Source: an uncultured Bacilli bacterium (GTDB lineage Bacteria; Bacillota_I; Bacilli_A; RF39; UBA660). Taken from it: a DNA stretch of 64,000 nucleotides. Below the pieces are notes generated by a model, which saw only the letters and a list, made by a program, of their open reading frames with translations, did no database searches and had not been told where the DNA came from. This document shows positions 1 to 64,000 of the stretch, one piece after another. The translations under genes and the position numbers were made by a program. The stretch lies in contig CAKOIS010000004.1 in assembly GCA_934087065.1 (NCBI GenBank), positions 419 to 64,418 on the forward strand. Direction: 5' to 3'. Within the stretch, counting starts at the first letter, position 1, and each line of letters starts with the position of its first letter.

Positions 1-515
1 CTCTACACAAAAACAATATAAATATTAAAGACGTTAACGTTGACTTATCAGTTGACTTTGCAAACCTAAGTGGAGCATATATTGGAAAACAAGGAGACTT
101 TGTTAACTTGTTTGAACCAAACGCATTAGCTTTAGAAAAAGAAGGTTATGGATGTGTACTTTCAAGCATCGGACTTATGAGTGGAGAACTTCCCTATACA
201 GTATTCCATGCTAAAAAAAGTTACATAGAAAACAATAAAGATACAATTAAAAAATTTACTAAAGGTATTCAAAAAGGTTTAGACTTCGTAAAAAATAATG
301 ATGCAACTAAAATTGCAGAAATTATAAAAAGTGAATTTACAAGTACTAGTTTTGAAGTCTTAGTAAGTGTTATAGAAAGATATAAAAACGCTGACAGTTG
401 GTGGGAAAGTACAGTTATCACTGAACGCGCATTTAATAATTTACTTGATTTAATGGAATACAATGGAGTGTTAGAAAGTACTGTTAATTATAACGACTTG
501 GTTTATAATGAATGA
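1..515 (+). CDS. ABC transporter substrate-binding protein, C-terminal part (NMT1/SsuA-like); open from window start
   Basis: Frame open from nt 3 with no start codon; sequence typical of aliphatic sulfonate/nitrate-type SBP; followed by cognate ATPase and permease genes. Confidence 0.6.
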   Translation, partial: LHKNNINIKDVNVDLSVDFANLSGAYIGKQGDFVNLFEPNALALEKEGYGCVLSSIGLMSGELPYTVFHAKKSYIENNKDTIKKFTKGIQKGLDFVKNNDATKIAEIIKSEFTSTSFEVLVSVIERYKNADSWWESTVITERAFNNLLDLMEYNGVLESTVNYNDLVYNE

Positions 516-1248
516 AATACTAAAAATTAAACACTTACACAAAACATATAACAGTATATCAAACGAAACACTAGCAGTAAGTGACACATCATTTACTGTA
601 TATGATGGGGAGTTTGTCTCTATAGTAGGCTCAAGTGGATGTGGAAAAAGTACCATACTAAACATAATTGCAGGACTAGATAACGACTACACTGGCTTAG
701 TTAAATTTAAAAGTGGCACAACAACAAGTTATATGCTACAAGACGATACCTTATTTCCTTGGTTAAATGTTCTTGACAATGCATTACTTGGTCTAAAAAT
801 ACAAAAGAAACTAACTATAGATAACATTAACTATGTTAAAAACTTACTTACTAAATATGGTCTAAAAGACTTCATGTACAAAAAAGTGACAGACCTAAGT
901 GGCGGTATGAAACAACGAGTAGCTCTAATTAGAACAATTGCTACAAAACCAAACCTAGTACTACTAGACGAACCCTTTAGTGCACTTGACTACCAAAACA
1001 GACTAAAAGTCAGTGTAGACGTATATAACATACTAAAAAAAGAAGGAATAACTACAATTATGGTAACTCATGACTTATCAGAAGCTCTAAGCATAAGTTC
1101 AAAAGTAATAGTAATGAGTAAAAGACCAACTAAAGTAAAGAATATCTATAACTTAGACTTTGACAAAAACCTATCTCCTTTAGAAAGAAGAAAAACTAGT
1201 ATATTTAACGAATACCTAGACTTACTATGGAGGGATATAGATGAGTGA
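508..1248 (+). CDS. ABC transporter ATP-binding protein (nitrate/sulfonate/taurine type)
   Basis: Walker A GSSGCGKST, ABC signature LSGGMKQRVAL, Walker B LLLDEPFSALD, H-loop; 8-nt overlap with upstream gene. Confidence 0.9.
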   Translation: MNEILKIKHLHKTYNSISNETLAVSDTSFTVYDGEFVSIVGSSGCGKSTILNIIAGLDNDYTGLVKFKSGTTTSYMLQDDTLFPWLNVLDNALLGLKIQKKLTIDNINYVKNLLTKYGLKDFMYKKVTDLSGGMKQRVALIRTIATKPNLVLLDEPFSALDYQNRLKVSVDVYNILKKEGITTIMVTHDLSEALSISSKVIVMSKRPTKVKNIYNLDFDKNLSPLERRKTSIFNEYLDLLWRDIDE

Positions 1249-2023
1249 TAGTAGAAAAAAATTCCTAAGATCCTACCGAAAGAACAAACTAATTATTAAA
1301 CTATCCCAAATATGCCTAGCATTATCTTTCTTACTAGTTTGGGAAGTATTAGCTAAATATGAAATAATAAACTCATTCATAACAAGTTCTCCTAGTAAAA
1401 TAGTAATAACAATAGTAAACTTATTTATAAAAGATAATCTAACATACCATATATTTGCAACATTATCAGAAACACTAATTGCTTTTATTATAACCCTAAT
1501 AATAAGTTTGACTTTAAGTATACTAATATATAAAAGTCCTACATTAGACAAAATAATAGACCCATATCTAACAGTAATAAATAGTTTACCTAAAGTAGCT
1601 TTAGGACCACTTCTAATAATATGGGTAGGGGCTAACTATAAAAGTATAATATTGATGGCTATTTTAATAAGTATAATTGTAAGCATACAATCAATTAGTA
1701 TAGGCTTTAAAAGTACTAACACAAATAGAATAAAACTACTTAAAAGTTTTAAAGCTACAGATAAAGACATACTAAAATATGTAGTAATACCAAGCAACTA
1801 TAAAATAATAATAAATAGCTGTAAAATAAATATAGGGCTATGTCTTATAGGTGTAATAATGGGAGAATTCCTAACAAGTAAAGCAGGCTTAGGTTACCTA
1901 ATACTTTATGGAAGTCAAGTATTTAACTTAAACCTAGTTATGAGTGGAATAATAATACTCTTAATAATATCAGTCATGCTTTACAAGATAATCACTACAA
2001 TAGAAAAACACTTAGATGTTTAA
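1241..2023 (+). CDS. ABC transporter permease (BPD-type, 6 TM)
   Basis: Hydrophobic; start overlaps the ATPase stop; operon context. Confidence 0.8.
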   Translation: MSDSRKKFLRSYRKNKLIIKLSQICLALSFLLVWEVLAKYEIINSFITSSPSKIVITIVNLFIKDNLTYHIFATLSETLIAFIITLIISLTLSILIYKSPTLDKIIDPYLTVINSLPKVALGPLLIIWVGANYKSIILMAILISIIVSIQSISIGFKSTNTNRIKLLKSFKATDKDILKYVVIPSNYKIIINSCKINIGLCLIGVIMGEFLTSKAGLGYLILYGSQVFNLNLVMSGIIILLIISVMLYKIITTIEKHLDV

Positions 2024-2028
2024 AACGA

Positions 2029-2075
2029 AGATAGGCGCGTCCGCCTAAAGGCGGATTATCTATCTCCGTTTTTTT
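2029..2075 (+). terminator. Rho-independent terminator of ABC operon
   Basis: GC-rich nested hairpin (gatag...tccgcc-taaa-ggcgga...ctatc) followed by T-run ccgttttttt. Confidence 0.8.
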
Positions 2076-2177
2076 CTTAATATCATATTATATAAACTAT
2101 AATTTAACCCTTAGATTACTTTATAGTAATTATATTAGTAAATTAATCGTTAGACACAGTTAAGTTAATGGGATCGT

Positions 2178-4109
2178 TTAGCATCCACTTGAAGTTTCAA
2201 CTATTTCATATGGTGTATCTGATGTCCCATTTCCTGTACTATATAGAGTGCAAGATTTGAGAGAAACTGCCGGACGCACACCGTACGCGTTGCTGACGTA
2301 GATGTGGCTCAAGCGGCCAGGGTTGGACGAACCGAACACGAAGAACACGTAAGCGCGGCTGCTATACCAAGCGTTAGGAGACAACAACCACCAGTAAGTT
2401 GAGCCTGTTGAGCTATAAGATGCATCTGTACTGCTAGAACTTGTTGTTAATGTTCCTTCCTTTGCATTCCTAAAATACCATGCATTTGCATTATAGTTTC
2501 CGGATATTCCACCTGCATAACTTATTTCATCTGCTGTCATTAATGCTATTGGGTATGTTAACTTTCCATTTCCTGCGCTACTATCTACTGTGAATTTGTC
2601 TTCTGTTGCTGCACAGTCATAACTTGGTGTTTTATTTGTTTCTAGTCTTGTGTCTGCTGCATAGTTAAATGATGAACTTACACTATATGTTCCATCAGTT
2701 ACACTTCTATCATTACAGTATACTGCTGTTGTACTTAAGTATTTTGTATAGTTAGTTTTTAGATTATTTTCATACCATGTATCTATTATTCCTTTTATTG
2801 TACTAGAATTTGTTTGATTTGTTCTATTATTTGCTTGTGAACCACTTGTTCCATACATATAGCCTACGTACATTGGGTCATTATATGTCTTATTGAACGC
2901 TGTACTTGAGCTTATATATGCATCAGTTGCTGTTGTGCTTGTTCCGTGGTATAGTAGTCTTACACTTCCATCTGAGTTTGTTCTTATTATTCTCCAGTAT
3001 AAGTCTTGATTACTTGCATTTTTTCCAAACTTTACCCAGTTTGTTGTTACGTTTCCAGCAAAATAATATACTGTTTTATTATCTTCTTTAGCTGTATAAA
3101 GTACTTGGTCTGTGCTATCAAATGCTGCGTTAAATGTTGTTCTATTTGTTGTTGCTATTCCTCTATCTGATAATAACTTAGCATATAATGTCGGTAAGAC
3201 TTCATATACACTACATATAGTTCCTTTTTGAACATTACTAAATTTAAGCGTACTTCCTGATACAGTTGGTGTTACATCATTAGTACAACTAATTGTTAAA
3301 TCGCTTAAAGTTTTAGATGTATTAGTTGGTGTTACTGTAAATTCTACATCTTCTCCCTTTAAAACTTGTTTTACATTCTTGTCAGCTGTAGCGTCTTTTA
3401 AATCTAACTCAATAGTTTTTAAATTACTATCAACATCACTACTGCTTCCACTAGGTAAGTATTCCCCTCTAGCACTTATTTGTGTTACAAAATATTTACC
3501 TTGACTAGCGTTAGTCGCGTCACTCTTAAGCCAAGCATATAATTTAAATGTTTTAGTTTCTCCTACAGCTATTAGTATATTTGATGCTATTTTATGGTTA
3601 CCGTCAGCATCAACATTAGCGCTATATAAAGTTGTTGTAGGAGTACTACTTCCTTCCCCAATAGCTATTTTAACTTCATCATCATTTACAAACTCACTAT
3701 ATTCTACCCCATCAGATATTATAGTACCTGCAGTTGGGTCTTTTTCTAAATATAAACTTACATATAATGGAATATCTCCATCATTAGTTAAAGTAAATAT
3801 ATAAGGCTTTAAATTACTCCAGTCACTTGCTGTAGATGGGTCACTTACGGGATATATCTTACTATAAACAGTATTACCATTAGCATCTTTTTCAGTTCCT
3901 ATAACATTACCTATATCACTTATAGTACTATTACAAGTACTATCTTTACAAAAAGCTAAAGAAATATCTCCAAACTTAATTGTATCAGTACTTCCTGTAG
4001 TATCTACTTTAAAAATTGCATAACTCATTGCAATAAAAACCAAACTAACTATAGCTACAACACCAATAGTTATTTTAATTTCTCTATTAATCATACCTTT
4101 TAGTCCCAT
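2178..4109 (-). CDS. Secreted surface protein: SipW-cognate signal peptide + TasA/camelysin-like N-terminal domain + ~330-aa C-terminal domain of unknown family (paralogue of 44540-47221)
   Basis: N-terminus ...AMSYAIFKVDTTGSTDTIKFGDISL resembles the TasA/CalY signal and mature start (A-F-x-D ... FxxGTLDL); SNLKPYIFTLTNDGDIPL resembles TasA SNLKPGDKLTKDFQFENNGSL; sipW-type gene lies upstream in the same strand; C-terminal region aligns with the 898-aa protein. Confidence 0.6.
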   Translation of the reverse strand: MGLKGMINREIKITIGVVAIVSLVFIAMSYAIFKVDTTGSTDTIKFGDISLAFCKDSTCNSTISDIGNVIGTEKDANGNTVYSKIYPVSDPSTASDWSNLKPYIFTLTNDGDIPLYVSLYLEKDPTAGTIISDGVEYSEFVNDDEVKIAIGEGSSTPTTTLYSANVDADGNHKIASNILIAVGETKTFKLYAWLKSDATNASQGKYFVTQISARGEYLPSGSSSDVDSNLKTIELDLKDATADKNVKQVLKGEDVEFTVTPTNTSKTLSDLTISCTNDVTPTVSGSTLKFSNVQKGTICSVYEVLPTLYAKLLSDRGIATTNRTTFNAAFDSTDQVLYTAKEDNKTVYYFAGNVTTNWVKFGKNASNQDLYWRIIRTNSDGSVRLLYHGTSTTATDAYISSSTAFNKTYNDPMYVGYMYGTSGSQANNRTNQTNSSTIKGIIDTWYENNLKTNYTKYLSTTAVYCNDRSVTDGTYSVSSSFNYAADTRLETNKTPSYDCAATEDKFTVDSSAGNGKLTYPIALMTADEISYAGGISGNYNANAWYFRNAKEGTLTTSSSSTDASYSSTGSTYWWLLSPNAWYSSRAYVFFVFGSSNPGRLSHIYVSNAYGVRPAVSLKSCTLYSTGNGTSDTPYEIVETSSGC

Positions 4110-4203
4110 TTATATCACCAACTTATTATCTTCTAATATAATAATTATAAAATAATTTTTTAATTTAATCAAGTAGGTATATACAAAAAAGAAATGTTTT
4201 TTA

Positions 4204-4659
4204 TTACATTTCTTGAATATTAAAAGATATTTCTACATTATTATATAAAGTTATACTATATTCTTTAGTTTCTTTTTTATTGATAATATTATTATCTAAT
4301 ATATAATAAGTAATATTATTAGATTTATAATTATCTAAATTTTCTAAATAAGTTAAGTTATCTAAATATTTTATTTTTAAGTCGTTTTTATTTAAGTTAT
4401 AACTATCTTTCACTCCTAAATATAAAAGATATTCTTTTTTATTTACATCGCTATTACTAACTTCTAAAGTTACACCTTTCTCATCTTCTTTTAATATAAC
4501 TTCTAGTCCTTCTCCATTATTAGCATATCTACTTGCTATAGTAGAATATTTAGACAAATCAATTTTACCCCACGCTATATATGTTAGAACAAGAATAACT
4601 AACATAAATGCTATTTCTGAAACTAAATAAATAATTTTTTTATTGATACTTTCAACCAT
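4204..4659 (-). CDS. Small N-terminally membrane-anchored protein in sipW operon (possible TapA-like accessory/anchor)
   Basis: Single N-terminal TM, Asn/Lys-rich extracellular part; sits between sipW-like and TasA-like genes. Confidence 0.4.
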   Translation of the reverse strand: MVESINKKIIYLVSEIAFMLVILVLTYIAWGKIDLSKYSTIASRYANNGEGLEVILKEDEKGVTLEVSNSDVNKKEYLLYLGVKDSYNLNKNDLKIKYLDNLTYLENLDNYKSNNITYYILDNNIINKKETKEYSITLYNNVEISFNIQEM

Positions 4660-4733
4660 AATACCACCCTTATTGATTCTATATTGTATATTGCTAACTA
4701 AGAAAAGTCAAGAAAAAAAACGCCCATCGTGCG

Positions 4734-5420
4734 TTAATTTATTTTCTTAGGTCTACCTCTTTTAGGTTTAGGTTTCTCTTCCATTTTTTCTTTTCTTCTT
4801 CTAGTTGGTAAATCATCTTCTTGTTCTTCTTCTAATTCTTGCATTTTATTTCTTACTTTAATTAGTTTTAATAATTTCATAATATCATAGATTATTACAC
4901 CCATCGCAGGAATAAGTATTACAGTAAACCAACCAAACTTACTAGCTAAGAAGAATTGTACTCTTCCAAGTTGTGGTATTACAAATCTAACTTTACCTAT
5001 AACTTGACTTTGGTCAATCATCTCGTTATCCATAACAGGGTTAGCATCTCCCTTAGTTCTAAATACTATACCATTATTAGTAACATGTTTTTCAACAACT
5101 CTGTGTGTTATTGGAGTTGAACCAAAGAATGAATTAGTACTATAATATGATATAACATCATTTATTTGAATATCTTCTGGATCCATTTTAGCTACAAACA
5201 CAACATCATAAACTGCTATATCAGGTGTCATACTAGGACTTATAATAGTATATAAACCAAGTGGTTGCCTTTGTCCCTTAGCCTGCGCTATTTTATTAAT
5301 TGCAATATATGACAATAAAAACGCACCAATTAAACACAAAATAGCCATAACACACCAAGAAATAGTCTTAGCTATTAAATAAATTACTCCCCTTTGTTTT
5401 TTCTCTTTCATATCTTCCAC
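4734..5420 (-). CDS. sipW: Type I signal peptidase, SipW-like (ER/archaeal type, S26B) with basic C-terminal tail
   Basis: N-terminal TM, catalytic-Ser motif ISPSMTPDI (SipW-type SxSM), C-terminal TM, tail ...KPKPKRGRPKK. Confidence 0.7.
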   Translation of the reverse strand: MEDMKEKKQRGVIYLIAKTISWCVMAILCLIGAFLLSYIAINKIAQAKGQRQPLGLYTIISPSMTPDIAVYDVVFVAKMDPEDIQINDVISYYSTNSFFGSTPITHRVVEKHVTNNGIVFRTKGDANPVMDNEMIDQSQVIGKVRFVIPQLGRVQFFLASKFGWFTVILIPAMGVIIYDIMKLLKLIKVRNKMQELEEEQEDDLPTRRRKEKMEEKPKPKRGRPKKIN

Positions 5421-5587
5421 CTACTATAATTTATTATATAAGATTTTCTTTATTTATACAAGGTAGTTTTTACTATATTTGACAAAATATGACAAATATT
5501 AGCAATAAATAGTACTCGTAAAACACAAAAGTAAATTTATTTTACAAGTAATACATATTTGCAAGAGGAATGATACATATTTATAAT

Positions 5588-5636
5588 ATACAAAAACAAA
5601 GTAAGCTTACTTTTGCTCACTTTGTTTTTTACTATA
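5588..5636 (-). terminator. Bidirectional hairpin terminator at the 3' end of queH
   Basis: aaacaaagt ... actttgttt 9-bp stem flanked by A-run and T-run; overlaps last queH codons. Confidence 0.45.
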
Positions 5637-6209
5637 TATACATCCACAATAGTTTTGTCTATATAAGTTATATTTTTTAGATAATTCCATAGATAATTTA
5701 TATCCTTCTTTTTTCTTAAAGTCTGAATATAAGAATTTTACTTTTGTTAATTCTTCTATATCTTTTCCAATAGCATTTAACACTTGACTATTTTTATATG
5801 GGCTTACTGTTAAAGTAGTACCGAAATATAGAAAGTTATTTTCTTTTGCAGTAAGTGCAGTTTTAATTAGTCTTAATTCATAACATTTATGGCATCTATA
5901 ACCACCCTCAGGTAAATCTTCAAGTCCTTTTGACATGCTTTTAAACTTTTCATTCTCATAGTCACAGTCTAAAAACTTAATGCCAAACTCACTAACTATT
6001 CTTTTTTGTTCTTCTTTTCTTTTTAAGTATTCTTCTAATGGTTCAATATTTGGGTTATAGTAAAATATTGTTACATCAAAATAATCTTTTAATCTTGTTA
6101 TTACAGCAGTAGAGCATGGTGCACAGCAAGAGTGTAAAAGTATAGAAGGCTTACGCCCATTTAACTTGGTAATTATCTCATCCAATACTTTATCATAATT
6201 AGTTTTCAT
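5607..6209 (-). CDS. queH: Epoxyqueuosine reductase QueH (DUF208)
   Basis: LLHSCCAPCS motif and C-terminal CGC cysteines characteristic of QueH. Confidence 0.8.
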   Translation of the reverse strand: MKTNYDKVLDEIITKLNGRKPSILLHSCCAPCSTAVITRLKDYFDVTIFYYNPNIEPLEEYLKRKEEQKRIVSEFGIKFLDCDYENEKFKSMSKGLEDLPEGGYRCHKCYELRLIKTALTAKENNFLYFGTTLTVSPYKNSQVLNAIGKDIEELTKVKFLYSDFKKKEGYKLSMELSKKYNLYRQNYCGCIYSKKQSEQK

Positions 6210-6215
6210 AATTAC

Positions 6216-8030
6216 CTACTTTTGTTTTTTAGCATCTTCTTTTTTTCTAAGTTCAGTATTTAATATTTTCTTTCTTAATCTAAAACTCTTTGGAGTAACT
6301 TCTACAAGTTCATCAGTATTAATATAGTCTAATGCTATTTCTAGAGTTAATTGTCTAGGTCTTTTAAGTACAACAGTATGGTCTTTACTAGCACTTCTTG
6401 TATTAGTTAAGTTTTTAGCTTTAGTTACATTTACTGCTAAATCGTTATCTCTATTATTTTCTCCAACTATCATACCTTCATATACTTCTGTACCTGGTTC
6501 AATAAACATGATACCACGGTCTTCTAAAGCACCTAAACCATATGCAGTAGCTTTTCCGTTTTCCATAGATACAAGTACACCTAGTTTTCTTTCTCCAACT
6601 GGATTAGGGTTAACTGGTCCATATTCTTTAAATGTATGATTTATTATTCCGTAACCTTTAGTTAAAATTAAGAATTCGTTAACAAAACCAATTAAACCTC
6701 TAGATGGTACTAAGTATTCAAGCTTAGTATTAGTTTCAAAAGATTTCATGTTAATCATTTGACCATCACGACTTGCCAAACTTTCTATTACTGCTCCCAC
6801 AGTGTCTGTTGGTGCTTCTATTAAAACTTCTTCGTATGGCTCACATTGAACTCCATCTATTTCTTTTACAATTACTTCTGGTTTTGATACTTGAAGTTCA
6901 AAACCTTCTCTTCTCATGTTTTCAATTAATATTGATAAGTGTAACTCTCCACGTCCACTTACTATCCAGTTTTCTGCATCTTTTTGTTCAACTCTTAAAG
7001 ATACATCTTTTTCTAGTTCTTTCATTAATCTTTCTTCTATTTTTCTAGCAGTAAGTAGTTTACCTTCTTTACCAGAGAAAGGACTTGTGTTAACTCCGAA
7101 TGTCATTTTTAATGTAGGCTCTTCTATTCTAAGGACAGGAAGAGCGTCTTCTTTTCCTATTTCACAAACTGTTTCACCAACTGAAATGTCAGGAAGTCCA
7201 GATATACCAACTATTTCTCCAGCTGATGCACTTTCTATTTCTTCTCTTTTTATTCCAGTAAAACCAAATAATTTTTGTATTCTAAATTGTTTAATACTAC
7301 CATCTAATCTTACACATGAAACCATTTCTCCAGTTTTAACTGTACCATTAGCAATAGTACCTACACCAATTCTTCCAACATAATCGTTATAGTCTAAAAG
7401 TGCTGGTTGGAATTGTAATGGGGCATTCACGTCTCCCTTTGGTTCAGGTATAGTGTTAATAATTGTTTCAAATATTGGGTCCATTGTGTGTTTTTGTGTT
7501 GATAAGTCTTCATTATAACTACTAGTTCCATTTAGTGCACTTGCATAAATTATAGGAAAATCTATTTGCTCATCACTTGCACCTAAGTCAATAAATAACT
7601 CAAGTACTTCATCAATTACTTCACTAATTCTTACATTTTCTCTATCAACTTTGTTAATAACTACTATTGGTTTTAAATTAGCTTCTAATGCTTTTTTAAG
7701 AACAAATCTTGTTTGAGGCATAGTACCTTCTCTAGCATCAACTAGTAAGATTACACCATCAACCATATGCATTATTCTTTCAACTTCTCCACCAAAGTCA
7801 GCATGTCCTGGTGTATCAACTATATTAATTTTATAATCTTTATAATGTACACCAGTTGTTTTGGCTAAAATTGTTATTCCTCTTTCTTTTTCTATATCAT
7901 TTGAGTCCATTACTCTTTTATCATGTGTTTCATTTTCTCTAAAAGTTCCACTTTGATTTAATAATTCGTCTACTAATGTAGTTTTACCATGATCAACGTG
8001 TGCTATTATTGCAACATTTCTTAATTTCAT
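6216..8030 (-). CDS. typA: Translational GTPase TypA/BipA
   Basis: [16 protein letters not shown]1, DTPGHADF G3, NKVD G4; 604 aa EF-G-like architecture. Confidence 0.95.
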
Positions 8031-8147
8031 ACTTCTTTCACTCCTTAAAAACCTAGTGTATTATATCACTAAATAGGTATTCTTGTAAAGAAAAATGTAA
8101 CAATTTTGTTACATTTAATGTCCAAAGTGTAAAAAATAAAATGTCAG

Positions 8148-8193
8148 ATTTTCACCACATAATACCAATATACGGTATTTTATGGTGAAAATC
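8148..8193 (-). terminator. Hairpin terminator downstream of ltaS-like gene (U-tracts on both sides)
   Basis: gattttcacca ... tggtgaaaatc 10-11-bp stem with structured loop; T-rich on both flanks. Confidence 0.55.
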
Positions 8194-8203
8194 AAGTGTT
8201 TTT

Positions 8204-9622
8204 TTATTCTTTTACAGCCTTTTTCTTTAACTCACTATCTAAATATTCTAGTCCTTTACTTTCAGCTAATGTTTCTTCACCGCTATATAAATCAACTCCA
8301 AAGCCAAGTTTATTTCCTTCGATACTAGCCCCTATACTAGATAATATTGTAGGATACATATCATAATTAGTAAATACTCTATTTTTATTATTAGATATCT
8401 TTTTACCACTATTTATAAACACATTATAAATACTTCTTTTATCACTATCATATCCATTAAAATAACTATTTTGCATAGTATAATGGTCTCCTAGTAATAC
8501 AATAGTAGTATCTTTATAAAAATCTTGCTCTTTAACCCAATTAACAAACTCTAATATCTGTTTACTAGAACAAGCATAAACATTAGATAATTGATCTTCA
8601 AACTCCCTATTGCACTCGCCATCTAAATATCCATCTTTAAAATGAGTATCCATTGTATACATAGTAACAGCAAAAGGTTCACCTTTTTTAAAAGTTTCTA
8701 ATATCTCTTTTTTAGATATCTCAAACATCTTCTTATCTTCAATACCCCACCACTTTAAATAACCTTTAGGAACATAACCCTTTTTAATCATTTCATTATA
8801 ATCTACTATTTCATAATCTCCATGTATTTTATAATATTGGTCAGTCGCTGAAAAATTAATATCAGTTCCTTGAATAACTTTTAAATTATAGCCGTTTTCT
8901 TTTAATATATCCCCAAGTGTTTTAACTTCCGGCATAATCTTATTTCTCTCATTATATCCACCAAAAAACTTTATATCAAGAGGTGTTCCACTGGAACTTG
9001 CTACTAAACTAGCCATTGTAAAACTACTCACTGTTAAATTTTTCCCACCACCTAATTTATCTGTATTAGAAAAGTTATCATTTTCTAGTGCTAAAGTTTC
9101 TAATTCTAATATTCTTGATTTATTAAAGAGTCCACCATTTTCTTTACTCATCAAACTACTCTCAACACTCTCTAAATATATAAGAATTAAATTCCTCTTT
9201 TTACCTTTAAAACTCACATTAACTTTATTAGTATCTTTATAATATTTATAAATATCACTATTTTTACTTTTATTTATTACATAATCATCAAACTGGTAAC
9301 TATGTAGTGTTAATATTACACAAAAACAGAATAAACTTATAGCATATATTTTAATGAATTTCTTAAAAGAAAACCACTTAAAATGCTTAACTAAAATTAT
9401 AGGTAAAACCGTTACAATTATAGAAATCAGAGCAAAAGGAATGCAAGTTATTATTGTATCAATAACAACTTTAAAACTTCCACTTCCTGCTTTCCCATTA
9501 AATAAATAATATGTTAATTGATAAAAATTAGAGTTAAGCATAACTTTCTTAACATAATAAACTGCACTCAATAAAACATTTGAAATAATAATTAATACTA
9601 CAAATACTGCCATAAACTTCAC
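8204..9622 (-). CDS. LtaS-family sulfatase-domain membrane protein (short paralogue)
   Basis: N-terminal TM helices + extracellular sulfatase/alkaline-phosphatase-like domain resembling the full-length LtaS at 57987-59954. Confidence 0.6.
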   Translation of the reverse strand: MKFMAVFVVLIIISNVLLSAVYYVKKVMLNSNFYQLTYYLFNGKAGSGSFKVVIDTIITCIPFALISIIVTVLPIILVKHFKWFSFKKFIKIYAISLFCFCVILTLHSYQFDDYVINKSKNSDIYKYYKDTNKVNVSFKGKKRNLILIYLESVESSLMSKENGGLFNKSRILELETLALENDNFSNTDKLGGGKNLTVSSFTMASLVASSSGTPLDIKFFGGYNERNKIMPEVKTLGDILKENGYNLKVIQGTDINFSATDQYYKIHGDYEIVDYNEMIKKGYVPKGYLKWWGIEDKKMFEISKKEILETFKKGEPFAVTMYTMDTHFKDGYLDGECNREFEDQLSNVYACSSKQILEFVNWVKEQDFYKDTTIVLLGDHYTMQNSYFNGYDSDKRSIYNVFINSGKKISNNKNRVFTNYDMYPTILSSIGASIEGNKLGFGVDLYSGEETLAESKGLEYLDSELKKKAVKE

Positions 9623-9686
9623 CTTTTATACACTATATTCTATCAAATTTCACACAAAAATAAAAGAGCATTATTTAAATTGTGTA

Positions 9687-10217
9687 TTATTTAAGTAATT
9701 CACATAAATAATGTTCTTCCTTATTATGTTTCTTTTTTATTCTTTTATATTCACTAATATTATTAACTAAATTATTTACTCTCTTTTCATAATAATTGAT
9801 AAGAAAATCAGTTGACTGGTCATATTTTCTACCATTAAATTTTATATTCTTAAGTGCATATTGTTTAGGAGTTAACCCACTTTTATTATAGTCTTTTAAC
9901 ATTCCTTCATTAATTATAAGTAATATTTCTAACTCCGGCTTTGTACAGAATTTAAAAATTCTAGATTTAGATACATAATCTTTTAAATCTAACGGTACTT
10001 TAACTTCGTCACTCTGTTTATCTCCAATTCTGTACACAATAATTTCATCATTATAATGCTTGATTTCTGTTTTAATTACTGGATGAGTTAATTGTCTTAC
10101 ATTGTAAGGTTTTCTACCAATTAAATCTTCCCTAGTAAGAATTAATTTATTATTATCTATTAATAAATTCACAAGTGCTTCTTCATTTTTGCCTTCACAC
10201 ATTAAAAGATATTTCAC
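9687..10217 (-). CDS. DUF4276-like small protein with OLD/TOPRIM-type N-terminal motif; partner of upstream ATPase
   Basis: N-terminus MKYLLMCEGKNEEALVNLLI fits the hhhhhEGxxExxhh TOPRIM/DUF4276 start; 176 aa; 4-nt overlap (ATGA) with the ATPase gene. Confidence 0.5.
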   Translation of the reverse strand: MKYLLMCEGKNEEALVNLLIDNNKLILTREDLIGRKPYNVRQLTHPVIKTEIKHYNDEIIVYRIGDKQSDEVKVPLDLKDYVSKSRIFKFCTKPELEILLIINEGMLKDYNKSGLTPKQYALKNIKFNGRKYDQSTDFLINYYEKRVNNLVNNISEYKRIKKKHNKEEHYLCELLK

Positions 10218-11347
10218 ATTAACTCCTTCTTAAAATTCATTAAATATTCATAATTTAAATTTGTTCCAAATAAATTGTTATAAAAACACTTGCTTTTTAA
10301 TAAATCAGGTCTAACTTTATAATTCTTATACACATTTAATAATTCAATTTTCTTATCATAATTAGTAACATAAATATTATCAAGTCTCTCAAATAAATCA
10401 AGTAACTCAGCATAATGTGTAGTAAATATTAAAGTGGCATTATACTTATTAACACTTTTATCTTTATATAAGTTAATTATATTTTCAACTAAAGTTTTAT
10501 GAAAATGATTTTCTATCTCATCAATTATTAAATCACACCCAGTTTTTAAAGAATAAATTAAATTAGAAAACAAATCTATACCTTTATTAGTACCACTAGA
10601 TAATATTTGATAAAGCTCATAGTAAGTTACTTCCTTTGTAATTTTATCAGAATAAGTAATTCTACATTTATCATTATCAAATTTTTCAATATTACTAATA
10701 TGCGCATCAAATAATTTTAATGTACTCTTTAATGTTTTATTGTTATCATTTAATAATTTAAATACATTAAGTGCGTAAGAGTGAGTTGTGTAAGATAACT
10801 CATTACTTGTAAAAAATATACCTCTTACATCAATAGACTTCAAAACATAATAAACTATAGAAGTATCAAGTGGCATTTCTTTTTTGATATTCATAATTTC
10901 ATACTTACTAAAGTCAAATATATCTCTAATACTTTTAGTATATTTTCTTAAATAAATCTCTTCATTTTTAAACTCAAAAGAACCATTATTTTCATTTTTA
11001 CTAATTTCAGTAATATATCTATATAAGTTTCCTTCGTGATAAAAAACAATTTCTATTTTTAAGTGAGTATCAAATATCTCAAAAAATCTTTTAGAATAAA
11101 CTATTCTAAAATTACTCAAAATATCATAAGCAATATTTATTAAACTCAAAACTGTAGTCTTACCACTCGCATTTTTTCCTATAATTGAAGTAGTGTTAAA
11201 GGTAAATAAATTTTCTTCTATCTCGCCAAGTTCAAATTCTTTATCGTCTAATGTTTTCTTAGAAACGGGAACTAGAGAAAAACTTAAATCTTCTTTACAC
11301 AAATTAAAGTTATTAAATTTAACATTTAATAGTTTCATACTTTTCAC
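10214..11347 (-). CDS. AAA_21/AAA_15-type (ABC-like) ATPase of a two-gene defence-like module
   Basis: Walker A GKNASGKTT, Walker B/D-loop LIIDEIENHFH, H-loop FTTHYAELL; no transport or SMC context. Confidence 0.7.
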   Translation of the reverse strand: MKSMKLLNVKFNNFNLCKEDLSFSLVPVSKKTLDDKEFELGEIEENLFTFNTTSIIGKNASGKTTVLSLINIAYDILSNFRIVYSKRFFEIFDTHLKIEIVFYHEGNLYRYITEISKNENNGSFEFKNEEIYLRKYTKSIRDIFDFSKYEIMNIKKEMPLDTSIVYYVLKSIDVRGIFFTSNELSYTTHSYALNVFKLLNDNNKTLKSTLKLFDAHISNIEKFDNDKCRITYSDKITKEVTYYELYQILSSGTNKGIDLFSNLIYSLKTGCDLIIDEIENHFHKTLVENIINLYKDKSVNKYNATLIFTTHYAELLDLFERLDNIYVTNYDKKIELLNVYKNYKVRPDLLKSKCFYNNLFGTNLNYEYLMNFKKELM

Positions 11348-11438
11348 CTCTTTCCATAGTATATTATACTACACATTTTACAAAATAACCACATTTTTCG
11401 TTTAAAATGTAAAAAAATACCTAAATAATTAGATATTT

Positions 11439-12407
11439 TTACTTTTTAATTAAAAATTCAAGAATACTTGTCTTATCTTTATTGCCACTTATTATATCAC
11501 TTACTAAATCAATAATAGGCATTTTAACATTTTCTCTTTTAATTAATTCTTTAATAGACTTTAATGTATATAAGCCTTCTACAGTTGTATTATTTGCATA
11601 CATATTAGCTTCTTCTAACTTACCTTCGCCTATCATTTTACCATAAGTATAATTTCTACTATTTGAGCTAGTACAAGTCATTAAAATATCTCCAAACCCT
11701 GCATAACTTAAAATAGTATTCTTGTTACCACCTAAAGCATCTATTAACTCTTTAATATCATTCAAAGCTTCAGTAAGAAAAAGTGCACGTGTTGAGTCTG
11801 TCACTCCCATTCCACCAAGCATACCAGAGACAATTGCCATAACATTCTTAATTGACCCACATACTTCTACTCCAATTAAATCTGCTGTATCTCTTAACTT
11901 AGTTATATCACTCACCATTAACTTTTTAACTAATTCTTTAGTGCTAGAATTTAATGTTGCAAGAGTAAGTCCAATTGGTACTTCTTTAACAATATCAACT
12001 GCAAATGTAGGTCCACTTATAACAGCAATTTTATTAGTATTCAAATTCTTCTCAACCACATCATTTAAAAACGAACAAGTATCATTTTCTATACCCTTAG
12101 TTGCAATTAAAATATGCATATTTTTTGTTAAATAATTACTAAGTTCTTTAGTTACAGAACTAGCAAACTTTGCAGGTACAGCTATAACAACAAGACTTGA
12201 GTCGCTCACTGCACTCTTGATATCAGTAGTAAATTCTATCCTCTCATCTATCTTATAACTAGGTAATTTATCACTAATTCTAGTACTAACTAACCCGTCT
12301 ATTTCATTTTGATTATTGCTATAACACACAACCTCATTATTATTCTTTATAAATCTACTTGCAAGAGCAAGTCCATATGCTCCACTACCTAATATACAAA
12401 CTTTCAT
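11439..12407 (-). CDS. gpsA: NAD(P)H-dependent glycerol-3-phosphate dehydrogenase
   Basis: MKVCILGSGAYGLALA Rossmann start, GpsA-length, conserved core. Confidence 0.9.
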   Translation of the reverse strand: MKVCILGSGAYGLALASRFIKNNNEVVCYSNNQNEIDGLVSTRISDKLPSYKIDERIEFTTDIKSAVSDSSLVVIAVPAKFASSVTKELSNYLTKNMHILIATKGIENDTCSFLNDVVEKNLNTNKIAVISGPTFAVDIVKEVPIGLTLATLNSSTKELVKKLMVSDITKLRDTADLIGVEVCGSIKNVMAIVSGMLGGMGVTDSTRALFLTEALNDIKELIDALGGNKNTILSYAGFGDILMTCTSSNSRNYTYGKMIGEGKLEEANMYANNTTVEGLYTLKSIKELIKRENVKMPIIDLVSDIISGNKDKTSILEFLIKK

Positions 12408-13444
12408 TTCTTCTCCTTATTTGTAAATATTACATTAGTTTTAAACACTAAGAATAAAAGTATAAACACAAGTAAAATATAGAATATTATCATCTCATCT
12501 TTATATCCAATTGCATAAAACACAGTAGCAACACTAAATATTAAATCTACTCCATATATAGTAAGAATAGTCTTTCTTGTACTAAGTCTTTTCAATAGTT
12601 GATGATGTATATGTTCCTTATCAGGACTACCAATAGGTTTTCCATTTATAGTACGTCTAATTATTGCAAATAAAGTATCCATTATTGGTAAAACTAGTAA
12701 TACTGCTGGAATTAATAGTGATGTTAAAGTAACTGTCTTAAACCCAAGTAGCATAATAACACTTATCATAAGACCCAAGAAAGTACTTCCAGTATCCCCC
12801 ATAAATATCTTAGCAGGTGGAAAATTAAACACCAAGAAACCTAAAGTCGCACCAAGCATAATGAAAGACAATATTATGTCTAGACCACCCAATTGATTTA
12901 AGATAAGCGCAATTACTCCAATTGTTAAGAAGTATATTGAAGAAATACCCGCACATAATCCATCTAGTCCATCTATTAAATTAATAGCGTTTATTATACT
13001 AACAATAATTAAAATAGTTACAGGACTAGCCATAAAACCAAAGTCTACTTTAAAAGAAAACATTGTCGCATTAGTAAGTTTTAACCCTCCATAAAATACA
13101 ATTATACTTGCAACTAATATATGCACAATAAATTTGTACTTAGCAGGTATCGGTTTAATATCATCAAATATTCCTAAAAGTAAAATCAAAAACGATGCAA
13201 TTAAAATAGATATCATTAAAGCATTATGGTTTCCAAACAACATAAAGCCAAACAAGAAACCTAAAAATATACCTATTCCACCAAGTAGCGGTGTTGGCTT
13301 AGTGTGTGCACTCCTTGCATTTGGCACATCTAATATACCTGTATGAACTGCAACCAACTTTGATAAATAAGTAAATACCACACTAGCAGCAAAAGTAGCT
13401 AGTACTATCAAAAAAACATTATGTCCATTTACTACAAAATTCAT
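12404..13444 (-). CDS. UDP-GlcNAc:undecaprenyl-phosphate GlcNAc-1-phosphate transferase-like (MraY/WecA/TagO family, GT4)
   Basis: Polytopic; DDxKPIP and MraY-family motifs; start moved to second Met (MNFVVNG...) which has an AGGAAG RBS, whereas the first ATG at 13477 has none. Confidence 0.75.
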   Translation of the reverse strand: MNFVVNGHNVFLIVLATFAASVVFTYLSKLVAVHTGILDVPNARSAHTKPTPLLGGIGIFLGFLFGFMLFGNHNALMISILIASFLILLLGIFDDIKPIPAKYKFIVHILVASIIVFYGGLKLTNATMFSFKVDFGFMASPVTILIIVSIINAINLIDGLDGLCAGISSIYFLTIGVIALILNQLGGLDIILSFIMLGATLGFLVFNFPPAKIFMGDTGSTFLGLMISVIMLLGFKTVTLTSLLIPAVLLVLPIMDTLFAIIRRTINGKPIGSPDKEHIHHQLLKRLSTRKTILTIYGVDLIFSVATVFYAIGYKDEMIIFYILLVFILLFLVFKTNVIFTNKEKK

Positions 13445-13491
13445 ATAATCAACTTCCTTCAGAATTAATTGTACCATTTTTTAAAGCTATT

Positions 13492-13564
13492 TTAAACCCC
13501 TAATTAATATAAAAATTAAAAGCAAAACAGAAAACTTGTTTAAAGCTCCTATTTATAGGGGTTT
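13492..13564. repeat. Long-range inverted repeat aaaccccta ... taggggttt in the wecA-like leader
   Basis: 9-bp arms ~54 nt apart, seen directly. Confidence 0.4.
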
Positions 13565-13570
13565 AAAATA

Positions 13571-13690
13571 AATTTTTGCACTTTTGTAAAGTTTTTGCAA
13601 CCTATTTTTGACACTTTTGTATAGTTTTTTTAGTAATTTTTCGCACTTTTGCATACTTTTTAACACCTGTTTTTAGCACTTTTGTAAAAA
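13571..13690. repeat. Four tandem imperfect ~20-bp motifs (TTTTTGCACTTTTGTAAAG-like) at ~32-bp spacing
   Basis: Copies at 13573, 13605, 13637 and 13669; in the intergenic region between LCP and wecA-like genes. Confidence 0.6.
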
Positions 13691-13711
13691 AACGAAGTAT
13701 CTCTACTCCGT
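13684..13711 (-). terminator. Terminator of LCP gene
   Basis: Hairpin acgaagta-tctc-tactccgt followed on minus strand by a U7 run. Confidence 0.55.
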
Positions 13712-15535
13712 TTCTTCTTCACTTACATCATTATTAACGTCTTCACTTTGACTAGTTTTCTTAATAACAGTAATTGTAATATTACTACCAGCTTCTTCAG
13801 CTAAAACACCTTCATGAACACTTTGACTTGTTATTTGACCGTCACTATATTCTTCACTTTCACTAGTAGTCTCATTAACGTTTATTGTTATTCCATTTGC
13901 ACTTCCCCAACTCTTTGCTTCACTTACACTCATTAAAGTAAAGTCAGGTATTACTTGCTTTCTTGTTTCATTATAATAAGTTTTGCCAATTACTTCTTTC
14001 TCATAAGGCTCATTCAAATCAAAAGTAAACTCTTTAATTTCTTCCTTTTTCTCTTTACCTAATGTAATATTCATAGCCTTAACTATATCTGCTAAACTCT
14101 GTTTATAATATTGGAAAGTATATGTTTTACCACTTCCATTATAAACATACAAATCATATCCTGTTAAATAAGTCTTAGTAATATTTAAATTAACATCCCC
14201 ACTTTTAATTAACAAGTTCTTAGCTACATTATAAAATGATAACATCTCATTAGTACTCATATTAGTATCTATATTATTACTTATTGCATTCAATATAGAA
14301 TAAAAATCATTAACACTTCTAACACTTTTCATACTTTGTATCATAGCTTCCACTATCATTTGTTGATGTTGCGCTCTTTGAAAGTCTCCAAGTGGTAAAG
14401 AATGTCTATGTCTTGCAAACGCTAAAGCTTGTTCACCATCAAGTTTTTGTACTCCAGGCTCCAAACATATCAAAGCATCTCCAAACTCTCTATTGCTATT
14501 CTGTTCACAAAAACTAATTGGCACATCTACTGTAACTCCACCTAAAACATTAACTAAATCAACTACACCCTTAAAATTAATCTTAGCGTAATAGTCAACA
14601 TTTATACCAGTTAAATCTTGAACAGTTTTAACCATACATGATGTCCCACCCCAACTAGCTGCATTAATTTTATTTAATCTTCCACTACAAGCCATTTTTA
14701 CATAAGTATCTCTTGGAATACTAAATATTGTAGCATTTAATGTAACCGGGTCAAAACTAACAAGCATAATAGTATCTCCATTAAATGAACTTGATTCCTT
14801 TATACCTTGTCCTTCACTATCAATACCTAAAAGTAATATTGTAAAAGGCTTAGTTACCTCAGTCTTATCACTAATAGTATCCTTTTCAACATGAGCTTTT
14901 TGGTAATTCTTTTTATAAACAGTTATTTCATAAAGTTTAGTATCTTCAGTATACCCTTCTACTAAAGCAAACTTAGATTTATAATCATTTGATATAAATA
15001 TAAAGTCAACTTCATCATTTATAAGTGCACTCATCAAAGTAACTAAATCGCTATACTCGACTATCTCGTTATTAGTTTTTAAATTATTTTTATCTATTAC
15101 TTCCATAGGCAAAATATAGTTACTTATGTCTTCCTTATCACTTATTACACCAATTTTTTTCCCGTTAATCAAATCAAGCTTAGCTTCACTCTTAGAAAGC
15201 ATAATAGTAGTATATGTAAGTTCATCCTTATTCATATTATCTAACTCTTTATAAGCTTTATAAATAAGACTAGAAACTACAAACAATATAACACTCAGTA
15301 GTATACTAATAACACTAGATATAATAATCTTTTTAACCTTATTATGTTTAGCACCTTCAATTAAACTATAACCTAAAAGTATACTAATTAAAACTAATAA
15401 CAAGCTACCCATAACCCTGTAAAAAGTCTCAATTTTACCAAGTAAAGACATATTATAAATAAGAAAGCCTAAGCTTATCAAAAGCATAACTAAAACTATA
15501 TAACTTATTATTTTATAAACAATACTGTTTTTCAT
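13703..15535 (-). CDS. LytR-CpsA-Psr (LCP) family cell-wall glycopolymer ligase with long C-terminal extension
   Basis: N-terminal TM; LCP core (ILLLGIDSEG, GDTIMLVSFDP, SIPRDTYV). Confidence 0.8.
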   Translation of the reverse strand: MKNSIVYKIISYIVLVMLLISLGFLIYNMSLLGKIETFYRVMGSLLLVLISILLGYSLIEGAKHNKVKKIIISSVISILLSVILFVVSSLIYKAYKELDNMNKDELTYTTIMLSKSEAKLDLINGKKIGVISDKEDISNYILPMEVIDKNNLKTNNEIVEYSDLVTLMSALINDEVDFIFISNDYKSKFALVEGYTEDTKLYEITVYKKNYQKAHVEKDTISDKTEVTKPFTILLLGIDSEGQGIKESSSFNGDTIMLVSFDPVTLNATIFSIPRDTYVKMACSGRLNKINAASWGGTSCMVKTVQDLTGINVDYYAKINFKGVVDLVNVLGGVTVDVPISFCEQNSNREFGDALICLEPGVQKLDGEQALAFARHRHSLPLGDFQRAQHQQMIVEAMIQSMKSVRSVNDFYSILNAISNNIDTNMSTNEMLSFYNVAKNLLIKSGDVNLNITKTYLTGYDLYVYNGSGKTYTFQYYKQSLADIVKAMNITLGKEKKEEIKEFTFDLNEPYEKEVIGKTYYNETRKQVIPDFTLMSVSEAKSWGSANGITINVNETTSESEEYSDGQITSQSVHEGVLAEEAGSNITITVIKKTSQSEDVNNDVSEEETE

Positions 15536-15570
15536 TTATACACACCTCATTATAGTTCTAAAAAATTATA

Positions 15571-16950
15571 TCATTTCTTTTCTTCTTTATCAATATTTTC
15601 TTCACTTTCTTCTTTATTATTATCTTTCTTATCTTTTTCATTCATTTTATCTAACATAATTTTCTTTACTTTCTTTTTTCTTCTACTCTTTCTAATCATA
15701 TTAAGAACAAGCACCATTAAAAGAATTAAAGTCTCCACTCCTAAAACTATTATAATAAGTAAATAATTATCTACTCTCTTACTTAAATCATTTATAATAG
15801 TTTTATCATATTTAACAAAAGAATTATTAGTTGTATCTAACTGATAAAAACCTTCTACATTATTTTCTATATTCACTCCATACACTACATAAAAGTCTTT
15901 ACTATTTTTATATCTATATGCATTTATTTTTTCTTCATTTAATGTAATAGTCTCTTTAACAAACCCTTTTAATTCTTCCTTACTTTCTTTAGGAAATAAA
16001 GTAATACCACTAGTTTTAATCTCTCTATATAATGTATAAGTATCATTCATTTTATCAAATACATATAATTTAGCTTCTCCACTACTATTTTTTAAACCAA
16101 CTAAAACATAATTAGTAATACTACTTTTAAAAGCAGGAACTTCTATACCATTAATGGTTTCTTTAGTCTCTTCATAAGTAGAAGGACAGACTAATGTACT
16201 AACTCTTTTAACAACAGTATACTTCTCATTATCAATAACTACTTCAATAGGATTTTTGTCTTCTACATTTACTTTTACTGTATAAGTTTTAGTACTTCCA
16301 TTTTGCGCTGTTACTTTAATTTCAAACTTGTTTTCCCCTTCACTTACCTCAAACTCTCCAAGTCCTGTTGCGCTTGCTGTATTATCTTCAACACTACCAT
16401 TAATATTAATCTTAGTAACATCACTCGGTACACTTACTACATACTCTAAAGTATCTTTATTAAATTCACTTTCAAATGTATACCCTTCTACTTCTAAACT
16501 CTTAAGATTATTATTTTTACTATAACTAGCTTCCAACTCTTCCTGAGTAATTGCATTAATTCTAACACTACCTGCACTAATAGATAACTTACTTTCATCA
16601 AACGCATACCCATTATAACTACTAATACTTACACTACTACTACCTCTTGCAATTACTTTAAATGTATACTTGTAACTTGCACTCTTTGTACTAGAATTAG
16701 ATGCATAGTCAACTATATGCGTATCTCCACTTACTAACTTTAATTTAGAACTATCATAACTCAAACTATACTCCCAACTTCCTAGTGCACTACTGCTACT
16801 TACATTGACAGTTACAGTAATTTGATTTCCCACAATTGGACTACTTTTACTAGTACTAACTCTAATATTAGCACTTGCTGCACTTAAACTTAATACTCCC
16901 ATAAAACTCACTATTACAGTAAGTATTATTTTCTTAAACATTCCCTTCAT
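15571..16950 (-). CDS. Cohesin-domain protein with cadherin-like beta-sandwich domain, C-terminal TM anchor and Lys-rich tail
   Basis: Signal peptide; ANIRVSTSKSSPIVGNQITVTVNVSSSS...YSLSYDSSKLKLVSGD cohesin-like pattern; C-terminal hydrophobic helix + RKSRRKKK. Confidence 0.55.
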   Translation of the reverse strand: MKGMFKKIILTVIVSFMGVLSLSAASANIRVSTSKSSPIVGNQITVTVNVSSSSALGSWEYSLSYDSSKLKLVSGDTHIVDYASNSSTKSASYKYTFKVIARGSSSVSISSYNGYAFDESKLSISAGSVRINAITQEELEASYSKNNNLKSLEVEGYTFESEFNKDTLEYVVSVPSDVTKININGSVEDNTASATGLGEFEVSEGENKFEIKVTAQNGSTKTYTVKVNVEDKNPIEVVIDNEKYTVVKRVSTLVCPSTYEETKETINGIEVPAFKSSITNYVLVGLKNSSGEAKLYVFDKMNDTYTLYREIKTSGITLFPKESKEELKGFVKETITLNEEKINAYRYKNSKDFYVVYGVNIENNVEGFYQLDTTNNSFVKYDKTIINDLSKRVDNYLLIIIVLGVETLILLMVLVLNMIRKSRRKKKVKKIMLDKMNEKDKKDNNKEESEENIDKEEKK

Positions 16951-16965
16951 AATTATTCACTCTCC

Positions 16966-19215
16966 TTAAAATGTTATAGATTTTAATATATATTTTTGTA
17001 CTCTAAGTAAATCTAATATTGTTACTTCCCCGTCTGCATTAGTGTCTCCACTTATTAAATATTCACTACTTAATTTAGAAGAACCAAGTAAGTGTTTTTG
17101 AACCTTTAACAAGTCAAGTATTGTCACTTCTCCGTCTCCACTCACATCTCCTATGATGCTTATTACAAAGCTCTTACTTTCTCCAGATGGAGTAATCATC
17201 TTTATTGTTTGTCCAGTCTTTAAAGTACTTCCACTTCCTACTCCAACACCATTACTTTCATTAATTGTAACAGTTGTACCAGCACTATACTTATTTATAC
17301 TGTTTATTAGTGTCCCAGCATTAGTATTAGGACTAATATTATATATTACACTACCATTAACTTTAACACTTAAATTACTTATTATATCATTAATACTTGT
17401 AGTATCATTTACTTTTATAATAGTTAACTTATAAATTCTAACATCTCCGTTTTCACTAGTTACCTTAATTTCATGAATAGTCTTATCACTAGTTAAATCT
17501 AACTTACCCGTACCTTCTACTTTACTAGAAGAATCAGTAAGTACTACACTTAAATTATATTCTTTATCATTTTTATTAACATACACATTAAATTCTAGTA
17601 TATCTTTATCAAAATTACTTACATTCTTCCCATTAATACTTATACTTTCAATTGTATTTATTTTACTTACATTAGTTGGTAAACTTACCACTTCAGGCAT
17701 ATTTAAAAATACTGGAATATCAAATAAGAATGGTTCATCTAGTAACTTCATTTCTTGATATGCTATATATGCGTCAGCCCCTTCACTTGCAGGCGCTAAG
17801 ACGTTAGTTTGATATGAATGAGTATACAATGTAGCACTTGTATTATAAGCTGGGTCCACATTAAATCTTTGTAAATATTGTGTGTGTTGTCCATCAGCTA
17901 TATACCCTTCAGCTATTATTTGTGCTCCACCATAAATTGCTTTTTCTCTAGTATCCCACGGTTTATAATATTTATCATCTCCACCACATTTACTACCACA
18001 CGCATACTTTAACCCATTTAACACTGGGTTTGGCCATCCTGCTGTTTTATAAGCATTAATATTATAAAAGTTATAATACCCTTTTAAATTAAGTCCATTA
18101 TACAATTCACTATATGTTCCACTTACAGCAACGTAACTCTCATTTGTTGCTCCTTCTCCATGTGCACGAGTTGCTAAATGCACAGGACTCACGTTATGTG
18201 TAAACCCTGCTCCAATAAACATATATTTATATTCATCAGTATTCAAAAATGACCCACTAAACACACTACTAATAGTATTATAATATTTCTTAGTTATCTC
18301 ACTATCTTTATTTAAAGTATCCTTATTATCACTTCCATAATTATATTTCAAACTTTCAAACATAAACACAAACTTTTCAGTTAAAAAGTTTCTTGGGTCT
18401 AAATAAAATGCTGTCACTTCAGGTTTAGCTCTATACCAACCACTCCCATCAACTGAATCATCATCATTCACTCTATATAAATCATTTGCATAGTTTATTA
18501 AGTTTGTCTTACTTGTTACTCCACTTACTACTTCACTCCAATGTAAATTTGTAATAATTGGTTTAAAAGTCCATGTAGGATGCAACTTATGTAACTTAGT
18601 TAAATACGGAATATAACTTTCAGGAAATCCTAGTTCACTCAAATACTTAGCATATTCTGTATCCGTATCCACCATTTCACTCTTTTTAAGAACAAACTTA
18701 GAACACACATATCCTATACTATTCTTATTATATTTTATTTTATAAAATCCTTCACTACATCCACTTCCACTTATCTTGTCTCCCATAATTGTAACATTAG
18801 TTCCAGGTAAAAGTGTAGTAATTAAACTAGAATTATAACTATTACTTTTCATTACTTTAATATTAACACCATTTATTCTAGCTTCAAAAGTATCAGTGTT
18901 GTATGAAACGTCTTCTCCCCCAGTCACTTCTCCAATTGACACATATAACCCACACATATAAGCTTCAGTATTATTAATTTTAATCTTATACCATCCACCA
19001 CTACAGTTTACATCATCTTTATTATATAACTCATCACTCACTAGATCTAACACAGTATTTTTTTCATTAATTTGTCCTAATCTTTTATAATTCGTACCAG
19101 GTCCTTCTCTATATCCAACGTATGTATTAGTAGTGTATCCACTAAGCGCATTTACTTTGGTAACCATGAAAAAACTTACAAATATAGTTATAACTAAAAA
19201 CATTATTTTTTTCAT
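16966..19215 (-). CDS. Secreted multidomain putative peptidoglycan hydrolase: 2x SH3b + glucosaminidase-like catalytic region + cadherin-like domain + C-terminal type-I dockerin
   Basis: Signal peptide; SH3b-like repeats; C-terminal duplicated Ca-binding segments GDVSGDGEVTILDLLKVQKHLLG / GDTNADGEVTILDLLRVQKYILK typical of dockerin. Confidence 0.6.
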   Translation of the reverse strand: MKKIMFLVITIFVSFFMVTKVNALSGYTTNTYVGYREGPGTNYKRLGQINEKNTVLDLVSDELYNKDDVNCSGGWYKIKINNTEAYMCGLYVSIGEVTGGEDVSYNTDTFEARINGVNIKVMKSNSYNSSLITTLLPGTNVTIMGDKISGSGCSEGFYKIKYNKNSIGYVCSKFVLKKSEMVDTDTEYAKYLSELGFPESYIPYLTKLHKLHPTWTFKPIITNLHWSEVVSGVTSKTNLINYANDLYRVNDDDSVDGSGWYRAKPEVTAFYLDPRNFLTEKFVFMFESLKYNYGSDNKDTLNKDSEITKKYYNTISSVFSGSFLNTDEYKYMFIGAGFTHNVSPVHLATRAHGEGATNESYVAVSGTYSELYNGLNLKGYYNFYNINAYKTAGWPNPVLNGLKYACGSKCGGDDKYYKPWDTREKAIYGGAQIIAEGYIADGQHTQYLQRFNVDPAYNTSATLYTHSYQTNVLAPASEGADAYIAYQEMKLLDEPFLFDIPVFLNMPEVVSLPTNVSKINTIESISINGKNVSNFDKDILEFNVYVNKNDKEYNLSVVLTDSSSKVEGTGKLDLTSDKTIHEIKVTSENGDVRIYKLTIIKVNDTTSINDIISNLSVKVNGSVIYNISPNTNAGTLINSINKYSAGTTVTINESNGVGVGSGSTLKTGQTIKMITPSGESKSFVISIIGDVSGDGEVTILDLLKVQKHLLGSSKLSSEYLISGDTNADGEVTILDLLRVQKYILKSITF

Positions 19216-19326
19216 AACACACCTCCTACTAATACTCTATCTATATAATTATATCATATGTTTTAAGTATATGTCTAAAAAAAATACCATTTTACATGGT
19301 AATTTATACAAAATATATATTTTTCT

Positions 19327-20118
19327 TTATCCCAAAGCTACATCCAAAACCATCATAATCGTGAATCCTATTAGCACTAAAAGTGTTACTAAATTTTTAC
19401 GTTTATTCATCAAGCACTCTGGAATTAACTCTTTAACGACTACATACACCATAGCACCAGCTGCAAAACAAAGGAAAAATGGTAGTATTACTTTAATTTT
19501 AATAACAAGAAGCGCTCCTATTACTCCACTAATTGGCTCAACTAAACCAGATAACTGTCCATAAAAGAATGAACGCGCTCTAGTGTATCCGTCTCTTCTT
19601 AAAGGCAAGCTAACTGCTGCTCCTTCAGGAAAATTCTGAACAGCTATACCTAAAGCAAATAAAAACGCACTAGCTAAAAGAGTTGTATTCATGTTATATG
19701 CTAAACTTCCAAACAAAACGCCAACAGCAAGCCCCTCTGGTATATTATGTAACGTAATCGAAATAATTAATAAGATACTTCTTTTCTTATCTGTTACTCT
19801 ACCCCTAGTCTGAGTAATCTTTTTAACAATTAAATCTCCCAAACACAAGAATAATGCTCCGCTTAAAAAACCTAATGCCGCAATTAACCAAGGTGTTTGA
19901 TTTAAACTTTCAGCTTGTTCTATTCCAGGCCCTAGTAAACTATAATAACTTGCACTAAGCATAACTCCACTTGCAAATGCTAAACACAAATCCATCACTA
20001 ATGCATTAACCTTCTTAAAAAATATAACAACACCAGCTCCCAATAAAGTAAATAGCCATGTAATAATAGTAGCAAAAAGTGCTAAAAACACTGGCTCAAC
20101 TTGAATTAATTTATCCAT
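19327..20118 (-). CDS. zupT: ZIP-family zinc transporter ZupT
   Basis: HNIPEGLAVG motif, 8 TM, ~260 aa. Confidence 0.8.
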   Translation of the reverse strand: MDKLIQVEPVFLALFATIITWLFTLLGAGVVIFFKKVNALVMDLCLAFASGVMLSASYYSLLGPGIEQAESLNQTPWLIAALGFLSGALFLCLGDLIVKKITQTRGRVTDKKRSILLIISITLHNIPEGLAVGVLFGSLAYNMNTTLLASAFLFALGIAVQNFPEGAAVSLPLRRDGYTRARSFFYGQLSGLVEPISGVIGALLVIKIKVILPFFLCFAAGAMVYVVVKELIPECLMNKRKNLVTLLVLIGFTIMMVLDVALG

Positions 20119-20186
20119 AAATCTTAAACGCCCTCCATTTTATTTTATGGAAAACTTAAGAATATGTATAGGCACAAAAAAAGAAA

Positions 20187-20900
20187 TTAAATTTCTCTTT
20201 TCACTTCCCCATTAACTCCCTTAATTAAAAACTCTTTAATCTCTTCGGTAACTTCTTCTTTTCTCTTACTTCTAAATATATCATGGTTTATCCCCTTAAC
20301 TAAAAGTAATTCTTTCTTCTTACTTAATAAATTCTCATAAACATACTTAGCACTACTAAAAGGAACTATATTATCTTTACTCCCTATAATTATCATAGTC
20401 GGCACTTTAACACTTTTAGGAGTATCATAGTTTTCACTAATCAAATTCATAAACTCACTTAAAGCATGCCTAGGAAGCAAAAACATTCTATTTAATATAA
20501 CATCTGCTTTATACTCTTTAATTACTTCAGGACTAAATTTCAAACTCTTAATTATATCAGGTTTATTATCCTTAAATTTTAAATAATGAAACGCCGGTGC
20601 AGCTAACACTAACTTCTTTACTTCTTTATACTTGCTAGCTAAATAAGTTGCTATTACTCCACCCATAGAATGCCCTATTACATAGATAGTTTTATACCCA
20701 TGATTAATTAAATTTTCTAAGTGTTGAGAACTACATTTTATCCAGTCTTCTCTAGTATACTCTCCAGGCATAGTATCATGTCCCGGCAAAGTAAAAGTAA
20801 ACACATCGTATCCTTTAATAAACTCTAATTCAGTAGACAAGTATTCTTCATCATACACTCCCCCACCAAAACCATGCACTATAAGTATTGCTTTCTTCAT
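20187..20900 (-). CDS. Alpha/beta-hydrolase fold esterase/lipase
   Basis: GHSMGG nucleophile elbow, HGFGG oxyanion region. Confidence 0.7.
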   Translation of the reverse strand: MKKAILIVHGFGGGVYDEEYLSTELEFIKGYDVFTFTLPGHDTMPGEYTREDWIKCSSQHLENLINHGYKTIYVIGHSMGGVIATYLASKYKEVKKLVLAAPAFHYLKFKDNKPDIIKSLKFSPEVIKEYKADVILNRMFLLPRHALSEFMNLISENYDTPKSVKVPTMIIIGSKDNIVPFSSAKYVYENLLSKKKELLLVKGINHDIFRSKRKEEVTEEIKEFLIKGVNGEVKREI

Positions 20901-20973
20901 AACTTCCCTCCATTTTTAATAATTATATTATAACACATTTTAGTTAAAATAAAACTCTATAAAAAGAATTTAT

Positions 20974-21033
20974 TTCAAAGTGCAAAATTTGCACTTTGAA
21001 ATTGCACTTTGAAATAAAAAGTTTACACTTTGC
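20974..21033. promoter_or_regulatory. Operator-like array: perfect palindrome TTCAAAGTGCAAAATTTGCACTTTGAA plus two further TGCACTTTGA(A) half-sites
   Basis: Seen directly; sits between divergent hydrolase (-) and ytxH-like (+) genes. Confidence 0.5.
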
Positions 21034-21095
21034 TAAAATTAAATAACATATATTTATAAAAAAGTGATATAATATGAACATAGGAAGGTGTTAAA

Positions 21096-21500
21096 ATGAA
21101 AAAAGAAAATTTAAAAGTAATGGCCGCACTTACAGGTGGAATTGTTTTAGGTGGAACACTAGGAGTATTATTTGCACCTAGAAAAGGTAGTGAAACAAGA
21201 GAAAAAATTAAACTAACCTTTGTAAATTTAAAAAATAAAGTATCAAAAATTGAAGAAGAAGACGTTAGATATTACATAGAAAAAAAGCTAAACGAAATAG
21301 ACGACGACATAGAAGTATTAGAAGGTACTTTAGAATTCAAAAAAGCTAAAAGACAAGCAAAAAAAGTAATCAAAAAAATAAATAAATTAATTGATTACAC
21401 TACAAAAAAAGGCTATGAGGAATTTGAAGACTTAATAACGGACCTAAAAGAAAAAGCAAGTGAGATAAGCGAAGAAATACTAACTAATTTAGAAAAATAA
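21096..21500 (+). CDS. YtxH-like (DUF948) membrane-anchored coiled-coil stress protein
   Basis: N-terminal Gly-rich TM LTGGIVLGGTLGVLFAPRKG followed by charged helical region. Confidence 0.5.
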   Translation: MKKENLKVMAALTGGIVLGGTLGVLFAPRKGSETREKIKLTFVNLKNKVSKIEEEDVRYYIEKKLNEIDDDIEVLEGTLEFKKAKRQAKKVIKKINKLIDYTTKKGYEEFEDLITDLKEKASEISEEILTNLEK

Positions 21501-21511
21501 ATACCGAATTT

Positions 21512-22102
21512 TTAACTTTCGGTATTCTTTTTATTTTCAATTTTGTTTTTTATAATCATAGCTATAATAAACACTGGTATTAATATAATTATTGATAAAA
21601 ATACTGTCATTATTAAAGTATCATTTCTATAATATCTAGTTAATACTTCATCTATTGTATCAACTGTTGACCCACTTTGATAATACTCAATAAAAGCTTT
21701 CTCTATATTTTCATTAATATCTTCTTTATAAGTAATAAAGTAAGTCGATCCAATTACTATAAAAGGTGTCGTATTAACATCAGTTCTTAAATAATCAAAA
21801 GTATTCTTCATAAGTAACATATTATCTTCATTACCACTTACTTCAAAACTTCTAAGTTTAAAGAACTTTCCATATCTAGCATAAATACTCTCTAAATACT
21901 TTAAAAAGTCAACGCTCTTACTTTCTCCCTTAGTTCTAAAAAAGTATATTGTAGTTTGATTATCATTTTCTTCATAATCAATATCGCTTTCTATCCCCTC
22001 ATCTTCTAAAGATTCCACTAAATTCATGCTCTTAACTTCAGCATTCATTACCATTGGTAAAAAACAAAATAAACCAAATAAAACAACTAAATATTTTTTC
22101 AT
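21512..22102 (-). CDS. Secreted protein with C-terminal TM anchor, unknown function
   Basis: Signal peptide + C-terminal hydrophobic helix; 4-nt overlap with upstream gene. Confidence 0.4.
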   Translation of the reverse strand: MKKYLVVLFGLFCFLPMVMNAEVKSMNLVESLEDEGIESDIDYEENDNQTTIYFFRTKGESKSVDFLKYLESIYARYGKFFKLRSFEVSGNEDNMLLMKNTFDYLRTDVNTTPFIVIGSTYFITYKEDINENIEKAFIEYYQSGSTVDTIDEVLTRYYRNDTLIMTVFLSIIILIPVFIIAMIIKNKIENKKNTES

Positions 22103-23262
22103 ATCATTTCCTCCTGTATACCTGTATATTTTTCTAATAACTGATTAACTAGTTCTTTCATTCCATCACTATTTTCTATCTGCTCTATTAAATAAGTAGC
22201 ATCCTCTTCATTAAATTCGCTTATCTTCTTAACGTTACTCAAGTCAAGCTTAACTTCTTCATAATCAGTTTCTTCCTCTTTGAAGTTTAAACTAACAAGT
22301 AAACCAGCACTATCATATTGAATTATAACTTTATATTCATTATCTTTTACTTCAAATACAACTTTAAATTCCGACTTTTCATTAACCATATAATCAAAAC
22401 TAACTGTATCTTTTAATATTCCAATAACTAAATCTTCTTTATCTTGAATTATATCAATTTGACTAAGTACAATTTTATAATTATCAAATTTGTAAGTAAA
22501 CACTACTTTTTCAGGTTTAAAGTTTTTCTCACTAAACACATCTTCATAAGTTAAATCATATTCACTTAAATATTCTTTAAATTTAATACTCTCTAAATTA
22601 CTTTCAAGTCTCTTATAAAATTCGTCATCCAAGTTAACCGTTATAACTAAATTATCTTTAGTAACCTTTCTTTTTAAATCGTCTTTATTTAAAGTATTGC
22701 CAATTACTTCAACAACTTTTTCAAGCATAGAACTTTCTTTACTTTCAGAATTTAAATACGGGATTAATTCCTTAATATATTTTTTATACTCTTTATAATT
22801 CATTTCATCTTCTTCTAAATCTTCATTAAAACTTTCTTCATCTATCAAATATATTCTATCAAAAAATTTAACATAAAACTCATCATTATAAAAATAAGCA
22901 CTGACTTTATAAGTTTCTTTATCTTCATAATTTAAATAAATAGTTTCCTCTAGATTATCTTTTAAATTACTATTAGATTTAAAAGAAATATTAAACTTAT
23001 TAAAGTATTCTAATATTTCTTGAGCTTCTTTATTTTCAGTATAAATATTATAACTAAATTTATAACCAAAACTATAATTATCTCTTATTTTATTAGCAGT
23101 ATACTTAATTTCACTAAAAGTATCCACTAGAATTACTTTAGGAGTAAGTTTATAATAAACGTAACTTCCTGCCGCACATAAAAGAAGTACTAAAGCTAAA
23201 ATTACTATCCATTTAAACCATCCACTATCCTTTTCTTCAAAAAACACATCATCTTTACTCAT
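22099..23262 (-). CDS. Single-pass membrane protein with acidic extracytoplasmic domain, unknown function
   Basis: N-terminal TM (WFKWIVILALVLLLCAAGSYVYY); no recognised motifs. Confidence 0.4.
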   Translation of the reverse strand: MSKDDVFFEEKDSGWFKWIVILALVLLLCAAGSYVYYKLTPKVILVDTFSEIKYTANKIRDNYSFGYKFSYNIYTENKEAQEILEYFNKFNISFKSNSNLKDNLEETIYLNYEDKETYKVSAYFYNDEFYVKFFDRIYLIDEESFNEDLEEDEMNYKEYKKYIKELIPYLNSESKESSMLEKVVEVIGNTLNKDDLKRKVTKDNLVITVNLDDEFYKRLESNLESIKFKEYLSEYDLTYEDVFSEKNFKPEKVVFTYKFDNYKIVLSQIDIIQDKEDLVIGILKDTVSFDYMVNEKSEFKVVFEVKDNEYKVIIQYDSAGLLVSLNFKEEETDYEEVKLDLSNVKKISEFNEEDATYLIEQIENSDGMKELVNQLLEKYTGIQEEMI

Positions 23263-23368
23263 AGTTTTTACCTCTTACATATACATTTTATCAGATTTTA
23301 AAAAAAATTACCACTAAATATAGACATTTTTCATTTTTTATGATTAAATAAAATTAAGGTGGTTTTAT

Positions 23369-25477
23369 ATGAAGAGAGAATTATTAGAATACATTGAAAG
23401 CGATAAGTTTGAAAGTATAAGTTTTAACGGAGTAAAAAAATATCTAGGGGTATCTAAAAAACACATGAATGAAGAATTAAAAAGCATTCTTAAAACTTTT
23501 GAGTTAGAAGGTCTTTTGTATGAGGATAAAGATGGCTTATACAAAAAAATGCCTTCTAATTTTTTAGTTACAACAATAGACGAAACAAAAAAAGGCACAA
23601 AATATTACGAAACAAATAATATAAGATGTATACTTCAAAAAAATAAATTAAATGGCGCTCTTTGCTATGACAAAGTAATAATTGATACAAACACAAATGA
23701 AGTAGTAAAAGTACTTGTTAGAAATATGCCTAATGTAGTTTGTGAAGTAAGAATGACTCCAGAAGGTTTTAAATATTTATATCCAGTTAACACAAATAAC
23801 AACTTGAAAATAACTATTGGAACACAAAATATGAAAAAATTAATTCCAGGTTCAAGAGTTCTTATAGAAGCAACAAACGAAATTTATGATAACATGTATG
23901 TAGGAAAATATATTAAAACAATAGGTTTTATTAACGAACCAGATATAGACTACAAAACAATTGTCTACAATTATGGTTTCAATTTAGAATTTCCTAAAGA
24001 AGTGTTAGAAGAATTAAAAAAATTACATGATGAAGTAACTTATGAAGACAAAATTGGAAGAGTAGACTTAACTGATGAAAGAGTTTTTACAATAGATGGA
24101 AAAGACTGTAAAGACATGGATGATGCGATAAGTATTAAAAGAAAAGAAGATGGTGGCTACATTCTAAAAGTACACATCGCACATGTAAGCCATTATGTTA
24201 AATTTGGTAGTGCCATTTTTGAAGAAGCTGCTCGTCGTGGCAACAGTGTATATTTTCCAGATTCTGTTGTAGCAATGCTTCCAGAAAGACTATCTAATGA
24301 CTTATGTAGTTTAAACCCAAACGTTGAAAGATTAACAAGAACTGTTGAAATAGAATTAGATAAAAACGCTAAAGTTACAAGTTATAAAACATACCGTTCA
24401 GTTATAAAATCAAAATTAAAAATGAACTACGATGATGTATTTGATATAATAACAGGTAAAGAAGCAAAAAGTGAATACAAACCATTTGTTAACGACTTAA
24501 TGATACTTAAAGAATTATCAGAAAAACTAACAAAGATTAAAATTGAAAGAGGATATACAAGTTTTGATAGTGAAGAATTAAAATTCGTAATGGACGAACT
24601 AGGTAACACAAAAGAAATACTAGTTGAAAAAGATAACATCGCGCATGAAATAATAGAAAACTGTATGCTTTTACCTAACGAACTTGTAACACACTTATAC
24701 CCTGGTTTTCCATTTGGCTTTAGAAATCATGAAATACCAAGTGCTTATAAAATGTATGATTTAATTGAGACATTAAAAGAACTAGGTTATCCAATTAAAA
24801 ACTTAAAAAATATGAAACCTAACTTCTTAATACAAAGATTATTAAATGATTTTAAAGGTAAAGAAGAATATGTAATAATTTCAAGAATTATATTAACAAG
24901 TTTGAAACTTGCATACTACGGAACTGAAAACAAAGGACACTTTGGTCTAGCACTTCAAAATGGTTATACTCACTACACTAGTCCAATTAGAAGATTAAAT
25001 GATTTAATTATACACAATTTATTAGATATGTACGAAGATGGAACTTTAACAAAAGAAAAATTAATTGAAATTGATAATATGTTAGAAAAACTTTTAGAAC
25101 ACGCTTCTCGTATGGAAAGACAAGCAGAAAAAGCAGAATATGAAGCAGATAAATTACAAGTAATTAATTACTTAAAACAACATATTGGAGAAGAACAAAT
25201 CGCATACATAGAAAAGATAACACCTGAATATATTAAAGTAATCGTACCAGGTTTAATGGACGGAATTATAAAGTTTGATGATATGCCAGAAAGAACTTAT
25301 ATGTTACCATCTGGAAAACTAAAAGGTGTTGACACTGGAAGAGTTTATAAACCAGGTCACAAAGTATTACTTACAATTAAAGATGCAACTTATGTAGACA
25401 AATCAATATATTATAACTTAGTAGACAACTTAACTTTAACAGAAAGTGATAGTAATAAACTAACTAGAAAATTATAG
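23369..25477 (+). CDS. rnr: Ribonuclease R (RNB family 3'-5' exoribonuclease)
   Basis: N-terminal HTH/OB, RNB catalytic motif DCKDMDDAISI, C-terminal S1 domain. Confidence 0.9.
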   Translation: MKRELLEYIESDKFESISFNGVKKYLGVSKKHMNEELKSILKTFELEGLLYEDKDGLYKKMPSNFLVTTIDETKKGTKYYETNNIRCILQKNKLNGALCYDKVIIDTNTNEVVKVLVRNMPNVVCEVRMTPEGFKYLYPVNTNNNLKITIGTQNMKKLIPGSRVLIEATNEIYDNMYVGKYIKTIGFINEPDIDYKTIVYNYGFNLEFPKEVLEELKKLHDEVTYEDKIGRVDLTDERVFTIDGKDCKDMDDAISIKRKEDGGYILKVHIAHVSHYVKFGSAIFEEAARRGNSVYFPDSVVAMLPERLSNDLCSLNPNVERLTRTVEIELDKNAKVTSYKTYRSVIKSKLKMNYDDVFDIITGKEAKSEYKPFVNDLMILKELSEKLTKIKIERGYTSFDSEELKFVMDELGNTKEILVEKDNIAHEIIENCMLLPNELVTHLYPGFPFGFRNHEIPSAYKMYDLIETLKELGYPIKNLKNMKPNFLIQRLLNDFKGKEEYVIISRIILTSLKLAYYGTENKGHFGLALQNGYTHYTSPIRRLNDLIIHNLLDMYEDGTLTKEKLIEIDNMLEKLLEHASRMERQAEKAEYEADKLQVINYLKQHIGEEQIAYIEKITPEYIKVIVPGLMDGIIKFDDMPERTYMLPSGKLKGVDTGRVYKPGHKVLLTIKDATYVDKSIYYNLVDNLTLTESDSNKLTRKL

Positions 25478-25485
25478 GAGTATTT

Positions 25486-26163
25486 ATGAATAACGAAAAA
25501 AGAATATTTGCAAGTGGTTTAGGCTTTGATAAATTATTTATTATATTCGTAATTGGTTGCCTATTTGGTAACTACTATGAAATGATACTAAATTTAGTCA
25601 GACACTACTTAAGAGATGGTAGTATATTTTGGGAAGTAAGACGCGGGGTCATTTATGGCCCTTTTAGTCCTGTTTATGGAATGGGTGCTGTTTTAATGAC
25701 AAAACTCCTAGCAGATAAAAACGATAAATGGTATATAACACTAATTAAAGGTGCTATACTTGGGGGATCTTTTGAATACTTAATAAGTTTCTTACAAGAA
25801 ACATTTACTGGTACAACAAGTTGGAATTATAGAAAAAAAATACTAGACATAAATGGAAGAACTACAATACCAATTATGTTTTTATGGGGACTACTTTCTG
25901 TAGTATTTATCCACTTTATTTATCCAAGGCTTTCAAAAAAAATAGAAAACATTCCGTACAACATTGGAAAACCAATTCTTGTAGTATTTATAGTATTCTT
26001 ATCTCTTGATATGTTTATATCTTTTACAGCTGTAATCAGACAATCACTAAGAAGAGAAGGTTACCCAGCCTATACATACTTAGACGAATTTTATGATAAA
26101 GTTTATACAGATGAAAGACTAAAAAAAGCTTATCCAAATATGAAAGTGAGAAGTAAAAAATGA
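25486..26163 (+). CDS. Integral membrane protein (5-6 TM), unknown
   Basis: Hydrophobicity; 4-nt overlap with downstream GT2 gene. Confidence 0.4.
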   Translation: MNNEKRIFASGLGFDKLFIIFVIGCLFGNYYEMILNLVRHYLRDGSIFWEVRRGVIYGPFSPVYGMGAVLMTKLLADKNDKWYITLIKGAILGGSFEYLISFLQETFTGTTSWNYRKKILDINGRTTIPIMFLWGLLSVVFIHFIYPRLSKKIENIPYNIGKPILVVFIVFLSLDMFISFTAVIRQSLRREGYPAYTYLDEFYDKVYTDERLKKAYPNMKVRSKK

Positions 26164-27314
26164 TTAGTAACATATTTATAATAATTGGTATAACTTTATT
26201 TATATCAAAGCTAGTGTTAACTCTATTTAATAAAAACAAACCTACAAAAATAAATGTTGATAACCCAAACTACTGCATTCTAGTGCCTGCTAGAAACGAA
26301 TCTCACGTAATTGAAGACTTACTACACAGTATAAAAGTTCAAACAAAAAAAATACCATTTGAAAACGTTTATATTATTATAGAAGACAAAAGTGACCCTA
26401 CTATAGAAATTGCAAAAAAATATAATGCAAATATATTAATAAGACAAAAGCTAGAACTAAAAAGAAAAGGATATGCTCTAATGGAAGCAATAGAATTTAT
26501 CACAAAAACAAAAAGTTATGACGCATACTTTATATTTGATGCAGACAACATACTAGATAAAAACTATATTAAAGAAATGAACAAGTCATTTATGAGTGGC
26601 TATGACATAGGTATTGGTTATAGACTAATCAAAAATAAAACAAACAGTATTGCCACTTCTAGTCATTTAATATTTACCCTAATAAATGAGTTATCTAATA
26701 AAAATAGAAGTAAACACAACATAAACTGTAACTGTTCTGGAACTGGTTTTTATATAACAGGAAAACTTATAAACAAACTAAAAACTTACCCATTTCACTC
26801 ACTTACTGAAGACTACGAAATTTCACTATTCGCTTGCATTAACAACTTAACAACAACATATAACAGAAATGCTTTATTCTATGATGAACAACCAACAAAC
26901 TACAAAACATATTTAAAACAAAGAACAAGATGGGTAAGTGGTTACTTTGAAGCAAGAAAAAAATATACAAAAAACTTATTAAAAAACATAAACTTTAAAA
27001 ACAAAAACTTTGCTTCAAACTATAACTCCTTTATAGGTATATATGACTTGATTTTCTTACTTATTGGCTTAATACTCAATATGTTAAATCACCCACTTTT
27101 AATACCATTAATAGTTTACTTAGTTCTCATGTTACTAACAATTTATCTAATACATATAGAAAAAAACTTTAAACTAAACACTTCACTTTATATAAAAACT
27201 ATACTAGTGCACCCACTACTTCTTCTTAGTTACATACTCTGTTTAATAAAAGTACTAACTAGTAAAGAAATAACATGGGATGTTATAGAACACAAAGAGA
27301 CTTTAAATAAATAA
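26160..27314 (+). CDS. Membrane-bound family-2 glycosyltransferase (processive GT2-like)
   Basis: N-terminal TM, GT-A fold with FIFDADN (DXD) motif, C-terminal TM cluster. Confidence 0.7.
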   Translation: MISNIFIIIGITLFISKLVLTLFNKNKPTKINVDNPNYCILVPARNESHVIEDLLHSIKVQTKKIPFENVYIIIEDKSDPTIEIAKKYNANILIRQKLELKRKGYALMEAIEFITKTKSYDAYFIFDADNILDKNYIKEMNKSFMSGYDIGIGYRLIKNKTNSIATSSHLIFTLINELSNKNRSKHNINCNCSGTGFYITGKLINKLKTYPFHSLTEDYEISLFACINNLTTTYNRNALFYDEQPTNYKTYLKQRTRWVSGYFEARKKYTKNLLKNINFKNKNFASNYNSFIGIYDLIFLLIGLILNMLNHPLLIPLIVYLVLMLLTIYLIHIEKNFKLNTSLYIKTILVHPLLLLSYILCLIKVLTSKEITWDVIEHKETLNK

Positions 27315-27326
27315 GTCTTTTTTAAT
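27299..27326 (+). terminator. Putative terminator of GT2 operon
   Basis: gagactt-N9-aagtctt hairpin overlapping stop, followed by tttttt. Confidence 0.45.
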
Positions 27327-27481
27327 AACAAAAAAGCATTAATATCTGTACATATTAAATATTACTTTATACTTATACAATCACATTAAATTCTGGCTTC
27401 TCTTAACCATTTTAAACTAGAAGGTTACTTTTTTTCTAATTTTAGCACTTAAAATTAAAAATGTAAATTTATAAAAACCAT

Positions 27482-27504
27482 TAAAAAAAATAGACAAAAG
27501 TCTA
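27482..27504 (-). terminator. Putative terminator of psd-dagK transcript
   Basis: atagac-aaaa-gtctat hairpin at stop codon followed by U8 on minus strand. Confidence 0.45.
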
Positions 27505-28362
27505 TCTTTTCTTAACACCAATTTTCTCTCCACACTTAACTCTAGTTTCAATATTTCTAACTGAATTATTAAGAATATCCTTATCAATATCAATAACATC
27601 TTTTTTAATAAGTAACACAATAGTACTTCCTCCAAACAAGAACATTCCCTTTTCTTCTCCCTTTTTAAACTCATAATTATCATGCTTATTCTTAATCTTT
27701 CCAACAAGTGTTGCTCCAACTTCAACCTCGACTATATCTCCAAAATTCTTAGTATGAAGTGTAGTATACTCTCTACTGTTTCTCTTAAAAACCTTACACT
27801 TTCTATAAGCAATTGGTCTAACTGTATTTAAAACACCTCTTACAAAATAATTATCTCCTTGACTGCCATCATCAACATAATGATATCTATGATAATCGTC
27901 TTTACATAACCTAAACACAAGAGCTTTCCCATCAATATAATCTTTGTAAATCTCATCTTCATTAAGTAAATCTCTTACACTATAAAAAGAATTCTTTATC
28001 TCAAAACAAGAGTACTCATTAACATCATAAACAGTTAACTTAGCATCACATGGGCTTATTAAAACATCCTTATCCTTAATAAAATCAATTTGTTTTTTCT
28101 TTCTAATAAAAAACGAATTAAAACTCTTATATTTAACATCTTCATAAATACTCATATCTATATTATTTTTCTTAATAAATGGCTTAATAAAAAGCTTAGA
28201 AAATCTACCACTCAAAAACAAACCAATTAATTTAGAAATAAAAGGCAAACTTAAAAACTTAATAATAAACCTACCAACAACATTACCATAAAGAAAATTA
28301 ACTAACTTACCCTCTTTATCATAATCTAAATTATCTTCTCTATCTTTAATCATATACAACAT
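27502..28362 (-). CDS. psd: Phosphatidylserine decarboxylase proenzyme
   Basis: Psd fold; FGGSTIV self-cleavage (GST) motif near C-terminus. Confidence 0.85.
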   Translation of the reverse strand: MLYMIKDREDNLDYDKEGKLVNFLYGNVVGRFIIKFLSLPFISKLIGLFLSGRFSKLFIKPFIKKNNIDMSIYEDVKYKSFNSFFIRKKKQIDFIKDKDVLISPCDAKLTVYDVNEYSCFEIKNSFYSVRDLLNEDEIYKDYIDGKALVFRLCKDDYHRYHYVDDGSQGDNYFVRGVLNTVRPIAYRKCKVFKRNSREYTTLHTKNFGDIVEVEVGATLVGKIKNKHDNYEFKKGEEKGMFLFGGSTIVLLIKKDVIDIDKDILNNSVRNIETRVKCGEKIGVKKR

Positions 28363-28371
28363 AATTTATAC

Positions 28372-29310
28372 CTACTTTTCACTAAATTCTTCTAAATTAG
28401 TAAATAATTTTACTATATTCTTTTTAGGCACAAGCATATACATTTCTTTATTAATAGTAAAAACAAACTCATTTGTATCATGCCTATACTCTTCTCCATC
28501 AAGCACCCAACTACCTGGATGTTCTTTAAACTTAATCTTAAAATTATTAGTTTTATAATACTCTAAACCCGGCATACTCTTAACTTCACCTGCAAGTATC
28601 TTAGTAGCAAGAGCGATTAACTCTACTTTAGTTTTAGCACTAATCATAAGCACTTCAAACATATCGTCATCAAGTTTTATATCATTATAAATATGACTTA
28701 TTCCACCCATTCTACTAGTATTAGTTACAAACACAAATGAATAAGTTCCACTCTTTTTAACACCATCTATTTCATAATCTAAATCGAATAATCTAACTTT
28801 CCCAGTAAATTCATGAAGTGCATTAAAAATATAAGCTAGTCTTCCATACTTTTTCTTATACGCTCTTGGAGTATTATAACTAACATCAACATAACTACCA
28901 ATACACGCAACATAAACAAATGGAGTATCATTAATCATACAAATATCAACATTCTTTTTAACTCCACTTACAAGCATCTGAACATTAACTATCATATTTT
29001 TAGTATAACCATACATTGTACCAACATCATTCATAGTACCAACAGGAAGTTGTGCCATAACAAGCTTATTCTTTCTCATTAAATTACCTGTTATGCCTTC
29101 ATTTAAAGTACCATCCCCTCCAGCACAAATAACTAAATCAACATCATCTTCTAACTCACTTACTATTCTAGTCGCGTCTTTTGCAGCCTTAGTTGGACAC
29201 ATAACAGTCTCATACTCATTAACTTTCATAATATCAGGAAGTTCTTTAAGATTTTTCTTATCAACAGGTCTTCCACTTTCAGGATTATATATAACTACAC
29301 ATTTTTTCAT
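28372..29310 (-). CDS. Diacylglycerol/lipid kinase (DgkB/YegS family)
   Basis: ICAGGDGTLNE catalytic motif; ~310 aa. Confidence 0.8.
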   Translation of the reverse strand: MKKCVVIYNPESGRPVDKKNLKELPDIMKVNEYETVMCPTKAAKDATRIVSELEDDVDLVICAGGDGTLNEGITGNLMRKNKLVMAQLPVGTMNDVGTMYGYTKNMIVNVQMLVSGVKKNVDICMINDTPFVYVACIGSYVDVSYNTPRAYKKKYGRLAYIFNALHEFTGKVRLFDLDYEIDGVKKSGTYSFVFVTNTSRMGGISHIYNDIKLDDDMFEVLMISAKTKVELIALATKILAGEVKSMPGLEYYKTNNFKIKFKEHPGSWVLDGEEYRHDTNEFVFTINKEMYMLVPKKNIVKLFTNLEEFSEK

Positions 29311-29410
29311 ATTTTAAACGCCTCATAGATATTGTACCAAATTCCTAACTAAAAGTCTATACAAAGAAAAAGAAACAATACCGTTATTTAAAACAAAAAA
29401 CAAGTGTATT

Positions 29411-29451
29411 TTACATTTTGAGAAAGTTTTGTTTTACATTTTGAGAAAAAA
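29411..29451. repeat. Direct repeat TTTTACATTTTGAGAAA x2 (7-bp spacer)
   Basis: Seen directly in dagK upstream / htrA downstream intergenic region. Confidence 0.5.
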
Positions 29452-29477
29452 AGAAAGTCTTAACTTAAAACTTTCTT
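29444..29477 (-). terminator. Rho-independent terminator of htrA
   Basis: aagaaagt-N11-actttctt 8-bp stem followed on minus strand by U7. Confidence 0.65.
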
Positions 29478-29638
29478 AATATTATTTATAATATCATTCA
29501 TATCTAATTCTTCACTAATAAACATATCAACATAATCTATATTTTCTTGATTACCTATAGCTATAATTTTAATATTACTAGATATATCTTCTTTTATAGT
29601 TTGTAAGTTACGAGAAACAACAAAAGAAAAAACTAGGA

Positions 29639-30718
29639 CTACTTGCTTCCTAGTTTAACCTTCAAATCAACTGTCTTACCATTTCTAATAACAGTTATAC
29701 TAATTGTCTCTCCTACTTTATGACTATATAATTGATACCTAAACTCAGCTACATCACTTACTTTATTATCTCCTACTTTAATAATTACATCTTCACTTTG
29801 TAGTCCAGCTTTACTTCCAGCACTATTCTTTTCAACATCAACTACAACTACACCCTCAGTAATATCCTTATCAAGTCTAATTCCTGCATAAGCAAGTTGC
29901 ATTGTACTTGTAGCATTAAGCATACTAACACCTATATAAGGTCTACTAATTTTACCATCTTCTCTTAAACTATTTGCATAATTGATAGCGTCTTCTATTG
30001 GAATAGCAAAACCAATGCCTTCAATAGTGTTCTGAACAATTTTCATACTATTAATTCCTATTACTTCTCCATTAGCATTACTTAAAGGTCCCCCACTATT
30101 ACCTGGGTTAATCGCAGCATCTGTTTGCATAACATTCATAATCCAGTCAGCACTAGAGCCATTTATACTAACACTAACCATTCTATCTTTTCCACTTAAA
30201 ATACCTCTTGTTACAGTACCTCTAAAGTTTTTTCCCATTGGACTACCTATAGTAAACACAGTATCTCCAACTTTAACTTCAGAACTCTTTCCAATAGTCG
30301 CAACACTTTTAATTGTATTTTTATCAACTTTTAAAACTGCTATATCTGCATACTCATCACTTCCTACAACCTTTGCTGTAGTCTCAGTATCATCACTATA
30401 AGTAATATTTATAGTTTCAGCTCCTTCAATAACATGATGATTTGTCATAATATATCCATACTCGTCATCAGTATCATATACAAACCCAGTACCAGTACCA
30501 GCTAAAGTATTCTTTTGATAAGTTTCAATTACAACAACTGAATCTTTAACCTTATCAACACTCTCACTAATACCAGTATCAGTAATATTCACGTTCTTTT
30601 CACTTATTGTCTTAACTACACTATTATTAGGAAACAAATACATTGCTCCTACAACAGCACTTACACCAATTAATAAGCCTATAATTACAGTAACAACATA
30701 ACTTATAAACTTTCTCAT
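29639..30718 (-). CDS. htrA: HtrA/DegP-family serine protease with one PDZ domain
   Basis: N-terminal TM, His/Asp/Ser triad with GNSGGPL, C-terminal PDZ. Confidence 0.9.
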   Translation of the reverse strand: MRKFISYVVTVIIGLLIGVSAVVGAMYLFPNNSVVKTISEKNVNITDTGISESVDKVKDSVVVIETYQKNTLAGTGTGFVYDTDDEYGYIMTNHHVIEGAETINITYSDDTETTAKVVGSDEYADIAVLKVDKNTIKSVATIGKSSEVKVGDTVFTIGSPMGKNFRGTVTRGILSGKDRMVSVSINGSSADWIMNVMQTDAAINPGNSGGPLSNANGEVIGINSMKIVQNTIEGIGFAIPIEDAINYANSLREDGKISRPYIGVSMLNATSTMQLAYAGIRLDKDITEGVVVVDVEKNSAGSKAGLQSEDVIIKVGDNKVSDVAEFRYQLYSHKVGETISITVIRNGKTVDLKVKLGSK

Positions 30719-30731
30719 TTTTACACCTTCC

Positions 30732-31673
30732 TTAATCTAAATACATTATATCTTTATAATTACTTGGAAATCCCATCTTTTCTATTACATCATCTATCTT
30801 AATAGAATTAAGTTTACCACTAAGTCTATCTAACTCATAATTAATTTCATTCATCATCATCTTAAAATCAACATCAGTCAAAAGTCTCTTTAGAATAATT
30901 ATCAAAGCAAATATATCATTCTTACCATTTATATACTCCCCATCTATCTTCTGAATATTCAAAATACTATGATATTTTGTATCTGGTATCATCCTCTGAG
31001 TAAAATGATCAAACGTAACATCCTCATGCGCACATAAATTTCTATAGTTTGCTAGTATTGGTAAATAAGTTTCCATCTCTTCAGGCTCTATTTTATAAAC
31101 ACTTGAAATACTAAATTTATCTTCTTCTTTTAAAATACTAAACATTTCACTAATCAAACCAAAACTAATAACCTTAACACCTATCCATAAAGGAATGTAT
31201 CCATAATTATCCATATAATGGCTTGTCGCACCATGCTGTTTACCATTAACTCTAAACTGTCTTTTAACCTTTCTTAATAAATCATTAATTTGTCTAGCCT
31301 TTTCCTTATCATTATCAAAATTACCTGGATTTAAATAATTCTTTTCTTTAAAACCATAATTCTTACTTAATATATAACTAAATATAGATTTATAGTTATT
31401 CTCAACTATTAAGATATTTTTAAATATAATATTCCTAAACATTCTATCAAACACAAATAAACTATACACCTCATCAAAAGTAGTCCCATCTATAAACTTT
31501 CTAGACGCATCTTTCTTCAAAAACACATGTCTATACCCCATAATAAAGAAGTAATTCTCTCTAAGTAAAACTTCTTTAGTATAAGCTTCATCATTTATAA
31601 TAAGTCCCTTTTCCTTTAATATATTTATTTGTTCATCCAGAGTTTTAAAAACTTTTGCTGTACTCATCCTCAC
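30732..31673 (-). CDS. Abi_2 family abortive-infection protein (AbiD/AbiD1/AbiF-like)
   Basis: N-terminus KVFKTLDEQINILKEKGLIINDEAYTKEVLLRENYFFIMGYRHVF matches the Abi_2 (PF07751) family start; ~310 aa typical length. Confidence 0.65.
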   Translation of the reverse strand: MRMSTAKVFKTLDEQINILKEKGLIINDEAYTKEVLLRENYFFIMGYRHVFLKKDASRKFIDGTTFDEVYSLFVFDRMFRNIIFKNILIVENNYKSIFSYILSKNYGFKEKNYLNPGNFDNDKEKARQINDLLRKVKRQFRVNGKQHGATSHYMDNYGYIPLWIGVKVISFGLISEMFSILKEEDKFSISSVYKIEPEEMETYLPILANYRNLCAHEDVTFDHFTQRMIPDTKYHSILNIQKIDGEYINGKNDIFALIIILKRLLTDVDFKMMMNEINYELDRLSGKLNSIKIDDVIEKMGFPSNYKDIMYLD

Positions 31674-31737
31674 ATCACCTAGAATAATTTTATCACAAAG
31701 GTTAAATTATTACCACTTTTTTCACAAACTTTTCGTT

Positions 31738-31944
31738 TTAGTTTACCTTTTTAATAGGTGGTTTAATAGGCATAATTATAGTTGCAAGTATATAAATAAG
31801 TAATCCACTTCCATAAACACATGACAAAATCACCCATAATAATCTAATTAAAGTAACATCTATATCTAAGTATTCACTTATTCCCATACATACACCACTA
31901 ATCATTTTACCTTCATTAACTCTATATAATTTCTTATTTTTCAT
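31738..31944 (-). CDS. PspC-domain membrane protein
   Basis: MISGVCMGISEYLDIDVTLIRLLWV PspC motif + TM. Confidence 0.7.
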   Translation of the reverse strand: MKNKKLYRVNEGKMISGVCMGISEYLDIDVTLIRLLWVILSCVYGSGLLIYILATIIMPIKPPIKKVN

Positions 31945-32433
31945 ACTCTACCTCCACATAAATATAATTACTTCTTATATAGTTACTAACCTTATCATTT
32001 AAAGTGTGCATATACCGATTTAACAAGCTAACTATATAATCACTTCCATACTTTCTTACTACCATTAATTCTACCACATTTAGCTTTCTAAATAAAGAAA
32101 AAACTTTACTTTAAATTAAAACTAAAACAAACACATTTTTATTTAAATACTATAATATTAATTAAGTATTAACTACTAACTCAAATATATTTAATAAATT
32201 AATTTTATAATCATAAACACATTACCTAAGTAACTTATTAGCATCTATATATATTCCATAATAACCTACAATTTTTAAACATTTTATATTTCCAACACTT
32301 CAAACCGAAAAACTTTACATTTTCACATACTTTTTCGGTAAAAAGCACAAAAACTTTGTATATTTAGAAACTTTTTATACTTAAAGGTATATTAAAAGGA
32401 AGTGGAACAAATTCCCCTTCCTTAAATAAATTA

Positions 32434-32832
32434 CTATCTCTTACTGAATTGTGGAGCACGTCTAGCTTTCTTAAGACCATATTTCTTACGTTCTTTAATT
32501 CTAGCATCTCTAGTTATCATACCAGCACCTTTTAAAGTAGGTCTATAACCTTCACTATCAACTTCAATTAAAGCTCTAGCAATACCTAATCTAATAGCAC
32601 CAGTTTGTCCACTAAAACCTCCACCTTTAACAGTAACTTCAATATCATATTGACCATCAGTTCCTGTAAGTACAAGTGGTTGTTTTAAATCCATTACTAA
32701 AGTATCATAAGGCATATATTCATTAACATCAACACCATTAACGATAATACTACCTTTACCACTAGTCATTCTAACTTGAGCTACACTTCTTTTTCTTCTT
32801 CCTGTAGCTGTATAAACTTTCTTATCTGCCAT
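32434..32832 (-). CDS. rpsI: 30S ribosomal protein S9
   Basis: Conserved uS9 sequence ending ...[10 protein letters not shown]. Confidence 0.95.
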
Positions 32833-32840
32833 AATTCCTC

Positions 32841-33269
32841 CTATAATTCAATCTTTTCAGGCTTTTGAGCTTCATGATTATGATTTTCTCCTTCATAAAC
32901 AAATAACTTCTTGTACATTTGTCTACCAAGTCTATTCTTAGGAAGCATTCCTTTAACAGCTCTTTCAACCATTTCAACTGGATATTGTTCTTTCATAACC
33001 TTAGCAGTTCTTTCTCTTAATCCACCTGGAAATCCACTATGATTATAATATACTTTCTTATTTAATTTGTCGCCAGTTAAATTAACTTTACCAGCATTTA
33101 CTATAATAACTGCATCCCCACAATTAATATGAGGTGTAAAAGTTACTTTATGTTTACCACGTAAGATATGTGCTGCCTTAACTGCAACTTTACCTAAAGT
33201 TTCACCCTCAGCATCAATTAAATACCATTTTGTAGAAACATCTTCATTTCTTAACATAAATGTTTTCAT
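32841..33269 (-). CDS. rplM: 50S ribosomal protein L13
   Basis: Conserved uL13; start assigned to internal Met ([20 protein letters not shown]) matching the uL13 N-terminus; six-frame ORF extends to 33353. Confidence 0.9.
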
Positions 33270-33538
33270 ATAAATTCTCCTTCTTAATTTTCTATCCTTA
33301 TATATAAGACTTCCCACATCCACATACAAAGATAATTTATAAAAATGTACCAAGAATAATTATACAATAACACATATGAAAAAATCAAGCATAAAATAAC
33401 ACTTTTTACCTAAAACTAGCAAAAAAAATAACCATTTTAACTAAATTTACCCATTTATACAAAACTTTAGTTGACAAACACCAAATAAAATAATAAAATT
33501 ATAATAGAAAAGAAGAGTAAAAATTGGAGGAATTAAAT

Positions 33539-34642
33539 ATGAAAAAGAAATCAAATGCACTTGTATATATACTTTTATTTTTAATAACTATATGTTTAGC
33601 TGGAGGAATTGTTGGTCTAATGGCAAAGAAAAGCGGAGTAAATAATAACTCTGATACAAAAAAAGATCCGAAAGACTTCAAAATAACTTACAAATACTAC
33701 TTAGATGGTGAAGAAGTAAGCGAAATGATTAAACAAGACACAATTCAAGTAGAAAACTCAGAATTTGAAGGTGTAATGGATAAAAAAGATTTATACACAT
33801 ATGATAAATACACTTGTACTAATGAAGTAACTGGTTCTTGGAATAATGAAGAATGGACATTTACTCCAGAATTAACTGCTGACACAACTTGTAGACTATA
33901 TTTCTTAAAAAACTTCCATGAAGTAACAGTAAACACTACTAATGGGTTACTTCCAAACAATACTAATACACAAAAATTCCTAATAGAAAGAAATAACTCA
34001 AAAATAACAAACGTAATTCCAACTGAAGGATATAAAATAGACACGACTAACTTAAAGTGTACTAACGAAGTAAATGCTGTATATAACGAAGAAACAAAAG
34101 ACTTAACAATATCTAATGTTAACAAAGATAGCATTTGTACTGTACCTTTTGCAATAAGAGGCTATGAAGTAGAAATTCAAGTTTCAATGGGAGAAGCTAA
34201 AGAAACTAAAAAAACAGCTAACTTTGGAGACACAGTAACATTTGAAACAACCCCACTTGAAAATTACATATTTGATACAGTTAACTGTACTAACAATCAA
34301 GTTGCAGAATTCGACCAAGTAAGTAACATACTTTCAATAAAAAATTTAAATAACGATACAAAATGTGTAGTACAATTTAAACAAAACAAACATCAAGTTA
34401 GCCTAAAAGTTGTAGGTGGAGCATTAGTTAATGTTAAATCACCTTTATCAGTAGACAACAATGGAACAGCTGTGTTTCCAATAGACAAAAACGAAGGATA
34501 CAAATACACTGGAGCTAAACTAACATGTGATGGAGTAACAGTTGAAAGTGAATTAAGTAGCAACATCTTAAAAATTAAAAATGTAACACAAGACTTAAAC
34601 TGCACATACACTTTAGCAGAAGATACAACTGAAAGCGAATAG
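33539..34642 (+). CDS. Membrane-anchored surface protein with four ~80-aa Cys-pair repeats (Ig-like), unknown function
   Basis: GGAGG RBS before Met-6 (MKKKSNALVY); N-terminal TM; four repeats each with C-T-N-[EQ]-V and C-x-V-x-F motifs. Confidence 0.5.
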   Translation: MKKKSNALVYILLFLITICLAGGIVGLMAKKSGVNNNSDTKKDPKDFKITYKYYLDGEEVSEMIKQDTIQVENSEFEGVMDKKDLYTYDKYTCTNEVTGSWNNEEWTFTPELTADTTCRLYFLKNFHEVTVNTTNGLLPNNTNTQKFLIERNNSKITNVIPTEGYKIDTTNLKCTNEVNAVYNEETKDLTISNVNKDSICTVPFAIRGYEVEIQVSMGEAKETKKTANFGDTVTFETTPLENYIFDTVNCTNNQVAEFDQVSNILSIKNLNNDTKCVVQFKQNKHQVSLKVVGGALVNVKSPLSVDNNGTAVFPIDKNEGYKYTGAKLTCDGVTVESELSSNILKIKNVTQDLNCTYTLAEDTTESE

Positions 34643-34650
34643 CTTAATAA

Positions 34651-34679
34651 GAAGTAATTGTTGAAATTGCTTCTTTTTT
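34651..34679 (+). terminator. Rho-independent terminator
   Basis: gaagtaatt-gttga-aattgcttc stem followed by tttttt. Confidence 0.7.
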
Positions 34680-34768
34680 ATATTATCAAATTGTATGTTT
34701 AATACAACTTATTTAAAAGTATAAAATAGACAATAATACAAAAAATAGAAATAATAACATCGAAGTAA

Positions 34769-34909
34769 AAATGCAAAATAACACTATTTGGTTAAATCAA
34801 GAACAATTAGTTAAATTATATAATTCAAGTAAATCTAATATATCTAAATATATATTTAAAGAAAGAAAATTCAGTTGTTCGGAATTTCCGAACAACTGAA
34901 AATGAAAGT
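34769..34909 (+). pseudogene. RhuM-family (virulence/prophage-associated) gene remnant, N-terminal ~45 codons only
   Basis: Translation IEVK-MQNNTIWLNQEQLVKLYNSSKSNISKYIFKE matches RhuM N-terminal consensus (...RIEVRxxxETVWLTQKQMAELFxxSKSTISEHIKNIF); in-frame stop upstream; ORF ends inside a perfect palindrome. Confidence 0.6.
34881..34909. repeat. Perfect 29-bp palindrome TCAGTTGTTCGGAA-T-TTCCGAACAACTGA
   Basis: 14-bp arms with no mismatches, seen directly; coincides with truncation point of the RhuM remnant. Confidence 0.9.
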
Positions 34910-35068
34910 ATTAGAAAATAAAAATTAATATTTCAATTACATATTGATTTTTATTATTATCATAATAAACAATAATTTACATAAGCTTTTAAACTTATGT
35001 ATTTTTTATTTCAAAAACCTTAAATAACTTTTATAGACAAAAAGCCAATAATCTGTTAAAATTAAACC

Positions 35069-36049
35069 ATGACATGGAATATTAAAAATGTAAAAATTAG
35101 TAATAGAATTGTATTTGCGCCTATGGCAGGAGTGTCTAATATTAGTTATAGACAAATCATAAAAGGTTTTGGTGCTGGTTTAATATACTCTGAAATGATA
35201 AGCACTCTAGGTATTAAATATAATGGAAAGAAAACAATAGACTTAATTAACTTTGAAGAAACCGAGCGTCCAATTAGCATTCAAATATTTGGAAGTGATA
35301 TTACTTCTTTCGTAAGTGCAGCAACATACATTGAAGAAAACTTCCACCCTGACATAATAGACATAAACATGGGTTGTCCTGTTCCTAAAGTAGCAATAAA
35401 AAGTCAAGCAGGAAGTGCCCTACTAAAAGACCCAGATAAAATTTATGAAATAGTTTCCGAAGTTGTAAAAAACACTAACACTCCTATCACAGTAAAAATA
35501 AGAAGTGGATGGGATAACGACCACATTAACGCAGTAGAAGTTGCAAAAAAAATAGAAGAGGCCGGTGCTTCAGCAATTGCTATTCACGCAAGAACTAGAA
35601 GTCAAGGATATTCTGGAAAAGCTGACTGGAACATAATAAAACAAGTTAAAGAAAGTGTTAACATTCCAGTAATTGGTAATGGGGATATACTTACAATATA
35701 TGACGCTAAAAGAATGCTTGAAGAAACAAAATGTGATGCAGTAATGATCGGGCGTGCCACTCTTGGTAACCCATGGTTTATCAAAGAATGCATAGAATAT
35801 GTAGAAAATAATCGCATCATCGATAAACCAACTGACATAGAAAAAATAAACATGATAACAAAACACTATGACTTATTAAAAAAATACACTAGTGAAAAAA
35901 CAGCACTCCTAGAAATCAGAACACATGCTCTATGGTATCTAAAAGGAATACCTGGTATTAAAGAAATAAAAACTAAAATATGTCAGGCTAAAACAGAAGA
36001 GGAGTTTATGTCTATCATAGACGAATTAAAAAATAATATAAATAAATAA
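35069..36049 (+). CDS. dusB: tRNA-dihydrouridine synthase (DusB-like)
   Basis: TIM-barrel Dus motifs (VFAPMAGVSN, catalytic Cys region GCPVPKV). Confidence 0.85.
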   Translation: MTWNIKNVKISNRIVFAPMAGVSNISYRQIIKGFGAGLIYSEMISTLGIKYNGKKTIDLINFEETERPISIQIFGSDITSFVSAATYIEENFHPDIIDINMGCPVPKVAIKSQAGSALLKDPDKIYEIVSEVVKNTNTPITVKIRSGWDNDHINAVEVAKKIEEAGASAIAIHARTRSQGYSGKADWNIIKQVKESVNIPVIGNGDILTIYDAKRMLEETKCDAVMIGRATLGNPWFIKECIEYVENNRIIDKPTDIEKINMITKHYDLLKKYTSEKTALLEIRTHALWYLKGIPGIKEIKTKICQAKTEEEFMSIIDELKNNINK

Positions 36050-36111
36050 GGAGAATTGGATGAAACGTGAATTGGAACTGGTATTAATATAAAACTTAAA
36101 AAATATTAATA

Positions 36112-36732
36112 TTGGAGAAAAAAATGAAAATAAGATTAGAAGAAGAAAAAGACTACAAAATAGTAGAAAACCTAACAAGAGAAGCATTTTGGAATAAATA
36201 TAGACCAGGATGCATGGAACACTTAGTTGTTCATAAATTAAGAAATGACTCTAGATTTATAAAAGAACTAGACTATGTCTTAGAAAAAGATAACAAAATA
36301 ATAGGAAGTATATTCTATTCACTTGGTTACATAAAAACCAAAGATAACAAAGTATTAGATGTACTAATCTTTGGACCAGTCAGTATAGACCCTAATTACC
36401 AACACATGGGATACGGAGAAGCTTTAATAAATTACACACTTGCAATTGCAAAAAAACTAAACTATGATTTAGTACTCATAACTGGAAACCCAGACTACTA
36501 TAAAAAGTACGGTTTTGTTTTGTCTAGCACTTATAGCATATATTACGAAGGATTAGAAAATGAAGAAGCTCCATTCTTTATGGTAAAAGTACTTAATGAA
36601 AAGAACATCACTAAATACGAAGGAATATATACTGACCCTGAAGTATTTAATGTTACCGAAGAAGAAGTGAGTGACTTTGATAAAAACTTCCCACCTAAAG
36701 AAAAACTAGTACTTCCTGGACAACTAAATTAG
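36112..36732 (+). CDS. GNAT-family N-acetyltransferase
   Basis: Acetyl-CoA-binding motif QHMGYGEALINY; ~200 aa. Confidence 0.7.
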   Translation: MEKKMKIRLEEEKDYKIVENLTREAFWNKYRPGCMEHLVVHKLRNDSRFIKELDYVLEKDNKIIGSIFYSLGYIKTKDNKVLDVLIFGPVSIDPNYQHMGYGEALINYTLAIAKKLNYDLVLITGNPDYYKKYGFVLSSTYSIYYEGLENEEAPFFMVKVLNEKNITKYEGIYTDPEVFNVTEEEVSDFDKNFPPKEKLVLPGQLN

Positions 36733-36739
36733 TGATACA

Positions 36740-36776
36740 AAAAGCATGAAACTTGTTCATGCTTTTATTCTTTTTA
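36740..36776 (+). terminator. Rho-independent terminator of GNAT gene
   Basis: aagcatgaa-acttg-ttcatgctt followed by a T-rich run. Confidence 0.7.
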
Positions 36777-37094
36777 AGATTTTTCTAATTTCTTCACTAC
36801 CAAAATTAAGCACCCACACCTCATTATTAGACTTTCTCAAATCTTCTTTAACTGTTTCTTATAATATGTAGAATTCACAGCTTTTTGAATATCTATAATA
36901 TAAAACTCACTTCCATTTTAGATAACATAAATTGACCGCTGACCATTCAAATTACACTTACTTATAATGCTCTTTATATGTTCACACACCATAATTCTCA
37001 TTATATCTATTATGTAACACTTCATAATTTCCCAATTCCGAATTTTTGACAAATGCGTACTTTTTCCAGAGTGAGTTTTTAACATAACTTACTA

Positions 37095-37123
37095 TTGACA
37101 AACCATAATTAATATAGTACAAT
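37095..37123 (+). promoter_or_regulatory. Consensus sigma-A promoter TTGACA-17-TACAAT
   Basis: Exact -35 TTGACA (37095-37100), 17-nt spacer, -10 TACAAT (37118-37123). Confidence 0.7.
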
Positions 37124-37127
37124 AACC

Positions 37128-37345
37128 ACGTAAATCGATGAAGAAGACGAGTAGCATTATATACTGTTAATAGAAAGCTAGGATGATGGAAACTAGCAAC
37201 AAGCCTAATGTGAATAAAAACTTCTAAGTGGCTAACAAGCCCGGATATATTCCGTTATAAATAAGAGATAATCAGTTAATGATTAAGAAGGGTGGAACCG
37301 CAGGTATCTTACTATGCCCCTTTAGTCATTAACTTTTTTATTTAA
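37128..37345 (+). promoter_or_regulatory. T-box riboswitch leader of lysS
   Basis: T-box sequence AAGAAGGGTGGAACCGCAGG (~37283-37302) matching AATTAGGGTGGNACCGCG; GC-enriched structured region; T-run ~37332-37340 before RBS GGAGG. Confidence 0.6.
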
Positions 37346-37363
37346 AAGAAGGAGGAAAAAATA

Positions 37364-38860
37364 ATGGAAAGAAATTTTACAGAACAAGAATTAGTTAGAA
37401 GGGAAAAACTAGAAAAATTAAGAAGTCTTGGACTTGATCCATTCGGTGATAGATTTGATAGAGACTCACTTGCAAATGACATAAAAGAAAAATATAAAGA
37501 CTTAACTCATGAAGAATTAGAAAGCATGGATGAGCACGCTAAAGTTGCAGGAAGAATTATGTTCATAAGAAAAATGGGAAAAGCATCATTCTTCTCAATT
37601 CAAGACAAATCAGGAAAAATACAAATTTATATCTCAATAAACGATATTGGAGAAGAAGATTACACTTTATTTAAAACTGCAGACATCGGAGACATCGTTG
37701 GTGTTGAAGGTAAAATAATGAAAACTATGACTGGAGAAGTTACAATAAAATGTTTAAAATATACTCACTTAGTAAAAGCATTAAAACCACTTCCAGAAAA
37801 ATTCCACGGCTTACAAGACAAAGAAGAAAGATATAGAAGAAGATACGTTGATTTAATAATGAACGAAGAGTCAAAAAGAGTTGCTTTCTTAAGACCAAGA
37901 ATTATAAGATGCATTCAAAACTTCATGGATAATCGTGGATTTACTGAAGTAGAAACTCCAGTACTAACTACTCTACTAACAGGTGCTTCAGCTAGACCTT
38001 TCGTAACGCACCACAATGCTCAAGACCTAGATATGTACTTAAGAATTGCACTAGAACTTCACTTAAAAAGACTACTTGTTGGTGGAATGGACGCAGTTTA
38101 TGAAATTGGTAGACTATTTAGAAATGAAGGAATGGACTTAACTCACAATCCAGAATTCACATCAATGGAAGCATACCTAGCATATAGTGACTTAAACGGA
38201 ATGATGGAAATGACAGAAAGTCTACTTAAAGAAATAGCAAGCAAAGTATTTAACAAAACTACATTTAACTGGAGAGGTCATGAAATTAGTTTAGATGGTA
38301 ACTTCAAAAGAATAACAATGACTGAAGCAATTAAAGAACAAACTGGAATAGATTTCAGTAAAAACTATACTAATGAAGAAATGATTAAACTCGCAGAAGA
38401 ACACGATATAGAACTTGAACCACATGAAAAAGTATTCGGTCATATTGTTAACAAATTCTTTGAAAAATACGTTGAAGAAACACTTATACAGCCAACATTC
38501 TTATGTAATCACCCAATAGAAATAAGCCCACTTACAAAAAAAGACCCAAAAGACCCAAGATTTGTACAAAGATTTGAATTATTTATTGGTGGAAAAGAAA
38601 TGGCTAACGCTTACACTGAATTAAATGACCCAATTGACCAATTAGAAAGATTTGAAGCCCAATTAAAAGAACAAGATTTAGGTAACGAAGAAGCAAACGA
38701 CATAGATATGGACTTCGTAGAAGCTTTAGAATATGGAATGCCACCAGCTGGAGGTATTGGATACGGAATAGATAGACTTGTTATGTTTTTCACTGAAAAC
38801 GAGTCAATTAGAGACGTAATCTTATTCCCATTAATGAAACCCGAAACAAAAGAGAAATAA
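37364..38860 (+). CDS. lysS: Lysyl-tRNA synthetase, class II
   Basis: OB anticodon-binding domain + class II motifs; ends ...GIDRLVMFFT. Confidence 0.95.
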   Translation: MERNFTEQELVRREKLEKLRSLGLDPFGDRFDRDSLANDIKEKYKDLTHEELESMDEHAKVAGRIMFIRKMGKASFFSIQDKSGKIQIYISINDIGEEDYTLFKTADIGDIVGVEGKIMKTMTGEVTIKCLKYTHLVKALKPLPEKFHGLQDKEERYRRRYVDLIMNEESKRVAFLRPRIIRCIQNFMDNRGFTEVETPVLTTLLTGASARPFVTHHNAQDLDMYLRIALELHLKRLLVGGMDAVYEIGRLFRNEGMDLTHNPEFTSMEAYLAYSDLNGMMEMTESLLKEIASKVFNKTTFNWRGHEISLDGNFKRITMTEAIKEQTGIDFSKNYTNEEMIKLAEEHDIELEPHEKVFGHIVNKFFEKYVEETLIQPTFLCNHPIEISPLTKKDPKDPRFVQRFELFIGGKEMANAYTELNDPIDQLERFEAQLKEQDLGNEEANDIDMDFVEALEYGMPPAGGIGYGIDRLVMFFTENESIRDVILFPLMKPETKEK

Positions 38861-38876
38861 CTTTCTCTTTTTTCTT
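38850..38876 (+). terminator. Rho-independent terminator of lysS
   Basis: agagaaa-taac-tttctct + tttttt. Confidence 0.7.
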
Positions 38877-38968
38877 AACCAATAATTATAACATTTTAAA
38901 TGAAATTTTTGATATTTACTTGTAAAACTTTACATTTATATTGTATAATTAAGTAGGAGGTAAAAATT

Positions 38969-40417
38969 ATGAAGAAAAAGAACACATTGTTCAAATCAAT
39001 TGCAATTATGTTCTTAGTACTAGTCGTATTATCATGGATAATTCCAACTTCAAGAGTAAGTGGAACTGACGTTATATCTTCTGATTTAGCAAGAGTTTCA
39101 TTACATCAACTATTTGAATACCCATGGGCAGGACCTCAAGCAGCTGCTAAAACAGTATTATTTATACTAGCAGTAGGTGGCTTCTATGGCGTACTTGGAA
39201 TTACTGGAAAATACAGAAACTGTCTAGAAAAAATTGCAAAATCTATGAAAGGAAAAGAAGAACTATTCTTAATTATAGTATCACTAATATTTGTACTACT
39301 TAGTAGTGTGTTCGGTTTAGATATATTATTATTTATATTTATACCAGCAATAATCAGTATCATATTACTAATGGGTTACGACAAAATGACAGCTTACCTA
39401 GTTGCATTCATGTCTCCACTTATTGGTATGATAGGTTCAACTTACAGTGCATACTTAGCTGGTTACACTAATCAAGTACTTAGTCTAACATATAAAAATG
39501 GACTACTTACTAAAATAGCTTTACTAGTAATATGCTTTGTTGTATTTATTGCTTTCACACTAAAACACGCAAGAAAAGCACTTAACAAAAATAGTGATAA
39601 AGAAGAATATGCTTATCTAGGAGAAAAAACTCAAAGTAAAAAACCTAGTTGGCCATTATATGTAATATTTGGTTTATTACTAGTATTACTAATCATTGGT
39701 TACACTGATTGGGAAGGTGTTTTTGGAATTACTTTCTTCACAGACTTGCACAAAAATATCCAAGAATTCACAATCAAAGATGTTACTATACTAAAATACC
39801 TATTTGATGGAACAGAACAATTAGGAAAATGGACTATTGACAGTTATACATTTATTCTAATACTTGCTACATTTATAATAAATCTAGTATACAACATCAA
39901 ACTAGATGACTCACTAGAAGCATACGCAAAAGGTATTAAGAAAAGCCTAAAATCAGCAGCATTAGTTGGTTTTGCTTACTGTGTAGTATTTATTGCATTC
40001 TATCATGGATACATTGTTACTATATTAAATTTCATTTCTAACACTTGTGGTTTTGGACTTGCTAAACTAGTTAACATCACTTGGTTACAAGAAATAATAC
40101 ACTTAATATTTGGATCACTAAGCATGATAATTGCAACAGCTATAAATATAGACTACCTATATGTAGCATCTACAGTAGGAACATTCTTATCAGTTGCATA
40201 TGCTGACTACACACTATTAATAAGTATTATAATGCAAGCAATATATGGTTTAACACTTTTCGTAGCACCTACTTCAACATTATTGATTTTAGGTTTAACA
40301 AGCTTAGACATCAACTACAAAGACTGGCTAAAGAAGAGTTGGAAACTAGTACTTGAATTACTTCTTGTAATATTTGTTGTAATAATACTTCTAGTAATAG
40401 TTAAATCTCATATATAA
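38969..40417 (+). CDS. YfcC-family polytopic membrane transporter (putative)
   Basis: N-terminus ...LVVLSWIIPTS resembles the YfcC family start; ~12 TM. Confidence 0.45.
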   Translation: MKKKNTLFKSIAIMFLVLVVLSWIIPTSRVSGTDVISSDLARVSLHQLFEYPWAGPQAAAKTVLFILAVGGFYGVLGITGKYRNCLEKIAKSMKGKEELFLIIVSLIFVLLSSVFGLDILLFIFIPAIISIILLMGYDKMTAYLVAFMSPLIGMIGSTYSAYLAGYTNQVLSLTYKNGLLTKIALLVICFVVFIAFTLKHARKALNKNSDKEEYAYLGEKTQSKKPSWPLYVIFGLLLVLLIIGYTDWEGVFGITFFTDLHKNIQEFTIKDVTILKYLFDGTEQLGKWTIDSYTFILILATFIINLVYNIKLDDSLEAYAKGIKKSLKSAALVGFAYCVVFIAFYHGYIVTILNFISNTCGFGLAKLVNITWLQEIIHLIFGSLSMIIATAINIDYLYVASTVGTFLSVAYADYTLLISIIMQAIYGLTLFVAPTSTLLILGLTSLDINYKDWLKKSWKLVLELLLVIFVVIILLVIVKSHI

Positions 40418-40421
40418 AATT

Positions 40422-40450
40422 AGAACTTTCACAAAAAAGTTCTTTTTTTG
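40422..40450 (+). terminator. Rho-independent terminator
   Basis: agaacttt-cacaaa-aaagttct + ttttttt. Confidence 0.75.
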
Positions 40451-40503
40451 TATATTATTTTATAAAAACACTCAATATATCATATATTATGAAAGAGGTG
40501 TAT

Positions 40504-42612
40504 ATGAATAACTATACAGAAGAACTAAAAAGAATACTAAAAAATAGTGAATTAATTGCAGAAAATCTTAACAGCTCTGACATCAACTCTATCCATTTTT
40601 TAATGAGCTTACTTAAAAACTCTAACTCACTAACTCCAGTACTAGAAAAACATAAAATAGACTATGAAGAAATAAAACGTTTCCTAACAAACAAAAATGA
40701 ACCAACTAAATATCTATTCTACAGTAAAGAACTACTAAGCTCTATTGAAGGGGTAATACTATCTCTAGAAAATATAGATGACGAAATAACACTAAACTTA
40801 CTATTTAATGAAATACTTTCAAATAAAAACACTTTGTGCTATAAAACACTCATAAAAACTAATACTGACATAGAAAACCTAAAAAAAGACATTAAAACAA
40901 CTAACACAATTTCTAGTAACAGCATACTAAAGTCTATCGGAAGAAACCTAAACGAACTTGCAATAAAAAAAGAATTTGACCCAGTAATAGGAAGAGAAAA
41001 AGAAATAACTAGAATTATTGAAGTACTAAAAAGAAAAAACAAAAACAATCCGCTTTTACTAGGAGAAGCAGGCGTTGGTAAAACGTCAGTAGTAGAAGAA
41101 CTAGCAAGTCGTATTACTAAAAACTTAGTACCAGACTTCTTAAAAGGAAAAACAATATATGAAGTAAACTTATCTTCAGTAATCGCAGGCACTAAATACC
41201 GTGGAGAATTTGAAGAAAAACTTACAAAACTAATTAACGAACTAGAAACAAACAACAACTTAATACTATTTATTGACGAAATTCACACTCTAGTAGGTGC
41301 CGGTGGTGCAGAAGGTGCTATTGACGCATCAAACATATTAAAGCCTGCACTTGCAAGAGGAAAGCTCTCTTTAATAGGTGCTACTACATTAAAAGAATAC
41401 ACTAGCTCCATAGAAAAAGACAAAGCTTTAGATAGAAGATTTGAACCCCTATTAATAAATGAACCAAATTATGACGAAACACTATACATTCTAAAAAAAA
41501 TAAAACCAAATTATGAAAAATATCACAACGTTAAAATACCTAATAACATCATAGAATTAACTGCAAAACTATCAGACAAATACATAAAAAATAGAAATAA
41601 CCCAGATAAATCAATAGACATACTAGATGAAATATGTGCTATAACATCACTTGTAGAAAAGAAAACAACTAACACAAAAATAGAAAACAAAATAATATCA
41701 CTTACTGAAAAGAAAAACAAATGCATTCTAGAAAACAACCTAACAAAAGCACTATCTCTAAAAAAGGAAATAACTTCACTAGAAAGTATTCAGAAAAAAA
41801 ATAACACTCTAAACATAAAAAACACAGTAACTAAAGCCATATTAAAAGAAGTACTAGAAACAAAAACAAACTCTAATATCTTTGAACTATCTAACCCATC
41901 ATACTTTACAGATCTAAATAACTACCTAAAACTAAACATCTATGAACAAGACCATATAATTGACAACATAACAAAAAAACTTATATGCTTTACTAAAAAC
42001 AATAATAAGTTACCACTAACTATCTCATTAAAAGGTCCAACTGGAACAGGCAAAACTTACCTAGTAAAAACTTTATCTAAATACTTAAAAACTCATCTTA
42101 TAACATTAAACATGAAAGACTACGTAACTAGTACTAGTATAACAAAACTAATTGGTACAACCGCTGGATACGTTGGTTACGACGAAAAAAACACACCATT
42201 TGAAAGCCTAAAACACCACCCTATTTCAATAATTCTTCTAGAAGACTATAATTATACCCACCCTTCCATAAAAGCTCTATTTGACACTATTTCTACAACT
42301 GGAAAACTCACACTTAACAATAATGAAATAATTAACTTTGAAAACACTATAATAATTAAAACAACAAAAGAAGATAGTAATCATTCCATTGGTTTTATAG
42401 AAAAACCAAACAAACAAAACACACTTACATTTAACTCACTATCTGTTTGTTCAATAAAGAAAATAATAACTAAACAAAATAATACACTTACTGATGAACA
42501 AATAAATAAAATAATAGAAAAATCTAACTACTTAGAACAAAACGCAAAACAACTACTTAACCTAATAAATGAAAACTTAGTGAACATTAATGAAGTTATA
42601 CCAAATTTATGA
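40504..42612 (+). CDS. ClpC/ClpE-like AAA+ ATPase with Clp_N domain and degenerate second nucleotide-binding domain
   Basis: Clp_N repeats; D1 Walker [10 protein letters not shown], Walker B LFIDEIHT; D2 Walker A GPTGTGKT but Walker B region ILLEDYNY (no DE); start placed at Met after RBS AAAGAGGTG. Confidence 0.65.
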
Positions 42613-42638
42613 TATAATGTTACCAGGGAAGTGAAAAT

Positions 42639-43304
42639 ATGGAATTAATTTTAATAATACTTATAATAAGTTTACCTCTTATATCACAGTTATATATATC
42701 AGTAACTTATAAAAAAACATCTAACATTGAATTTAGAAGTGACACTACAGGATATGATGTAGCCAGAAACATACTTGATAAAAATGGTTTAAACAACATA
42801 CTAGTGGTTGAAACAAATGGCACACTAACCGACCATTATGACCCAACTAGAAAAGTAATAAAACTTTCAAAAGACATTTATCACGGTAATTCAGTTGCAA
42901 GCGCATCAGTTGCAGCCCATGAAGTAGGACACGCTATACAAGACAAAGAAGGCTATACATTCTTAAGAATAAGACACGCAATATTCCCAGTAGTAAGCTT
43001 TTTAGATAGAATATCATATATAGTAATATTCTTAGGTTTCTTACTTGAATACATGAACTTAGTATACTTTGGAATATTCGCAGTAGGTGCTGGCGTATTA
43101 TTTCAAATAATAACTTTACCAGTAGAAATAAATGCATCAAAAAGAGCAATAAAAGAACTAAACGAACTTAACCTAACAACAGATAGAACAGAAGATTTAT
43201 CAAAAAACATGCTAACAGCTGCAGCTTTAACTTATGTTGCTAGCACACTTGCTGAAATATTACAACTTATAAGACTAATCGGAATTGTAAAAGACAACGA
43301 TTAG
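42639..43304 (+). CDS. Membrane zinc metallopeptidase (YugP-like, PF04298)
   Basis: HEVGHAIQ zinc motif, TM helices. Confidence 0.7.
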   Translation: MELILIILIISLPLISQLYISVTYKKTSNIEFRSDTTGYDVARNILDKNGLNNILVVETNGTLTDHYDPTRKVIKLSKDIYHGNSVASASVAAHEVGHAIQDKEGYTFLRIRHAIFPVVSFLDRISYIVIFLGFLLEYMNLVYFGIFAVGAGVLFQIITLPVEINASKRAIKELNELNLTTDRTEDLSKNMLTAAALTYVASTLAEILQLIRLIGIVKDND

Positions 43305-43342
43305 TCTTTTTTTATACAAAAAAAATAACACATAAGTGTTAC
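43288..43342. terminator. Back-to-back terminators (peptidase on +, rpsF-ssb-rpsR on -)
   Basis: aaagac-N8-gtcttt + T7 on plus strand; taacac-ataa-gtgtta preceded by A8 (U8 on minus). Confidence 0.55.
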
Positions 43343-43554
43343 TTTACAAATGGAATTAATCCCATAAATCTAGCTCTTTTAACTTCTCTAGCTATATGTC
43401 TTTGATGTAATGCACAAGCACCAGTCATTCTTCTAGGTAAAATCTTACCTTTATCATTAATGTACTTAGTTATAATAGGCACATCTTTATAATCAACGCT
43501 TTTTCCAGCACACATTTGACATATCTTCTTTTTTCTAGGATAAAATTCTTTCAT
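43339..43554 (-). CDS. rpsR: 30S ribosomal protein S18
   Basis: Conserved bS18 core. Confidence 0.95.
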   Translation of the reverse strand: MKEFYPRKKKICQMCAGKSVDYKDVPIITKYINDKGKILPRRMTGACALHQRHIAREVKRARFMGLIPFVK

Positions 43555-43571
43555 TTTTTATTCCTCCTTTA

Positions 43572-44051
43572 CTAAAATGGTAAATCATCATCACTAAGTG
43601 ACACTTCACTACCAAAATCTTTAAAAGGGTCGTCATTACTAACATCTACTCCTGTTTCAGGACTTGGTTGATCCATATAAACAGAACTTGTTGTATCAAC
43701 ATAAGCATTAACTGGACTACTCTCATTATTATCTCTTTTAGAACCCATTAACTCAATTCTATCAGCAATAACTTCAGTAACATATCTTTTACTTCCATCT
43801 TGAGCATCATAACTTCTAATTTGAATTCTTCCATCAATACCTATTTGACTACCTTTAGTTACATACCTTTGAACAACATTAACTTGAGGTCCAGTAACTT
43901 GTACAGGTATAAAGTCAGCTTCAACAACACCTTCTCTATTCTTAAATGTTCTATTAACAGCAACTGTGAAATTAGCAACAGAATTACCATTAGTAAATGC
44001 TCTAATTTCAGGGTCTCTTGTTAATCTTCCTACAAGTACTACTTTATTCAT
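43572..44051 (-). CDS. ssb: Single-stranded DNA-binding protein
   Basis: OB fold + acidic C-terminal tail DDDLPF. Confidence 0.95.
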   Translation of the reverse strand: MNKVVLVGRLTRDPEIRAFTNGNSVANFTVAVNRTFKNREGVVEADFIPVQVTGPQVNVVQRYVTKGSQIGIDGRIQIRSYDAQDGSKRYVTEVIADRIELMGSKRDNNESSPVNAYVDTTSSVYMDQPSPETGVDVSNDDPFKDFGSEVSLSDDDLPF

Positions 44052-44055
44052 AATA

Positions 44056-44343
44056 CTACTCTTCCTCCTTAATGATTAAATGTCTTAAAATTCTTTCGTC
44101 TATTAAAGCTTTTCTATCAAACTCTTTAACAGCCTTACTTTCACATTCAACATTAAGTAAATGATAATAACCTCTTACTTGTTTCTCAATTTCATAAGCT
44201 AACTTCTTTTGACCTAAATCTTTACTATTTAAGATTTTACCACCCATATCAGTAATAATACTTTCAAAAGACTTAACTACGTTAGCTACTTCTTCTTCAG
44301 CGATATCAGCTTTTACAATGAACATGATTTCATATTTATTCAT
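44056..44343 (-). CDS. rpsF: 30S ribosomal protein S6
   Basis: Conserved bS6 N-terminus MNKYEIMFIV. Confidence 0.95.
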   Translation of the reverse strand: MNKYEIMFIVKADIAEEEVANVVKSFESIITDMGGKILNSKDLGQKKLAYEIEKQVRGYYHLLNVECESKAVKEFDRKALIDERILRHLIIKEEE

Positions 44344-44409
44344 TTCATTTCACCTCCTTATGGTCTATTGGCTTCACATGAAGCAAGGAAGATTTCTCTT
44401 CTCACAAGT

Positions 44410-44438
44410 ATTCTACCACAACTTAAAACATTAATCAA
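44410..44438 (-). promoter_or_regulatory. Sigma-A promoter of rpsF-ssb-rpsR (TTGATT-17-TGgTAGAAT, extended -10)
   Basis: Reverse complement reads ttgatt aatgttttaagttgtgg tagaat; leader hairpin + strong RBS AAGGAGGTG follow. Confidence 0.55.
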
Positions 44439-44539
44439 TAGCATTTTAAAAGAAAAAGCAAGCTAGTTAGCTTACTTATACCTAATTATTAAATATAATA
44501 CTTAATAAGATCACAAAGTAAAGTACACATATATCATAC

Positions 44540-47221
44540 CTAATTCATTACATATGGATCACTTTGTGTTCCACTTCCTGTTACTGTTATATCAGACTTT
44601 AAAGCCATAACTGGAGAATAAGCATTTGCATTAGTCACTGAAGCACCAGCACCACCGTTTCCTAAATACCCTGGTCCATCTACATAGAATACGTAACTAG
44701 TATCCGCAGGATTAGGATTTATTAGCCATTGTAATTGTTGAGAACCTTGATATAACCAGTTGTTATTATAACATGCATATATGTTACTATATTTACTTGG
44801 CATATTTGTTCTTACACAATCACTCGCTAGTACAGCATATCCATAATCACTTGGATATGTTAACCCTACGCTTCCAATATATGTTGCAGTGCTAGAAGAA
44901 CTTGGTCCTATGCTTCCTTTACTTTCCAGTACCCTCTCCATTTTATATAAATCTGCTGATGTATATGATGTATATGAGTTTGATGTACCCAAATACATCT
45001 TGTAATTCACGGTGTTTTTAAAGTTAGTCAAACTATAATTAATTAATGTGTTTCTAGAAATGGTTGACGTCGGGTAATAATTTAAACTAGTACCTAAATT
45101 ATACAAAGAAGTTGGATAATTATTTCGTTCATAATACTTTCTTACTCTTATTACATTTTCCCCATTTTCTCCATCTGGAAATAATCCTATAATTCTCCAT
45201 AATTCTTTAGTTCCATTATTTTCCATATAAATATAGTTATTTGGGTCACTACCTTCATATCTATATCCATTTTCATTTACTGCATTTGTTTGAATTAATG
45301 TTGCTAATGATGTTCCATTTTTCTTAAATGTTATTGAACAACTTTTTGCACTTATTATATTGCTTATTGTGTAAGTATTACCGCTTAATGTTCCACCACA
45401 TGTATCTGTTTCAAGTTCTGCTTTATAACCTGAATTAGGTGCTACAGTAAATTTTGCATCTTTACCTTCTTCAACAAGTACTGTACCTGTACCACTTCCG
45501 CTATTAACATTTAAATTAACTTCATAAGTGTTAACTGGTACTGCTTCTATAATATAAGGATTTTCTGCACTTCCATCTCCAGTTTTATATATGTTGCCTC
45601 CATTAATTGAAATCACTGGTCTTACAGCTAAAACATTTGATAAAATAATAAGTGGAGATCCAATTCTACTAATTTCTACATTTTTTCCACCTAAGCCATA
45701 AACATTCCCGCGATATTGAGTTGATACTCCTTCAGGAGTTAATAACCAGCTCCACAAATCACCAGTAAGATTTTTGCTTAAGCTATTGTTTGAATACCAC
45801 ACTTTTTCATTTTTTTCATGATACAATCCTCCAGCATAAACAGCTTCATCTACTGTCATTAAAGAAATAGAATACTTTAAATCACCATTTCCAGTGTTTG
45901 TATTTAAAACGCTAAAACTGTCTTCTTTTGACGCACAAGAATAAGTAGGATTACTATTATTTCCAATTGTTTTTATTCTATCACTAGCAGAAAAGCTTGT
46001 ATAATTTCCAGGTGTTTTATAATTATCATAAGAACTGTTTACTGATATACTTCTATCTTGGCAATAAACTGATTCTTGACTTATATAACTATTTAATTTC
46101 AATAAATGTTTGTTATACCAACTATCTATATAATTTTTAATTACACTTGAGTTTTCATTTGTTCTGTTATTTTCTAAACTTCCTTTAGTTCCATACATAT
46201 ACCCAATATTTAATGGATCAGCTTCTTCAAATTCACTAAACACTGACGTTCCAATATAGCCTTTTTCTGTATCTGAACTTGTTCCTGAATATAATAATCT
46301 TATACTACCGTCTTGGTTTGATCTTATTATTCTCCAATACATTGGATCACCTTTTTTAGCAATTTGAACACTTCTACAATTAGCCATTTCGTATTTAACT
46401 CCTCTAGAAGTAATCTTATATGAACTACATTCTGCCATTGTAGAAAACTCTTTTTGAGAAACAGTAAACACATCCCCAGTATCTACATTCTTAAAATCAC
46501 CTAAAATTGTAGTCTTATCTTCTTGCCACTCTCCAAACTTTACCCAGTTATTTCTAGCATCTCCTGCAAAGTAATACACATCAGTATTATTTTCTTTTGC
46601 TTTATATAGTGTATTTACATTACTTTCAGTGTATATGTTACTAAAGTCTGTTCTAGTTTTTATTGTTGGGTTATCAGCTAGTAACTTATCATATATTTTA
46701 GGTTTCCCTGTACTTTCTTCAATAGCTAAAGTCCCACCTAGTTTCTTCCCCATATCACTACTTTGATCTTCCTCTATACTTACGTATTTAAATTCTACTT
46801 GATATGTTTGCTTACTTCCCTTTGGAATTACTACATCATATGCTAAAACTACATCTTTTGATGTTTCTGTTTTAATTACATTTAAATAGTTATCCATATT
46901 GTATCCAGTATCACTTGTTATTTTATACTGAAGTGTATTTATACTTTCAAACGTATTAACTAACCCCTTTAATAAAATATTATAGTTAAAATCTTCTTTA
47001 CTATTATTAGTAATTGTAAATGTTTTAACATTATTCCATCCAGGACTTATTGTTTCATCAGCTATACTGGAAGTATCCGTAAAAGTTATCGCAACATTCT
47101 TTGCTACTAAGTTTATATCTTTGGGGTTACCAATTACTCTTGCTGCGAAAAACGCAAGACTACAACTTATTGTAACTATTATTAAAGTTGTTACTATTAC
47201 TCCTAAATCTATTTTTTTCAT
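44540..47221 (-). CDS. Large secreted surface protein: TasA-like N-terminus + two tandem copies of the novel ~330-aa domain shared with 2178-4109
   Basis: Start at Met-6 (AGGAAGTGG RBS); N-terminal TM/signal; WRIIRSNQDGSIRLLY, MYxGYMYG, VRPVISI motifs repeated (second copy WRIIGLFPDGENG...SPVMALK). Confidence 0.6.
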   Translation of the reverse strand: MKKIDLGVIVTTLIIVTISCSLAFFAARVIGNPKDINLVAKNVAITFTDTSSIADETISPGWNNVKTFTITNNSKEDFNYNILLKGLVNTFESINTLQYKITSDTGYNMDNYLNVIKTETSKDVVLAYDVVIPKGSKQTYQVEFKYVSIEEDQSSDMGKKLGGTLAIEESTGKPKIYDKLLADNPTIKTRTDFSNIYTESNVNTLYKAKENNTDVYYFAGDARNNWVKFGEWQEDKTTILGDFKNVDTGDVFTVSQKEFSTMAECSSYKITSRGVKYEMANCRSVQIAKKGDPMYWRIIRSNQDGSIRLLYSGTSSDTEKGYIGTSVFSEFEEADPLNIGYMYGTKGSLENNRTNENSSVIKNYIDSWYNKHLLKLNSYISQESVYCQDRSISVNSSYDNYKTPGNYTSFSASDRIKTIGNNSNPTYSCASKEDSFSVLNTNTGNGDLKYSISLMTVDEAVYAGGLYHEKNEKVWYSNNSLSKNLTGDLWSWLLTPEGVSTQYRGNVYGLGGKNVEISRIGSPLIILSNVLAVRPVISINGGNIYKTGDGSAENPYIIEAVPVNTYEVNLNVNSGSGTGTVLVEEGKDAKFTVAPNSGYKAELETDTCGGTLSGNTYTISNIISAKSCSITFKKNGTSLATLIQTNAVNENGYRYEGSDPNNYIYMENNGTKELWRIIGLFPDGENGENVIRVRKYYERNNYPTSLYNLGTSLNYYPTSTISRNTLINYSLTNFKNTVNYKMYLGTSNSYTSYTSADLYKMERVLESKGSIGPSSSSTATYIGSVGLTYPSDYGYAVLASDCVRTNMPSKYSNIYACYNNNWLYQGSQQLQWLINPNPADTSYVFYVDGPGYLGNGGAGASVTNANAYSPVMALKSDITVTGSGTQSDPYVMN

Positions 47222-47275
47222 ATATACCACTTCCATCTATATTATTTACATATTCTAACAAAATTATTATAACAT

Positions 47276-47311
47276 TTCTATGAGATTTTTTCAACATACT
47301 TTCTCATAGAA
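47276..47311. promoter_or_regulatory. Inverted repeat TTCTATGAGA-N14-TCTCATAGAA between divergent genes
   Basis: 10-bp perfect arms seen directly in the 133-bp divergent promoter region. Confidence 0.5.
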
Positions 47312-47369
47312 TATTTTAATATAACATACATTAAATATTTATGGTATCTTTTAATAGGAAGGTGAGAAC

Positions 47370-47567
47370 ATGAAGGATATAATAAAACCAACAAAAAAGA
47401 AAAATGAAACAGTTTATAAATCTTTATATATTAAAGAAGATTTAGTTAAAAAGCTAGAAATAATAGCAAAAGAACATGATACATCTTTTAATAATGTGGT
47501 TATAAGTTTATTAGAATATGCTTTAGATGAATTAAAAGCTGAAGAAGAAACTTTAATTAAAGAATAA
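47370..47567 (+). CDS. Small ribbon-helix-helix (CopG/ParD-like) putative transcriptional regulator
   Basis: 65 aa; predicted beta-strand KSLYIKEDLVKKL followed by two helices, typical of the RHH fold. Confidence 0.45.
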   Translation: MKDIIKPTKKKNETVYKSLYIKEDLVKKLEIIAKEHDTSFNNVVISLLEYALDELKAEEETLIKE

Positions 47568-47600
47568 GAATTAGTAAAAGACTCTAATTCTTATTTTATT
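47568..47600 (+). terminator. Rho-independent terminator
   Basis: agaattag-N7-ctaattct + T-rich tail. Confidence 0.65.
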
Positions 47601-47731
47601 AAATTTCCCATATTTTCAAGAAAAATCAAGCATATTTACACTGCAAACTTGTTTTTTCGTGCATTTTGCCCGAATTTACAAGTTACACACAAAAAAAATA
47701 TCAAGTGTTAATAACCTGATACTTATAAACA

Positions 47732-48454
47732 TCAACTCTCTTTAATTGCTTTTAGTTCTTCATAATACATAGTTTCTGCTACATAATAATATGGAAGTAC
47801 ATAAATTATTGGGAATATGAATAAACATAATAGCGCCCATCCAATAAAACTTAATTGAAATACAAAGTAGTCCCATTTGTACCCATACATCATATCTTTA
47901 CTTTTCTTTATAATAGCCATTGCATCAGTGTCTTCTCCGTCAATAAATATAAAAGTACTCATTGAATAACTTAAACCCGCTATTATTCCAGGTATTACAA
48001 ATAGTAAACTCCATAAAGCTGTAAATATGCTAATTAATATAGAAAGTAATATAATAGTCCACATTCTTTCTTTATAGAACTTAAATAAATCACTAATGTC
48101 AAAACTCTTATCTCTTACTATATTTAAAACATAATAACTTACTCCAGCAGTTAAAGGAATACTAATAAAACCGTAAATCGCGTCCATCACATTATAATAA
48201 ACATTATTATAAATTTCAATTTTAGCCCCATCAACTAGTCCACCAAAGAAACCAAATAAACTACTAATAGCCATAACTACTAAAAGTGCTTGCCATATAT
48301 TCCACATATTACCGTTAAGTTTTTCTTTCGCAGCCTCTTTTAATCTAGGTCTATTAATAATCCCATTCTTACTAAATCTAGTTCCTTCTTTATCACAACA
48401 TTCACATTTACCATTCACTAGTTCTTTTCCACACTTACTACAAAACTTTTCCAT
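47732..48454 (-). CDS. Zinc-ribbon + DUF975-like integral membrane protein
   Basis: N-terminal CxxC...CxC pair, then 4-5 TM helices. Confidence 0.4.
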   Translation of the reverse strand: MEKFCSKCGKELVNGKCECCDKEGTRFSKNGIINRPRLKEAAKEKLNGNMWNIWQALLVVMAISSLFGFFGGLVDGAKIEIYNNVYYNVMDAIYGFISIPLTAGVSYYVLNIVRDKSFDISDLFKFYKERMWTIILLSILISIFTALWSLLFVIPGIIAGLSYSMSTFIFIDGEDTDAMAIIKKSKDMMYGYKWDYFVFQLSFIGWALLCLFIFPIIYVLPYYYVAETMYYEELKAIKES

Positions 48455-48463
48455 AATGTCCTC

Positions 48464-49570
48464 CTAAACATTAAATCTAAAGTAGCAAATATCCCCGTCT
48501 TGCATAACATATTCTTTTCCTTCAAGTCTAGCTTTACCTGCTTCCTTAACTTTAAGTTCACTTCCACAACTAATTAAATCTTCATAGCTCATTACTTCTG
48601 CTTTAATAAATCCTCTTTCAAAGTCACTATGTATAATTCCAGCACACTCTGGTGCTTTCATACCCTTTTTAAAAGTCCAAGCTCTAACTTCGTCACTTCC
48701 TACAGTAAAGAATGTAGCTAGCCCTAGAGTATCATAAGTAACTTTAATTAGTTTATCTAGTCCACCCTCTTCTATTCCAAGCTCACTTAAGAATATTTTC
48801 TTTTCTGAGTCCTCTAACTCAACTAATTCACTTTCTATCTTAGCGCACATAAGAATAACTTCACATCCATCATTCTTAGCATATTCTCTAACTTTATCAA
48901 TATACTCATTATTTCCAGTTACTAAATCAACTTCATTAACATTAGCTAAATATATCATAGGTTTCATAGTAATAAAATTAAATGGTTTTAATATCTCTAG
49001 TTCATCTTCTTCAAATTCATGATGTCTTAACACTTCTCCACTAGATAAAATATCCTTACACTTTTCCATTAACTCTACTTCTTTTAAAGCATCTTTATCT
49101 CTACTAGTTTCTGCTTTCTTCTTTATTCTATCAATCCTATTACTAACTATCTCCAAATCACTCATAGCTAGTTCCAAATTAATTATTTCTATATCCCTAA
49201 TAGGGTCAATATTTCCTTCAACATGAATAATATCTTTATCAACAAAACATCTTACTACATGTATTACTGCATCAACTTCTCTTATATGACTTAAAAACTT
49301 ATTTCCAAGTCCTTCTCCACTACTAGCGCCTTTAACTAGCCCAGCTATATCAGTAAACTCATACTGTGCACCAATACACCTTTCGGGCATATACATTCTC
49401 TCTAACACTCCAAGCCTTTCATCAGGTACTGTAACAGTTCCTAAATTCGGATCTATTGTTGCAAAAGGATAATTAGCTGCTAATATATTTTTTTTAGTAA
49501 TAGCATTAAATAAAGTACTCTTCCCTACATTAGGCATACCTATAATTCCCGCTTTTAAAGCCATTTTCAA
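48464..49570 (-). CDS. ychF: Ribosome-binding ATPase YchF
   Basis: G1 GMPNVGKST, TGS domain at C-terminus. Confidence 0.95.
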   Translation of the reverse strand: MKMALKAGIIGMPNVGKSTLFNAITKKNILAANYPFATIDPNLGTVTVPDERLGVLERMYMPERCIGAQYEFTDIAGLVKGASSGEGLGNKFLSHIREVDAVIHVVRCFVDKDIIHVEGNIDPIRDIEIINLELAMSDLEIVSNRIDRIKKKAETSRDKDALKEVELMEKCKDILSSGEVLRHHEFEEDELEILKPFNFITMKPMIYLANVNEVDLVTGNNEYIDKVREYAKNDGCEVILMCAKIESELVELEDSEKKIFLSELGIEEGGLDKLIKVTYDTLGLATFFTVGSDEVRAWTFKKGMKAPECAGIIHSDFERGFIKAEVMSYEDLISCGSELKVKEAGKARLEGKEYVMQDGDICYFRFNV

Positions 49571-49577
49571 AACCTCC

Positions 49578-51134
49578 TTAATATGTTAATGTTGGATAAC
49601 TTCCAATACCAATAGGTAACCCTGTAATATAGAACCCTAATATTAAAATTACCCACATAACTAACATCACTACTAAATAACTTCTTAAATATTTAAAAGT
49701 TCCAAACAATGTTACTTTATCATTCTTATCATATTTTATTAAAAGAGCTAAATATATAACAAAATAAGGTGTAAGTGGCGTGAATGCCATACTTATACTA
49801 GAACCTGCTACATATATTATTTGTGCAAACTCTGGACTAATACTTGAATTCATTAATGCTGGTACTACTGTACTAGACATAATCTTCCACTTACTTAAAA
49901 GTCCAGTATATATAAGTCCACTTAATATACATATTACAAATAATAACAAGATTAACCCGATTCCACTAAATTTAAACACATTTATTAAGTTAGTAAGAAG
50001 TGCTACAAATACAAGTCCTATATTACTTTTATCAAATGTATTAATAAATAAACTAGCTACAAATATTAAAACTAATATATTACCAATACCATCTAAACTA
50101 TAACTTAAACACTCACTTATTTCCTTATCCCCCTTAACTGTTTTAGCAACACTCGCATAAGTAAATCCAGCTATTATAAACAAGAATGTAACTATAAACA
50201 CAAAACCTTGATTAAATAAACTATTACTTCCAAATAGTTTATCAATATAATGTGTTTGACTTGCATCCAACAAGCCTCCACTTAAAGGTAAACCAGGTAT
50301 TATCATATAAATAATGATTAATATGTATAGTATAGATGCACCCATACTACATACAAATCCTCTTAATTCTCTTTTACTAAAATTAACGTTATCTAGTGTT
50401 TCTACTTCATCAAATTCATACTTACCCAAACTAGGCATTATTGTTTTTTCTGTTACTCTAGTAAGCAAAATAGAACCAGCTATTATTGCAACTAACATAA
50501 TAAATAATTGAAAGAATATACCTATTTCATAAGTACTATCTATGACTTTAGCACTACTTACAGTTAATGTAAGTAAACTACTTTCTATACTAGTTAAAAA
50601 CACATTTATTCCAGTACCAAAGCAAATACCTGCAAAACTAGCGATTATTCCTCCCAAAGGATTTCTATGTCCATATTTAAACAACATCGCGCCTATTGGA
50701 AGTAAAAGCACAAACCCAATATCTCCAAATAAACTTGATATAATACTTAGTAATATTAATATATATGTAATACTGTTTTTCCTAAAACTTTGAGTTATCA
50801 AAGTAAAGAACGTTCTAGCTAAACCTGTTTTCTCTAACACACCAATACCAATAAGAATAATTATTAAATTACCTAGAGGTGCAAAATTAACAAAGTTATT
50901 TACTGTACTAGTAAGTATATACTTTATTCCATCAAAACTAAACAAATTCTCTACTTGTATTACATTATTCTGAATAGTGCTAGTATATTGATTAACCGTA
51001 CTATATTCAGCTTGAAAATTAAATAAAGATAACACAAAGCTAAGAAGCATTACTCCAATTGTAAGCAATATAAACACAAAAACAGGATTTCTCTTATTTT
51101 TCATTTTCCACCACTTTCTTAAGTTTCTTTTCAA
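49578..51134 (-). CDS. AbgT-family transporter (p-aminobenzoyl-glutamate/antimetabolite efflux family)
   Basis: Polytopic; conserved AbgT N-terminal region (LIIILIGIGVLEKTGL). Confidence 0.6.
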   Translation of the reverse strand: MKRNLRKWWKMKNKRNPVFVFILLTIGVMLLSFVLSLFNFQAEYSTVNQYTSTIQNNVIQVENLFSFDGIKYILTSTVNNFVNFAPLGNLIIILIGIGVLEKTGLARTFFTLITQSFRKNSITYILILLSIISSLFGDIGFVLLLPIGAMLFKYGHRNPLGGIIASFAGICFGTGINVFLTSIESSLLTLTVSSAKVIDSTYEIGIFFQLFIMLVAIIAGSILLTRVTEKTIMPSLGKYEFDEVETLDNVNFSKRELRGFVCSMGASILYILIIIYMIIPGLPLSGGLLDASQTHYIDKLFGSNSLFNQGFVFIVTFLFIIAGFTYASVAKTVKGDKEISECLSYSLDGIGNILVLIFVASLFINTFDKSNIGLVFVALLTNLINVFKFSGIGLILLLFVICILSGLIYTGLLSKWKIMSSTVVPALMNSSISPEFAQIIYVAGSSISMAFTPLTPYFVIYLALLIKYDKNDKVTLFGTFKYLRSYLVVMLVMWVILILGFYITGLPIGIGSYPTLTY

Positions 51135-51279
51135 ACTCTAATCTATCCATCATTATAGTTCTACCACAATTAACACATTTAAGCTTGATATCAACACCAA
51201 GCCTAACTATCTCCCATAAGTTAGTACCACATGGATGCGCTTTTTTCATTATAACTATACTTCCTATACCATATTTCAT
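51094..51279 (-). CDS. DUF951 small protein (YyzM-like)
   Basis: GDIVxMKKxHPCGxNxWEIxRxGxDIxxKCxxCG pattern characteristic of DUF951. Confidence 0.8.
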   Translation of the reverse strand: MKYGIGSIVIMKKAHPCGTNLWEIVRLGVDIKLKCVNCGRTIMMDRLEFEKKLKKVVENEK

Positions 51280-51281
51280 AG

Positions 51282-52175
51282 TTAATCCCCTATTTCTATA
51301 TTTAATATTTCTAATATTCTTTCTAAATCTTTATCACTATCATATGGAATTACTATCTTATTATTATTAATCTTAACCATAGTACCAATTTTCTCTCTCA
51401 TGATACTCTGTACTATACTGTGTCTTTCATCCACTTGAATATGTTTCTTAATAGGAACCTTTTTAACAGAATTATTATCATTAATTATATCTTCTAACTC
51501 TCTTACACTCAAATTCTTATTTACAACATCTTGTGCTAAACTAAAGATTTCACTCTCATCTTCAAGTTTACTAAGACACCTTGCATGTCCCATAGTAATC
51601 TTATTATTTAAAACTAAATCTTGTACTTTACTAGGTAATTTTAAAATACCAAGAATATTAGTTATATGACTTCTACTCTTTCCTACTTTAGTAGCTAATT
51701 CTTCCTGAGTAATGTGCATAACTTCTATCATTTTCTTATATGCAAGAGCCTCTTCTATTATATTTAAGTTTTCTCTCTGAATATTCTCAAGAAGCGCTAT
51801 GCTCATCATTTCTTCGTCATTAAAGTCTCTTATAATTGCAGGAACTTCACTAAGTCCAGCCATCTTAGCAGCTATACTTCTTCTTTCTCCAGCAACAATC
51901 TCATACCCTTTAATGCTCTTTTTAACAATGATAGGCTCTAATATACCATACTCTTTAATACTACTAGCAAGTCCCTCAAGTAACTCTTTATCAAACACTT
52001 TTCTTGGCTGATAAGGATTACTTCTAAGTTCATTTAAATTAATCATTAGAATTTCATCTTTATTTGCATTATCTACAACATTCTTCTCAAACTCTTCTAG
52101 GTTAAAAGCTTCTCCACTAAATAGTTGTTCTAGCCCCTTCCCTAGTGCTTTTCTCTTGTTTTCCATTTCTTTCAA
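51282..52175 (-). CDS. parB: Chromosome partitioning protein ParB/Spo0J
   Basis: ParB box IVAGERR, HTH; true start probably an internal Met (MENKRKALGKGL). Confidence 0.9.
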   Translation of the reverse strand: MKEMENKRKALGKGLEQLFSGEAFNLEEFEKNVVDNANKDEILMINLNELRSNPYQPRKVFDKELLEGLASSIKEYGILEPIIVKKSIKGYEIVAGERRSIAAKMAGLSEVPAIIRDFNDEEMMSIALLENIQRENLNIIEEALAYKKMIEVMHITQEELATKVGKSRSHITNILGILKLPSKVQDLVLNNKITMGHARCLSKLEDESEIFSLAQDVVNKNLSVRELEDIINDNNSVKKVPIKKHIQVDERHSIVQSIMREKIGTMVKINNNKIVIPYDSDKDLERILEILNIEIGD

Positions 52176-52941
52176 TCACTTCCTTTGCTAAATTAATATA
52201 AGCTAAAGCTCCTCTACACTTTGGGTCATACTCCAAAATTGGTTTTCCATGACTTGGTGCTTCAACAAGTCTAACAAGTCTTGGAATAATAGTATTAAAT
52301 ACCTTCTCTTTGAAGAACTTCCTTACATCTTCAACAACCTCAAGCCCCACTAATGTTCTACCATCAAGCATTGTAAGTAAAACACCCTCTATATCTAACT
52401 TTGGGTTAATCTTACTTTGTGTAAGTAAAATTGTATTTAAAAGTTGTGTAACCCCTTCAAGTGAATAATATTCACATTGTACAGGTATTAATACACTATC
52501 ACTAGCAGCAAGTGCATTAGTAGTAAGAACACCAAGTGCAGGTGGACAATCTATTAAAATATAATCATATCTGTCTCTTATTAAATCTATCTGCAACTTA
52601 AGTTGATCCCCTATTATAAAATCACTTTCTTTACTAGCCATTTGAATTAACTCTATTTCTGCTCCACTTAAATAAATCATAGATGGAATAATAGATAAAT
52701 TCTTAAATTTTGTTTTAATAATAGCATCTCTTATATCTGAGTTATGTGTAATAACATCATAGATACTCTTATTAATATTAGCTTTATTAAGACCTAGCCC
52801 AGTAGTACTATTACTTTGTGGGTCTAAATCTATTAATAAAACCTTTTTACCTAAATGCCCTAAAGCACTAGATAAATTTATACTTGTTGTTGTTTTGCCT
52901 ACCCCACCCTTTTGATTTACAAGTGATATAACCTTTCCCAT
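52117..52941 (-). CDS. parA: Chromosome partitioning ATPase ParA/Soj
   Basis: Deviant Walker A KGGVGKTTT. Confidence 0.9.
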   Translation of the reverse strand: MGKVISLVNQKGGVGKTTTSINLSSALGHLGKKVLLIDLDPQSNSTTGLGLNKANINKSIYDVITHNSDIRDAIIKTKFKNLSIIPSMIYLSGAEIELIQMASKESDFIIGDQLKLQIDLIRDRYDYILIDCPPALGVLTTNALAASDSVLIPVQCEYYSLEGVTQLLNTILLTQSKINPKLDIEGVLLTMLDGRTLVGLEVVEDVRKFFKEKVFNTIIPRLVRLVEAPSHGKPILEYDPKCRGALAYINLAKEVIERNGKQEKSTREGARTTI

Positions 52942-53114
52942 AATACTACCTCGCTATAGAATATTTTAACACAAAAAACACTAACTTAAAAGAGATTATT
53001 AAAAACTTTCAAAATAATTTTTAATAAACCATATAATATTGGTTCACATACCTAAAATAAGAAATCACTTTTTTAACATAATTATAAAAATTAATAAATA
53101 TATTAATTTATACA

Positions 53115-54107
53115 TTATCTATTTAATAACCAGTCAATAATATTTTTATGAATAATCCCATCTTGTGACATATCTATAGTATCTTCAGAAATTACATATT
53201 TTGGATAATTGTCTTTTATATTTTTATATGCACCAAATTCTCTTTTAATAACATTATCATCACTTAATATATAACATACCTGATAATACTCGATTTTACC
53301 ATTTTTTGTAGCAATAAAATCAATTTCACCCTTTTCCAGTAATCCTATTTTAACATCATAACCTCTTGATATTAATTCATTATAAACAATATTTTCCAAA
53401 TATGCTCCCATCTGAGGTCTTTTAGATATATTCATTACTTGACCTATTCCTAAATCTGTTAAATAATATTTATACTTACCATTTAATATTCTTTTCTCTC
53501 TAACATCATATCTACTAACTTTATTAATTAACATAGCCTTTGACATATATTCTAAATAATTATATAAAGTGGTTTTTGTTAACCCTCTATCATCATTGGT
53601 ATTAAAATATTTTATTAAATTTTCAGCTGAAAAAGTTTGAGATGGAGTAGTTACAATATATTCTACTATCCTATTAAACAAATCTATATCTTTTATAGAA
53701 AACCTCTCTACAATGTCTTTCATCACTATAGAATTATATATATCAGTTAAATAAGTTCTACATTGTTCTTCATCAGTTAATGCAAATCTTTGTGGCAAAC
53801 CACCAAAAATAATATAATCATCAAAATATTTGACTAACTCATATTTATCTTTATTTATTATTCCATTAAGTTCACAAACTTCACTAAACATAAACGGAAG
53901 AACATTAAACCTTACATATCTGCCTGCTAAATGAGTAGCTAGTTCTCCAGACAATAAGTCACTATTTGATCCAGTTATAAAAATTGAAACATTATCTCTA
54001 AAATCAGCTTTAAATGAATTAACTGCTTTTTCCCAATTAGAAATATTTTGTATTCTACAAAATACATAATCACACTTTTTTCTAATTTTGTATTCCAAAC
54101 AATACAA
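53115..54107 (-). pseudogene. N-terminally truncated AAA_14 + DUF4143 ATPase (Walker A region missing, Walker B DE replaced by CR)
   Basis: ORF aligns to the family only from the region around ...IFITGSNSDLL...GRYVRFNVLPFMFSE onward; VFCRIQN sits where vfiDEIQ is expected; no in-frame upstream sequence before ftsH. Confidence 0.5.
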
Positions 54108-54137
54108 AAAATATTATTTTTAAAAAAATTGAAGATT

Positions 54138-56015
54138 TTACTCTTCAACTTTATCTTTCTTTTTAGCTTTCTTGCCTTCATTATATTCTCTTACTACTTC
54201 TTCAATTTCTTCTTTAGTAATTGTTTCTTTTTCATATAATGTCTTAGCTAAAGCTTCAACTAATCCTTTATTCTTAGATAAGATATCCTTAGCATTCTTA
54301 TAACATTCATTTATAATCTTTCTAATTTCTTTATCTATTTCTAAAGCAACAGCATCACTATAGTTTTTACTACTATTAGTATAATCTCTTCCTAAGAATA
54401 CTTCTCCACTTTTATGTTCAAATTGTACAGGACCCAAGTCACTCATACCATATTCAGTAACCATACTTCTTGCTATTTGAGTAGCTCTTTTAAAGTCATC
54501 TGAAGCTCCTGTTGATATTTCACCACAGAACAATTCTTCACTAACTCTACCACCTAAATAACTTGTAATTCTTTGAAGTAACTCATACTTAGTAGCAACC
54601 AAAGTTCTCTCTTCCTTAGGTAGCATTTGAGTATACCCTCCAGCCATACCTCTAGGAATAATTGTAATCTTATGAACTTCTTCACCATTAGGAAGTTCTA
54701 TTCCTAAAACGGCGTGTCCACTTTCATGATAAGCTACTATATTCTTTTCATAATCTGTTACTTTTCTACTAACTTTAGCAGGTCCCATAAGAACCCTATC
54801 ACTAGCTTCGTCTATCTCATCCATTCCAATATCGTCTTTATTTCTTCTAACAGCTAAAAGTGCAGCTTCATTAAGTAAGTTTTCTAAGTCGGCTCCACTA
54901 TACCCTGGAGTTCTCTCAGCTATTCTCTTCAAGTTGACAGCTTTATCAAAAATTTTACCCTTAGCATGAACATTAAGTATAGCTTCTCTTTCTCTAACAT
55001 CTGGTAAATTAACAGTAACTTGTCTATCAAATCTACCTGGTCTTAAAAGTGCAGGATCAAGTACATCTGGTCTATTAGTTGCAGCTATAATTATAATACC
55101 TTCATTAGCCCCAAAACCATCCATCTCAGTAAGTAATTGGTTTAAAGTTTGTTCTCTTTCATCATGTCCTCCACCTAAACCTGTTCCTCTTTGTCTACCC
55201 ACTGCATCTATTTCATCAATAAATATTAAACATGGAGCATTTTGTTTAGCTTGTTTAAACATATCTCTTACACGTGATGCACCAACACCAACGAATAACT
55301 CAACGAAATCACTTCCACTTATATAATAAAATGGTACCTTAGCTTCTCCAGCTACTGCTTTTGCAAGTAATGTTTTACCTGTTCCTGGAGGACCAACTAA
55401 TAAAACACCTTTAGGAATTCTAGCACCTAACTTTTGAAACTTCTTAGGACTCTTTAAAAAGTCTATTAACTCTTTAACTTCCTCTTTCTCTTCATTAAGT
55501 CCAGCAACATCCTTAAATGTTACTTTTCCTCCTTCTTGATTAAGTTTAGCTCTACTTCTTCCAAAGTCTAGTGTTCCACCTTTTCCATTACCCATCATTG
55601 CTCTTACCAAATAAACAGTAAGTCCACCAATTAAAAGTATTGGCACAAAATCTAAAACTATTACTAACCAGCTAACACTTCCTGGGTCTTTATTAATCTT
55701 AACATCTAGTTGTTGTTCATTACTAATACTAAGAATGTTATCAATAACACTATCTGTATATGGAACAATCAACTTAAATGTCTCGTTTTTACTATAGTTT
55801 TCTAGTTTACCAGTTATCAAATATACACTATCACTATCTTTTGGTGTAACAGTTAATTCCTTAACCTTTTCTCCTTTTAAATTAGTTAAAAACTCATTAT
55901 AATTCATTTCATTAACCTTAACATTATTTAAATTAAATGTATAGTAAATAATACCAACTACAAATATAAGCATAATATAAGGCATAATGTCTTTAAACAT
56001 ATTTTTCTTTTTCAT
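54138..56015 (-). CDS. ftsH: ATP-dependent zinc metalloprotease FtsH
   Basis: 2 TM, AAA Walker [18 protein letters not shown] zinc motif. Confidence 0.95.
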
Positions 56016-56030
56016 AATCTCTTCCTTTCT

Positions 56031-57356
56031 TTAATAGTACTTAAGTATTATATCACACTTTTTACCTTTTTCTACATCAAATTTACTCTTTTTAAGTCCA
56101 GGTATCCAAATAATGTTATTTTCTGCATCACTCACAACTGGCCAAACATGTCTATCTTTTGTAGAAATCTTACTATCTATAAATATATCATTAACCTTTT
56201 TATGTCCATTCATTCCTTTAACCATCATCTTGTCTCCATTTCTTCTAGTTCTAACATAAAGAGGTAATGTAATATCATCAATATTTAGTCTAATAGTATT
56301 GTTACTAGTATCTTCGCAACTACTTACTACTTCAATATTCTTTCCATTAGGTAAATTCACAACATCATTTATCTCAATTTCATACACGTTAGATTCTTCT
56401 TCTTCATAATCAAAACTAACTTCATCATAAGCTCTTACCACTTTAACATTATTAGGTAAATGAACCACACTATTAGGAGTTTCTTTATTTATTAAATCAA
56501 ATATCAAATTAACATGTGTACTAGTAACAATGAATAAATCATCTCCATATATTTTCTCTAGTATACTATAAATAATCTTACTTTGAATTAAATAGTCAAG
56601 CTCTTTAAACTTAGGAATATCTAACACTCCACCTTTAAATACTTTAGTGATCACTTCTTTAATTTCTTTATCTATATAATTATTATATAAAAGCAAAGTC
56701 TCACTAAACTTCAAAAACTTTTCATGTACTAACGGGTCTTCCTTCTTTAAAAATGGTAGCATATACTTTCTATATCTATTTCTTGTATGTACGTCATCTA
56801 AGTTAGTCTTATCTATATAATATTTTACCCCATTTTCTTCACAATATTTAACTAAAGTATCTTTTGTAACACTAATTAAAGGTCTAATAATTGTATACCC
56901 ATCTCTACCAACACACTTACTAAATCCACTATATCCTTTTAAAGTAGAACCTCTTACTATACGCATAAGAACAGTTTCAATTAAATCATCCCCATGATGT
57001 GCTGTCATTAAATATTTAGCATTGTATTCTCTTACTATCTTTTCAAAAAAATTATACCTAACAGTTCTAGCTTCATTCTCAAAGTTATCATCTCCCCAGT
57101 TTTTAACACTTAGTCCTTCAAAAATAACTCCTACTTCTTTAGCATAATCTCTTACATAAATTTCTTCTTCTTTACTTTCTTCCCTAACATTATGATTAAC
57201 ATGCGCTACTATTAAAACTAAATCTAGTTCACTTTTAAGTTTAAGCATAATACTAAGTAAAGCCATCGAGTCAGGCCCACCACTTATCCCTAAAACTATA
57301 GTATCTCTGTATCTTATACCACTCTTGTTAAGTAAATAATCATATACTTCATTCAT
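56031..57356 (-). CDS. tilS: tRNA(Ile)-lysidine synthetase
   Basis: PP-loop SGGPDS; start likely at internal Met (MNEVYDY) avoiding overlap. Confidence 0.9.
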   Translation of the reverse strand: MNEVYDYLLNKSGIRYRDTIVLGISGGPDSMALLSIMLKLKSELDLVLIVAHVNHNVREESKEEEIYVRDYAKEVGVIFEGLSVKNWGDDNFENEARTVRYNFFEKIVREYNAKYLMTAHHGDDLIETVLMRIVRGSTLKGYSGFSKCVGRDGYTIIRPLISVTKDTLVKYCEENGVKYYIDKTNLDDVHTRNRYRKYMLPFLKKEDPLVHEKFLKFSETLLLYNNYIDKEIKEVITKVFKGGVLDIPKFKELDYLIQSKIIYSILEKIYGDDLFIVTSTHVNLIFDLINKETPNSVVHLPNNVKVVRAYDEVSFDYEEEESNVYEIEINDVVNLPNGKNIEVVSSCEDTSNNTIRLNIDDITLPLYVRTRRNGDKMMVKGMNGHKKVNDIFIDSKISTKDRHVWPVVSDAENNIIWIPGLKKSKFDVEKGKKCDIILKYY

Positions 57357-57357
57357 A

Positions 57358-57990
57358 TTATTCCCCCACAACAATATACAATTTATTATTATCTTTAATT
57401 AAAGTAAATACTTCACTGTTCTTATATCCCAAATCTTCTTGATATTCCCAACTAGCACTAACTTTATATCCAGAATACTCTTTATCTTTATATGTATAAG
57501 TAATACTTTCTATATTAGTCACATCAACTTTCTTTACAATAGGTAACTCTTGCACTCTATCTCCATAAATATTAGTTTTAACATGATTATACATAGTATC
57601 CCCTGCATGCATTTTAAAGTTCTCTACCATATCACTAGGAATAAATTCAACACCGCCTATATCACTACTAGTAAGTTTATTATCCAAAGTATAAAAATCA
57701 CTCACAAATAATTTTACTATTTCTTTAGCATAATCTTCATAATTAACTTCATCACTATTTAAAGTACTCTTTAAATCATTAAAATACTCTTTATATAAAG
57801 CGCTATCATAATCATCTAGTGTATAGCCATATAACTCTAAACTATCAAGTTCTTTCTTTGTAACCACGTTCTTATCATCTTTAACTAAAAACTCAAAAGT
57901 AAACTTTACACCAATTACTATAATAACTATTAAGATTAAACTAATCATAACAAAATAGAATAACTTATTTTTATTTAAAACTTTCTTCAT
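57358..57990 (-). CDS. Membrane-anchored extracytoplasmic protein, unknown
   Basis: N-terminal TM; coupled (4-nt overlap) to upstream ltaS. Confidence 0.4.
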   Translation of the reverse strand: MKKVLNKNKLFYFVMISLILIVIIVIGVKFTFEFLVKDDKNVVTKKELDSLELYGYTLDDYDSALYKEYFNDLKSTLNSDEVNYEDYAKEIVKLFVSDFYTLDNKLTSSDIGGVEFIPSDMVENFKMHAGDTMYNHVKTNIYGDRVQELPIVKKVDVTNIESITYTYKDKEYSGYKVSASWEYQEDLGYKNSEVFTLIKDNNKLYIVVGE

Positions 57991-59954
57991 CTTTTTATCC
58001 TTTCTAATTTTTCACTCTCCGTGCTTATCAAATTATGCACAATTATACCTTTACTTACCTCAAGTCTCATTTCAGCATATAACTTAATTTGATCAATATA
58101 CTCACTACTAATAGGCTCCGAAGTCAAAGAAACATATTCATCTCTTAAATTGTTATAAAATACTTTATTTGTAATAATATCTCCATTAGGAAAAACAACT
58201 ATTTTATCATTACTACTGAAAATATCATTTCCTAAAGGATACTTATAACTTAAATTAAACATGTTTGCTACAGTTGGAAACACATCCCACATTCCCATCA
58301 CATCTTTAACTTCACCATTTATTATACCATTACTTGTATAGATAATCAAAGGTGTATTTTTAAGAATATCATATTGGTAATTGTCTAAATCAACATAAGT
58401 AGGGTCAAGTTTATTCTTATATTCGCCTGATTTTTCATCATAATTATATAACAAATTCAAATTTTTCTTACCTAGTTTACTCTCATGATCCCCATATAAC
58501 ATGAATACGGTGTCCTCGTCTAACCCATTTTCTTTAACAAGTTTAAAGAACTCGCCAAGTGCTTCATCAGCATAATGTGCACTCTTTAAATAGTTACCCA
58601 TTTCTGTATCATTTAGATACCCTAAATCAATATCACCATATTTAGTAACATCATCAAATGGACTATGATTACTTAACGTAATAATCTTACCCATATACTT
58701 AGTATTACTCTCTTTAACATTCTTTAAAATAGGAATAATTTGTTTAAAGAAAGACTTATCACTTAACCCAAGCCCTACTAAATCTTCACTTTTCTTGTCA
58801 GTTGGTACTTCAAAATAAGATTTATCAAAATACTCTTTATATCCTAAAGTATTATACATATTCTTTCTATTCCAATAATCTCCCACATTAGCATGCATAC
58901 TAAATGTGTAGTAGCCTTTATTATTAAAAGCATTCTCCATACTTTCATATTTTCTATTAAAATAATTTACAAACACTGTCCCAGAAGAACTTGGTAAAAG
59001 CCCAGTACTTAAAGTAAACTCTGTATCACTACTTGTCCCTATACTAATTTGTGGATAAAACTTACTAAAATACATTCCTTCCTTACTAAGTTTATTTATA
59101 TTAGGAGTTATCTCTACTCCATTAACTTTTAAATCAATTAAGAAATTTTGAATACTCTCCATATGAATAAATATTACATTCTTATCTTCAAATATATTGG
59201 TGTATTTATTTGCCTCATAAGTTCTACCTTTACTATAAAACTCTAAAAACGCATGAGCACTCTCGTCATATCCAAACATCGGACTAATCGCAGGAGTTAA
59301 GCTTGTTACCATATCACTTAACATATAAGTATATATTCCAAATCTTTTAACAACTGCATCCCTATTCCATAGTTTAACTAATTTACTCCCATCACTCTTT
59401 GTCATAGTAAGTCCTATCATAATTCCAAGGATAAGTGCACACACTCCAGTCCTTCTGAACATCAACTTTCCTTTTTCATCTTTTCCAACATTATAATAAT
59501 AATTCTTTTTAACAAGAAGTTTATTAACTACTATAAGTGTTATAGGCGCAAATAGATAGACAAAATACTCTAGGCTTAATCTAGTAGTAACCGAATCACT
59601 TACTTGTCCAAACATACTCATTGTACTAAGTAAACTTACACTTACATAATTAGTATAAAACATATAATAAATAGAATTAACAACACATATAAGTGTAAAA
59701 ACTATATTAACACTCAAAAAATACTTAAACTGATTTTTAGGCTTAAACAAATAACCAAAAGACCCAAAAATAAGAATAACCACTAAGTCCCATACAAAAG
59801 GTCTAAAATCAAATGTTAACCCCATTGTTAAAGCTCTAAGTAAAGTCCCAATTATTAAAGAGGTTAATAAGTATGTCAAAAACAAAATATTAGTACTATA
59901 ATACTTTTTAAATTTCTTAACAAAGTTTTTAATAGTATTCTTCATTCTAATCAT
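57987..59954 (-). CDS. ltaS: Lipoteichoic acid synthase LtaS-family protein (5 TM + sulfatase domain)
   Basis: N-terminal polytopic region followed by extracellular sulfatase-like domain, ~650 aa. Confidence 0.75.
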   Translation of the reverse strand: MIRMKNTIKNFVKKFKKYYSTNILFLTYLLTSLIIGTLLRALTMGLTFDFRPFVWDLVVILIFGSFGYLFKPKNQFKYFLSVNIVFTLICVVNSIYYMFYTNYVSVSLLSTMSMFGQVSDSVTTRLSLEYFVYLFAPITLIVVNKLLVKKNYYYNVGKDEKGKLMFRRTGVCALILGIMIGLTMTKSDGSKLVKLWNRDAVVKRFGIYTYMLSDMVTSLTPAISPMFGYDESAHAFLEFYSKGRTYEANKYTNIFEDKNVIFIHMESIQNFLIDLKVNGVEITPNINKLSKEGMYFSKFYPQISIGTSSDTEFTLSTGLLPSSSGTVFVNYFNRKYESMENAFNNKGYYTFSMHANVGDYWNRKNMYNTLGYKEYFDKSYFEVPTDKKSEDLVGLGLSDKSFFKQIIPILKNVKESNTKYMGKIITLSNHSPFDDVTKYGDIDLGYLNDTEMGNYLKSAHYADEALGEFFKLVKENGLDEDTVFMLYGDHESKLGKKNLNLLYNYDEKSGEYKNKLDPTYVDLDNYQYDILKNTPLIIYTSNGIINGEVKDVMGMWDVFPTVANMFNLSYKYPLGNDIFSSNDKIVVFPNGDIITNKVFYNNLRDEYVSLTSEPISSEYIDQIKLYAEMRLEVSKGIIVHNLISTESEKLERIKR

Positions 59955-60040
59955 TCCTCACAACAATATTTTACCAAATTTCAAAAGAAAAGTCATTAAA
60001 TACACATCATTTTCACAATATTGTCACAATTAAAAAAAGA

Positions 60041-60922
60041 TTAAACATGATTTTTACTCATTTTAACCTTTTCTTCAATTTCTTTTAACTTAATTGCATT
60101 AGTTTCTTCTATTTTCTTTTCAACTGTATTATAGTTAAAAGATAATCCTAATACAAATATGAACGCTAGAAAATAGAACCACACCATAAGTGTTACTATT
60201 GTACTAAGTCCAGCATAATAAATGTTATATGTAGCAATATGCTTAATGTAATAGCTATACACTAAAGTTACTAAGAACCAACAAACAGTTGTAAACACAG
60301 CACCTTTATTAACATACTTACTCTTTATTTTCTCATCAGGCGCTATTATAAAGATTAGTTTTATTCCCAAGTACATCACAAATAATGTAAGCGGAACATT
60401 TAATACTGGATAAAGCATTTTTAATACATCAATTATCTTATTATTAAATCCAATATAAGTTAACACTGTAAGTATCTGTTCACCAAACACAGGTACAACT
60501 AACATGAATGTAAATAGTAGGAATAACACAAGTGTTAAAACAAAAGCTTTCATTCTTCTAACAAAATAATTTTTATTCTCTATATTAAATATCATATTAC
60601 TTGCAACTATTATTGCATCAGCACCATTACTAACTATAAAGAATGCAACTAATATATAAACTATAAAACCAAATGACAAACCCTGATTTGTAAGTATAGG
60701 CGTAACTAAACTAGCTAGTTCACTACTAAAATTACTCTCCAAAAACTCTGTAATATAACTAGTTGATAAATTAAACTCTGTTGCTATCAAAAGAAGTATT
60801 GAAATAATTGGTACAACCGCTAGAACAAAGTAATACGCAAGACTACTAGGCAAAGTAAGCATTTCAGGTTTCATCATCATATCATATAAGTTTTTACAAA
60901 ATACTTTAAACCTATCTAGCAT
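60041..60922 (-). CDS. YihY/BrkB-family membrane protein
   Basis: 6 TM; conserved SLAYYFVLAVVPI-type N-terminal region. Confidence 0.65.
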   Translation of the reverse strand: MLDRFKVFCKNLYDMMMKPEMLTLPSSLAYYFVLAVVPIISILLLIATEFNLSTSYITEFLESNFSSELASLVTPILTNQGLSFGFIVYILVAFFIVSNGADAIIVASNMIFNIENKNYFVRRMKAFVLTLVLFLLFTFMLVVPVFGEQILTVLTYIGFNNKIIDVLKMLYPVLNVPLTLFVMYLGIKLIFIIAPDEKIKSKYVNKGAVFTTVCWFLVTLVYSYYIKHIATYNIYYAGLSTIVTLMVWFYFLAFIFVLGLSFNYNTVEKKIEETNAIKLKEIEEKVKMSKNHV

Positions 60923-60924
60923 AC

Positions 60925-62922
60925 TTACTCTCCTTTATTTTCTCTCATTTTAATTAAGGCTTCATTAATTGCATCATCTATAGTAGTACTCTCACTTGTT
61001 ATCATAAAGTATCCCATACTAGCTCCATATTCATAAGGAAGAGATTTAAACTCCTTCATTAACTTATTAACATAAGTAACTATTTGATTTTCTTCATAAC
61101 CAACTAAATATATAAGAAATTCATTACCATCTGTTCTAATAATCTCACTATTCTCTCTTTGTGTTTTAATAAGAATACTAGCTGCACTCTTAATCTGTCT
61201 ATCTCCCTCTTCATGCCCTTTAGTATCATTAATAATTGAAATATTATTTAAATCAATTACTACAACAGCTTGAGGATACACTTTATTATCTTCCCAATAA
61301 CTTAAATTATCATTTAAATAATTTCTATTCTTTAAGTTAGTCATTACATCTAAATACATCATCTTATCTTCTTTTTTGATCTTCTTAGTTACTTTAACTT
61401 TTCTATTAAACTTATAAAGTAAGAATACTACTGCAATAACAAGAAGAACTAAATAAGTAATATTACTTATAATAAACTCAATTAAAATATTTCTACTAGC
61501 CATATTTAAACTATTATCAATAGCCATACTCTCAATATTCTTATTACTAGTAGTGCTCAAATAAAAGTTAAATAAATTATTTAAAACTTTATTATCATTA
61601 TTTAAAAGGAATGTATTACTAACAGTACTCTCACCCATATATTTAATCACATATTTTTTAAGACTACTATTTTTATAATAATCATATGTACTCTTTTCAA
61701 TTACAAGAATATCTTCCTCAGTCAAACTCTTAAACATTTTTTTATAATTTTTATAAGTATTTATATTACTATTTATACTACTTATATACTTATAAAGTTT
61801 AGTATTCCCAACCATTTTAATATTATCATCACTTATTGAAACTAAATTATCAAAACTATCTTTATTACTTTGATGTGCTAAAATTACATACTTAATGCTA
61901 CCTAAACTTACACTATCAACATAGTTCGAGCTATTTACATCATAATAGTTTACTGCTAAATCCACTTTTTTATTATTTAATGCTTCTATTAATTTATTAA
62001 CATCTTTGTATTCAATGTATTTATAAGTAGCTCCTGTCATATCACTAAATATACCTAAATACATATCAGTAATACCACTAAAATTTCTATTAAGCTTTCC
62101 TTCAAAAGGCATATTATCAACATACCCTACGATTAAATCATCACTTGTTACTCTTTCCTTTTCAACTTCTGTTAAATTGTACGCATCATAATATAACTCT
62201 AAGAAATGACTATTAATGCTAGGTAAAATTTCACTTTTCCACATATTAAATGCTTTAGTAAATATCTTACTCATCGTGCTACTAGAGTCATTCATACTTA
62301 AAACATAATGAGAGTGTAGCCCATCGATATGATAAACTATATTATATTTGTTATAAACTATAGAATTAATATACTTTTGCATTGGCAATATTGCATATAA
62401 AACGCTATCACTCATTTGGTCAGTTAAATCATTAAAATGACTAAAACTAACAATATTCACATTATATTCACTCATATACTTACTAACATAATCTTTATCA
62501 GTATCCATAACAGCAACATTTTTACCACTTAAGCTATTTAAATCAACTATCTCGTCACTCAACGTACTAACAACAACAAAGTGGTCAGTATAAAATAGTA
62601 AATCATTACTACCTAGTTCATTCTTATTTGCAAATTTATAAGTTCCACTTCCATTAACTTGAACATTAAAAGTAAGTTTAGTATCTCTTTCCATGTAATT
62701 AACAAAATCATAAAATACCCCAACACCACTATTACTAAATATTGGTAAACTTCCTTCAACACTTACATCTATTACATTATTTAAGTTTGAATTTATAAAA
62801 CTCTTCTCACTAAAAGAATAACCGTTTTTCCTACCATTCAAGTACATTAGTAAACATAATATTAAAACAATTAAAACTAAAACAAGCCCACCTATTAAAA
62901 AATATTTCTTATTTTTTTTCAT
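60925..62922 (-). CDS. Membrane protein with large extracytoplasmic sensor region and C-terminal degenerate GGDEF domain (DGNEF)
   Basis: TM1, ~450-aa external region, TM2, GGDEF-domain motifs (DLNNISIINDTKGHEEGD ... RTDGNEFLIY); active-site GG[DE]EF replaced by DGNEF. Confidence 0.7.
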   Translation of the reverse strand: MKKNKKYFLIGGLVLVLIVLILCLLMYLNGRKNGYSFSEKSFINSNLNNVIDVSVEGSLPIFSNSGVGVFYDFVNYMERDTKLTFNVQVNGSGTYKFANKNELGSNDLLFYTDHFVVVSTLSDEIVDLNSLSGKNVAVMDTDKDYVSKYMSEYNVNIVSFSHFNDLTDQMSDSVLYAILPMQKYINSIVYNKYNIVYHIDGLHSHYVLSMNDSSSTMSKIFTKAFNMWKSEILPSINSHFLELYYDAYNLTEVEKERVTSDDLIVGYVDNMPFEGKLNRNFSGITDMYLGIFSDMTGATYKYIEYKDVNKLIEALNNKKVDLAVNYYDVNSSNYVDSVSLGSIKYVILAHQSNKDSFDNLVSISDDNIKMVGNTKLYKYISSINSNINTYKNYKKMFKSLTEEDILVIEKSTYDYYKNSSLKKYVIKYMGESTVSNTFLLNNDNKVLNNLFNFYLSTTSNKNIESMAIDNSLNMASRNILIEFIISNITYLVLLVIAVVFLLYKFNRKVKVTKKIKKEDKMMYLDVMTNLKNRNYLNDNLSYWEDNKVYPQAVVVIDLNNISIINDTKGHEEGDRQIKSAASILIKTQRENSEIIRTDGNEFLIYLVGYEENQIVTYVNKLMKEFKSLPYEYGASMGYFMITSESTTIDDAINEALIKMRENKGE

Positions 62923-62931
62923 TATAACTCC

Positions 62932-63405
62932 TTAATTATTACTCCAAATTATTTGACTACCTTTAGCCTTTTTAGCACCCGCTATTGGATAAATTGCTTT
63001 TTCATCTTTCTCTATCTTCTCATCACTACAAGTAATCAAAAACTGTACATCATAATACTCTAAATCTTCAGATTTAAACTTTTCTAATGCTTTAACAGCA
63101 TACCCTTCTGCATCTATTTTACTTACTCCATCACTTACATTCATTATAATATAAATAATCTTTCCTTTTACTTCAACACTAACATCACTAACATTTTCTT
63201 CATAAATACCTTTTATATCACTAGCAATGCTCTCACTAATTTTATGATTATCTATATCTTTTAGTCTATCTCCATAAGGATTTTTATTATTACCATAAAA
63301 ATAACTAATTAGCCCTACTCCTATTAAAACTAATGAAATTAATATAATAATAGCTAACACAAATAATGTCCTATTTTCTTTTAAAATTTTCTTCACATCA
63401 ATCAC
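62932..63405 (-). CDS. N-terminally anchored extracytoplasmic protein, unknown
   Basis: Single TM; operon position after GGDEF gene. Confidence 0.4.
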   Translation of the reverse strand: MIDVKKILKENRTLFVLAIIILISLVLIGVGLISYFYGNNKNPYGDRLKDIDNHKISESIASDIKGIYEENVSDVSVEVKGKIIYIIMNVSDGVSKIDAEGYAVKALEKFKSEDLEYYDVQFLITCSDEKIEKDEKAIYPIAGAKKAKGSQIIWSNN

Positions 63406-63484
63406 CTATATAAGATTATACTATATTTTATAGAATATTTCTAGTTTACATTAAGTTATACACTATTACAAGAAAAAATGAGCA

Positions 63485-63853
63485 TTAAAGCCCAGATTTT
63501 TCATAAATAACCTTAGTACTCTTACTATCAGTTAAATGAATATTGTCAACCTCATCAGAATTAAGTGGTATAACTATAGTAAATTCTCCTTTGTTATATT
63601 TACTAGATACTAAAACATTCTTAATTTCAACATACAACTCTTTTCCAACCAAAGTATATTCGTAATCCTTATATGCAAGCGAACTATTTGTATATCTTCC
63701 TACTATAGTTATATTGTTTCCTACTGTAACCTTGTTTACATCAATATCTTCATAACTAGAGTTACCAATTATAAATTTCTTAACATAAATAAATATAAAC
63801 ACCAAAAGTACAACAGCTATACCAATAATAGAATACTTAACAATTTTATTCAT
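63485..63853 (-). CDS. Small membrane-anchored protein, unknown
   Basis: N-terminal TM; 8-nt overlap with upstream partial gene. Confidence 0.4.
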   Translation of the reverse strand: MNKIVKYSIIGIAVVLLVFIFIYVKKFIIGNSSYEDIDVNKVTVGNNITIVGRYTNSSLAYKDYEYTLVGKELYVEIKNVLVSSKYNKGEFTIVIPLNSDEVDNIHLTDSKSTKVIYEKSGL

Positions 63854-64000
63854 AATTCATAATCTCCTTTAATTCACTTTCTCCCCATATAGGAATATTT
63901 AATCTAACCGCATCATCATACTTTTTACCAGGGTCACTTCCTACGATGACAACACTTGTATTTTTACTAACACTACTGCTAGTTTGTCCCCCTCTATCTT
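63846..64000 (-). CDS. 3' end of an unidentified gene continuing beyond the window
   Basis: Open frame to window edge encoding ...VVIVGSDPGKKYDDAVRLNIPIWGESELKEIMNYE*. Confidence 0.35.
   Translation of the reverse strand, partial: DRGGQTSSSVSKNTSVVIVGSDPGKKYDDAVRLNIPIWGESELKEIMNYE

Follow-up and report, generated by a model that had tools for sequence, protein, structure and literature searches.

Three minus-strand genes in DNA from an uncultured member of the Bacilli encode a SipW-type signal peptidase, a small anchored protein, and a protein of 643 aa, and we hold with moderate confidence that the locus specifies a surface adhesin of the TasA superfamily that is processed by SipW, assembles in donor-strand fashion, and has an exchangeable head. 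TasA-type fibers are known mainly as scaffolds of the Bacillus biofilm matrix and, more recently, from archaea. As taken here, the superfamily comprises TasA, BsaA, AbpX, AbpA, CanA, thread, and Tafi. The relevant features of the window, i.e., the whole 64,000-nt stretch that was analyzed, are as follows:

2032..2047, minus strand: terminator-like hairpin downstream of the 643-aa gene
2178..4109, minus strand: large protein gene, 643 aa
2181..3194, minus strand: C-terminal head (aa 306-643), DUF6273-type, hypervariable between strains
3195..3434, minus strand: Ig-like linker (aa 226-305), beta strands in the AF2 model
3435..4016, minus strand: N-domain (aa 32-225), all-beta, putatively TasA superfamily, flexible N-terminal strand
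4017..4109, minus strand: signal peptide (aa 1-31), predicted SipW cut after S-Y-A31
4204..4659, minus strand: mid protein gene, 151 aa, encoding an N-terminal signal-anchor and a small beta-rich domain
4711-4683, minus strand: promoter-like TTGACT-17-TACAAT, after the hairpin of the peptidase gene
4719..4735, minus strand: terminator-like hairpin with T-run, directly 3' of the peptidase gene
4734..5411, minus strand: SipW-type (archaeal/ER-type) signal peptidase I, 225 aa from ATG
4734..5420, minus strand: peptidase ORF, 228 aa counted from GTG
5592..5629, minus strand: terminator-like hairpin after queH, upstream edge of the cluster
44540..47236, minus strand: second paralogue, 898 aa, TasA-type signal and "type 2" N-domain (ISPGW...FTITNNS)

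The original prediction placed a SipW-like peptidase, a small anchored protein, and the 643-aa protein in that order on the minus strand, and its coordinates (4734..5420, 4204..4659, and 2178..4109) proved exact. Since more than 120 database proteins match the 643-aa protein over its full length (78-99% identity) and the synteny of the trio is repeated in other assemblies, the ORFs are real genes rather than chance. For the peptidase gene, the likeliest start is the ATG at 5411, which an AGGTGG ribosome-binding site precedes; the GTG at 5420 is an extension of the ORF. That the cluster is an operon is unproven: the terminator-like hairpin at 4735-4719 parts sipW from the other two genes; terminator-like sites were more frequent in the region (4 observed) than expected (0.8). 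Promoter-like hexamers occur upstream of both the mid gene and the 643-aa gene, but such sites were no commoner than in shuffled sequence (17 observed versus 24 expected) and are therefore not evidence. At its other end, the 643-aa gene is convergent with an ABC permease gene. Some relatives are labeled "Tenericutes" or "Mycoplasma"; a wall-less, mycoplasma-like host is nevertheless unlikely, because the window contains genes for a LytR-CpsA-Psr plus PASTA protein and LtaS-like genes.

The peptidase is of the SipW enzyme type, as had been proposed, and is not the Bacillus orthologue: in an NCBIfam scan it scored 98.1 bits against TIGR02228 (cut-off 51.85; model positions 4-156 of 158) and 74.4 bits against the Bacillus SipW equivalog NF046067, below the cut-off of 190. 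Its predicted catalytic Ser and His motifs (SxSM, here SPSM at aa 61-64, and HR within THRV at 105-108) and a GDAN box (124-127) are flanked by two hydrophobic segments (about aa 11-46 and 158-187) that are probably membrane-spanning, and the C-terminal tail is rich in Lys, Arg, and Glu. Orthologues 58-97% identical occupy the same chromosomal site in L001, L073, and L076. More broadly, the interval from queH to the convergent ABC transporter is occupied by sipW, a mid gene, and an N-domain gene in L001, L073/L074, L076, L077, and L078. The last of the three encodes, in the related species of L073 and L076, a stand-alone N-domain protein of 228-261 aa at this same site.

The middle protein has the expected putative anchor, a single hydrophobic segment near its N-terminus. 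Immediately upstream of their N-domain genes, L001, L069, L073, and L076 encode homologues of 155-172 aa, L069 doing so even though it lacks sipW. When profiles were compared with hhalign, the mid family matched distant N-domain members with a probability of 82% (E 1e-5, 128 columns) and the 643-aa protein's own clade with 26% (E 7e-4). The resemblance was limited to the N-domain family, and the NCBIfam scan gave no match to the TapA/YqxM model TIGR04087 at E<=1. Mid relatives have no small residue at the position corresponding to the cleavage site. Judged by these profile matches, the mid protein is probably a divergent minor or anchor subunit of TasA-like type.

The 643-aa protein consists of four parts: a signal peptide, a beta-sandwich N-domain of ~195 aa, an Ig-like linker, and a DUF6273-type head of ~340 aa. 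It carries the motifs SYA|IF at residues 29-33, IKFGDISL at 44-51, and SNLKPYIFTLTNDGDIPL at 98-115, as well as a Cys54/Cys59 pair that is conserved in the N-domain. Across the family, the cleavage-site motif is conserved as S-Y-[A/S/G]|x-F, with S29, Y30, and F33 each at least 90% conserved. In hhalign alignments, SYA|xF stands in register with the TWA|AF cut site and donor strand of TasA, as does the longer conserved motif S-Y-A|x-F...FGD[IL]xL. In TasA the donor strand is formed by residues 28-38, and F29, I32, and F39 make hydrophobic contacts (PMC9674648). From this correspondence we infer that the 643-aa protein is cut by SipW after A31. An AF2 monomer model of the N-domain was all-beta (pLDDT 81, pTM 0.78), and its first 11 mature residues were disordered (pLDDT below 50), which is compatible with the predicted donor-strand polymerization but proves nothing. 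Clustering at 50% left 96 representatives of the N-domain family, many of them stand-alone proteins of 190-260 aa.

The original prediction took the N-terminus to be TasA-like, and this claim fared unevenly. Pfam and NCBIfam scans of the 643-aa protein gave no match at E<=1 to TIGR04088 (SipW-cognate signal), TIGR04090, or Peptidase_M73, phmmer found nothing among PDB sequences, and, confident as the AF2 model of the N-domain was, Foldseek returned no significant PDB match and no TasA among the top 50. Among 27 close family members, one matched TIGR04088 (E 0.042) and two matched Peptidase_M73 (PF12389; E 0.066). The protein itself missed every curated threshold for TasA, camelysin, or SipW-cognate models, and what upholds the claim is transitive profile matches, synteny, and relatives with the same head that do pass Peptidase_M73: P0409 and P0349 scored 30.2 and 27.0 bits, above the Pfam cut-off of 22.5. 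Another relative, P0213, matched that model at E 0.0066, the N-domain family matched TIGR04090 (BsaA) weakly at E 3.6e-4, and AbpX was the sole PDB sequence touched by the family profile, repeatedly but at E 0.3. We compared three profile sets, namely the query's own clade (A1), distant N-domain members (A3), and the Peptidase_M73 set including TasA (A5). With signal peptides kept, A1 matched A5 with a probability of 96.8% (E 2e-10). With signal peptides removed, A1 matched A3 (99.9%, E 1.7e-36) and A3 matched A5 (97.7%, E 1.6e-12; 93.7% and E 2e-7 when P0409 was left out), whereas the direct match of A1 to A5 was weak (50.7%, E 1.6e-4) and was gone when P0409 was left out; nor was the query's own clade significantly matched by hhalign to the single TasA sequence. 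These profiles suggest that the N-domain belongs to the TasA superfamily by a transitive link, with support from synteny.

An additional C-terminal domain of unknown family had also been predicted. The extra ~340 aa are present, but the family is a known one, since the head scored 27.2 bits against the Pfam model DUF6273 (PF19789; cut-off 23.5; aa 524-619, model positions 88-172 of 172), and many homologues of the 643-aa protein carry a precomputed PF19789 match. The head, which ends in LKSC(617-620)...SSGC(640-643), was modeled by AF2 with pLDDT mostly above 90; the Ig-like linker, similar to ~80-aa modules in other family members, reached only 45-73. Against BFVD, Foldseek matched the head model to phage DUF6273, tail-fiber, and receptor-binding proteins (E 1.7e-5 to 1e-3, probability about 1.0), which suggests a fold common to other DUF6273 proteins. 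The literature regards DUF6273 as C-type-lectin-like and as a receptor-binding domain diversified by diversity-generating retroelements (DGRs; PMC10743442). There is no solved structure for comparison. Neither Foldseek with the head model nor a head profile gave a significant match in the PDB, likeness of the head to C-type lectins was not reproduced there, and no enzyme family was matched in Pfam, NCBIfam, PDB-profile, or Foldseek searches.

Between strains, nucleotide identity fell to 52-91% in the head segment, and the drop was confined to it, the rest of the gene and the flanks being mostly 93-100% identical. Among the 120 closest homologues, mean identity was 71% in the head as against 94-98% in the rest of the protein, and the linker was 98% conserved among strains. 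With such sharp strain differences in a binding-type head, the protein looks more like a variable adhesin of the cell surface than like a mere fiber of the matrix. We rejected DGR-driven variability, since no template/variable repeat pair occurs within the 64-kb window and the divergence lies in patches over the whole ~1 kb.

The protein is neither giant, as had been proposed, nor unique, since it belongs to a very large family of paralogues. The search turned up thousands of unannotated metagenomic proteins that combine a TasA-type N-terminus with a DUF6273-type head; 91 of the 120 best head-profile matches begin with a TasA-type signal, as judged by a crude regular expression, and the genome of one close relative has about ten head-containing loci, although most paralogues do not adjoin any sipW. 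The 898-aa paralogue in the window, which has no neighboring peptidase gene, aligned with the distant N-domain members and contains one head domain 39% identical over query aa 370-638 plus a weaker second copy (tblastn within the window, E 2.6e-49 and 0.002). Other N-termini also occur among head-containing relatives: L017, L029, and L053, among others, have plain hydrophobic N-termini with no TasA-like motif, and in P0371 the same head follows a genuine pilin N-terminus of the N_methyl type. L068, also a relative, is a textbook AbpX-type locus; its peptidase is multi-transmembrane, and it encodes both a DUF5305 protein and a protein of 900 aa that carries the head. The suggestion of a biofilm-fiber or adhesin-type arrangement for a large novel surface protein is partly supported, in that the locus resembles one for a surface protein or adhesin.

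In the mechanism we propose, the 643-aa protein would be exported by Sec, and the adjacent peptidase would remove the signal peptide after Ser-Tyr-Ala31. The freed N-terminal strand (IFKVD...FGDISL) could then serve as a donor strand, docking the N-domain either onto further copies to build a fiber or onto the small membrane-anchored, TasA-like mid protein to give a tethered unit. The Ig-like linker would hold out the DUF6273-type head, presumably ligand-binding, and heads would be exchanged or diversified between strains, probably through recombination in which the genome's numerous paralogous head cassettes take part. Since the window's locus has no stand-alone major subunit, it gives no evident sign of a classic fiber capped by a tip protein; a C-terminal load of ~420 aa on every subunit may also be incompatible with TasA-like packing. 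Tentatively, and with considerable doubt, we extend this to an adhesive fiber of Gram-positives that depends on neither sortase nor chaperone, in which every TasA-type donor-strand subunit would bear a swappable DUF6273 head or have one as its cap. A single SipW and a single membrane-anchored mini-subunit would then suffice for the roughly ten paralogous subunits with heads that a genome encodes; these could co-assemble as a combinatorial display, and cassettes would recombine between paralogues and strains, giving uncultured gut Bacilli FimH-like antigenic and specificity variation on the TasA scaffold of the biofilm matrix.

The same protein might instead keep its signal sequence as an uncleaved signal-anchor, i.e., be a monomeric, membrane-tethered protein with the N-domain as a mere stalk, while the neighboring peptidase serves other substrates. 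We consider this unlikely. In its favor, a cleaved protein would leave the cell unless some anchor held it, a terminator-like site follows sipW, and both the distance of most paralogues from any sipW and the plain hydrophobic N-termini noted above fit such an anchor. However, the small residues at -3 and -1 and the Phe at +2 are conserved family-wide, stand-alone members included, which would be unexpected in a pure anchor; moreover, the motif is in register with the proven cleavage site of TasA, and the peptidase cluster is syntenic across species. It is likewise quite unlikely that the cleaved protein stays soluble and acts as a lectin, an enzyme, or a component of the matrix, neither assembled through a donor strand nor anchored. 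Monomers of TasA are themselves self-complemented and soluble (PMC9674648), the AF2 model is a closed all-beta monomer, and the sequence lacks any wall anchor such as a sortase motif or an S-layer-homology domain. Yet the gene for a membrane-anchored TasA-like partner is conserved directly upstream, even without sipW (L069), the existence of pilin-headed (P0371, type IV) and TasA-headed versions of the same head points to filament display, and the head matched no enzyme family.

A prophage origin was rejected on the conserved chromosomal synteny (typA-queH-...-ABC transporter) and the absence of phage genes. Together with the lack of a repeat pair in the window and a divergence that is spread over the whole head, rather than restricted to one A-directed variable region of ~100-150 nt, this makes it very improbable that the protein is a phage-derived receptor-binding protein, a prophage remnant, or a DGR target whose variability is so explained, even though the closest structural matches of the head are phage proteins and DUF6273 domains are known DGR targets (PMC10743442). 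Least credible is cleavage of MGLKG|MINRE by a prepilin peptidase, as in a type IV pilin. At first sight, the spacing G5-M6...E10 looks like that of a class III signal (Gly at -1, Glu at +5), and P0371 offers a precedent on the same head; but Pfam and NCBIfam scans gave no N_methyl (PF07963) match for the 643-aa protein, the Gly is not conserved (family consensus xxLxKxIKxEI), and the conserved motif lies instead at the C-terminal end of the hydrophobic segment. We therefore rejected processing at G5|M6.

On the favored reading, that of a SipW-processed adhesin with an exchangeable head, the locus suggests that a common, though uncultured, group of gut Bacillota uses a TasA export and assembly module to display a large family of strain-variable binding heads. 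If true, gut Gram-positives would have a major class of adhesins that is independent of both sortase and chaperone-usher machinery, DUF6273 would gain a first functional context outside phages, and the head segment would be a locus for strain typing and host interaction. Such proteins would also be a natural test of the amount of C-terminal cargo that donor-strand subunits of TasA type tolerate.

A close known counterpart is tapA-sipW-tasA of B. subtilis (TasA fiber, Peptidase_M73; 5OF1, 8AUR), where a dedicated SipW-type peptidase is likewise clustered with a beta-sandwich matrix or fiber protein and with an accessory protein that is smaller and related to it in fold. The cleavage and donor-strand motifs are in the same register (TWA|AF...F.SGTLDL in TasA, SYA|IF...FGDISL here), and a strand motif, "NLKP...F.F.N.G.L", is common to both. 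In contrast, the gene order here is sipW-mid-big, TasA has neither the Ig-like linker nor the ~340-aa DUF6273 head, the 643-aa protein is below the thresholds of Peptidase_M73 and TIGR04088, and the accessory protein, unlike TapA, has an apparently uncleaved membrane anchor and no TIGR04087 match; many paralogues per genome and a head varying at strain level are further differences. Loci of the TasA superfamily reportedly include genes for signal peptidase I, for minor subunits, and for predicted tip proteins whose heads vary (bioRxiv 10.64898/2026.01.04.697558). Those of the AbpX/Tafi type (bioRxiv 10.64898/2026.01.04.697558; PMC12337348) share with ours a TIGR02228 peptidase, one or more small TasA-like subunits, and a larger protein with an N-terminal pilin-like domain and a lineage-specific head. 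They differ in that the window's peptidase is of the two-transmembrane SipW type with no DUF5305 protein, the orthologous "major subunit" gene itself bears the head with no separate major subunit, and the host belongs to a gut Bacillota lineage rather than to the extremophile archaea.

The head matches the Pfam model and phage predictions of DUF6273, which also occurs in the receptor-binding tentaclins of phages (PMC10743442) and as the N-terminal domain of ThomasA, an IgA protease (PMC12402451), and is, like them, variable and predicted to be surface-exposed. It is about twice the length of the PF19789 model, with only its second half matched, and differs from these proteins in being attached to a TasA-like module, with no DGR found in the window. 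Two-domain tip adhesins such as FimH and PapG (lectin plus pilin domain) are unrelated in sequence and in export and assembly machinery, and their domain order is the reverse, the pilin-like domain here being N-terminal and the head C-terminal; unlike chaperone-usher pili, the present system is Gram-positive and has no chaperone or usher. The likeness to FimH and PapG is a functional one: a ligand-binding head, with alleles that differ from strain to strain, would be attached to a pilin domain of donor-strand type.

The three open reading frames (ORFs) of the locus lie on the minus strand exactly where the original prediction had placed them, and every motif that it quoted was found in the encoded proteins. 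The ORFs and the terminator-like hairpins of the cluster are:

5629-5592, minus: terminator-like hairpin, one edge of the cluster
4734..5420, minus: SipW-type peptidase ORF (sipW), 228 aa from GTG
4735-4719, minus: weaker terminator-like hairpin, directly after sipW
4204..4659, minus: ORF of the middle gene (mid), 151 aa
2178..4109, minus: large-protein ORF, 643 aa
2047-2032, minus: terminator-like hairpin, other edge of the cluster

Since more than 120 clustered database proteins match the 643-aa protein over its full length (78-99% identity), the three ORFs are real genes. The peptidase probably starts at the ATG at 5411, which has an AGGTGG site ahead of it and would give a protein of 225 aa. 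The region holds 4 terminator-like sites (0.8 expected), and promoter-like hexamers stand ahead of mid and the large gene. However, such hexamers are at least as common in shuffled sequence, and the predicted operon therefore stays putative; the genes form a conserved cluster.

The window is AT-rich (24-34% GC), and the nearest genome records come from uncultured gut Bacillota: "Bacillota bacterium UBA11492", "Clostridium sp. CAG:628" and, from the guts of humans, rabbits and ruminants, many MAGs labelled "uncultured Bacilli" or "Tenericutes". The host appears to have a cell wall, since the window encodes a protein with LytR-CpsA-Psr and PASTA parts as well as two LtaS-like members of the sulfatase family. 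Between an ltaS-like gene and gpsA lie two genes whose stop and start codons overlap (9687-11347, minus); they encode a 377-aa AAA ATPase (PADLOC AbiLi, E 5e-37; Pfam AAA_21) and a 176-aa partner with no family match, a candidate AbiL-type anti-phage defence system. Adjacent putative surface proteins of 749 aa (SH3_3 and type I dockerin) and 459 aa (cadherin-like domain) are encoded at 15571-19215 (minus); a dockerin is unusual for a small-genome gut Bacillota lineage without an obvious cellulosome. A protein of 665 aa that carries a GGDEF (diguanylate cyclase) domain at its C-terminus is encoded at 60925-62922 (minus) and possibly regulates surface or biofilm functions in the host.

The peptidase carries the motifs SPSM (61-64), THRV (105-108) and GDAN (124-127) and one hydrophobic segment near either end. 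It scored 98.1 bits against TIGR02228 (cut-off 51.85), a model of archaeal/ER-type signal peptidase I whose members include SipW, and 74.4 bits against the Bacillus SipW equivalog model, below its cut-off of 190. The enzyme is therefore SipW-type and not the Bacillus orthologue, and its assignment as a SipW-like, SxSM-type peptidase was borne out. Its length differs among relatives (212, 225 and 319 aa; one of the compared genes lies at 3419-4378 of locus L073). Past the second membrane segment, a Lys/Arg/Glu-rich, cytoplasmic tail is encoded at 4734-4870. In B. subtilis, the SipW C-terminal tail separately serves a regulatory function in biofilm formation.

The large protein contains SYA|IF (29-33), IKFGDISL (44-51) and SNLKPYIFTLTNDGDIPL (98-115). 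Residues 1-310, searched exhaustively against 1.84 billion representative proteins, yielded 96 relatives, many of them stand-alone proteins of 190-260 aa and others fusions of 450-1400 aa. Another family member, P0200, has a dockerin-like segment. Since the stand-alone relatives end opposite query residue ~220, the N-terminal module consists of a signal peptide and a domain of ~195 aa (the N-domain). The family pattern begins K/R-E-I, hydrophobic stretch, S-Y-[A/S/G]|x-F...N.I.FGD[IL].[LM]..C....C...YP..D...PY.F.[LIV].N.G and continues ......L..D...[IV]K[IV]...K.[FY].L..W[LI]...A.N..QGKYF..[IV]..GEY. An AF2 model of the N-domain from a 56-sequence alignment was all-beta (mean pLDDT 81, pTM 0.78), with the initial 11 residues past the predicted cut disordered. 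Residues 226-305 were predicted with low confidence as an Ig-like linker, and residues 306-643 confidently as one domain (pLDDT mostly >90), the head. The sole curated match of the large protein falls in this C-terminal domain, which had been assigned to no known family: the second half of Pfam DUF6273 (27.2 bits, cut-off 23.5). DUF6273-like motifs occur in the domain (YWRIIR...SVRLLY, IIDTWY, YPIALMTADE, WWLLSP and GVRPAVSL), and their inspection suggests that its entire ~340 aa are an expanded DUF6273-type domain. Both parts contain paired cysteines, Cys54...Cys59 of the N-domain (FCKDSTC, window 3933-3950), each conserved in 90% or more of the family, and, in the head, those of LKSC617-620 (within ...SLKSC) and of the last residue (SSGC640-643; window 2181-2258), common to many paralogues; these look like disulfide-closed loops in an extracellular protein of an anaerobe.

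The claim that the N-terminus is TasA-like was not upheld by direct searches: the large protein matched none of Peptidase_M73, TIGR04088 and TIGR04090 at E ≤ 1, and a PDB sequence search with it gave no match. Foldseek of the N-domain model against the PDB returned nothing significant (best E 3.7e-3) and no TasA in the top 50; the TasA-superfamily thread Saci_0406 and CanA were listed only at E 0.029. Profiles of the N-domain family matched a single PDB entry, AbpX, weakly (E 0.3), and single members gave sub-threshold matches to Peptidase_M73 (E 0.0066-0.066), TIGR04088 (E 0.042) and TIGR04090, the BsaA family (E 3.6e-4). These weak matches all fall in one superfamily, and several indirect lines converge on it, consistent with membership. 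As a reference set (A5), TasA, its sequence checked against 8AUR, was combined with three proteins above the Pfam cut-off for Peptidase_M73. Profile comparison linked A5 to the query's own clade (A1; 96.8%, E 2e-10) and to distant family members (A3; 99.0%, E 4e-18, 175 columns). With signal peptides removed, A1-A3 (99.9%, E 1.7e-36) and A3-A5 (97.7%, E 1.6e-12; 93.7%, E 2e-7 without protein P0409) remained strong, whereas direct A1-A5 reached only 50.7% and was not significant without P0409; the link to TasA is thus transitive. The alignments place SYA|IF over TWA|AF, where cleavage of TasA is proven, and FGDISL over SGTLDL; this stretch is the TasA donor strand. That strand comprises residues 28-38, with F29, I32 and F39 making hydrophobic contacts (PMC9674648). 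At locus L075, a distant family member is encoded two genes away from a true Peptidase_M73 protein (41.9 bits). From these comparisons we conclude that the N-domain represents a putative divergent, unmodelled branch of the TasA superfamily.

The locus lies between typA-queH on one side and a convergent ABC transporter on the other. In close relatives (L001, L077 and L078) the third gene is a fusion as in the window, whereas in more distant ones (L073/L074 and L076) it encodes a stand-alone N-domain protein of 228 or 261 aa, 50-53% identical. At L069-L072, mid and a 229-aa N-domain gene adjoin the same ABC transporter and sipW is not adjacent; in Clostridium sp. CAG:628 (L014), sipW is followed, without mid, by a protein with a different TasA-like N-domain ("type 2") and a related head. 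Given these differences in the third gene, the arrangement looks like a TasA-type trio whose subunit gene gained linker and head in the window's lineage.

Homologues of mid (155-172 aa) always have an N-domain gene directly downstream. The mid family aligned with distant N-domain members (probability 82%, E 1e-5, 128 columns) and with the query's clade (26%, E 7e-4), and some members terminate in the N-domain motif ...W.D....EEQGK..... Its relatives have no small residue where the cleavage site would align, and mid probably retains its membrane anchor. Since it combines N-domain likeness with a probably retained anchor, mid is plausible as a membrane-tethered minor or base subunit; the small anchored protein originally proposed thus becomes a probable TasA-like subunit. 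In function it recalls TapA or the "membrane anchor" described for Tafi loci, yet it has no TIGR04087 match and so stands outside the TapA family.

The fusion is far from unique. Of the 8000 candidates scored with a profile of diverse heads, 7937 reached E ≤ 1e-3. A crude regular expression finds a TasA-type signal ([ST][YFL]A|YF) at the start of 91 of the 120 best matches, among which P0371 (515 aa) bears the same head type behind the true N-terminus of a type IV pilin (MNKKG|FTLVE; N_methyl, 26.4 bits); head-carrying P0409 and P0349 exceed the Peptidase_M73 cut-off. The head has therefore been mounted repeatedly on filament-forming N-terminal modules and, as P0371 indicates, filament subunits of two unrelated kinds display it. 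The UBA11492 genome has about ten head-containing loci, most with "type 2" TasA-like N-termini, and sipW adjoins none of the others. The window itself holds a second member:

44540..47236, minus: head-family protein, 898 aa, no signal peptidase gene adjoining

Its signal, SLAFFAARV, is TasA-type and its N-domain (ISPGWNNVKTFTITNNS) is "type 2"; of its two head domains one is clear (39% identical) and the other weaker. Foldseek matched the head model to nothing in the PDB (best E 0.4); in BFVD it matched phage "DUF6273 domain-containing", tail-fibre and receptor-binding proteins (E 1.7e-5 to 1e-3).

Over the 120 closest homologues, mean identity to the window protein was 96% in the signal peptide, 94% in the N-domain, 98% in the linker and 71% (range 67-100%) in the head, whose allele recurred only in P0001. 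DNA was compared in 150-nt segments with syntenic L077, which comes from Hadza human gut data, and L078. Across ltaS-like, typA, queH, sipW, the ABC genes and the first 860 nt (5' part) of the large gene, most segments were 93-100% identical and scattered ones went down to 0.87; mid was at 91-99%, and the segment across the sipW-mid spacer at 81-82%. A patchy drop to 52-91%, with a sharp 5' boundary, occurred only at about 3250-2181, the head-coding part. A search of the 64-kb window for DGR-type repeats found none. Since divergence is restricted to the head, whose allele just one homologue shares, cassette exchange or diversifying selection is suggested; most simply, the pattern would reflect recombination with paralogous head cassettes, diversifying selection, or both.

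Four steps make up the best-supported model. The large protein would be exported via Sec and cut by the SipW-type peptidase after Ala31; the N-domain would then dock by its donor strand onto further subunits or the membrane-anchored mid, and the Ig-like linker would display the variable DUF6273 head, possibly for ligand binding. The original interpretation was right in outline, with head family, uniqueness, middle-gene role and operon needing correction. The nearest known counterparts are B. subtilis tapA-sipW-tasA and loci of the AbpX/Tafi type, described only recently, which encode signal peptidase I alongside minor subunits and tip proteins whose heads are lineage-specific (bioRxiv 10.64898/2026.01.04.697558). 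An AbpX-type locus from a distant gut Bacilli lineage (L068 4511-10070, complete MAG OZ006970.1) encodes a small subunit of 166 aa (GVGYA|VV), a multi-transmembrane signal peptidase of 382 aa, a DUF5305 protein (42.1 bits, cut-off 29) and a 900-aa protein in which an IGYA|AV signal is combined with the same head type and a GH3 glycosidase domain (275 bits). In functional design the large protein resembles two-domain adhesins of the FimH or PapG type. Unlike the known systems, the locus has its syntenic "major subunit" itself fused to a head, belongs to a very large paralogous family in gut Bacilli, and confines hypervariability to the head.

Follow-up and report, generated by a model that had tools for sequence, protein, structure and literature searches.

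What is the large C-terminal domain that recurs in two putative surface proteins of an uncultured Bacilli bacterium, and what could it do for the cell? The question is raised by one stretch of DNA of 64,000 nucleotides (hereafter the window), which encodes a 643-aa protein (p1) and an 898-aa protein (p2). The first-pass annotation described a discrete module of ~330 aa in these two exported-looking proteins, counted three copies of it and regarded it as novel, with no named family. Both reading frames agree with the ORF list, and the module itself is borne out, its carriers showing hydrophobic N-termini, beta-sandwich/Ig-like domains and conserved Cys pairs. In p1, a hydrophobic segment is followed by a beta-sandwich core of ~190 aa, an Ig-like linker and finally the module in question, denoted here as the head:

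2178..4109, minus strand: p1 gene, encoding the 643-aa protein (ORF list)
4011..4109, minus strand: N-terminal hydrophobic helix of p1, aa 3-33, ending in SYAIFKV (predicted model)
3450..4010, minus strand: conserved N-terminal beta-sandwich core module of p1, aa ~34-220 (homologue alignment)
3201..3449, minus strand: Ig-like beta domain of p1, aa ~221-303, linking the core module to the head (predicted model)
2181..3200, minus strand: head domain of p1, aa 304-643, an enlarged C-type-lectin-like domain of the DUF6273 type (family HMM, Pfam, AF2, Foldseek)

The hydrophobic helix is predicted to serve either as a signal peptide or as a membrane anchor; in its SYAIFKV motif, Y30, F33 and V35 are invariant among the homologues of the core module. 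These homologues are mostly stand-alone proteins of 221-230 aa with 35 invariant positions, and the core module is widespread without any head. Neither Pfam nor NCBIfam nor PDB contains a match to it; when PDB sequences were searched with the N-terminal family (phmmer, profiles), only noise came back, and the model of the N-terminal module (pLDDT 80) finds no significant fold match in PDB (best Foldseek E=1.6e-3). The Ig-like domain is all-beta in the predicted model (pLDDT ~85-95) and is missing from the stand-alone core homologues of ~225 aa.

The second protein carries two heads of different kinds:

44540..47236, minus strand: p2 gene, encoding the 898-aa protein (ORF list)
45527..46711, minus strand: first head of p2, aa 176-570, of the p1-head subfamily, with an insertion of ~70 aa (BLASTP, family HMM)
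44543..45319, minus strand: C-terminal head of p2, aa 640-898, of a short, divergent subfamily within the same superfamily (HMM, hhalign)

Residues 306-638 of p1 and 179-564 of p2 align at 31% identity (BLASTP, E=2e-54); the ~70-aa insertion of p2 is located directly after NWVKFG. A family HMM, derived from outside sequences only, recovers aa 303-643 of p1 (E=1e-119) and aa 176-570 of p2 (E=5e-93), a similarity far beyond chance. Two of the three proposed copies are thereby well supported, but the third, aa 640-898 of p2, is remote, shorter (~259 aa) and devoid of most of the motifs. It shares 24% identity with the p1 head (BLASTP, E=4e-5), its significant match to the family HMM is confined to the C-terminal part (aa 802-898, 1.8e-10), and it contains neither CNDRS nor TADE nor VRP, ending instead in AYSPVMALKSD..GSGTQSDPYVMN. 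With hhalign, it aligns colinearly to the long family (probability 99.9%, E=5e-32), and the short family seeded by it collects 1917 hits of its own. By these alignments, the segment is a true remote homologue rather than an equivalent repeat. In the p2 orthologue of UBA11492, the second head is of the long type, not the short one.

The conserved blocks described in the first pass are present in p1 and in the first head of p2, but most are absent from aa 640-898 of p2. Shared by both are YYFAG..NWVKFG, WRIIR.N.DGS.RLLY, GYMYGT, VYC[NQ]DRS and Y.CA..ED.F.V, followed by NG.L.Y.I.LMT.DE, W.LL[ST]P, VRP..S. and G.G....PY.I. Where the first pass gave the longer form PMY[VI]GYMYGT, p2 reads PLNIGYMYGT. 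Across 148 diverse family segments, most of the listed blocks are conserved at more than 90%, and more than 35 head positions reach 90% or more, including polar residues of the surface type. The polar residues D164, R165, D224, E225 and R309 are strongly conserved; D164-R165 (in CNDRS), D224-E225 (in TADE) and R309 (in VRP) are invariant or near-invariant, and judged by this conservation they could mark a conserved functional site, which would count against a binding face made of variable residues. As to the cysteines, at least 90% of the family retains the pair C162/C196 (domain numbering), which probably forms a disulfide, but a second pair (KSC ... terminal C) is restricted to a subgroup. 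The most variable stretches of the head are domain positions 231-240 and 281-300. The Ser/Thr-rich stretch, initially listed as a trait of the domain, is an insertion specific to p1 (domain 247-262, with 95% gaps elsewhere) and the sole low-pLDDT loop of the AF2 head model; it is thus ruled out as a family feature, for example a glycosylation tract.

The proposed novelty did not survive comparison with Pfam. The p1 protein matches DUF6273 (PF19789) with 27.2 bits over aa 524-619 (E=4e-6), above the gathering cut-off of 23.5. The match is partial, comprising profile positions ~87-172 of 172 and the final ~100 residues, i.e. the last third, of the head. PF19789 is also matched by 13 of 41 aligned relatives (best 3.1e-9), is a precomputed annotation of many among the 120 closest homologues, and is clearly detected in distant multi-copy members of the family (P0121, 1.3e-28; P0165, 6.3e-37). 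Both copies in p2 stay below the Pfam threshold for DUF6273, and p2 is tied to this family through its homology to p1 alone. For the first ~220 residues of the head, Pfam gives no match even at E<=10, and Pfam searches with the first 136 residues of the conserved part and with the short head returned noise only. This distribution suggests that the Pfam model may under-cover a large long-form subfamily. NCBIfam had no match to p1 or p2, either as a whole or by the N-termini, and in the Pfam search the p1 head had no Lectin_C match at E<=1; searching the PDB sequences with the head domain, the long family and the short family (phmmer, profiles) gave noise only. The first-pass annotation had named a well-characterised family spanning the conserved blocks as the result that would speak against novelty; DUF6273 corresponds to this by half, being a family without demonstrated function whose model spans the last third of the head.

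The fold supports the same placement. The AF2 model of the p1 head is of high confidence (pLDDT 94.9, pTM 0.94), and the Foldseek comparison proposed along with the novelty claim shows that the head is not unassignable. In PDB, the single significant match is 9qa6 (E=1.7e-5, probability 1.0, 333 aligned columns), and in BFVD, phage DUF6273 proteins are matched (E=5e-6 to 4e-4, with probability 1.0 for those at 2e-5 to 4e-4). With modest TM-scores of 0.33-0.41 in Foldseek, the similarity is limited to the core; canonical CTLD structures match the head model only at Foldseek E=5-7. The entry 9qa6 is an IgA peptidase of Thomasclavelia ramosa, the N-terminal domain of which has been described as DUF6273 (PMC12402451). 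This domain has a CTLD core, is "double the size of a typical CTLD" and is dispensable for IgA cleavage (PMC12237041). At ~330 aa, the p1 head is an oversized representative of the known DUF6273 family within the C-type-lectin-like superfamily and not a new fold; its C-type-lectin-like core is covered by long decorations.

The head unit is abundant, with 4625 clusters at 50% identity and with tandem copies ranging from 2 to about 14 per protein. Among the genomic relatives (n=574), single MAGs contain at least 12-14 loci; the hosts are uncultured gut Bacilli with many paralogues per genome. The head domain, of which a genome may contain dozens of copies, is among the most expanded surface modules of these poorly known inhabitants of the human and animal gut. 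An exact look-up of p1 in the assembly index gave no entry. The proteins p1 and p2 and dozens of their paralogues begin with a hydrophobic stretch in which the motif [SG]x[AG][YWIF]F recurs; together with Ig-like and Flg_new_2 domains, the conserved Cys pair and the SipW-type peptidase next to p1, this favors display outside the cell. Some relatives start with an N_methyl N-terminus of type IV pilins instead, an architecture which is read as the same head on a different display device.

At the p1 locus, two further genes bear on export:

4204..4659, minus strand: small protein (151 aa) whose N-terminus is hydrophobic and which accompanies the p1 core module as a conserved partner (locus comparison)
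4734..5420, minus strand: gene of a SipW/archaeal-type signal peptidase I (TIGR02228, E=4.5e-28, 98.1 bits, cut-off 51.85)

The peptidase also matches the SipW model (E=8.5e-21), below the cut-off of that model. The genes of the locus follow the order QueH-sipW-151aa-p1-ABC. The sipW arrangement is kept at three orthologous loci (L085-L087), where the 151-aa protein is likewise encoded upstream of the p1 orthologue (87-89% identity). A homologue of the small protein (30% identity) is located upstream of a stand-alone core protein at four other loci (L081-L084). None of 79 other paralogue loci has an adjacent sipW, which rules this gene out as a general companion of the head family; the adjacency is confined to the p1 locus. 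The NCBIfam model for SipW-cognate signal peptides found no match in the N-termini of p1 and p2.

What is new at this locus is that the head is exchanged as a cassette between closely related strains:

2024..3200, no strand assigned: segment replaced between strains, consisting of the head-coding DNA and the 3' intergenic region (locus comparison)

Two of the orthologous loci (L085, L086) match window positions 6283..3201 and 2023/2078..1 at ~95-96% identity, with no similarity in between, and the breakpoint between the kept and the replaced part lies at 3200/3201. In the third (L087), the head segment is 71% identical, whereas stalk and flanks are 94-96% identical. The N-terminal 303 residues are ~95% identical throughout, and the head at orthologous loci is unrelated, of the short type or a 71%-identical allele. 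Three head types have been seen in total, namely long DUF6273, short DUF6273-like and an unrelated type of ~200 aa; for one alternative head (P0271), Pfam gave noise only and PDB no sequence match. Frameshifts interrupt some of the alternative heads in relatives and may reflect assembly errors or pseudogenes.

The reading preferred here, with a probability of roughly 0.6, is that the p1 head is a surface-displayed ligand-binding head exchanged by recombination. On this view, p1 would be exported as a modular surface protein by an uncultured Bacillota species of the gut that is close to MAG UBA11492; the adjacent SipW-type signal peptidase would process its N-terminus, unless this end stays in the membrane as an anchor. 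The C-terminal head would be held outward and could bind a glycan or protein presented by the mucus of the host, by particles of the diet or by other microbes, presumably via a face formed by the variable stretches 231-240 and 281-300 around the W-W-L-L-S-P strand. Recombination with paralogues would replace the head DNA wholesale and thereby change binding specificity, antigenicity or both.

The same exchange could be explained in a different way, if the head were mainly a variable, immunodominant shield or spacer that lacks a specific ligand, serves antigenic variation and is exchanged to evade IgA or phage. The wholesale replacement of heads between ~95%-identical strains and the large paralogue families within single genomes would fit such a role, as would the solved relative, part of an enzyme that degrades IgA and does not need this domain for catalysis; moreover, the head itself would be dispensable because headless core proteins are common. 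This explanation is unlikely, as more than 35 positions with at least 90% conservation across the 148 segments point to a conserved activity and not to variability only, and receptor binding has been reported for the DUF6273 modules of phages. A further idea is that the head is an enzyme, e.g. one that modifies glycans or peptides on a lectin-like scaffold, as is the case for formylglycine-generating enzymes. The charged, near-invariant residues D164-R165, D224-E225 and R309 and a unit size twice that of a plain lectin domain could be taken in its favor. It is nevertheless improbable: neither Pfam nor NCBIfam nor PDB provides a match to a catalytic family, no His, Ser or Cys nucleophile is conserved besides the Cys pair, and arrays of up to ~14 tandem copies are typical of binding modules. 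In addition, the same motifs (LS.eE, WWLRSP and VRPA) belong to the framework of non-catalytic DUF6273 domains. Finally, DUF6273 has been reported as a C-type-lectin-like receptor-binding domain and target of diversity-generating retroelements (DGRs), and such targets recur in gut phages. That the p1 head is itself a phage-derived receptor-binding protein or DGR target is very improbable despite the phage proteins among its nearest predicted-structure matches and the position of its most variable block near the C-terminus, since the flanking genes have chromosomal housekeeping roles (QueH, BipA, ABC transporter, SSB, YchF, FtsH), none of 50,697 phage records is matched by the head in tblastn, the strain variation is whole-cassette replacement and not adenine-specific mutagenesis, and the 64-kb window contains no template/variable (TR/VR) repeat pair, the motif-coding blocks of p1 and p2 being its only repeats, which rules out the DGR idea for this window.

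The proposed exchangeable ligand-binding head can be set against several known systems, and its superfamily placement, its solved relative and the cassette exchange together offer a testable entry to gut attachment and recognition by these organisms. Like the p1 head, Pfam DUF6273 domains show a W-bearing beta-hairpin (WRII), a helix (..WY.NL), LMTADE, WWLLSP and VRPAVSL in colinear order and belong to extracellular multi-domain proteins, often in tandem arrays; the Pfam model comprises 172 positions, whereas the p1 unit has ~330 aa. The N-terminal domain of the T. ramosa IgAse/ThomasA (A31-A321) is likewise an oversized CTLD core on a Gram-positive gut surface protein, but it shares 13% identity with the p1 head (TMq 0.36) and has no profile-level sequence match to it. 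It precedes a metallopeptidase in a sortase-anchored protein and possesses a structural Zn site (D78/H90/C126), whereas the p1 head is C-terminal, has no peptidase attached and contains a conserved Cys pair. Phage DUF6273/CLec proteins (tentaclins, Mtd-like) show the same fold class at the distal end of Ig-like stalks, and in phage DGR targets, as in the head, variability is concentrated towards the C-terminal part; p1 differs in having cassette replacement instead of a phage context, a phage sequence match or a TR/VR repeat.

The locus also resembles the TasA/TapA/SipW system of Bacillus biofilm fibres, in which a SipW-type peptidase gene lies beside a small accessory protein and a beta-sandwich protein, and the aromatic A-x-F-type end of the p1 hydrophobic segment is comparable to the TasA signal peptide. 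However, TasA lacks a lectin-like head, and TasA/camelysin and the p1 core have no sequence or significant fold similarity (Pfam, NCBIfam, PDB profile search). TasA is absent from the top 50 Foldseek matches listed for the p1 N-terminal module, and donor-strand fibre proteins (CanA, Saci_0406, PapG, CS20) match this module only at E>0.01. As a tentative and rather doubtful extension, p1-type proteins might be subunits or tip proteins of an undescribed surface-fibre or anchor system of gut Bacilli with small genomes, in which the ~190-aa core, processed by the SipW-type peptidase and partnered with the small protein, acts as a universal stalk for interchangeable heads that recombination attaches to it. 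If true, strains could thereby switch which host, glycan or microbe they bind, as a functional analogue of phage tail-fibre tip swapping or of modular type IV pilins.

The window is a stretch of ordinary chromosomal DNA (28% G+C) from a walled Bacillota organism; its genes include those for FtsH, RNase R, a class II aaRS, and an LCP+PASTA protein. The features relevant here are the following:

2178-4109, minus strand: p1, 643 aa, the head occupying the 3' half
4204-4659, minus strand: 151-aa ORF, hydrophobic segment at the N-terminus, YIAWGKID motif
16966-19215, minus strand: 749-aa ORF, bacterial SH3_3 and C-terminal type I dockerin domains (Pfam E=1e-12 and 2e-13)
44540-47236, minus strand: p2, 898 aa
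p1 aa 3-33: hydrophobic helix, ending in invariant S-Y-A-I-F-K-V
p1 up to ~aa 220: beta-sandwich core with 35 invariant positions
p1 aa ~221-303: Ig-like domain
p1 aa 304-643: head, the fourth, C-terminal part

p1 lies between an NMT1/ABC-transporter operon and a group of genes that comprises the 151-aa ORF, a SipW-type signal peptidase, QueH, and a BipA-like GTPase. The closest genome is the MAG ‘Bacillota bacterium UBA11492’ (95.5% identity in the flanks beside the p2 orthologue). The 749-aa ORF hints at a surface assembly of the cohesin-dockerin type in this organism.

The first-pass annotation had taken the head for a novel domain that cannot be assigned to a named family. This does not hold, since Pfam DUF6273 (PF19789) matches p1 aa 524-619 above its gathering score (27.2 vs 23.5 bits) and a solved structure, 9qa6, matches the fold. 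The Pfam match covers profile positions 88-172 only, and nothing in Pfam hits the first ~220 residues of the unit at E<=10. DUF6273 is matched in 13 of 41 aligned relatives and by distant multi-copy members (1e-28 and 6e-37), and many of the 120 closest database homologues carry a precomputed PF19789 label. Neither the head sequence nor the family profile matches PDB sequences. The AlphaFold2 model, based on the 41-sequence alignment, is very confident (pLDDT 94.9, pTM 0.94), and a Foldseek comparison with the PDB, a check proposed in the same annotation, shows that the fold is not new: 9qa6 is the one significant match (E=1.7e-5, probability 1.0, 333 columns, 13% identity, TMq 0.36). This cryo-EM structure represents the IgA peptidase of Thomasclavelia ramosa, the N-terminal domain of which (residues 31-321) was treated in two 2025 papers. 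It was named DUF6273 (PMC12402451) and described as a core enlarged by decorations to twice the typical CTLD size, without the canonical long loop or disulfides and not needed for IgA cleavage (PMC12237041). Among predicted viral structures, the best matches are mostly gut-phage ‘DUF6273 domain-containing proteins’ (E 5e-6 to 4e-4); such phage proteins have been described as C-type-lectin-like DGR targets and as receptor-binding proteins (PMC10743442; bioRxiv 2024.10.15.618418). Pfam and fold matches together with the literature identify the head as a new, long-form DUF6273/C-type-lectin-like member of a known superfamily without characterised function, with a solved distant relative, and not as a new fold. 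The domain class, the fold, and the modular use on surface proteins were already known.

In other respects the earlier observation was largely correct. The motif blocks it listed are real and fall in columns that are among the best conserved in the family, and two conserved cysteines, C162 and C196 (domain numbering, to which 303 is added for the p1 residue), are kept at >=90%. Two of the three copies it counted belong to one subfamily: p2 179-564 aligns with p1 306-638 (E=2e-54, 31% identity), and an HMM trained on 148 segments of the domain, taken from unrelated database proteins, recognizes p1 303-643 (1e-119) and p2 176-570 (5e-93). After the NWVKFG motif, the p2 copy has an insertion of ~70 residues, two of them Cys (window ~46310-46540, p2 aa ~235-300), that p1 lacks; family-wide, insertions are commonest after domain positions 39, 198, 27, 209, and 171. 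The third copy, p2 640-898, is a remote, shorter relative with a pairwise E of 4e-5, of which the HMM sees only the last ~80 residues (1.8e-10) and which lacks the CNDRS, TADE, and VRP motifs. The short family around it comprises 1917 database hits, typically proteins of ~430 aa; profile-profile comparison joins short and long families (99.9% probability, E=5e-32), and the two are colinear all the way between the Y-Y-x-G..N-W start and the G-x-G..P-Y end. The Ser/Thr-rich stretch is present, as an insertion in p1 only that forms the sole low-confidence loop of the model.

The unit shows sharp boundaries of ~300-330 aa and is mostly C-terminal and often tandem. In an exhaustive HMMER search against 1.84 billion representatives, 4625 clusters matched at E<=1e-3, of which 2943 reached <=1e-10 and 568 reached <=1e-30. 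The giant proteins P0121 (3528 aa, seven copies) and P0165 (4905 aa, 14 matched stretches) also bear VWA, Flg_new, Big_2, and CHB_HEX_C domains. In one-genome-per-species contigs, the single peptide pattern YWRIIR[TI]N yielded 574 confirmed relatives, the best 80 of which all derive from uncultured gut Bacilli, ‘Tenericutes’, Clostridium sp. CAG:628, or UBA11492-type MAGs. Individual MAGs harbor 12-14 loci or more, many of them at the ends of contigs; in L002-L080, the paralogue loci, many lie within a few hundred bases of an end. Short-read assemblies probably break at the repeated head-coding sequence, and per-genome copy numbers are therefore likely too low.

The N-terminal ~220 aa of p1 (window 3450-4109) form a conserved, uncharacterised module whose invariant residues include C54, C59, and SYAIFKV; nothing in Pfam, NCBIfam, or the PDB matches it, and the fold comparison yielded no significant counterpart. 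In related bacteria, this core mostly occurs by itself, as a protein of 221-230 aa (P0289-P0338; L081-L084 5001-5690), one cluster of which occurs on 142 contigs. The stand-alone protein adjoins a homologue of the 151-aa ORF (172 aa, 30% identity; L081 4390-4908) even in distant relatives without adjacent sipW, and the 151-aa product may be an accessory or partner protein; its PapD_N match is non-significant (E=0.025). An N-terminal pattern similar to that of p1 recurs in complete paralogues from other genomes, where a short basic region is followed by a hydrophobic stretch, [SG]x[AG][YW]F, and a strand-like ..DL.I.F.. segment; we take this pattern to resemble the signal peptides through which TasA and camelysin depend on SipW. 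Two genes upstream of p1 is a gene for a signal peptidase of the SipW/archaeal type (TIGR02228, 98 bits). By analogy, we infer that the p1 N-terminus may be processed in a SipW-dependent manner; the link is kept at this strength because NCBIfam signal models match neither p1 nor p2 N-termini, the p1 core shows neither sequence similarity nor significant fold similarity to TasA, sipW adjoins none of 79 other paralogue loci, and promoter- and terminator-like sites separate sipW, the 151-aa ORF, and p1. In some relatives carrying the head (5 of the 41 aligned), the N-terminus is instead of the type IV pilin N-methylation type, indicating that one head type is combined with different display devices. 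A 982-aa protein (L063 4012-) begins with such a motif, MNKKGFTLIEIMVVL...; these proteins suggest modular pilins with a DUF6273-type tip.

The most informative new fact is that the head is exchanged as a unit by recombination, as comparisons of strains at the p1 and p2 loci demonstrate. The QueH-sipW-151aa-p1-ABC locus was found on three metagenomic contigs. In two of these, L085 and L086, identity to the window is 95-96% over positions 6283 to 3201/3202 and over positions 2023/2078 to 1, with zero similarity in between; this gap is exactly the head-coding segment plus the 3' spacer. L085 encodes a head of ~200 aa unrelated to DUF6273, SYKSAYNLLEYIGSTGTQYIDTGY... (3085-3711; P0271 aa ~304-506), without Pfam or PDB sequence match, and L086 a short-type head like the p2 C-terminal domain, broken by a deletion and a frameshift. 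The third contig, L087, has a long-type head with 71% identity in 2178-3200 vs 94-96% in stalk, sipW, QueH, and BipA, the step change lying at ~3200. At the UBA11492 p2 locus, the second head is of the long type where that of the window is short. The exchange partners are probably paralogues, and headless versions of the protein are viable.

Several close p1 orthologues are truncated or frameshifted within the head (L086 3180-3260; L087 ~5400-5540; P0275, P0276, P0277); P0272 (315 aa) is followed by an overlapping 214-aa ORF and P0275 (477 aa) by a 106-aa ORF. Genuine pseudogenes, phase variation, or assembly errors could account for these cases. The sister strains also diverge downstream of the ABC operon that they share, one having a HipA_C-like and the other an AbiEii-like gene (L085 6373-7566; L086 6582-7235), so that the neighbourhood contains further strain-variable genes.

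We favour a putative ligand-binding role (adhesin or receptor-binding) for the head on account of its predicted outward display at the C-terminal end, farthest from the N-terminal hydrophobic segment, its fold class, which is that of phage receptor-binding proteins and bacterial adhesin-like domains, its multiplication in tandem arrays, and variable blocks near the C-terminus. Cassette exchange would then reshuffle specificity and antigenicity. The main rival is a variable shield without a specific ligand; an enzyme is unlikely, given that no catalytic family gives a signal and that the conserved motifs resemble framework motifs. The window offers no support for a DGR or phage origin of the head. 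The putative ligand-binding head is a reasonable experimental target because the family is abundant in uncultured gut Bacilli and heads are clearly swapped at an orthologous locus. [quoted passage not shown]

Follow-up and report, generated by a model that had tools for sequence, protein, structure and literature searches.

The class of systems in which an ABC ATPase is combined with a TOPRIM protein includes AbiL of Lactococcus (AbiLi and AbiLii), the RloA/RloB proteins of Campylobacter, and PARIS, in which a split ABC ATPase (AriA) is accompanied by an OLD-like TOPRIM effector (AriB). PARIS is assembled as AriA6:AriB3, and trigger-dependent release of the nuclease from the ATPase scaffold is followed by tRNA cleavage (PMC11464382). 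Two-gene logic also is seen in the NetFlax pairs in which a TOPRIM_OLD protein is neutralised by an AAA(D29) protein (nodes D44 and D60, the former RloB-like and the latter S. agalactiae WP_000010056.1); these pairs behave as a toxin and a neutralising ATPase in E. coli (PMC10440598). In MADS, an AAA_15/21 ATPase and a small Toprim-superfamily protein are found as Mad3/Mad4, and DUF4276 counts among the Toprim families (PMC12065111). In OLD nucleases and GajA (classes 1 and 2), in contrast, one polypeptide carries both the ATPase and the TOPRIM domain; class 2 has a UvrD-like helicase partner, and Gabija depends on the GajB helicase.

A two-gene locus was analysed in the genome of an uncultured Bacilli bacterium; the window, which is the whole stretch of DNA under analysis, comprised 64,000 nucleotides (GCA_934087065.1, contig CAKOIS010000004.1, positions 419 to 64,418). 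The pair is most likely an uncatalogued variant of the ABC-ATPase and TOPRIM class, and among the described systems AbiL/RloAB comes closest to it, ahead of MADS (DUF4276), Gabija and OLD proper. Our preferred reading, to which we assign a probability of roughly 0.6, is that it represents a horizontally acquired defence or toxin-antitoxin-type ABC-ATPase and TOPRIM-nuclease cassette that belongs to a sister lineage of AbiL/RloAB and is more distant from PARIS. The original prediction, made from the sequence, described a split OLD/PARIS-like anti-phage module; its AAA_21 ATPase (closest to AbiLi, then AriA) and inserted nature were upheld and its TOPRIM-like partner is probable, but its assignment to DUF4276 was not supported.

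Gene layout and the ATPase

Two overlapping minus-strand ORFs were present at 9687-10217 and 10214-11338/11347 (Table 1). Since homologues were found for both, these ORFs are real genes and not chance ORFs. The start/stop overlap, which had been given as ATGA, was read as a 4-nt GTGA, the small gene opening with GTG behind its ribosome binding site. Similarly, the predicted ATPase length of 377 aa is correct for the longest ORF, but the upstream ribosome binding site fits the ATG that gives 374 aa; gene callers also gave a 374-aa ATPase for the 97% identical copy in L074. No full promoter match was found in the cassette leader by consensus scan; judged from its letters, the TATAAT box in this leader may be a promoter element. 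A search of the cassette surroundings for terminal repeats (inverted or direct), promoters and terminators brought out just one hairpin above the AT-rich background. The inverted repeat that spans the stop codon of the small gene, together with the T-run that follows, is a possible terminator; it has too few G-C pairs, however, and for that reason was passed over by the terminator scan. Alignment of the insertion junction placed one arm of this repeat inside the cassette and the other in the conserved flank.

Table 1. Coordinates of the cassette, its genes and their conserved motifs (positions in the window)
Feature	Position	Strand	Description
Inserted two-gene cassette	9692..11376	-	1,685 bp, 22.4% GC
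Cassette 5' leader	11339..11376	-	TATAAT box 11363-11368; ribosome binding site GGAAAGAGG 11347-11355
ATPase gene	10214..11338	-	374 aa from ATG 11338; ORF reaches GTG 11347 (377 aa)
Walker A / P-loop GKNASGKTT	11153..11179	-	Residues 54-62 (374-aa form); G54, N56, G59 and K60 invariant in 10 ATPases
ABC signature LSSGT	10589..10603	-	Residues 246-250; S247, G249 and T250 invariant
Walker B LIIDE, then D-loop	10517..10531	-	Residues 270-274; D273 and E274 invariant
H-loop TTH	10415..10423	-	Residues 306-308; T307 and H308 invariant
Gene junction	10214..10230	-	Ribosome binding site AGAAGGAG 10223-10230; GTGA start/stop overlap 10214-10217, read from the sequence
Small-protein gene	9687..10217	-	Starts with GTG, 176 aa; unnamed family, predicted to be a compact TOPRIM nuclease of the OLD/RloB type
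Motif 1 CEGKNEE (C7-E13)	10179..10199	-	Directly after strand 1; E8 invariant, E12 at least 90% (ExxxE)
Motif 2 RIGDKQSD (R63-D70)	10008..10031	-	After strand 59-64; D66 invariant, D70 in about 90% of close members
Motif 3 CTKPELEILLIINE (C91-E104)	9906..9947	-	After strand 87-90, opens a helix; E95 and E97 invariant, P94 at least 90%
14-nt inverted repeat (I23), then T-run	9664..9718	-	Spans stop codon of the small gene

The larger protein was confirmed to be an AAA_21 ATPase in which every catalytic motif is intact; it matched PF13304 along positions 2-304 of 304 at E = 1.8e-17, with a score of 64.8 bits (cutoff 27). The Walker A motif and the H-loop were both complete, as predicted, and their key residues were invariant in 10 ATPases taken from both lineages. 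The segment LIIDEIENHFH, which had been labelled a D-loop, does include that loop, but its first five residues (D273/E274) form the Walker B motif, and an ABC signature was found in addition. When the ATPase was compared with the PADLOC models, AbiLi was the best match (5.1e-37) and AriA the second (4.5e-16), with weaker matches to mad3 (1.1e-8) and to the GajA models (approximately 6e-6 at best). The score of 15.5 bits against the NCBIfam MAD3 model was under its cutoff of 420.

Pairing and genomic contexts

An AAA_21 ATPase of 372-402 aa was encoded immediately upstream of the small gene in every context examined, and was cut by the contig end on one viral contig (L085). The junction in the homologous pairs consisted of a 1-8 nt overlap, directly abutting genes, or an 18-nt gap. 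The pairing is strict, and the two genes have co-diverged. This arrangement resembles that of AbiL and RloAB, two-gene operons in which the ATPase gene leads and the genes overlap tightly, and which also occur in plasmid and island contexts. However, the partner ATPases formed a cluster separate from the RloB-partner ATPases, which are longer (418-467 aa); scores on the AbiLi model were 94-126 bits for the family, with the window ATPase at 126 bits, compared to 285-322 bits for true RloB partners, a difference of some 200 bits. The family and RloAB can share one genome, and a canonical RloAB pair was located 7 kb from one homologue. The PARIS proteins are larger still, with AriA at approximately 450-480 aa and AriB at approximately 300 aa, so that the pair described here is much more compact. 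Its ATPase and predicted TOPRIM domains are on two proteins, unlike in OLD and GajA, and no helicase is near them in the window.

Seven IMG/VR viral contigs carried the pair, and the GenBank phage collection yielded no family member. A Gabija-type pair lay beside the homologous cassette on L085, ParE/Phd and serine recombinase genes were near the pair on three other contigs (L083, L088 and L089), and in another context it was accompanied by a methyltransferase and HNH pair and a serine recombinase. Family members also were encoded on a B. longum megaplasmid, near toxin-antitoxin genes, IS607 and Lar, and on an L. salivarius plasmid, near ArdC. The names assigned to members by PGAP were 'hypothetical protein' and, in one case, 'N-6 DNA methylase'.

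The location of family members on megaplasmids among other toxin-antitoxin genes is compatible with a selfish addiction module, in which an AAA antitoxin and a nuclease toxin would act through post-segregational killing or hitch-hiking and would give no real protection against phage. In agreement with such a role, the NetFlax AAA(D29)/TOPRIM_OLD pairs were validated as toxin-antitoxin systems in toxicity-neutralisation assays. However, the cassette also is found as a stand-alone chromosomal unit, it is co-located with Gabija, R-M-like and RloAB systems, and its relatives AbiL and PARIS are protective against phage, which together make a purely selfish module unlikely. The addiction and defence readings are not mutually exclusive.

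The small protein

The small protein belongs to a large, unnamed family of 657 clusters at 50% identity. The window protein had no match among the Pfam, NCBIfam and PADLOC models, including DUF4276, DUF4435 and RloB, and none at E ≤ 1 to RloB (PF13707) or to the AbiLii model. No match to DUF4276 (PF14103) was obtained with the window protein, with 35 members (E ≤ 10) or with 76 members (E ≤ 1), and the DUF4435 (PF14491) and RloB models of Pfam were matched by none of the 76 members at E ≤ 1; RloB was matched by no member of either scanned set. The profile searches suggested in the original prediction therefore recognised the ATPase and not its partner, and the DUF4276 and DUF4435 labels were dropped, AbiL/RloAB being nearer than MADS. 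Weak matches to the AbiLii model were obtained from two to three members in each of the 35- and 76-member sets; one member (P0114) matched at 1.4e-4, over the same model region that is matched by a true RloB. Only one Pfam family, OLD-like_TOPRIM, was matched by three or more of the 76 members, with sub-threshold matches in seven, and these were the only matches to the OLD/GajA type.

Three motifs were defined from two alignments (A1 and A2) and the secondary structure of the predicted model. The N-terminal motif that had been pointed out, MKYLLMCEGKNEE, was confirmed, and no other part of the family is as strongly conserved. Residues E8, G9, D66, E95 and E97 were invariant, and E12 nearly so, in 76 members with identities down to 27%; T92 was invariant among close members. 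A conserved Glu directly past the first strand is a Toprim feature, and E8 directly follows strand 2-7 of the model. Where DxD is expected, D66 is invariant past its strand, but in most members the next Asp comes four residues later (D70, at +4), giving D-x3-D. In the B. longum member this position reads DSDSD. In OLD of B. pseudomallei the corresponding residues are E400/E404, D455/D457 and T506/E508, of which E404, T506 and E508 belong to metal B (PMC6755086). Metal-B acidic residues like those of OLD also are present in RNase M5 and DnaG. The order E8/E12, D66/D70 and T92/E95/E97 is that of the OLD residues, a correspondence of sequence places only.

The AF2 model of the small protein had a pLDDT of 91.5 and a pTM of 0.87. 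No significant match to this model was found in the PDB or BFVD with Foldseek; the match to the PARIS complex (E = 0.067) was non-significant, as was the top BFVD match, an RloB-like protein. The best structural neighbour was PH0156 (2P62), a solved relative of AriB/DUF4435 that is also the top HHpred match (>97%) for lactococcal AriB (PMC11381338). Alignments to TOPRIM/OLD-type structures extended over 119-143 residues, compared to approximately 80 for generic folds, and in published AbiLii models a stretch of similar length, 123/206 residues, aligns to an OLD nuclease (PMC13064643). The predicted fold is a confident one with TOPRIM/OLD-type neighbours, and the TOPRIM-like fold and active-site layout that had been proposed for this protein are probable.

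When the family was compared with a diverse RloB profile using hhalign, one colinear alignment of 183 columns was obtained with the three motifs in register (p = 0.0073, compared to approximately 0.7 for reversed controls; the HH-suite probability was just 5%). None of 160 column shuffles reached this score, and a Gumbel fit gave p of approximately 3e-4. An earlier comparison with a shallow RloB alignment had given p = 0.027, and the result improved when seven diverse RloB proteins from plasmids and metagenomes were included; further deepening of the RloB profile brought in one over-represented subfamily only, with no gain. The shared layout is hhhCEGxxxE, a strand ending in Asp, and an xxPxxE helix, with Motif 3 aligned to SNPcFEiW of RloB. 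The differences are that RloB is 200-250 aa rather than approximately 176 aa, has DxD rather than D-x3-D and SNPcFE rather than TKPElE, and carries a C-terminal NPxT motif that is absent here. Alignment with a single Gabija-type TOPRIM region placed CEGxxE on the GajA-like VEGISE, a comparison with no power in which the RloB positive control failed too. There was no match at E ≤ 10 when the family and RloB profiles were searched against PDB sequences.

The order of the acidic residues, the remote full-length similarity to RloB and the strict pairing with the ATPase point to an OLD-like TOPRIM nuclease. The protein could instead have a generic Rossmann or flavodoxin-like fold and serve as a non-catalytic adaptor or regulator, the effector being the ATPase or an unlinked factor. 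We consider such a role improbable since five residues, four of them acidic and situated at strand ends, are invariant across 27-64% identity, since the TOPRIM/OLD-type structural alignments are longer than those to generic folds, and since the RloB alignment is colinear through all three motifs.

Insertion of the cassette and its possible function

As had been noted, the pair adjoins gpsA and an LtaS-like sulfatase-family gene and is more AT-rich than its surroundings; the GC content of the window is 28.2%, and among 47 genes the ATPase gene ranked second (z = -2.2) and the small gene fifth (z = -1.45) in AT-richness. In the window the cassette lies by itself, flanked by housekeeping genes, and forms no part of a defence island. 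A second low-GC overlapping pair (21512-23262) proved not to be another such module, both products being membrane proteins with no P-loop. In a sister MAG (L011), 22 bp (L011:9032-9053) were present where the cassette stands, between flanks that were 93-96% identical by blastn, and the pair was missing from all 57 related gpsA loci compared. The suggestion of an acquired AT-rich insert therefore was substantiated, and the pair is not a uniformly conserved core locus. Other strains carried the cassette at the same site; adjacent slots varied independently, with one neighbouring slot in L011 occupied by AbiE. The pair is an accessory insertion that is found in mobile and defence contexts elsewhere, and horizontal acquisition of the cassette forms part of the best explanation.

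The original rloAB genes lie in type I R-M loci, and an R-M accessory function, or a housekeeping or DNA-repair pair like RecF (an ABC ATPase) and RecR (a TOPRIM protein), might be envisaged. Absence from the sister genome and all 57 related loci, the atypical GC content, the occurrence on plasmids and viral contigs, and the lack of flanking R-M genes in the window make such functions very improbable. Least credible of all is a DUF4276-type module like Mad3/Mad4 of MADS, which would fit the weak mad3 match, the common hhhhEGxxE motif and the counting of DUF4276 as a Toprim family (PMC12065111), but not the 0/76 members that match DUF4276, the placing of AbiLi far above mad3, the low MAD3 score, or the absence of an adjoining methyltransferase, methylation module or other MADS genes in the window.

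For the preferred ABC-ATPase and TOPRIM-nuclease cassette, a mode of action can be proposed on the pattern of its relatives. The two proteins, whose genes are translationally coupled, would bind each other, the ATPase serving both as a sensor and as a restraint on the 176-aa nuclease. A signal from the phage, relayed through the ATPase and its ATP cycle, would free or activate the nuclease, which may use a two-metal acidic site composed of E8 and E12, D66 and D70, and T92, E95 and E97. The nucleic acid cut may be tRNA, as for AriB, or DNA, as for OLD and GajA, and cutting would result in growth arrest and abortion of the infection. It is from these relatives that we infer an anti-phage phenotype for the pair. 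More tentatively, the pair may be the founding example of a widespread defence family of at least 657 clusters (50% identity) in gut Bacillota, Lactobacillales, Bifidobacterium and prophages. This family would be the most compact ABC-ATPase and TOPRIM system known, its 176-aa effector bearing a non-canonical E-x3-E / D-x3-D / T-x2-E-x-E metal site, and it would respond to a phage trigger and attack an RNA or DNA target that are both its own, independently of canonical RloAB.

The small protein is missed by Pfam, NCBIfam 2026 and PADLOC 2.0.0, and the PADLOC 2.0.0 models therefore see just an AbiLi-like ATPase without a partner. Members are common among gut bacteria of humans and animals and on the plasmids and prophages of these bacteria, and a profile for it would improve censuses of defence systems in poorly cultured lineages. 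At 374 and 176 aa, the two proteins would be suitable as a minimal model of the control of a TOPRIM nuclease by an ABC ATPase. The locus also illustrates how small cassettes of the defence or toxin-antitoxin kind, each on its own (this pair, AbiE and a DUF4143 ATPase), come and go in adjacent intergenic slots between core genes without a recombinase of their own.

Position and acquisition of the cassette

The two open reading frames of the original prediction, encoding an ABC-type ATPase and a 176-aa protein, were confirmed on the minus strand. The genes did overlap, but the overlap (10214-10217) reads GTGA instead of the predicted ATGA, the start codon of the small gene being GTG. For the ATPase, an ATG start at 11338, giving 374 aa, is more likely, since the GGAAAGAGG site at 11347-11355 suits this codon and a 97%-identical copy in other strains was called at 374 aa. 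The additional AT-richness of the pair was also evident: the GC content of the cassette was 22.4% compared to 28.2% for the window, with the ATPase gene ranked second (z = -2.2) and the small gene fifth of 47 genes in AT-richness. A 14-nt inverted repeat (9664-9718, 93% complementary) was located across the stop codon of the small gene and was followed by a minus-strand T-run. As its two arms are divided between the cassette and the flank that the empty site also has, the 3' end of the cassette may rebuild the gpsA terminator hairpin.

Coordinates of the cassette, its predicted structural elements and the accessory genes of the neighbouring slots
Feature	Position	Strand	Details
ATPase ORF	10214-11347	minus	377 aa if read from GTG
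Small-protein ORF	9687-10217	minus	176 aa
Small-gene ribosome-binding site	10223-10230	minus	AGAAGGAG
Small-protein strand	residues 2-7		AlphaFold2 model; then CEGxNEE motif
Small-protein strand	residues 59-64		AlphaFold2 model; then GDKQxD
Small-protein strand	residues 87-90		AlphaFold2 model; then CTKPELE, start of helix
AbiEi/AbiEii abortive-infection/TA pair	L011:10551-12054		Pfam AbiEii 6.3e-28; empty site at window 8119-8137, LtaS-like gene-typA
AAA_14 + DUF4143 ATPase	L011:5563-6903; L074:1382-2713		443-446 aa; empty site at window 13510-13571

Two other AT-rich regions of the window were noted. The most AT-rich gene (4204-4659, minus strand, 19.5% GC, 151 aa) had no Pfam match and was conserved in position in other strains (L074:11557-12012). 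A low-GC minus-strand pair (21512-22102 and 22099-23262, 23.5-24.4% GC, 387 and 196 aa) with a 4-nt overlap was ruled out as a second ATPase/TOPRIM module; both products had predicted membrane segments, with neither a P-loop nor a Pfam match.

The window belongs to an uncultured gut lineage of the Bacillota/Bacilli. Comparison of related gpsA-ltaS loci revealed the presence/absence pattern proposed for an acquired islet. In L011, the closest genome (MAG UBA11492), whose flanks were 93-96% identical to the window in DNA, the LtaS-like gene directly follows gpsA and 1,685 bp of the window (9692-11376) is replaced by 22 bp. The pair was found in none of 57 related gpsA loci and was present at the same site in other strains (contigs L074-L075). 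Two neighbouring intergenic slots varied independently of this one. In the order LCP gene-glycosyltransferase, gpsA-ltaS and ltaS-typA, the slots were empty, occupied by the pair and empty in the window; they held an AAA_14/DUF4143 ATPase, nothing and AbiEi/AbiEii in L011, and the same type of ATPase, the pair and nothing in L074-L075. The presence of the AbiE pair in the next slot of L011, which is empty in the window, suggests that these gaps between core genes are interchangeable slots for small defence cassettes. The AAA_14/DUF4143 ATPase gene, found in the gap of the LCP and glycosyltransferase-4 genes in L011 and other strains, was missing from this site in the window. A minus-strand reading frame in the parA-ftsH gap (53115-54107) matched only the DUF4143 part (3.7e-17), with no Walker A motif or AAA_14 N-terminus, and appears to be a decaying copy of such an accessory ATPase, truncated at the N-terminus. 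A search at the cassette for an integrase, terminal repeats and a target-site duplication gave nothing; the simplest route of arrival would be homologous exchange across the conserved flanks.

The ATPase and the small-protein family

The ATPase passed the Pfam AAA_21 model over its full length (64.8 bits, E = 1.8e-17). Its top PADLOC model was AbiLi (5.1e-37), followed by AriA (4.5e-16), with far weaker matches to mad3, GajA and PtuA; no NCBIfam model came near its cutoff. The Walker A (GKNASGKTT), ABC signature (LSSGT), Walker B (LIIDE) and H-loop (TTH) motifs were all found, with key residues that did not vary among ten aligned ATPases. The motif previously read as a D-loop is genuine; it comprises Walker B plus the D-loop.

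The 176-aa protein had no match in Pfam, NCBIfam or PADLOC. Judged from homology searches, it belongs to a large, well conserved family without a name, with 348 matches among 90%-identity clusters and, by exhaustive HMM search, 657 clusters at 50% identity (E ≤ 1e-3). Named members, from Pseudobutyrivibrio, Apilactobacillus kunkeei and B. longum, are labelled 'hypothetical protein'; the sole other label is the RefSeq name 'N-6 DNA methylase' of one protein (WP_095759350.1, L010:7980-8522) from Ligilactobacillus salivarius plasmid pBNS11-360kb. Since this 180-aa protein has the EGxxE, D and TPEIE motifs and is encoded directly after an AAA_21 ATPase, its name is probably an annotation error.

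Among 76 members, with identity down to 27%, residues E8, G9, D66, E95 and E97 were invariant and E12, R41, R63 and P94 were at least 90% conserved. None of the 76 matched the Pfam RloB, DUF4276 or DUF4435 models, and the DUF4276 label originally given to the small protein was abandoned. The only Pfam family matched by more than two members was OLD-like_TOPRIM (seven sub-threshold matches, best 0.011). One member, P0114, matched PADLOC AbiLii (1.4e-4) at model positions 30-99, the same part of the model as was matched by a true RloB (4e-14, positions 27-91).

Predicted fold and relationship to RloB/AbiLii

The AlphaFold2 model of the small protein, built from the family alignment, was confident (pLDDT 91.5, pTM 0.87). 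Its structural neighbours, given as comparison value and residues aligned, were PH0156 (2P62; 7.5, 143 residues, 21% identity), the class 2 OLD C-terminal region (6NK8; 6.1, 128), GajA (5.1, 119), RecR and topoisomerase II (5.1, 79 and 92), Thermus OLD (4.9, 103) and generic flavodoxin-like folds (5-6, about 80). The first of these matters because HHpred places PH0156 at the top (>97%) for AriB/DUF4435, the nuclease of lactococcal PARIS (PMC11381338). The OLD-type spans were similar to that of published AbiLii models, which match an OLD nuclease over 123 of 206 residues (PMC13064643). Foldseek searches returned nothing significant from the PDB (PARIS complex second, E = 0.067) or BFVD (RloB-like protein first, E = 0.071).

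The two-metal site of class 2 OLD comprises E400/E404 after strand 1, D455/D457 after strand 3, and T506/E508 at the start of the next helix (PMC6755086). In the small protein, E8 and E12 form an ExxxE motif, D66 and D70 come after the second core strand, and T92, E95 and E97 come after the third, at a helix start; DSDSD occurs literally in the B. longum member. By sequence position and predicted secondary structure, this set appears in the same order as the OLD site.

A true Pfam RloB protein was encoded 7 kb from a family member on contig L003, and a profile was built from it, one close homologue and six diverse plasmid RloB proteins (hallmarks hIhCEGxxTE, vWcVfDvD and SNPcFEiWyLLH). Alignment of the family to this profile with hhalign gave a single colinear alignment of 183 columns with the three motifs in register (p = 0.0073, at an HH-suite probability of only 5%). 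Reversed-profile controls gave p ~ 0.7, and none of 160 column-shuffled profiles reached the observed score (24.25; null mean 11.8, SD 2.1, maximum 19.5; Gumbel fit p ~ 3e-4). These results are suggestive of remote homology to RloB, which does not imply RloB membership. The L003 genome carried a canonical AAA_21 + RloB pair (1-1079) and an AAA_21 + new-family pair (6865-8543), with sulfatase, asparagine synthase and RmuC genes in between; such co-occurrence suggests that the two lineages are not redundant.

Co-divergence, neighbourhoods and class of the pair

An AAA_21 ATPase gene (372-402 aa) was immediately upstream of the small gene in every context examined, namely gut MAG contigs, B. longum and L. 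salivarius megaplasmids and seven IMG/VR viral contigs, one of which (L085) cuts the ATPase at its end. The genes overlapped by 1-8 nt, abutted or were at most 18 nt apart. These ATPases grouped with that of the window (E 1e-30 to 1e-140), whereas the partners of true RloB proteins (418-467 aa) formed their own cluster, with cross-cluster E values of only 0.005 to 1e-14; AbiLi model scores were 94-126 and 285-322 bits, respectively. The separate clusters and constant pairing argue that both genes diversified together, as a putative sister lineage of AbiL/RloAB.

Outside the window, the pair occupies typical defence-gene positions. In L085 (429-5594), one small ORF separates it from a Gabija-type module whose genes encode an AAA_15 + OLD-like_TOPRIM protein of 666 aa and a UvrD helicase of 582 aa, so that two ATPase/TOPRIM systems of different classes are side by side. 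On three contigs (L083, L088 and L089) it is flanked by a ParE/Phd toxin-antitoxin pair on one side and large serine recombinases on the other, and its L080 neighbours are a serine recombinase, an HNH protein and a methyltransferase of the D12 class. The B. longum megaplasmid copy has around it toxin-antitoxin genes (YafQ and GNAT), a methyltransferase, IS607/TnpB and Lar, and that of the L. salivarius plasmid adjoins ArdC. Unlike these copies, the window cassette is solitary.

In the literature, the ABC-ATPase + TOPRIM defence systems include AbiL, RloAB, PARIS and MADS3-4 alongside OLD and Gabija (PMC11464382; PMC12065111; PMC13064643). By sequence the pair is an AAA_21 ABC ATPase system, and the AbiLi/AriA-matching ATPase and the TOPRIM-like model of the small protein support the general idea of a split defence-type module. 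AbiLi is the best PADLOC match of the ATPase, but the small subunit fails the RloB/AbiLii models. It likewise fails the DUF4435 model of PARIS and the DUF4276 model of MADS, and OLD and Gabija combine ATPase and TOPRIM in one polypeptide, whereas here there are two proteins. The pair is a new, uncatalogued variant within this known class.

In the PARIS system, AriB stays on an AriA hexamer until a phage protein causes its release, and the AriB dimer then cuts tRNA-Lys (PMC11464382); toxicity assays have also shown neutralisation of TOPRIM_OLD toxins by AAA ATPases (PMC10440598). By analogy, it is proposed that the pair works like AbiL or PARIS: the ATPase would sense infection and restrain the small nuclease, whose release would lead to nucleic-acid cleavage and abortive infection. 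This architecture would not surprise a specialist, and novelty would be reduced if NetFlax node D60 (S. agalactiae WP_000010056.1), which might be a family member, proves to be one. The small proteins, missed by the models tried (Pfam, NCBIfam and PADLOC 2.0.0), constitute a large and compact family that is common in gut bacteria.

Follow-up and report, generated by a model that had tools for sequence, protein, structure and literature searches.

A core AbiF-family gene paired with htrA, apparently without a cis-encoded RNA antitoxin, in uncultured gut Bacilli

Organization of the Locus

The window, i.e., the whole stretch of DNA that was analyzed, is 64 kb long. The gene of interest, abi, occupies positions 30732–31667 (stop codon included) on its minus strand, on which the neighboring features with coordinates given below also lie, and is the first gene of an abi-htrA pair. 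It encodes a 311 amino acid HEPN-fold protein of the AbiF/AbiD family (Pfam Abi_2). The ORF was originally listed as 30732–31673 on the minus strand, with a GTG start at 31673 and a length of 313 amino acids, but the true start is almost certainly the ATG at 31667: homologues are 309–311 amino acids throughout, including the orthologues of 78 species, and the Shine-Dalgarno sequence AGGTGA (31675–31680, read from the sequence) is 7 nt before the ATG versus only 1 nt before the GTG. In an alignment of upstream regions, AGGTGA or AGGAGA is kept at this position among orthologues. An exact look-up of the GTG-initiated 313-residue protein returned no match, which also pointed to the ATG.

An extended −10 promoter-like box, TGATAAAAT (31687–31695), lies 19 nt upstream of the abi start codon and is a match to the consensus only. 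A promoter and terminator consensus scan of positions 29300–32900 did no better than on shuffled sequences and missed this box, which was recognized instead by comparative alignment of the orthologous upstream regions: 75 of 77 orthologues carry TGnTAnAnT 17–33 nt (median 23) upstream of the start. By-eye alignment of the 77 upstream regions also drew attention to the box GAAAAGTTTGTGAAAA (31722–31727), which has the core TTGTGA and is some 30 nt farther upstream than the −10 box; it is confined to the subclade of the window and is a possible regulator or UP-type site. It is possible that abi is transcribed from this promoter-like region of its own, and transcription may also enter from upstream. 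No tRNA gene was found in a scan of the window, and there is no second Abi_2 copy in the 64 kb.

The second gene of the pair, htrA (29639–30718), encodes a membrane-anchored serine protease with Trypsin_2 and PDZ domains (degP_htrA_DO subfamily, E = 5e-81). It is separated from abi by a 13-nt spacer, GGAAGGTGTAAAA (30719–30731, read from the sequence), which contains the htrA ribosome-binding site. This is the same-strand, 13-bp spacing that an earlier note on this DNA had described, and its suggestion of co-transcription is supported as probable; we infer that abi and htrA form a two-gene operon. About 160 nt downstream of htrA, a possible but weak AT-rich terminator hairpin (AAGAAAGT...ACTTTCTT plus a T-run, 29445–29477) was seen by eye; the terminator scan did not call it.

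Upstream of abi in the window is pspC (31738–31944), which codes for a 68 amino acid PspC-domain protein (Pfam), then a non-coding spacer of 489 nt (31945–32433), which begins with the rpsI terminator hairpin and holds a second copy of the GTATGTGAAAA box, and then rplM-rpsI (32434–33269; L13 and S9 by Pfam), the ancestral upstream neighbors of abi. The 489-nt spacer can be aligned only among the closest relatives and had no match in an Rfam search, and only 6 of the 78 species have pspC ahead of abi. Roughly half of the species have abi directly after rpsI, with an intergenic region mostly of 110–140 nt (range 98–180) in which the promoter-like region, a short leader, and the rpsI terminator take up the entire length. 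The same interval is an insertion hotspot, occupied in other genomes by a CAT gene, an ABC ATPase, or small ORFs. Both pspC and the 489-bp spacer were acquired recently, in a restricted lineage, and lie outside the conserved unit; the earlier note was right that pspC and an AT-rich leader of ~490 bp precede abi. PspC was considered as a partner of Abi and rejected, given its presence in only those six species.

More widely, the Pfam matches among ORFs scanned at 13.7–48.5 kb are all cellular (ZIP, RNase R, GT2, PSD, DAGK, L13, S9, Dus, LysRS, Clp-type AAA, SSB, and others). Four ORFs had no match, and no integrase, transposase, other mobile-element, or defence family was found by Pfam among those scanned, in line with the earlier remark that mobile-element genes are not nearby.

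Family Membership and Catalytic Motif

The abi product is a full-length member of the Abi_2/AbiD-F family (COG4823-type), with an all-helical HEPN fold that superposes on the solved AbiF structure. The Pfam search proposed in the earlier note (Abi_2, PF07751) gave E = 2.4e-38 and 132.7 bits (cut-off 25.6), spanning profile positions 1–183 of 184 and residues 34–221 of the protein, and the PADLOC AbiD model matched residues 5–310 with E = 4.2e-56; an NCBIfam search with the protein gave no match. The family assignment made from the N-terminal ~60 residues was thus correct, although the first ~30 of these lie outside the Pfam model; they are covered by the PADLOC AbiD model and by the alignment to PDB entry 8vz6. 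The latter, deposited as "Abi family protein", is the sole solved relative detected by sequence (phmmer E = 3e-17, residues 7–301). An AlphaFold2 monomer model of Abi, built with 50 orthologues, had a pLDDT of 93.4 and a pTM of 0.90, and in a Foldseek search of the PDB its only significant match was 8vz6_A, the PbAbiF dimer bound to its ncRNA (TM 0.79/0.82, 24% identity). The next matches, Cas13d chains, were not significant (E > 0.2).

The HEPN catalytic motif is R209-N-L-C-A-H214 (AGA AAT TTA TGT GCG CAT, 31026–31043, read from the sequence), which conforms to the superfamily pattern R-x4-6-H. Both N210 and H214 are present in all 78 species and R209 in 77, the exception having K; the flanking E215 and D216 are essentially invariant, and the local pN/pS of 0.04 makes this the most constrained segment of the protein. 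By homology to its characterized relatives, Abi is probably a dimeric HEPN endonuclease acting on single-stranded RNA. It might instead be a non-catalytic, AbiF-derived RNA-binding regulator, acting post-transcriptionally, e.g., on htrA or an envelope-stress regulon. AbiF does bind structured RNA tightly (PMC12737573), many basic residues of Abi are invariant (K5, K20, R36, R46, R75, R78, K83, K93, K133, K135, R136, and K165), and the K that replaces R209 in one species would fit such a role. However, near-invariance of R-N-x3-H together with E215/D216, at so low a pN/pS, is the pattern expected of a catalytic site, and we regard a purely regulatory protein as improbable.

Conservation of the abi-htrA Pair

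In order to avoid circularity, the species census used the HtrA of the window alone as the query, with one genome per GTDB species, and yielded 79 loci with HtrA identities of 46–98%. By tblastn, each of the 79 species-level genomes has an Abi orthologue directly upstream of htrA and in the same orientation; every HtrA relative that was retrieved, down to 46% identity, is thus accompanied by abi. The abi gene is intact in 78 of the 79. In the remaining one, a complete-chromosome MAG (L093), it has at least five frameshifts in an otherwise perfectly conserved protein sequence, and htrA itself is only a partial tblastn match; the abi frameshifts look like long-read assembly error. Names in the set include Clostridium sp. 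CAG:628, CAG:1000, and CAG:524 as well as many "uncultured Bacilli/Tenericutes/Mollicutes" MAGs. The GTDB order RF39 includes CAG-1000 as one of its families (PMC8035907), and the whole set probably corresponds to RF39 and its relatives, low-GC uncultured gut Bacilli.

The spacer between the abi stop and the htrA start is 6–16 nt in the great majority of 92 loci (which include a few same-species duplicates), with a mode of 8–9. A separate scan of metagenome contigs, anchored on Abi, added 80 loci, 77 of them with enough sequence to judge, and in 75 of these htrA immediately follows abi; in the two exceptional contigs, L110 and L166, abi is intact and the adjoining htrA is gone. Across orthologues of graded identity (99, 85, 77, 72, 69, and 67%), the gene order is dus, a hypothetical gene, rplM, rpsI, a variable segment, abi, and htrA. 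In the most divergent representative of the clade (P0121, 57% identity), abi and htrA overlap by 4 nt, an Amidase_3 gene lies upstream, and rpsI is not there. Because the pair is kept even in this different neighborhood, it is the abi-htrA pair that constitutes the conserved unit.

HtrA was also considered as a protein partner or antitoxin of Abi. This idea was rejected because HtrA is anchored in the membrane by its N-terminus and its protease domain is extracytoplasmic, whereas Abi has no signal peptide, and the two contigs with an intact abi and no adjoining htrA also argue against it.

The earlier note had read abi as a solitary phage-defence insertion into a housekeeping locus, and had named, as evidence that would overturn that reading, a core gene that accompanies htrA throughout the order. 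Comparison of orthologous loci, as it had proposed, revealed just such conservation (79 of 79 species and 75 of 77 contigs for abi next to htrA, as opposed to 6 of 78 species for pspC). Being universal with htrA in this sample of 79 species, co-diverging with it, and under purifying selection (see below), abi cannot be described as a single-gene defence insertion. The same data bear out the other part of the description, that the gene is old and domesticated.

Selection on Abi

Over 78 species, 81 of 311 alignment columns are invariant in Abi versus 28 of 359 in HtrA. Nei-Gojobori estimates for 2926 species pairs gave a lower dN for abi than for htrA in 99.9% of the pairs (medians 0.26 and 0.41), and the two values correlate with r = 0.89; in close pairs, where dS is unsaturated, omega was 0.017–0.055 for abi and 0.03–0.18 for htrA. 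Median identities to the proteins of the window are 66% for Abi, 54% for HtrA, 73% for S9, and 75% for L13, and Abi identity correlates with that of S9 and L13 (r = 0.87–0.93). A sliding 15-codon window of pN/pS reached a maximum of 0.50, so no diversifying patch was seen in abi, and the GC and GC3 contents of the gene are like those of its neighbors. Universal synteny, co-divergence with HtrA and the ribosomal proteins, and low omega together are the signature of a core gene: in this lineage, abi is vertically inherited and under strong purifying selection. The patchy distribution, mobile or defence context, and fast turnover of accessory genes are not what is seen at a locus present in 79 of 79 species with an omega of 0.02–0.06.

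Conservation of position could of course arise without any function of the protein if htrA were promoterless and translationally coupled to abi, such that deletion of abi would silence htrA and abi were retained as a passenger. The 6–16 nt spacers, the 4-nt overlap in one lineage, and the location of the only promoter-like box upstream of abi would all suit that arrangement. Being locked in, however, cannot prevent decay by point mutation, and yet Abi has its 81 invariant residues, its catalytic dyad, an omega of 0.02–0.06, and a higher conservation than HtrA; moreover, abi is intact in the two contigs that have no adjoining htrA. Purifying selection on the protein and these two contigs largely refute the passenger explanation, which we consider very improbable.

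Nearest Relatives

Relatives of Abi were surveyed in a library of representatives at 50% identity, in which 5344 members of the family were found at E ≤ 1e-3. The abi clade is represented there by a single full-length sequence (57% identity), and the next matches are at most 42% identical. All four of the nearest outgroup clusters that could be placed are in mobile or defence contexts, and none is beside htrA: P0126 (42% identical to the Abi of the window) adjoins a CHAP/LysM endolysin, P0272 (41%) a large serine recombinase, and P0277 (38%) GmrSD and an integrase, and P0134 (38%) is within a phage portal/protease/capsid module. A search of IMG/VR viral contigs confirmed 164 outgroup relatives versus no clade members; the peptide patterns differed between the two scans, and the comparison is not strictly symmetric. 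Among the phages of GenBank and the plasmids of PLSDB, no relative exceeds 32% identity to Abi. The best-supported origin for the abi lineage is descent from AbiF-type toxins borne by phages or mobile elements, as suggested by these neighborhoods.

Apparent Loss of the cis RNA Component

Characterized AbiF proteins belong to type III toxin-antitoxin systems, in which a promoter is followed by a structured ncRNA and then by the toxin gene; bound to the HEPN dimer, the RNA inhibits the non-specific single-stranded RNase activity of the protein (PMC12373285; PMC12737573; PMC13064643). Rfam searches detected nothing over the whole window at the gathering score, nor at E ≤ 10 over positions 29300–32900, the abiF motif RF03085 included. 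That motif was likewise absent from four whole orthologous loci and, by regular expression, from 2 Mb of loci. As a positive control, RF03085 was detected upstream of the phiC2 abiF gene at 37.6 bits, and the regular expression recovered both copies. However, RF03085 was also not found in the near outgroups, and its absence from the clade therefore carries little weight alone.

The architecture of the upstream region is more telling. Six outgroup loci (L174, L175, L178, L179, L180, and L183) have a GC-rich hairpin and a U-run ahead of the start codon. A promoter of the TTGACA/TATAAT type could be placed in three of them (L174, L175, and L180), ~70–85 nt upstream of the start and ahead of the leader hairpin. 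The leaders of L174, L175, L179, L180, and L183, and those of IMG/VR loci (L187–L266), run from GUAGAUCRAG through a GC hairpin to a U-run. None of 77 clade species has a hairpin between the −10 box and the abi start. When the same definition of a leader was applied to both sets (a hairpin plus U-run ending 8–70 nt upstream of the start), 23 of 35 dereplicated viral relatives scored versus 1 of 77 in the clade, and that single score is an rpsI terminator at a locus with a mis-assigned start. Nor is there an indication of an RNA element embedded in abi, synonymous-site conservation showing no peak (maximum 1.28 times expectation; 1.19 times in htrA). With the −10 box near the start, no leader hairpin, and no RNA signal inside the gene, the cis RNA component appears to have been lost from the abi clade, as judged over the 64-kb window and loci of ~17 kb. 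The structured ncRNA between promoter and toxin gene by which a type III system is defined is not seen in this clade.

It might nevertheless be argued that abi is a conventional AbiD/F abortive-infection or type III toxin gene that became fixed in the lineage, causing phage-triggered killing or arrest, with an RNA antitoxin that acts in trans or is too divergent or too short to recognize. The protein is a full-length AbiD/F member with its Rx4H dyad intact, its closest relatives are carried by phages or mobile elements, and every experimentally studied member is toxic and neutralized by RNA (PMC12373285; PMC13064643; PMC12737573). Since RF03085 also misses the leaders of near outgroups, unrecognized RNA types do exist, and universal conservation is compatible with a role in defence. 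Against this, the clade loci leave no room for a leader RNA, and no signal of one is embedded in abi; a universal distribution at one locus, co-divergence like that of ribosomal proteins, and the lack of a diversifying segment are atypical of defence genes, abiF/abi_2 in C. difficile, for example, being patchy even within the species (PMC12373285). The clade is also absent from viral contigs, as judged by clade peptide patterns in IMG/VR. We consider the conventional explanation unlikely, but clearly worth keeping in mind.

A Probable Cellular Role for Abi

What we regard as the probable explanation is that an AbiF-type toxin has been fixed as a core gene of the abi-htrA operon without a cis RNA antitoxin, and that it has a cellular role across the lineage. 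A toxin gene of phage or mobile origin would have entered the rpsI–htrA interval in the ancestor of the clade; its leader RNA would then have been lost, with a promoter ~20 nt from the start codon retained, and abi fixed. Strong purifying selection would have followed, at a rate between those of HtrA and the ribosomal proteins, and with the Rx4H dyad retained. Abi would act as a homodimeric HEPN RNase that cleaves single-stranded RNA, in the manner of PbAbiF and AbiFCd. In place of a cis RNA, the dosage of Abi and its co-expression with HtrA, the envelope-stress protease, and/or some post-translational trigger would hold its activity in check; three ways of limiting that activity can be envisaged, namely low or conditional expression shared with HtrA, some trigger, and a narrowed substrate specificity. 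The role itself could be in stress-coupled RNA turnover or growth arrest, and might still be protective during phage attack. Universal retention, a rate of change like that of ribosomal proteins, and the absence of diversifying patches favor such a cellular role over a classical abortive-infection one.

A more specific version, in which the AbiF-type HEPN toxin has been exapted as an antitoxin-free core RNase of an order-level gut lineage and is expressed as a unit with HtrA, is attractive, but we advance it only tentatively and rate it as somewhat short of probable. If it is true, the exapted Abi would be an RNA-processing or stress-response enzyme, a second and independent domestication of AbiF beside the route from AbiF to Cas13, and a natural example of lethality tamed through change in the protein and not by an antidote.

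We found no report in the literature of a core, htrA-linked, RNA-less AbiF clade, nor of Abi_2 genes linked to htrA or of domesticated HEPN/Abi genes; a large survey of abi_2 neighborhoods only notes that genes for post-translational modification are sometimes downstream of abi_2 (PMC12373285). By sequence and fold, abi belongs to the family, but it departs from AbiF type III toxin-antitoxin and abortive-infection modules in showing neither a cis ncRNA nor accessory, mobile behavior. To our knowledge, all characterized AbiD/F proteins are accessory, mobile toxins restrained by a cis RNA. [quoted passage not shown] There is also a practical consequence, in that PADLOC-type pipelines will report an "AbiD" for each genome of the lineage and so inflate counts of defence systems in RF39-like gut bacteria; annotators should flag the abi-htrA pair as a probable non-canonical case. 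Abi is small and confidently modeled and, despite its uncultured hosts, amenable to heterologous study.

Comparison with Known Systems

The closest structural comparison is with PbAbiF-AbiFr of Prevotellaceae (PDB 8vz6; Zilberzwige-Tal et al. 2025, via PMC12737573 and PMC13064643). PbAbiF is a protein of the same family and fold, of ~300 amino acids, and a type III toxin neutralized by a cis-encoded upstream ncRNA, whereas in the window a promoter-like box abuts abi and there is no leader RNA. Its R-N-x3-H HEPN motif is at the position equivalent to that of Abi, but abi, unlike the gene for PbAbiF, is inherited vertically as a core gene and the operon partner of htrA.

AbiFCd-RCd22, of the C. 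difficile prophage phi027/phiC2, contains an Abi_2 protein that is ~28% identical to the Abi of the window. Residues R202 and H207 of AbiFCd, which are required for toxicity, correspond to R209 and H214 here; AbiFCd is predicted to be a homodimer, lies in the prophage lysis module, and is found in 38% of strains (PMC12373285). Ahead of its gene is a leader of 168 nt that carries two abiF motifs (RF03085) and a terminator (PMC12373285). Neither these leader features nor the lysis-module setting is found in the window or among the orthologues.

Plasmid-borne phage-resistance proteins of the AbiD/F group fall in the same PADLOC AbiD group, are HEPN proteins, and have ~300–350 amino acids. Their phage-resistance phenotype has been demonstrated, and the upstream sequence, which is needed for function, is conserved better than the gene itself; abi, in contrast, is chromosomal and core, and has only promoter-like elements upstream.

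Finally, the Cas13 proteins, the effectors of type VI CRISPR systems, are proposed descendants of AbiF. They have two HEPN domains and an adjacent CRISPR array, whereas Abi has one HEPN unit with a single Rx4H in ~310 amino acids and no guide RNA, and no CRISPR-like repeat array was found near abi (27–36 kb). Their relationship to Abi through the HEPN fold is distant. There is a conceptual parallel: in the proposed origin of Cas13, as may be the case for abi, an AbiF-type toxin was recruited to a new, stably inherited role.

The abi-htrA Locus and Its Neighbors

In this lineage, the stretch separating rpsI from abi is a hotspot for insertions. Its cargo varies by species, comprising a chloramphenicol acetyltransferase (CAT) gene, an ABC-ATPase gene, small hypothetical ORFs or pspC, while the abi-htrA pair remains constant; examples were found among the loci fetched from relatives (L004-L006, positions 5026-5664; L012, 4265-5914; and L007, 4712-5886). 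In the window, where pspC occupies the segment, sequence alignment and a repeat scan revealed a box (GAAAAGTTTGTGAAAA / AAAAGTATGTGAAAATG) present twice on the minus strand, at 31722-31727 and 32308-32335. The first copy is conserved and precedes the -10 element of abi by ~30 nt, and the second is in the rpsI-pspC spacer, immediately past the rpsI terminator. The presence of two copies suggests that the ancestral promoter region of abi was either duplicated or divided by the insertion of pspC. One relative's locus, L016, lacks pspC, yet the 3' end of that gene (GTAAACTAA) remains ahead of the box.

Two metagenomic contigs contain an intact abi that is not followed by htrA (L110, 1803-2732, and L166, 4983-5936); the next gene is a cation ATPase after a gap of 131 nt in the former, and one for a CAP/SCP-domain protein in the latter. 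Retention of abi is thus independent of an adjacent htrA. A different departure was seen in L093 (CP091739.1, 6930-9100), from a complete-chromosome MAG, where abi is interrupted by at least five frameshifts and htrA gave only a partial match by tblastn. The amino acid sequence of this abi is nonetheless fully conserved despite the frameshifts, which are probably homopolymer errors of a long-read assembly and not pseudogenization. The most divergent carrier of the abi-htrA pair (P0121, 57% identity) is on a contig, L185, that also holds a gene for the spore-coat protein CotZ (11493-11912), and the pair may therefore occur not just in RF39-type genomes, which do not sporulate, but also in a relative that does.

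On the plus strand, between dus and rplM, a gene at 33524-34642 encodes a membrane-anchored protein of 372 amino acids, and it is kept at this position in most of the relatives examined. The window copy has no significant Pfam domain, and orthologues in some relatives gave a faint match to Flg_new_2 and nothing more; the product looks like a conserved surface protein specific to this lineage. On the other side of the pair, between the terminator-like hairpin of htrA and the start of dagK, the repeat scan detected two exact copies of a 17-nt direct repeat, TTTTACATTTTGAGAAA, at 29409-29425 and 29432-29448 (spacing 23 nt). This repeat could serve as a binding site for a regulator of the dagK-psd genes that lie downstream.

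Leader RNA of the Nearest Mobile Relatives

The nearest mobile relatives of the Abi clade have a common leader between promoter and start codon, in which GUAGAUCRAG is followed by a GC-rich hairpin and a U-run (L174, 5940-5985; L175, 5925-5975; L180, 4265-4305; L183, ~700-760; and L179, 835-872). The Rfam abiF model (RF03085) did not match this leader, which may be a variant AbiF antitoxin RNA not previously described.
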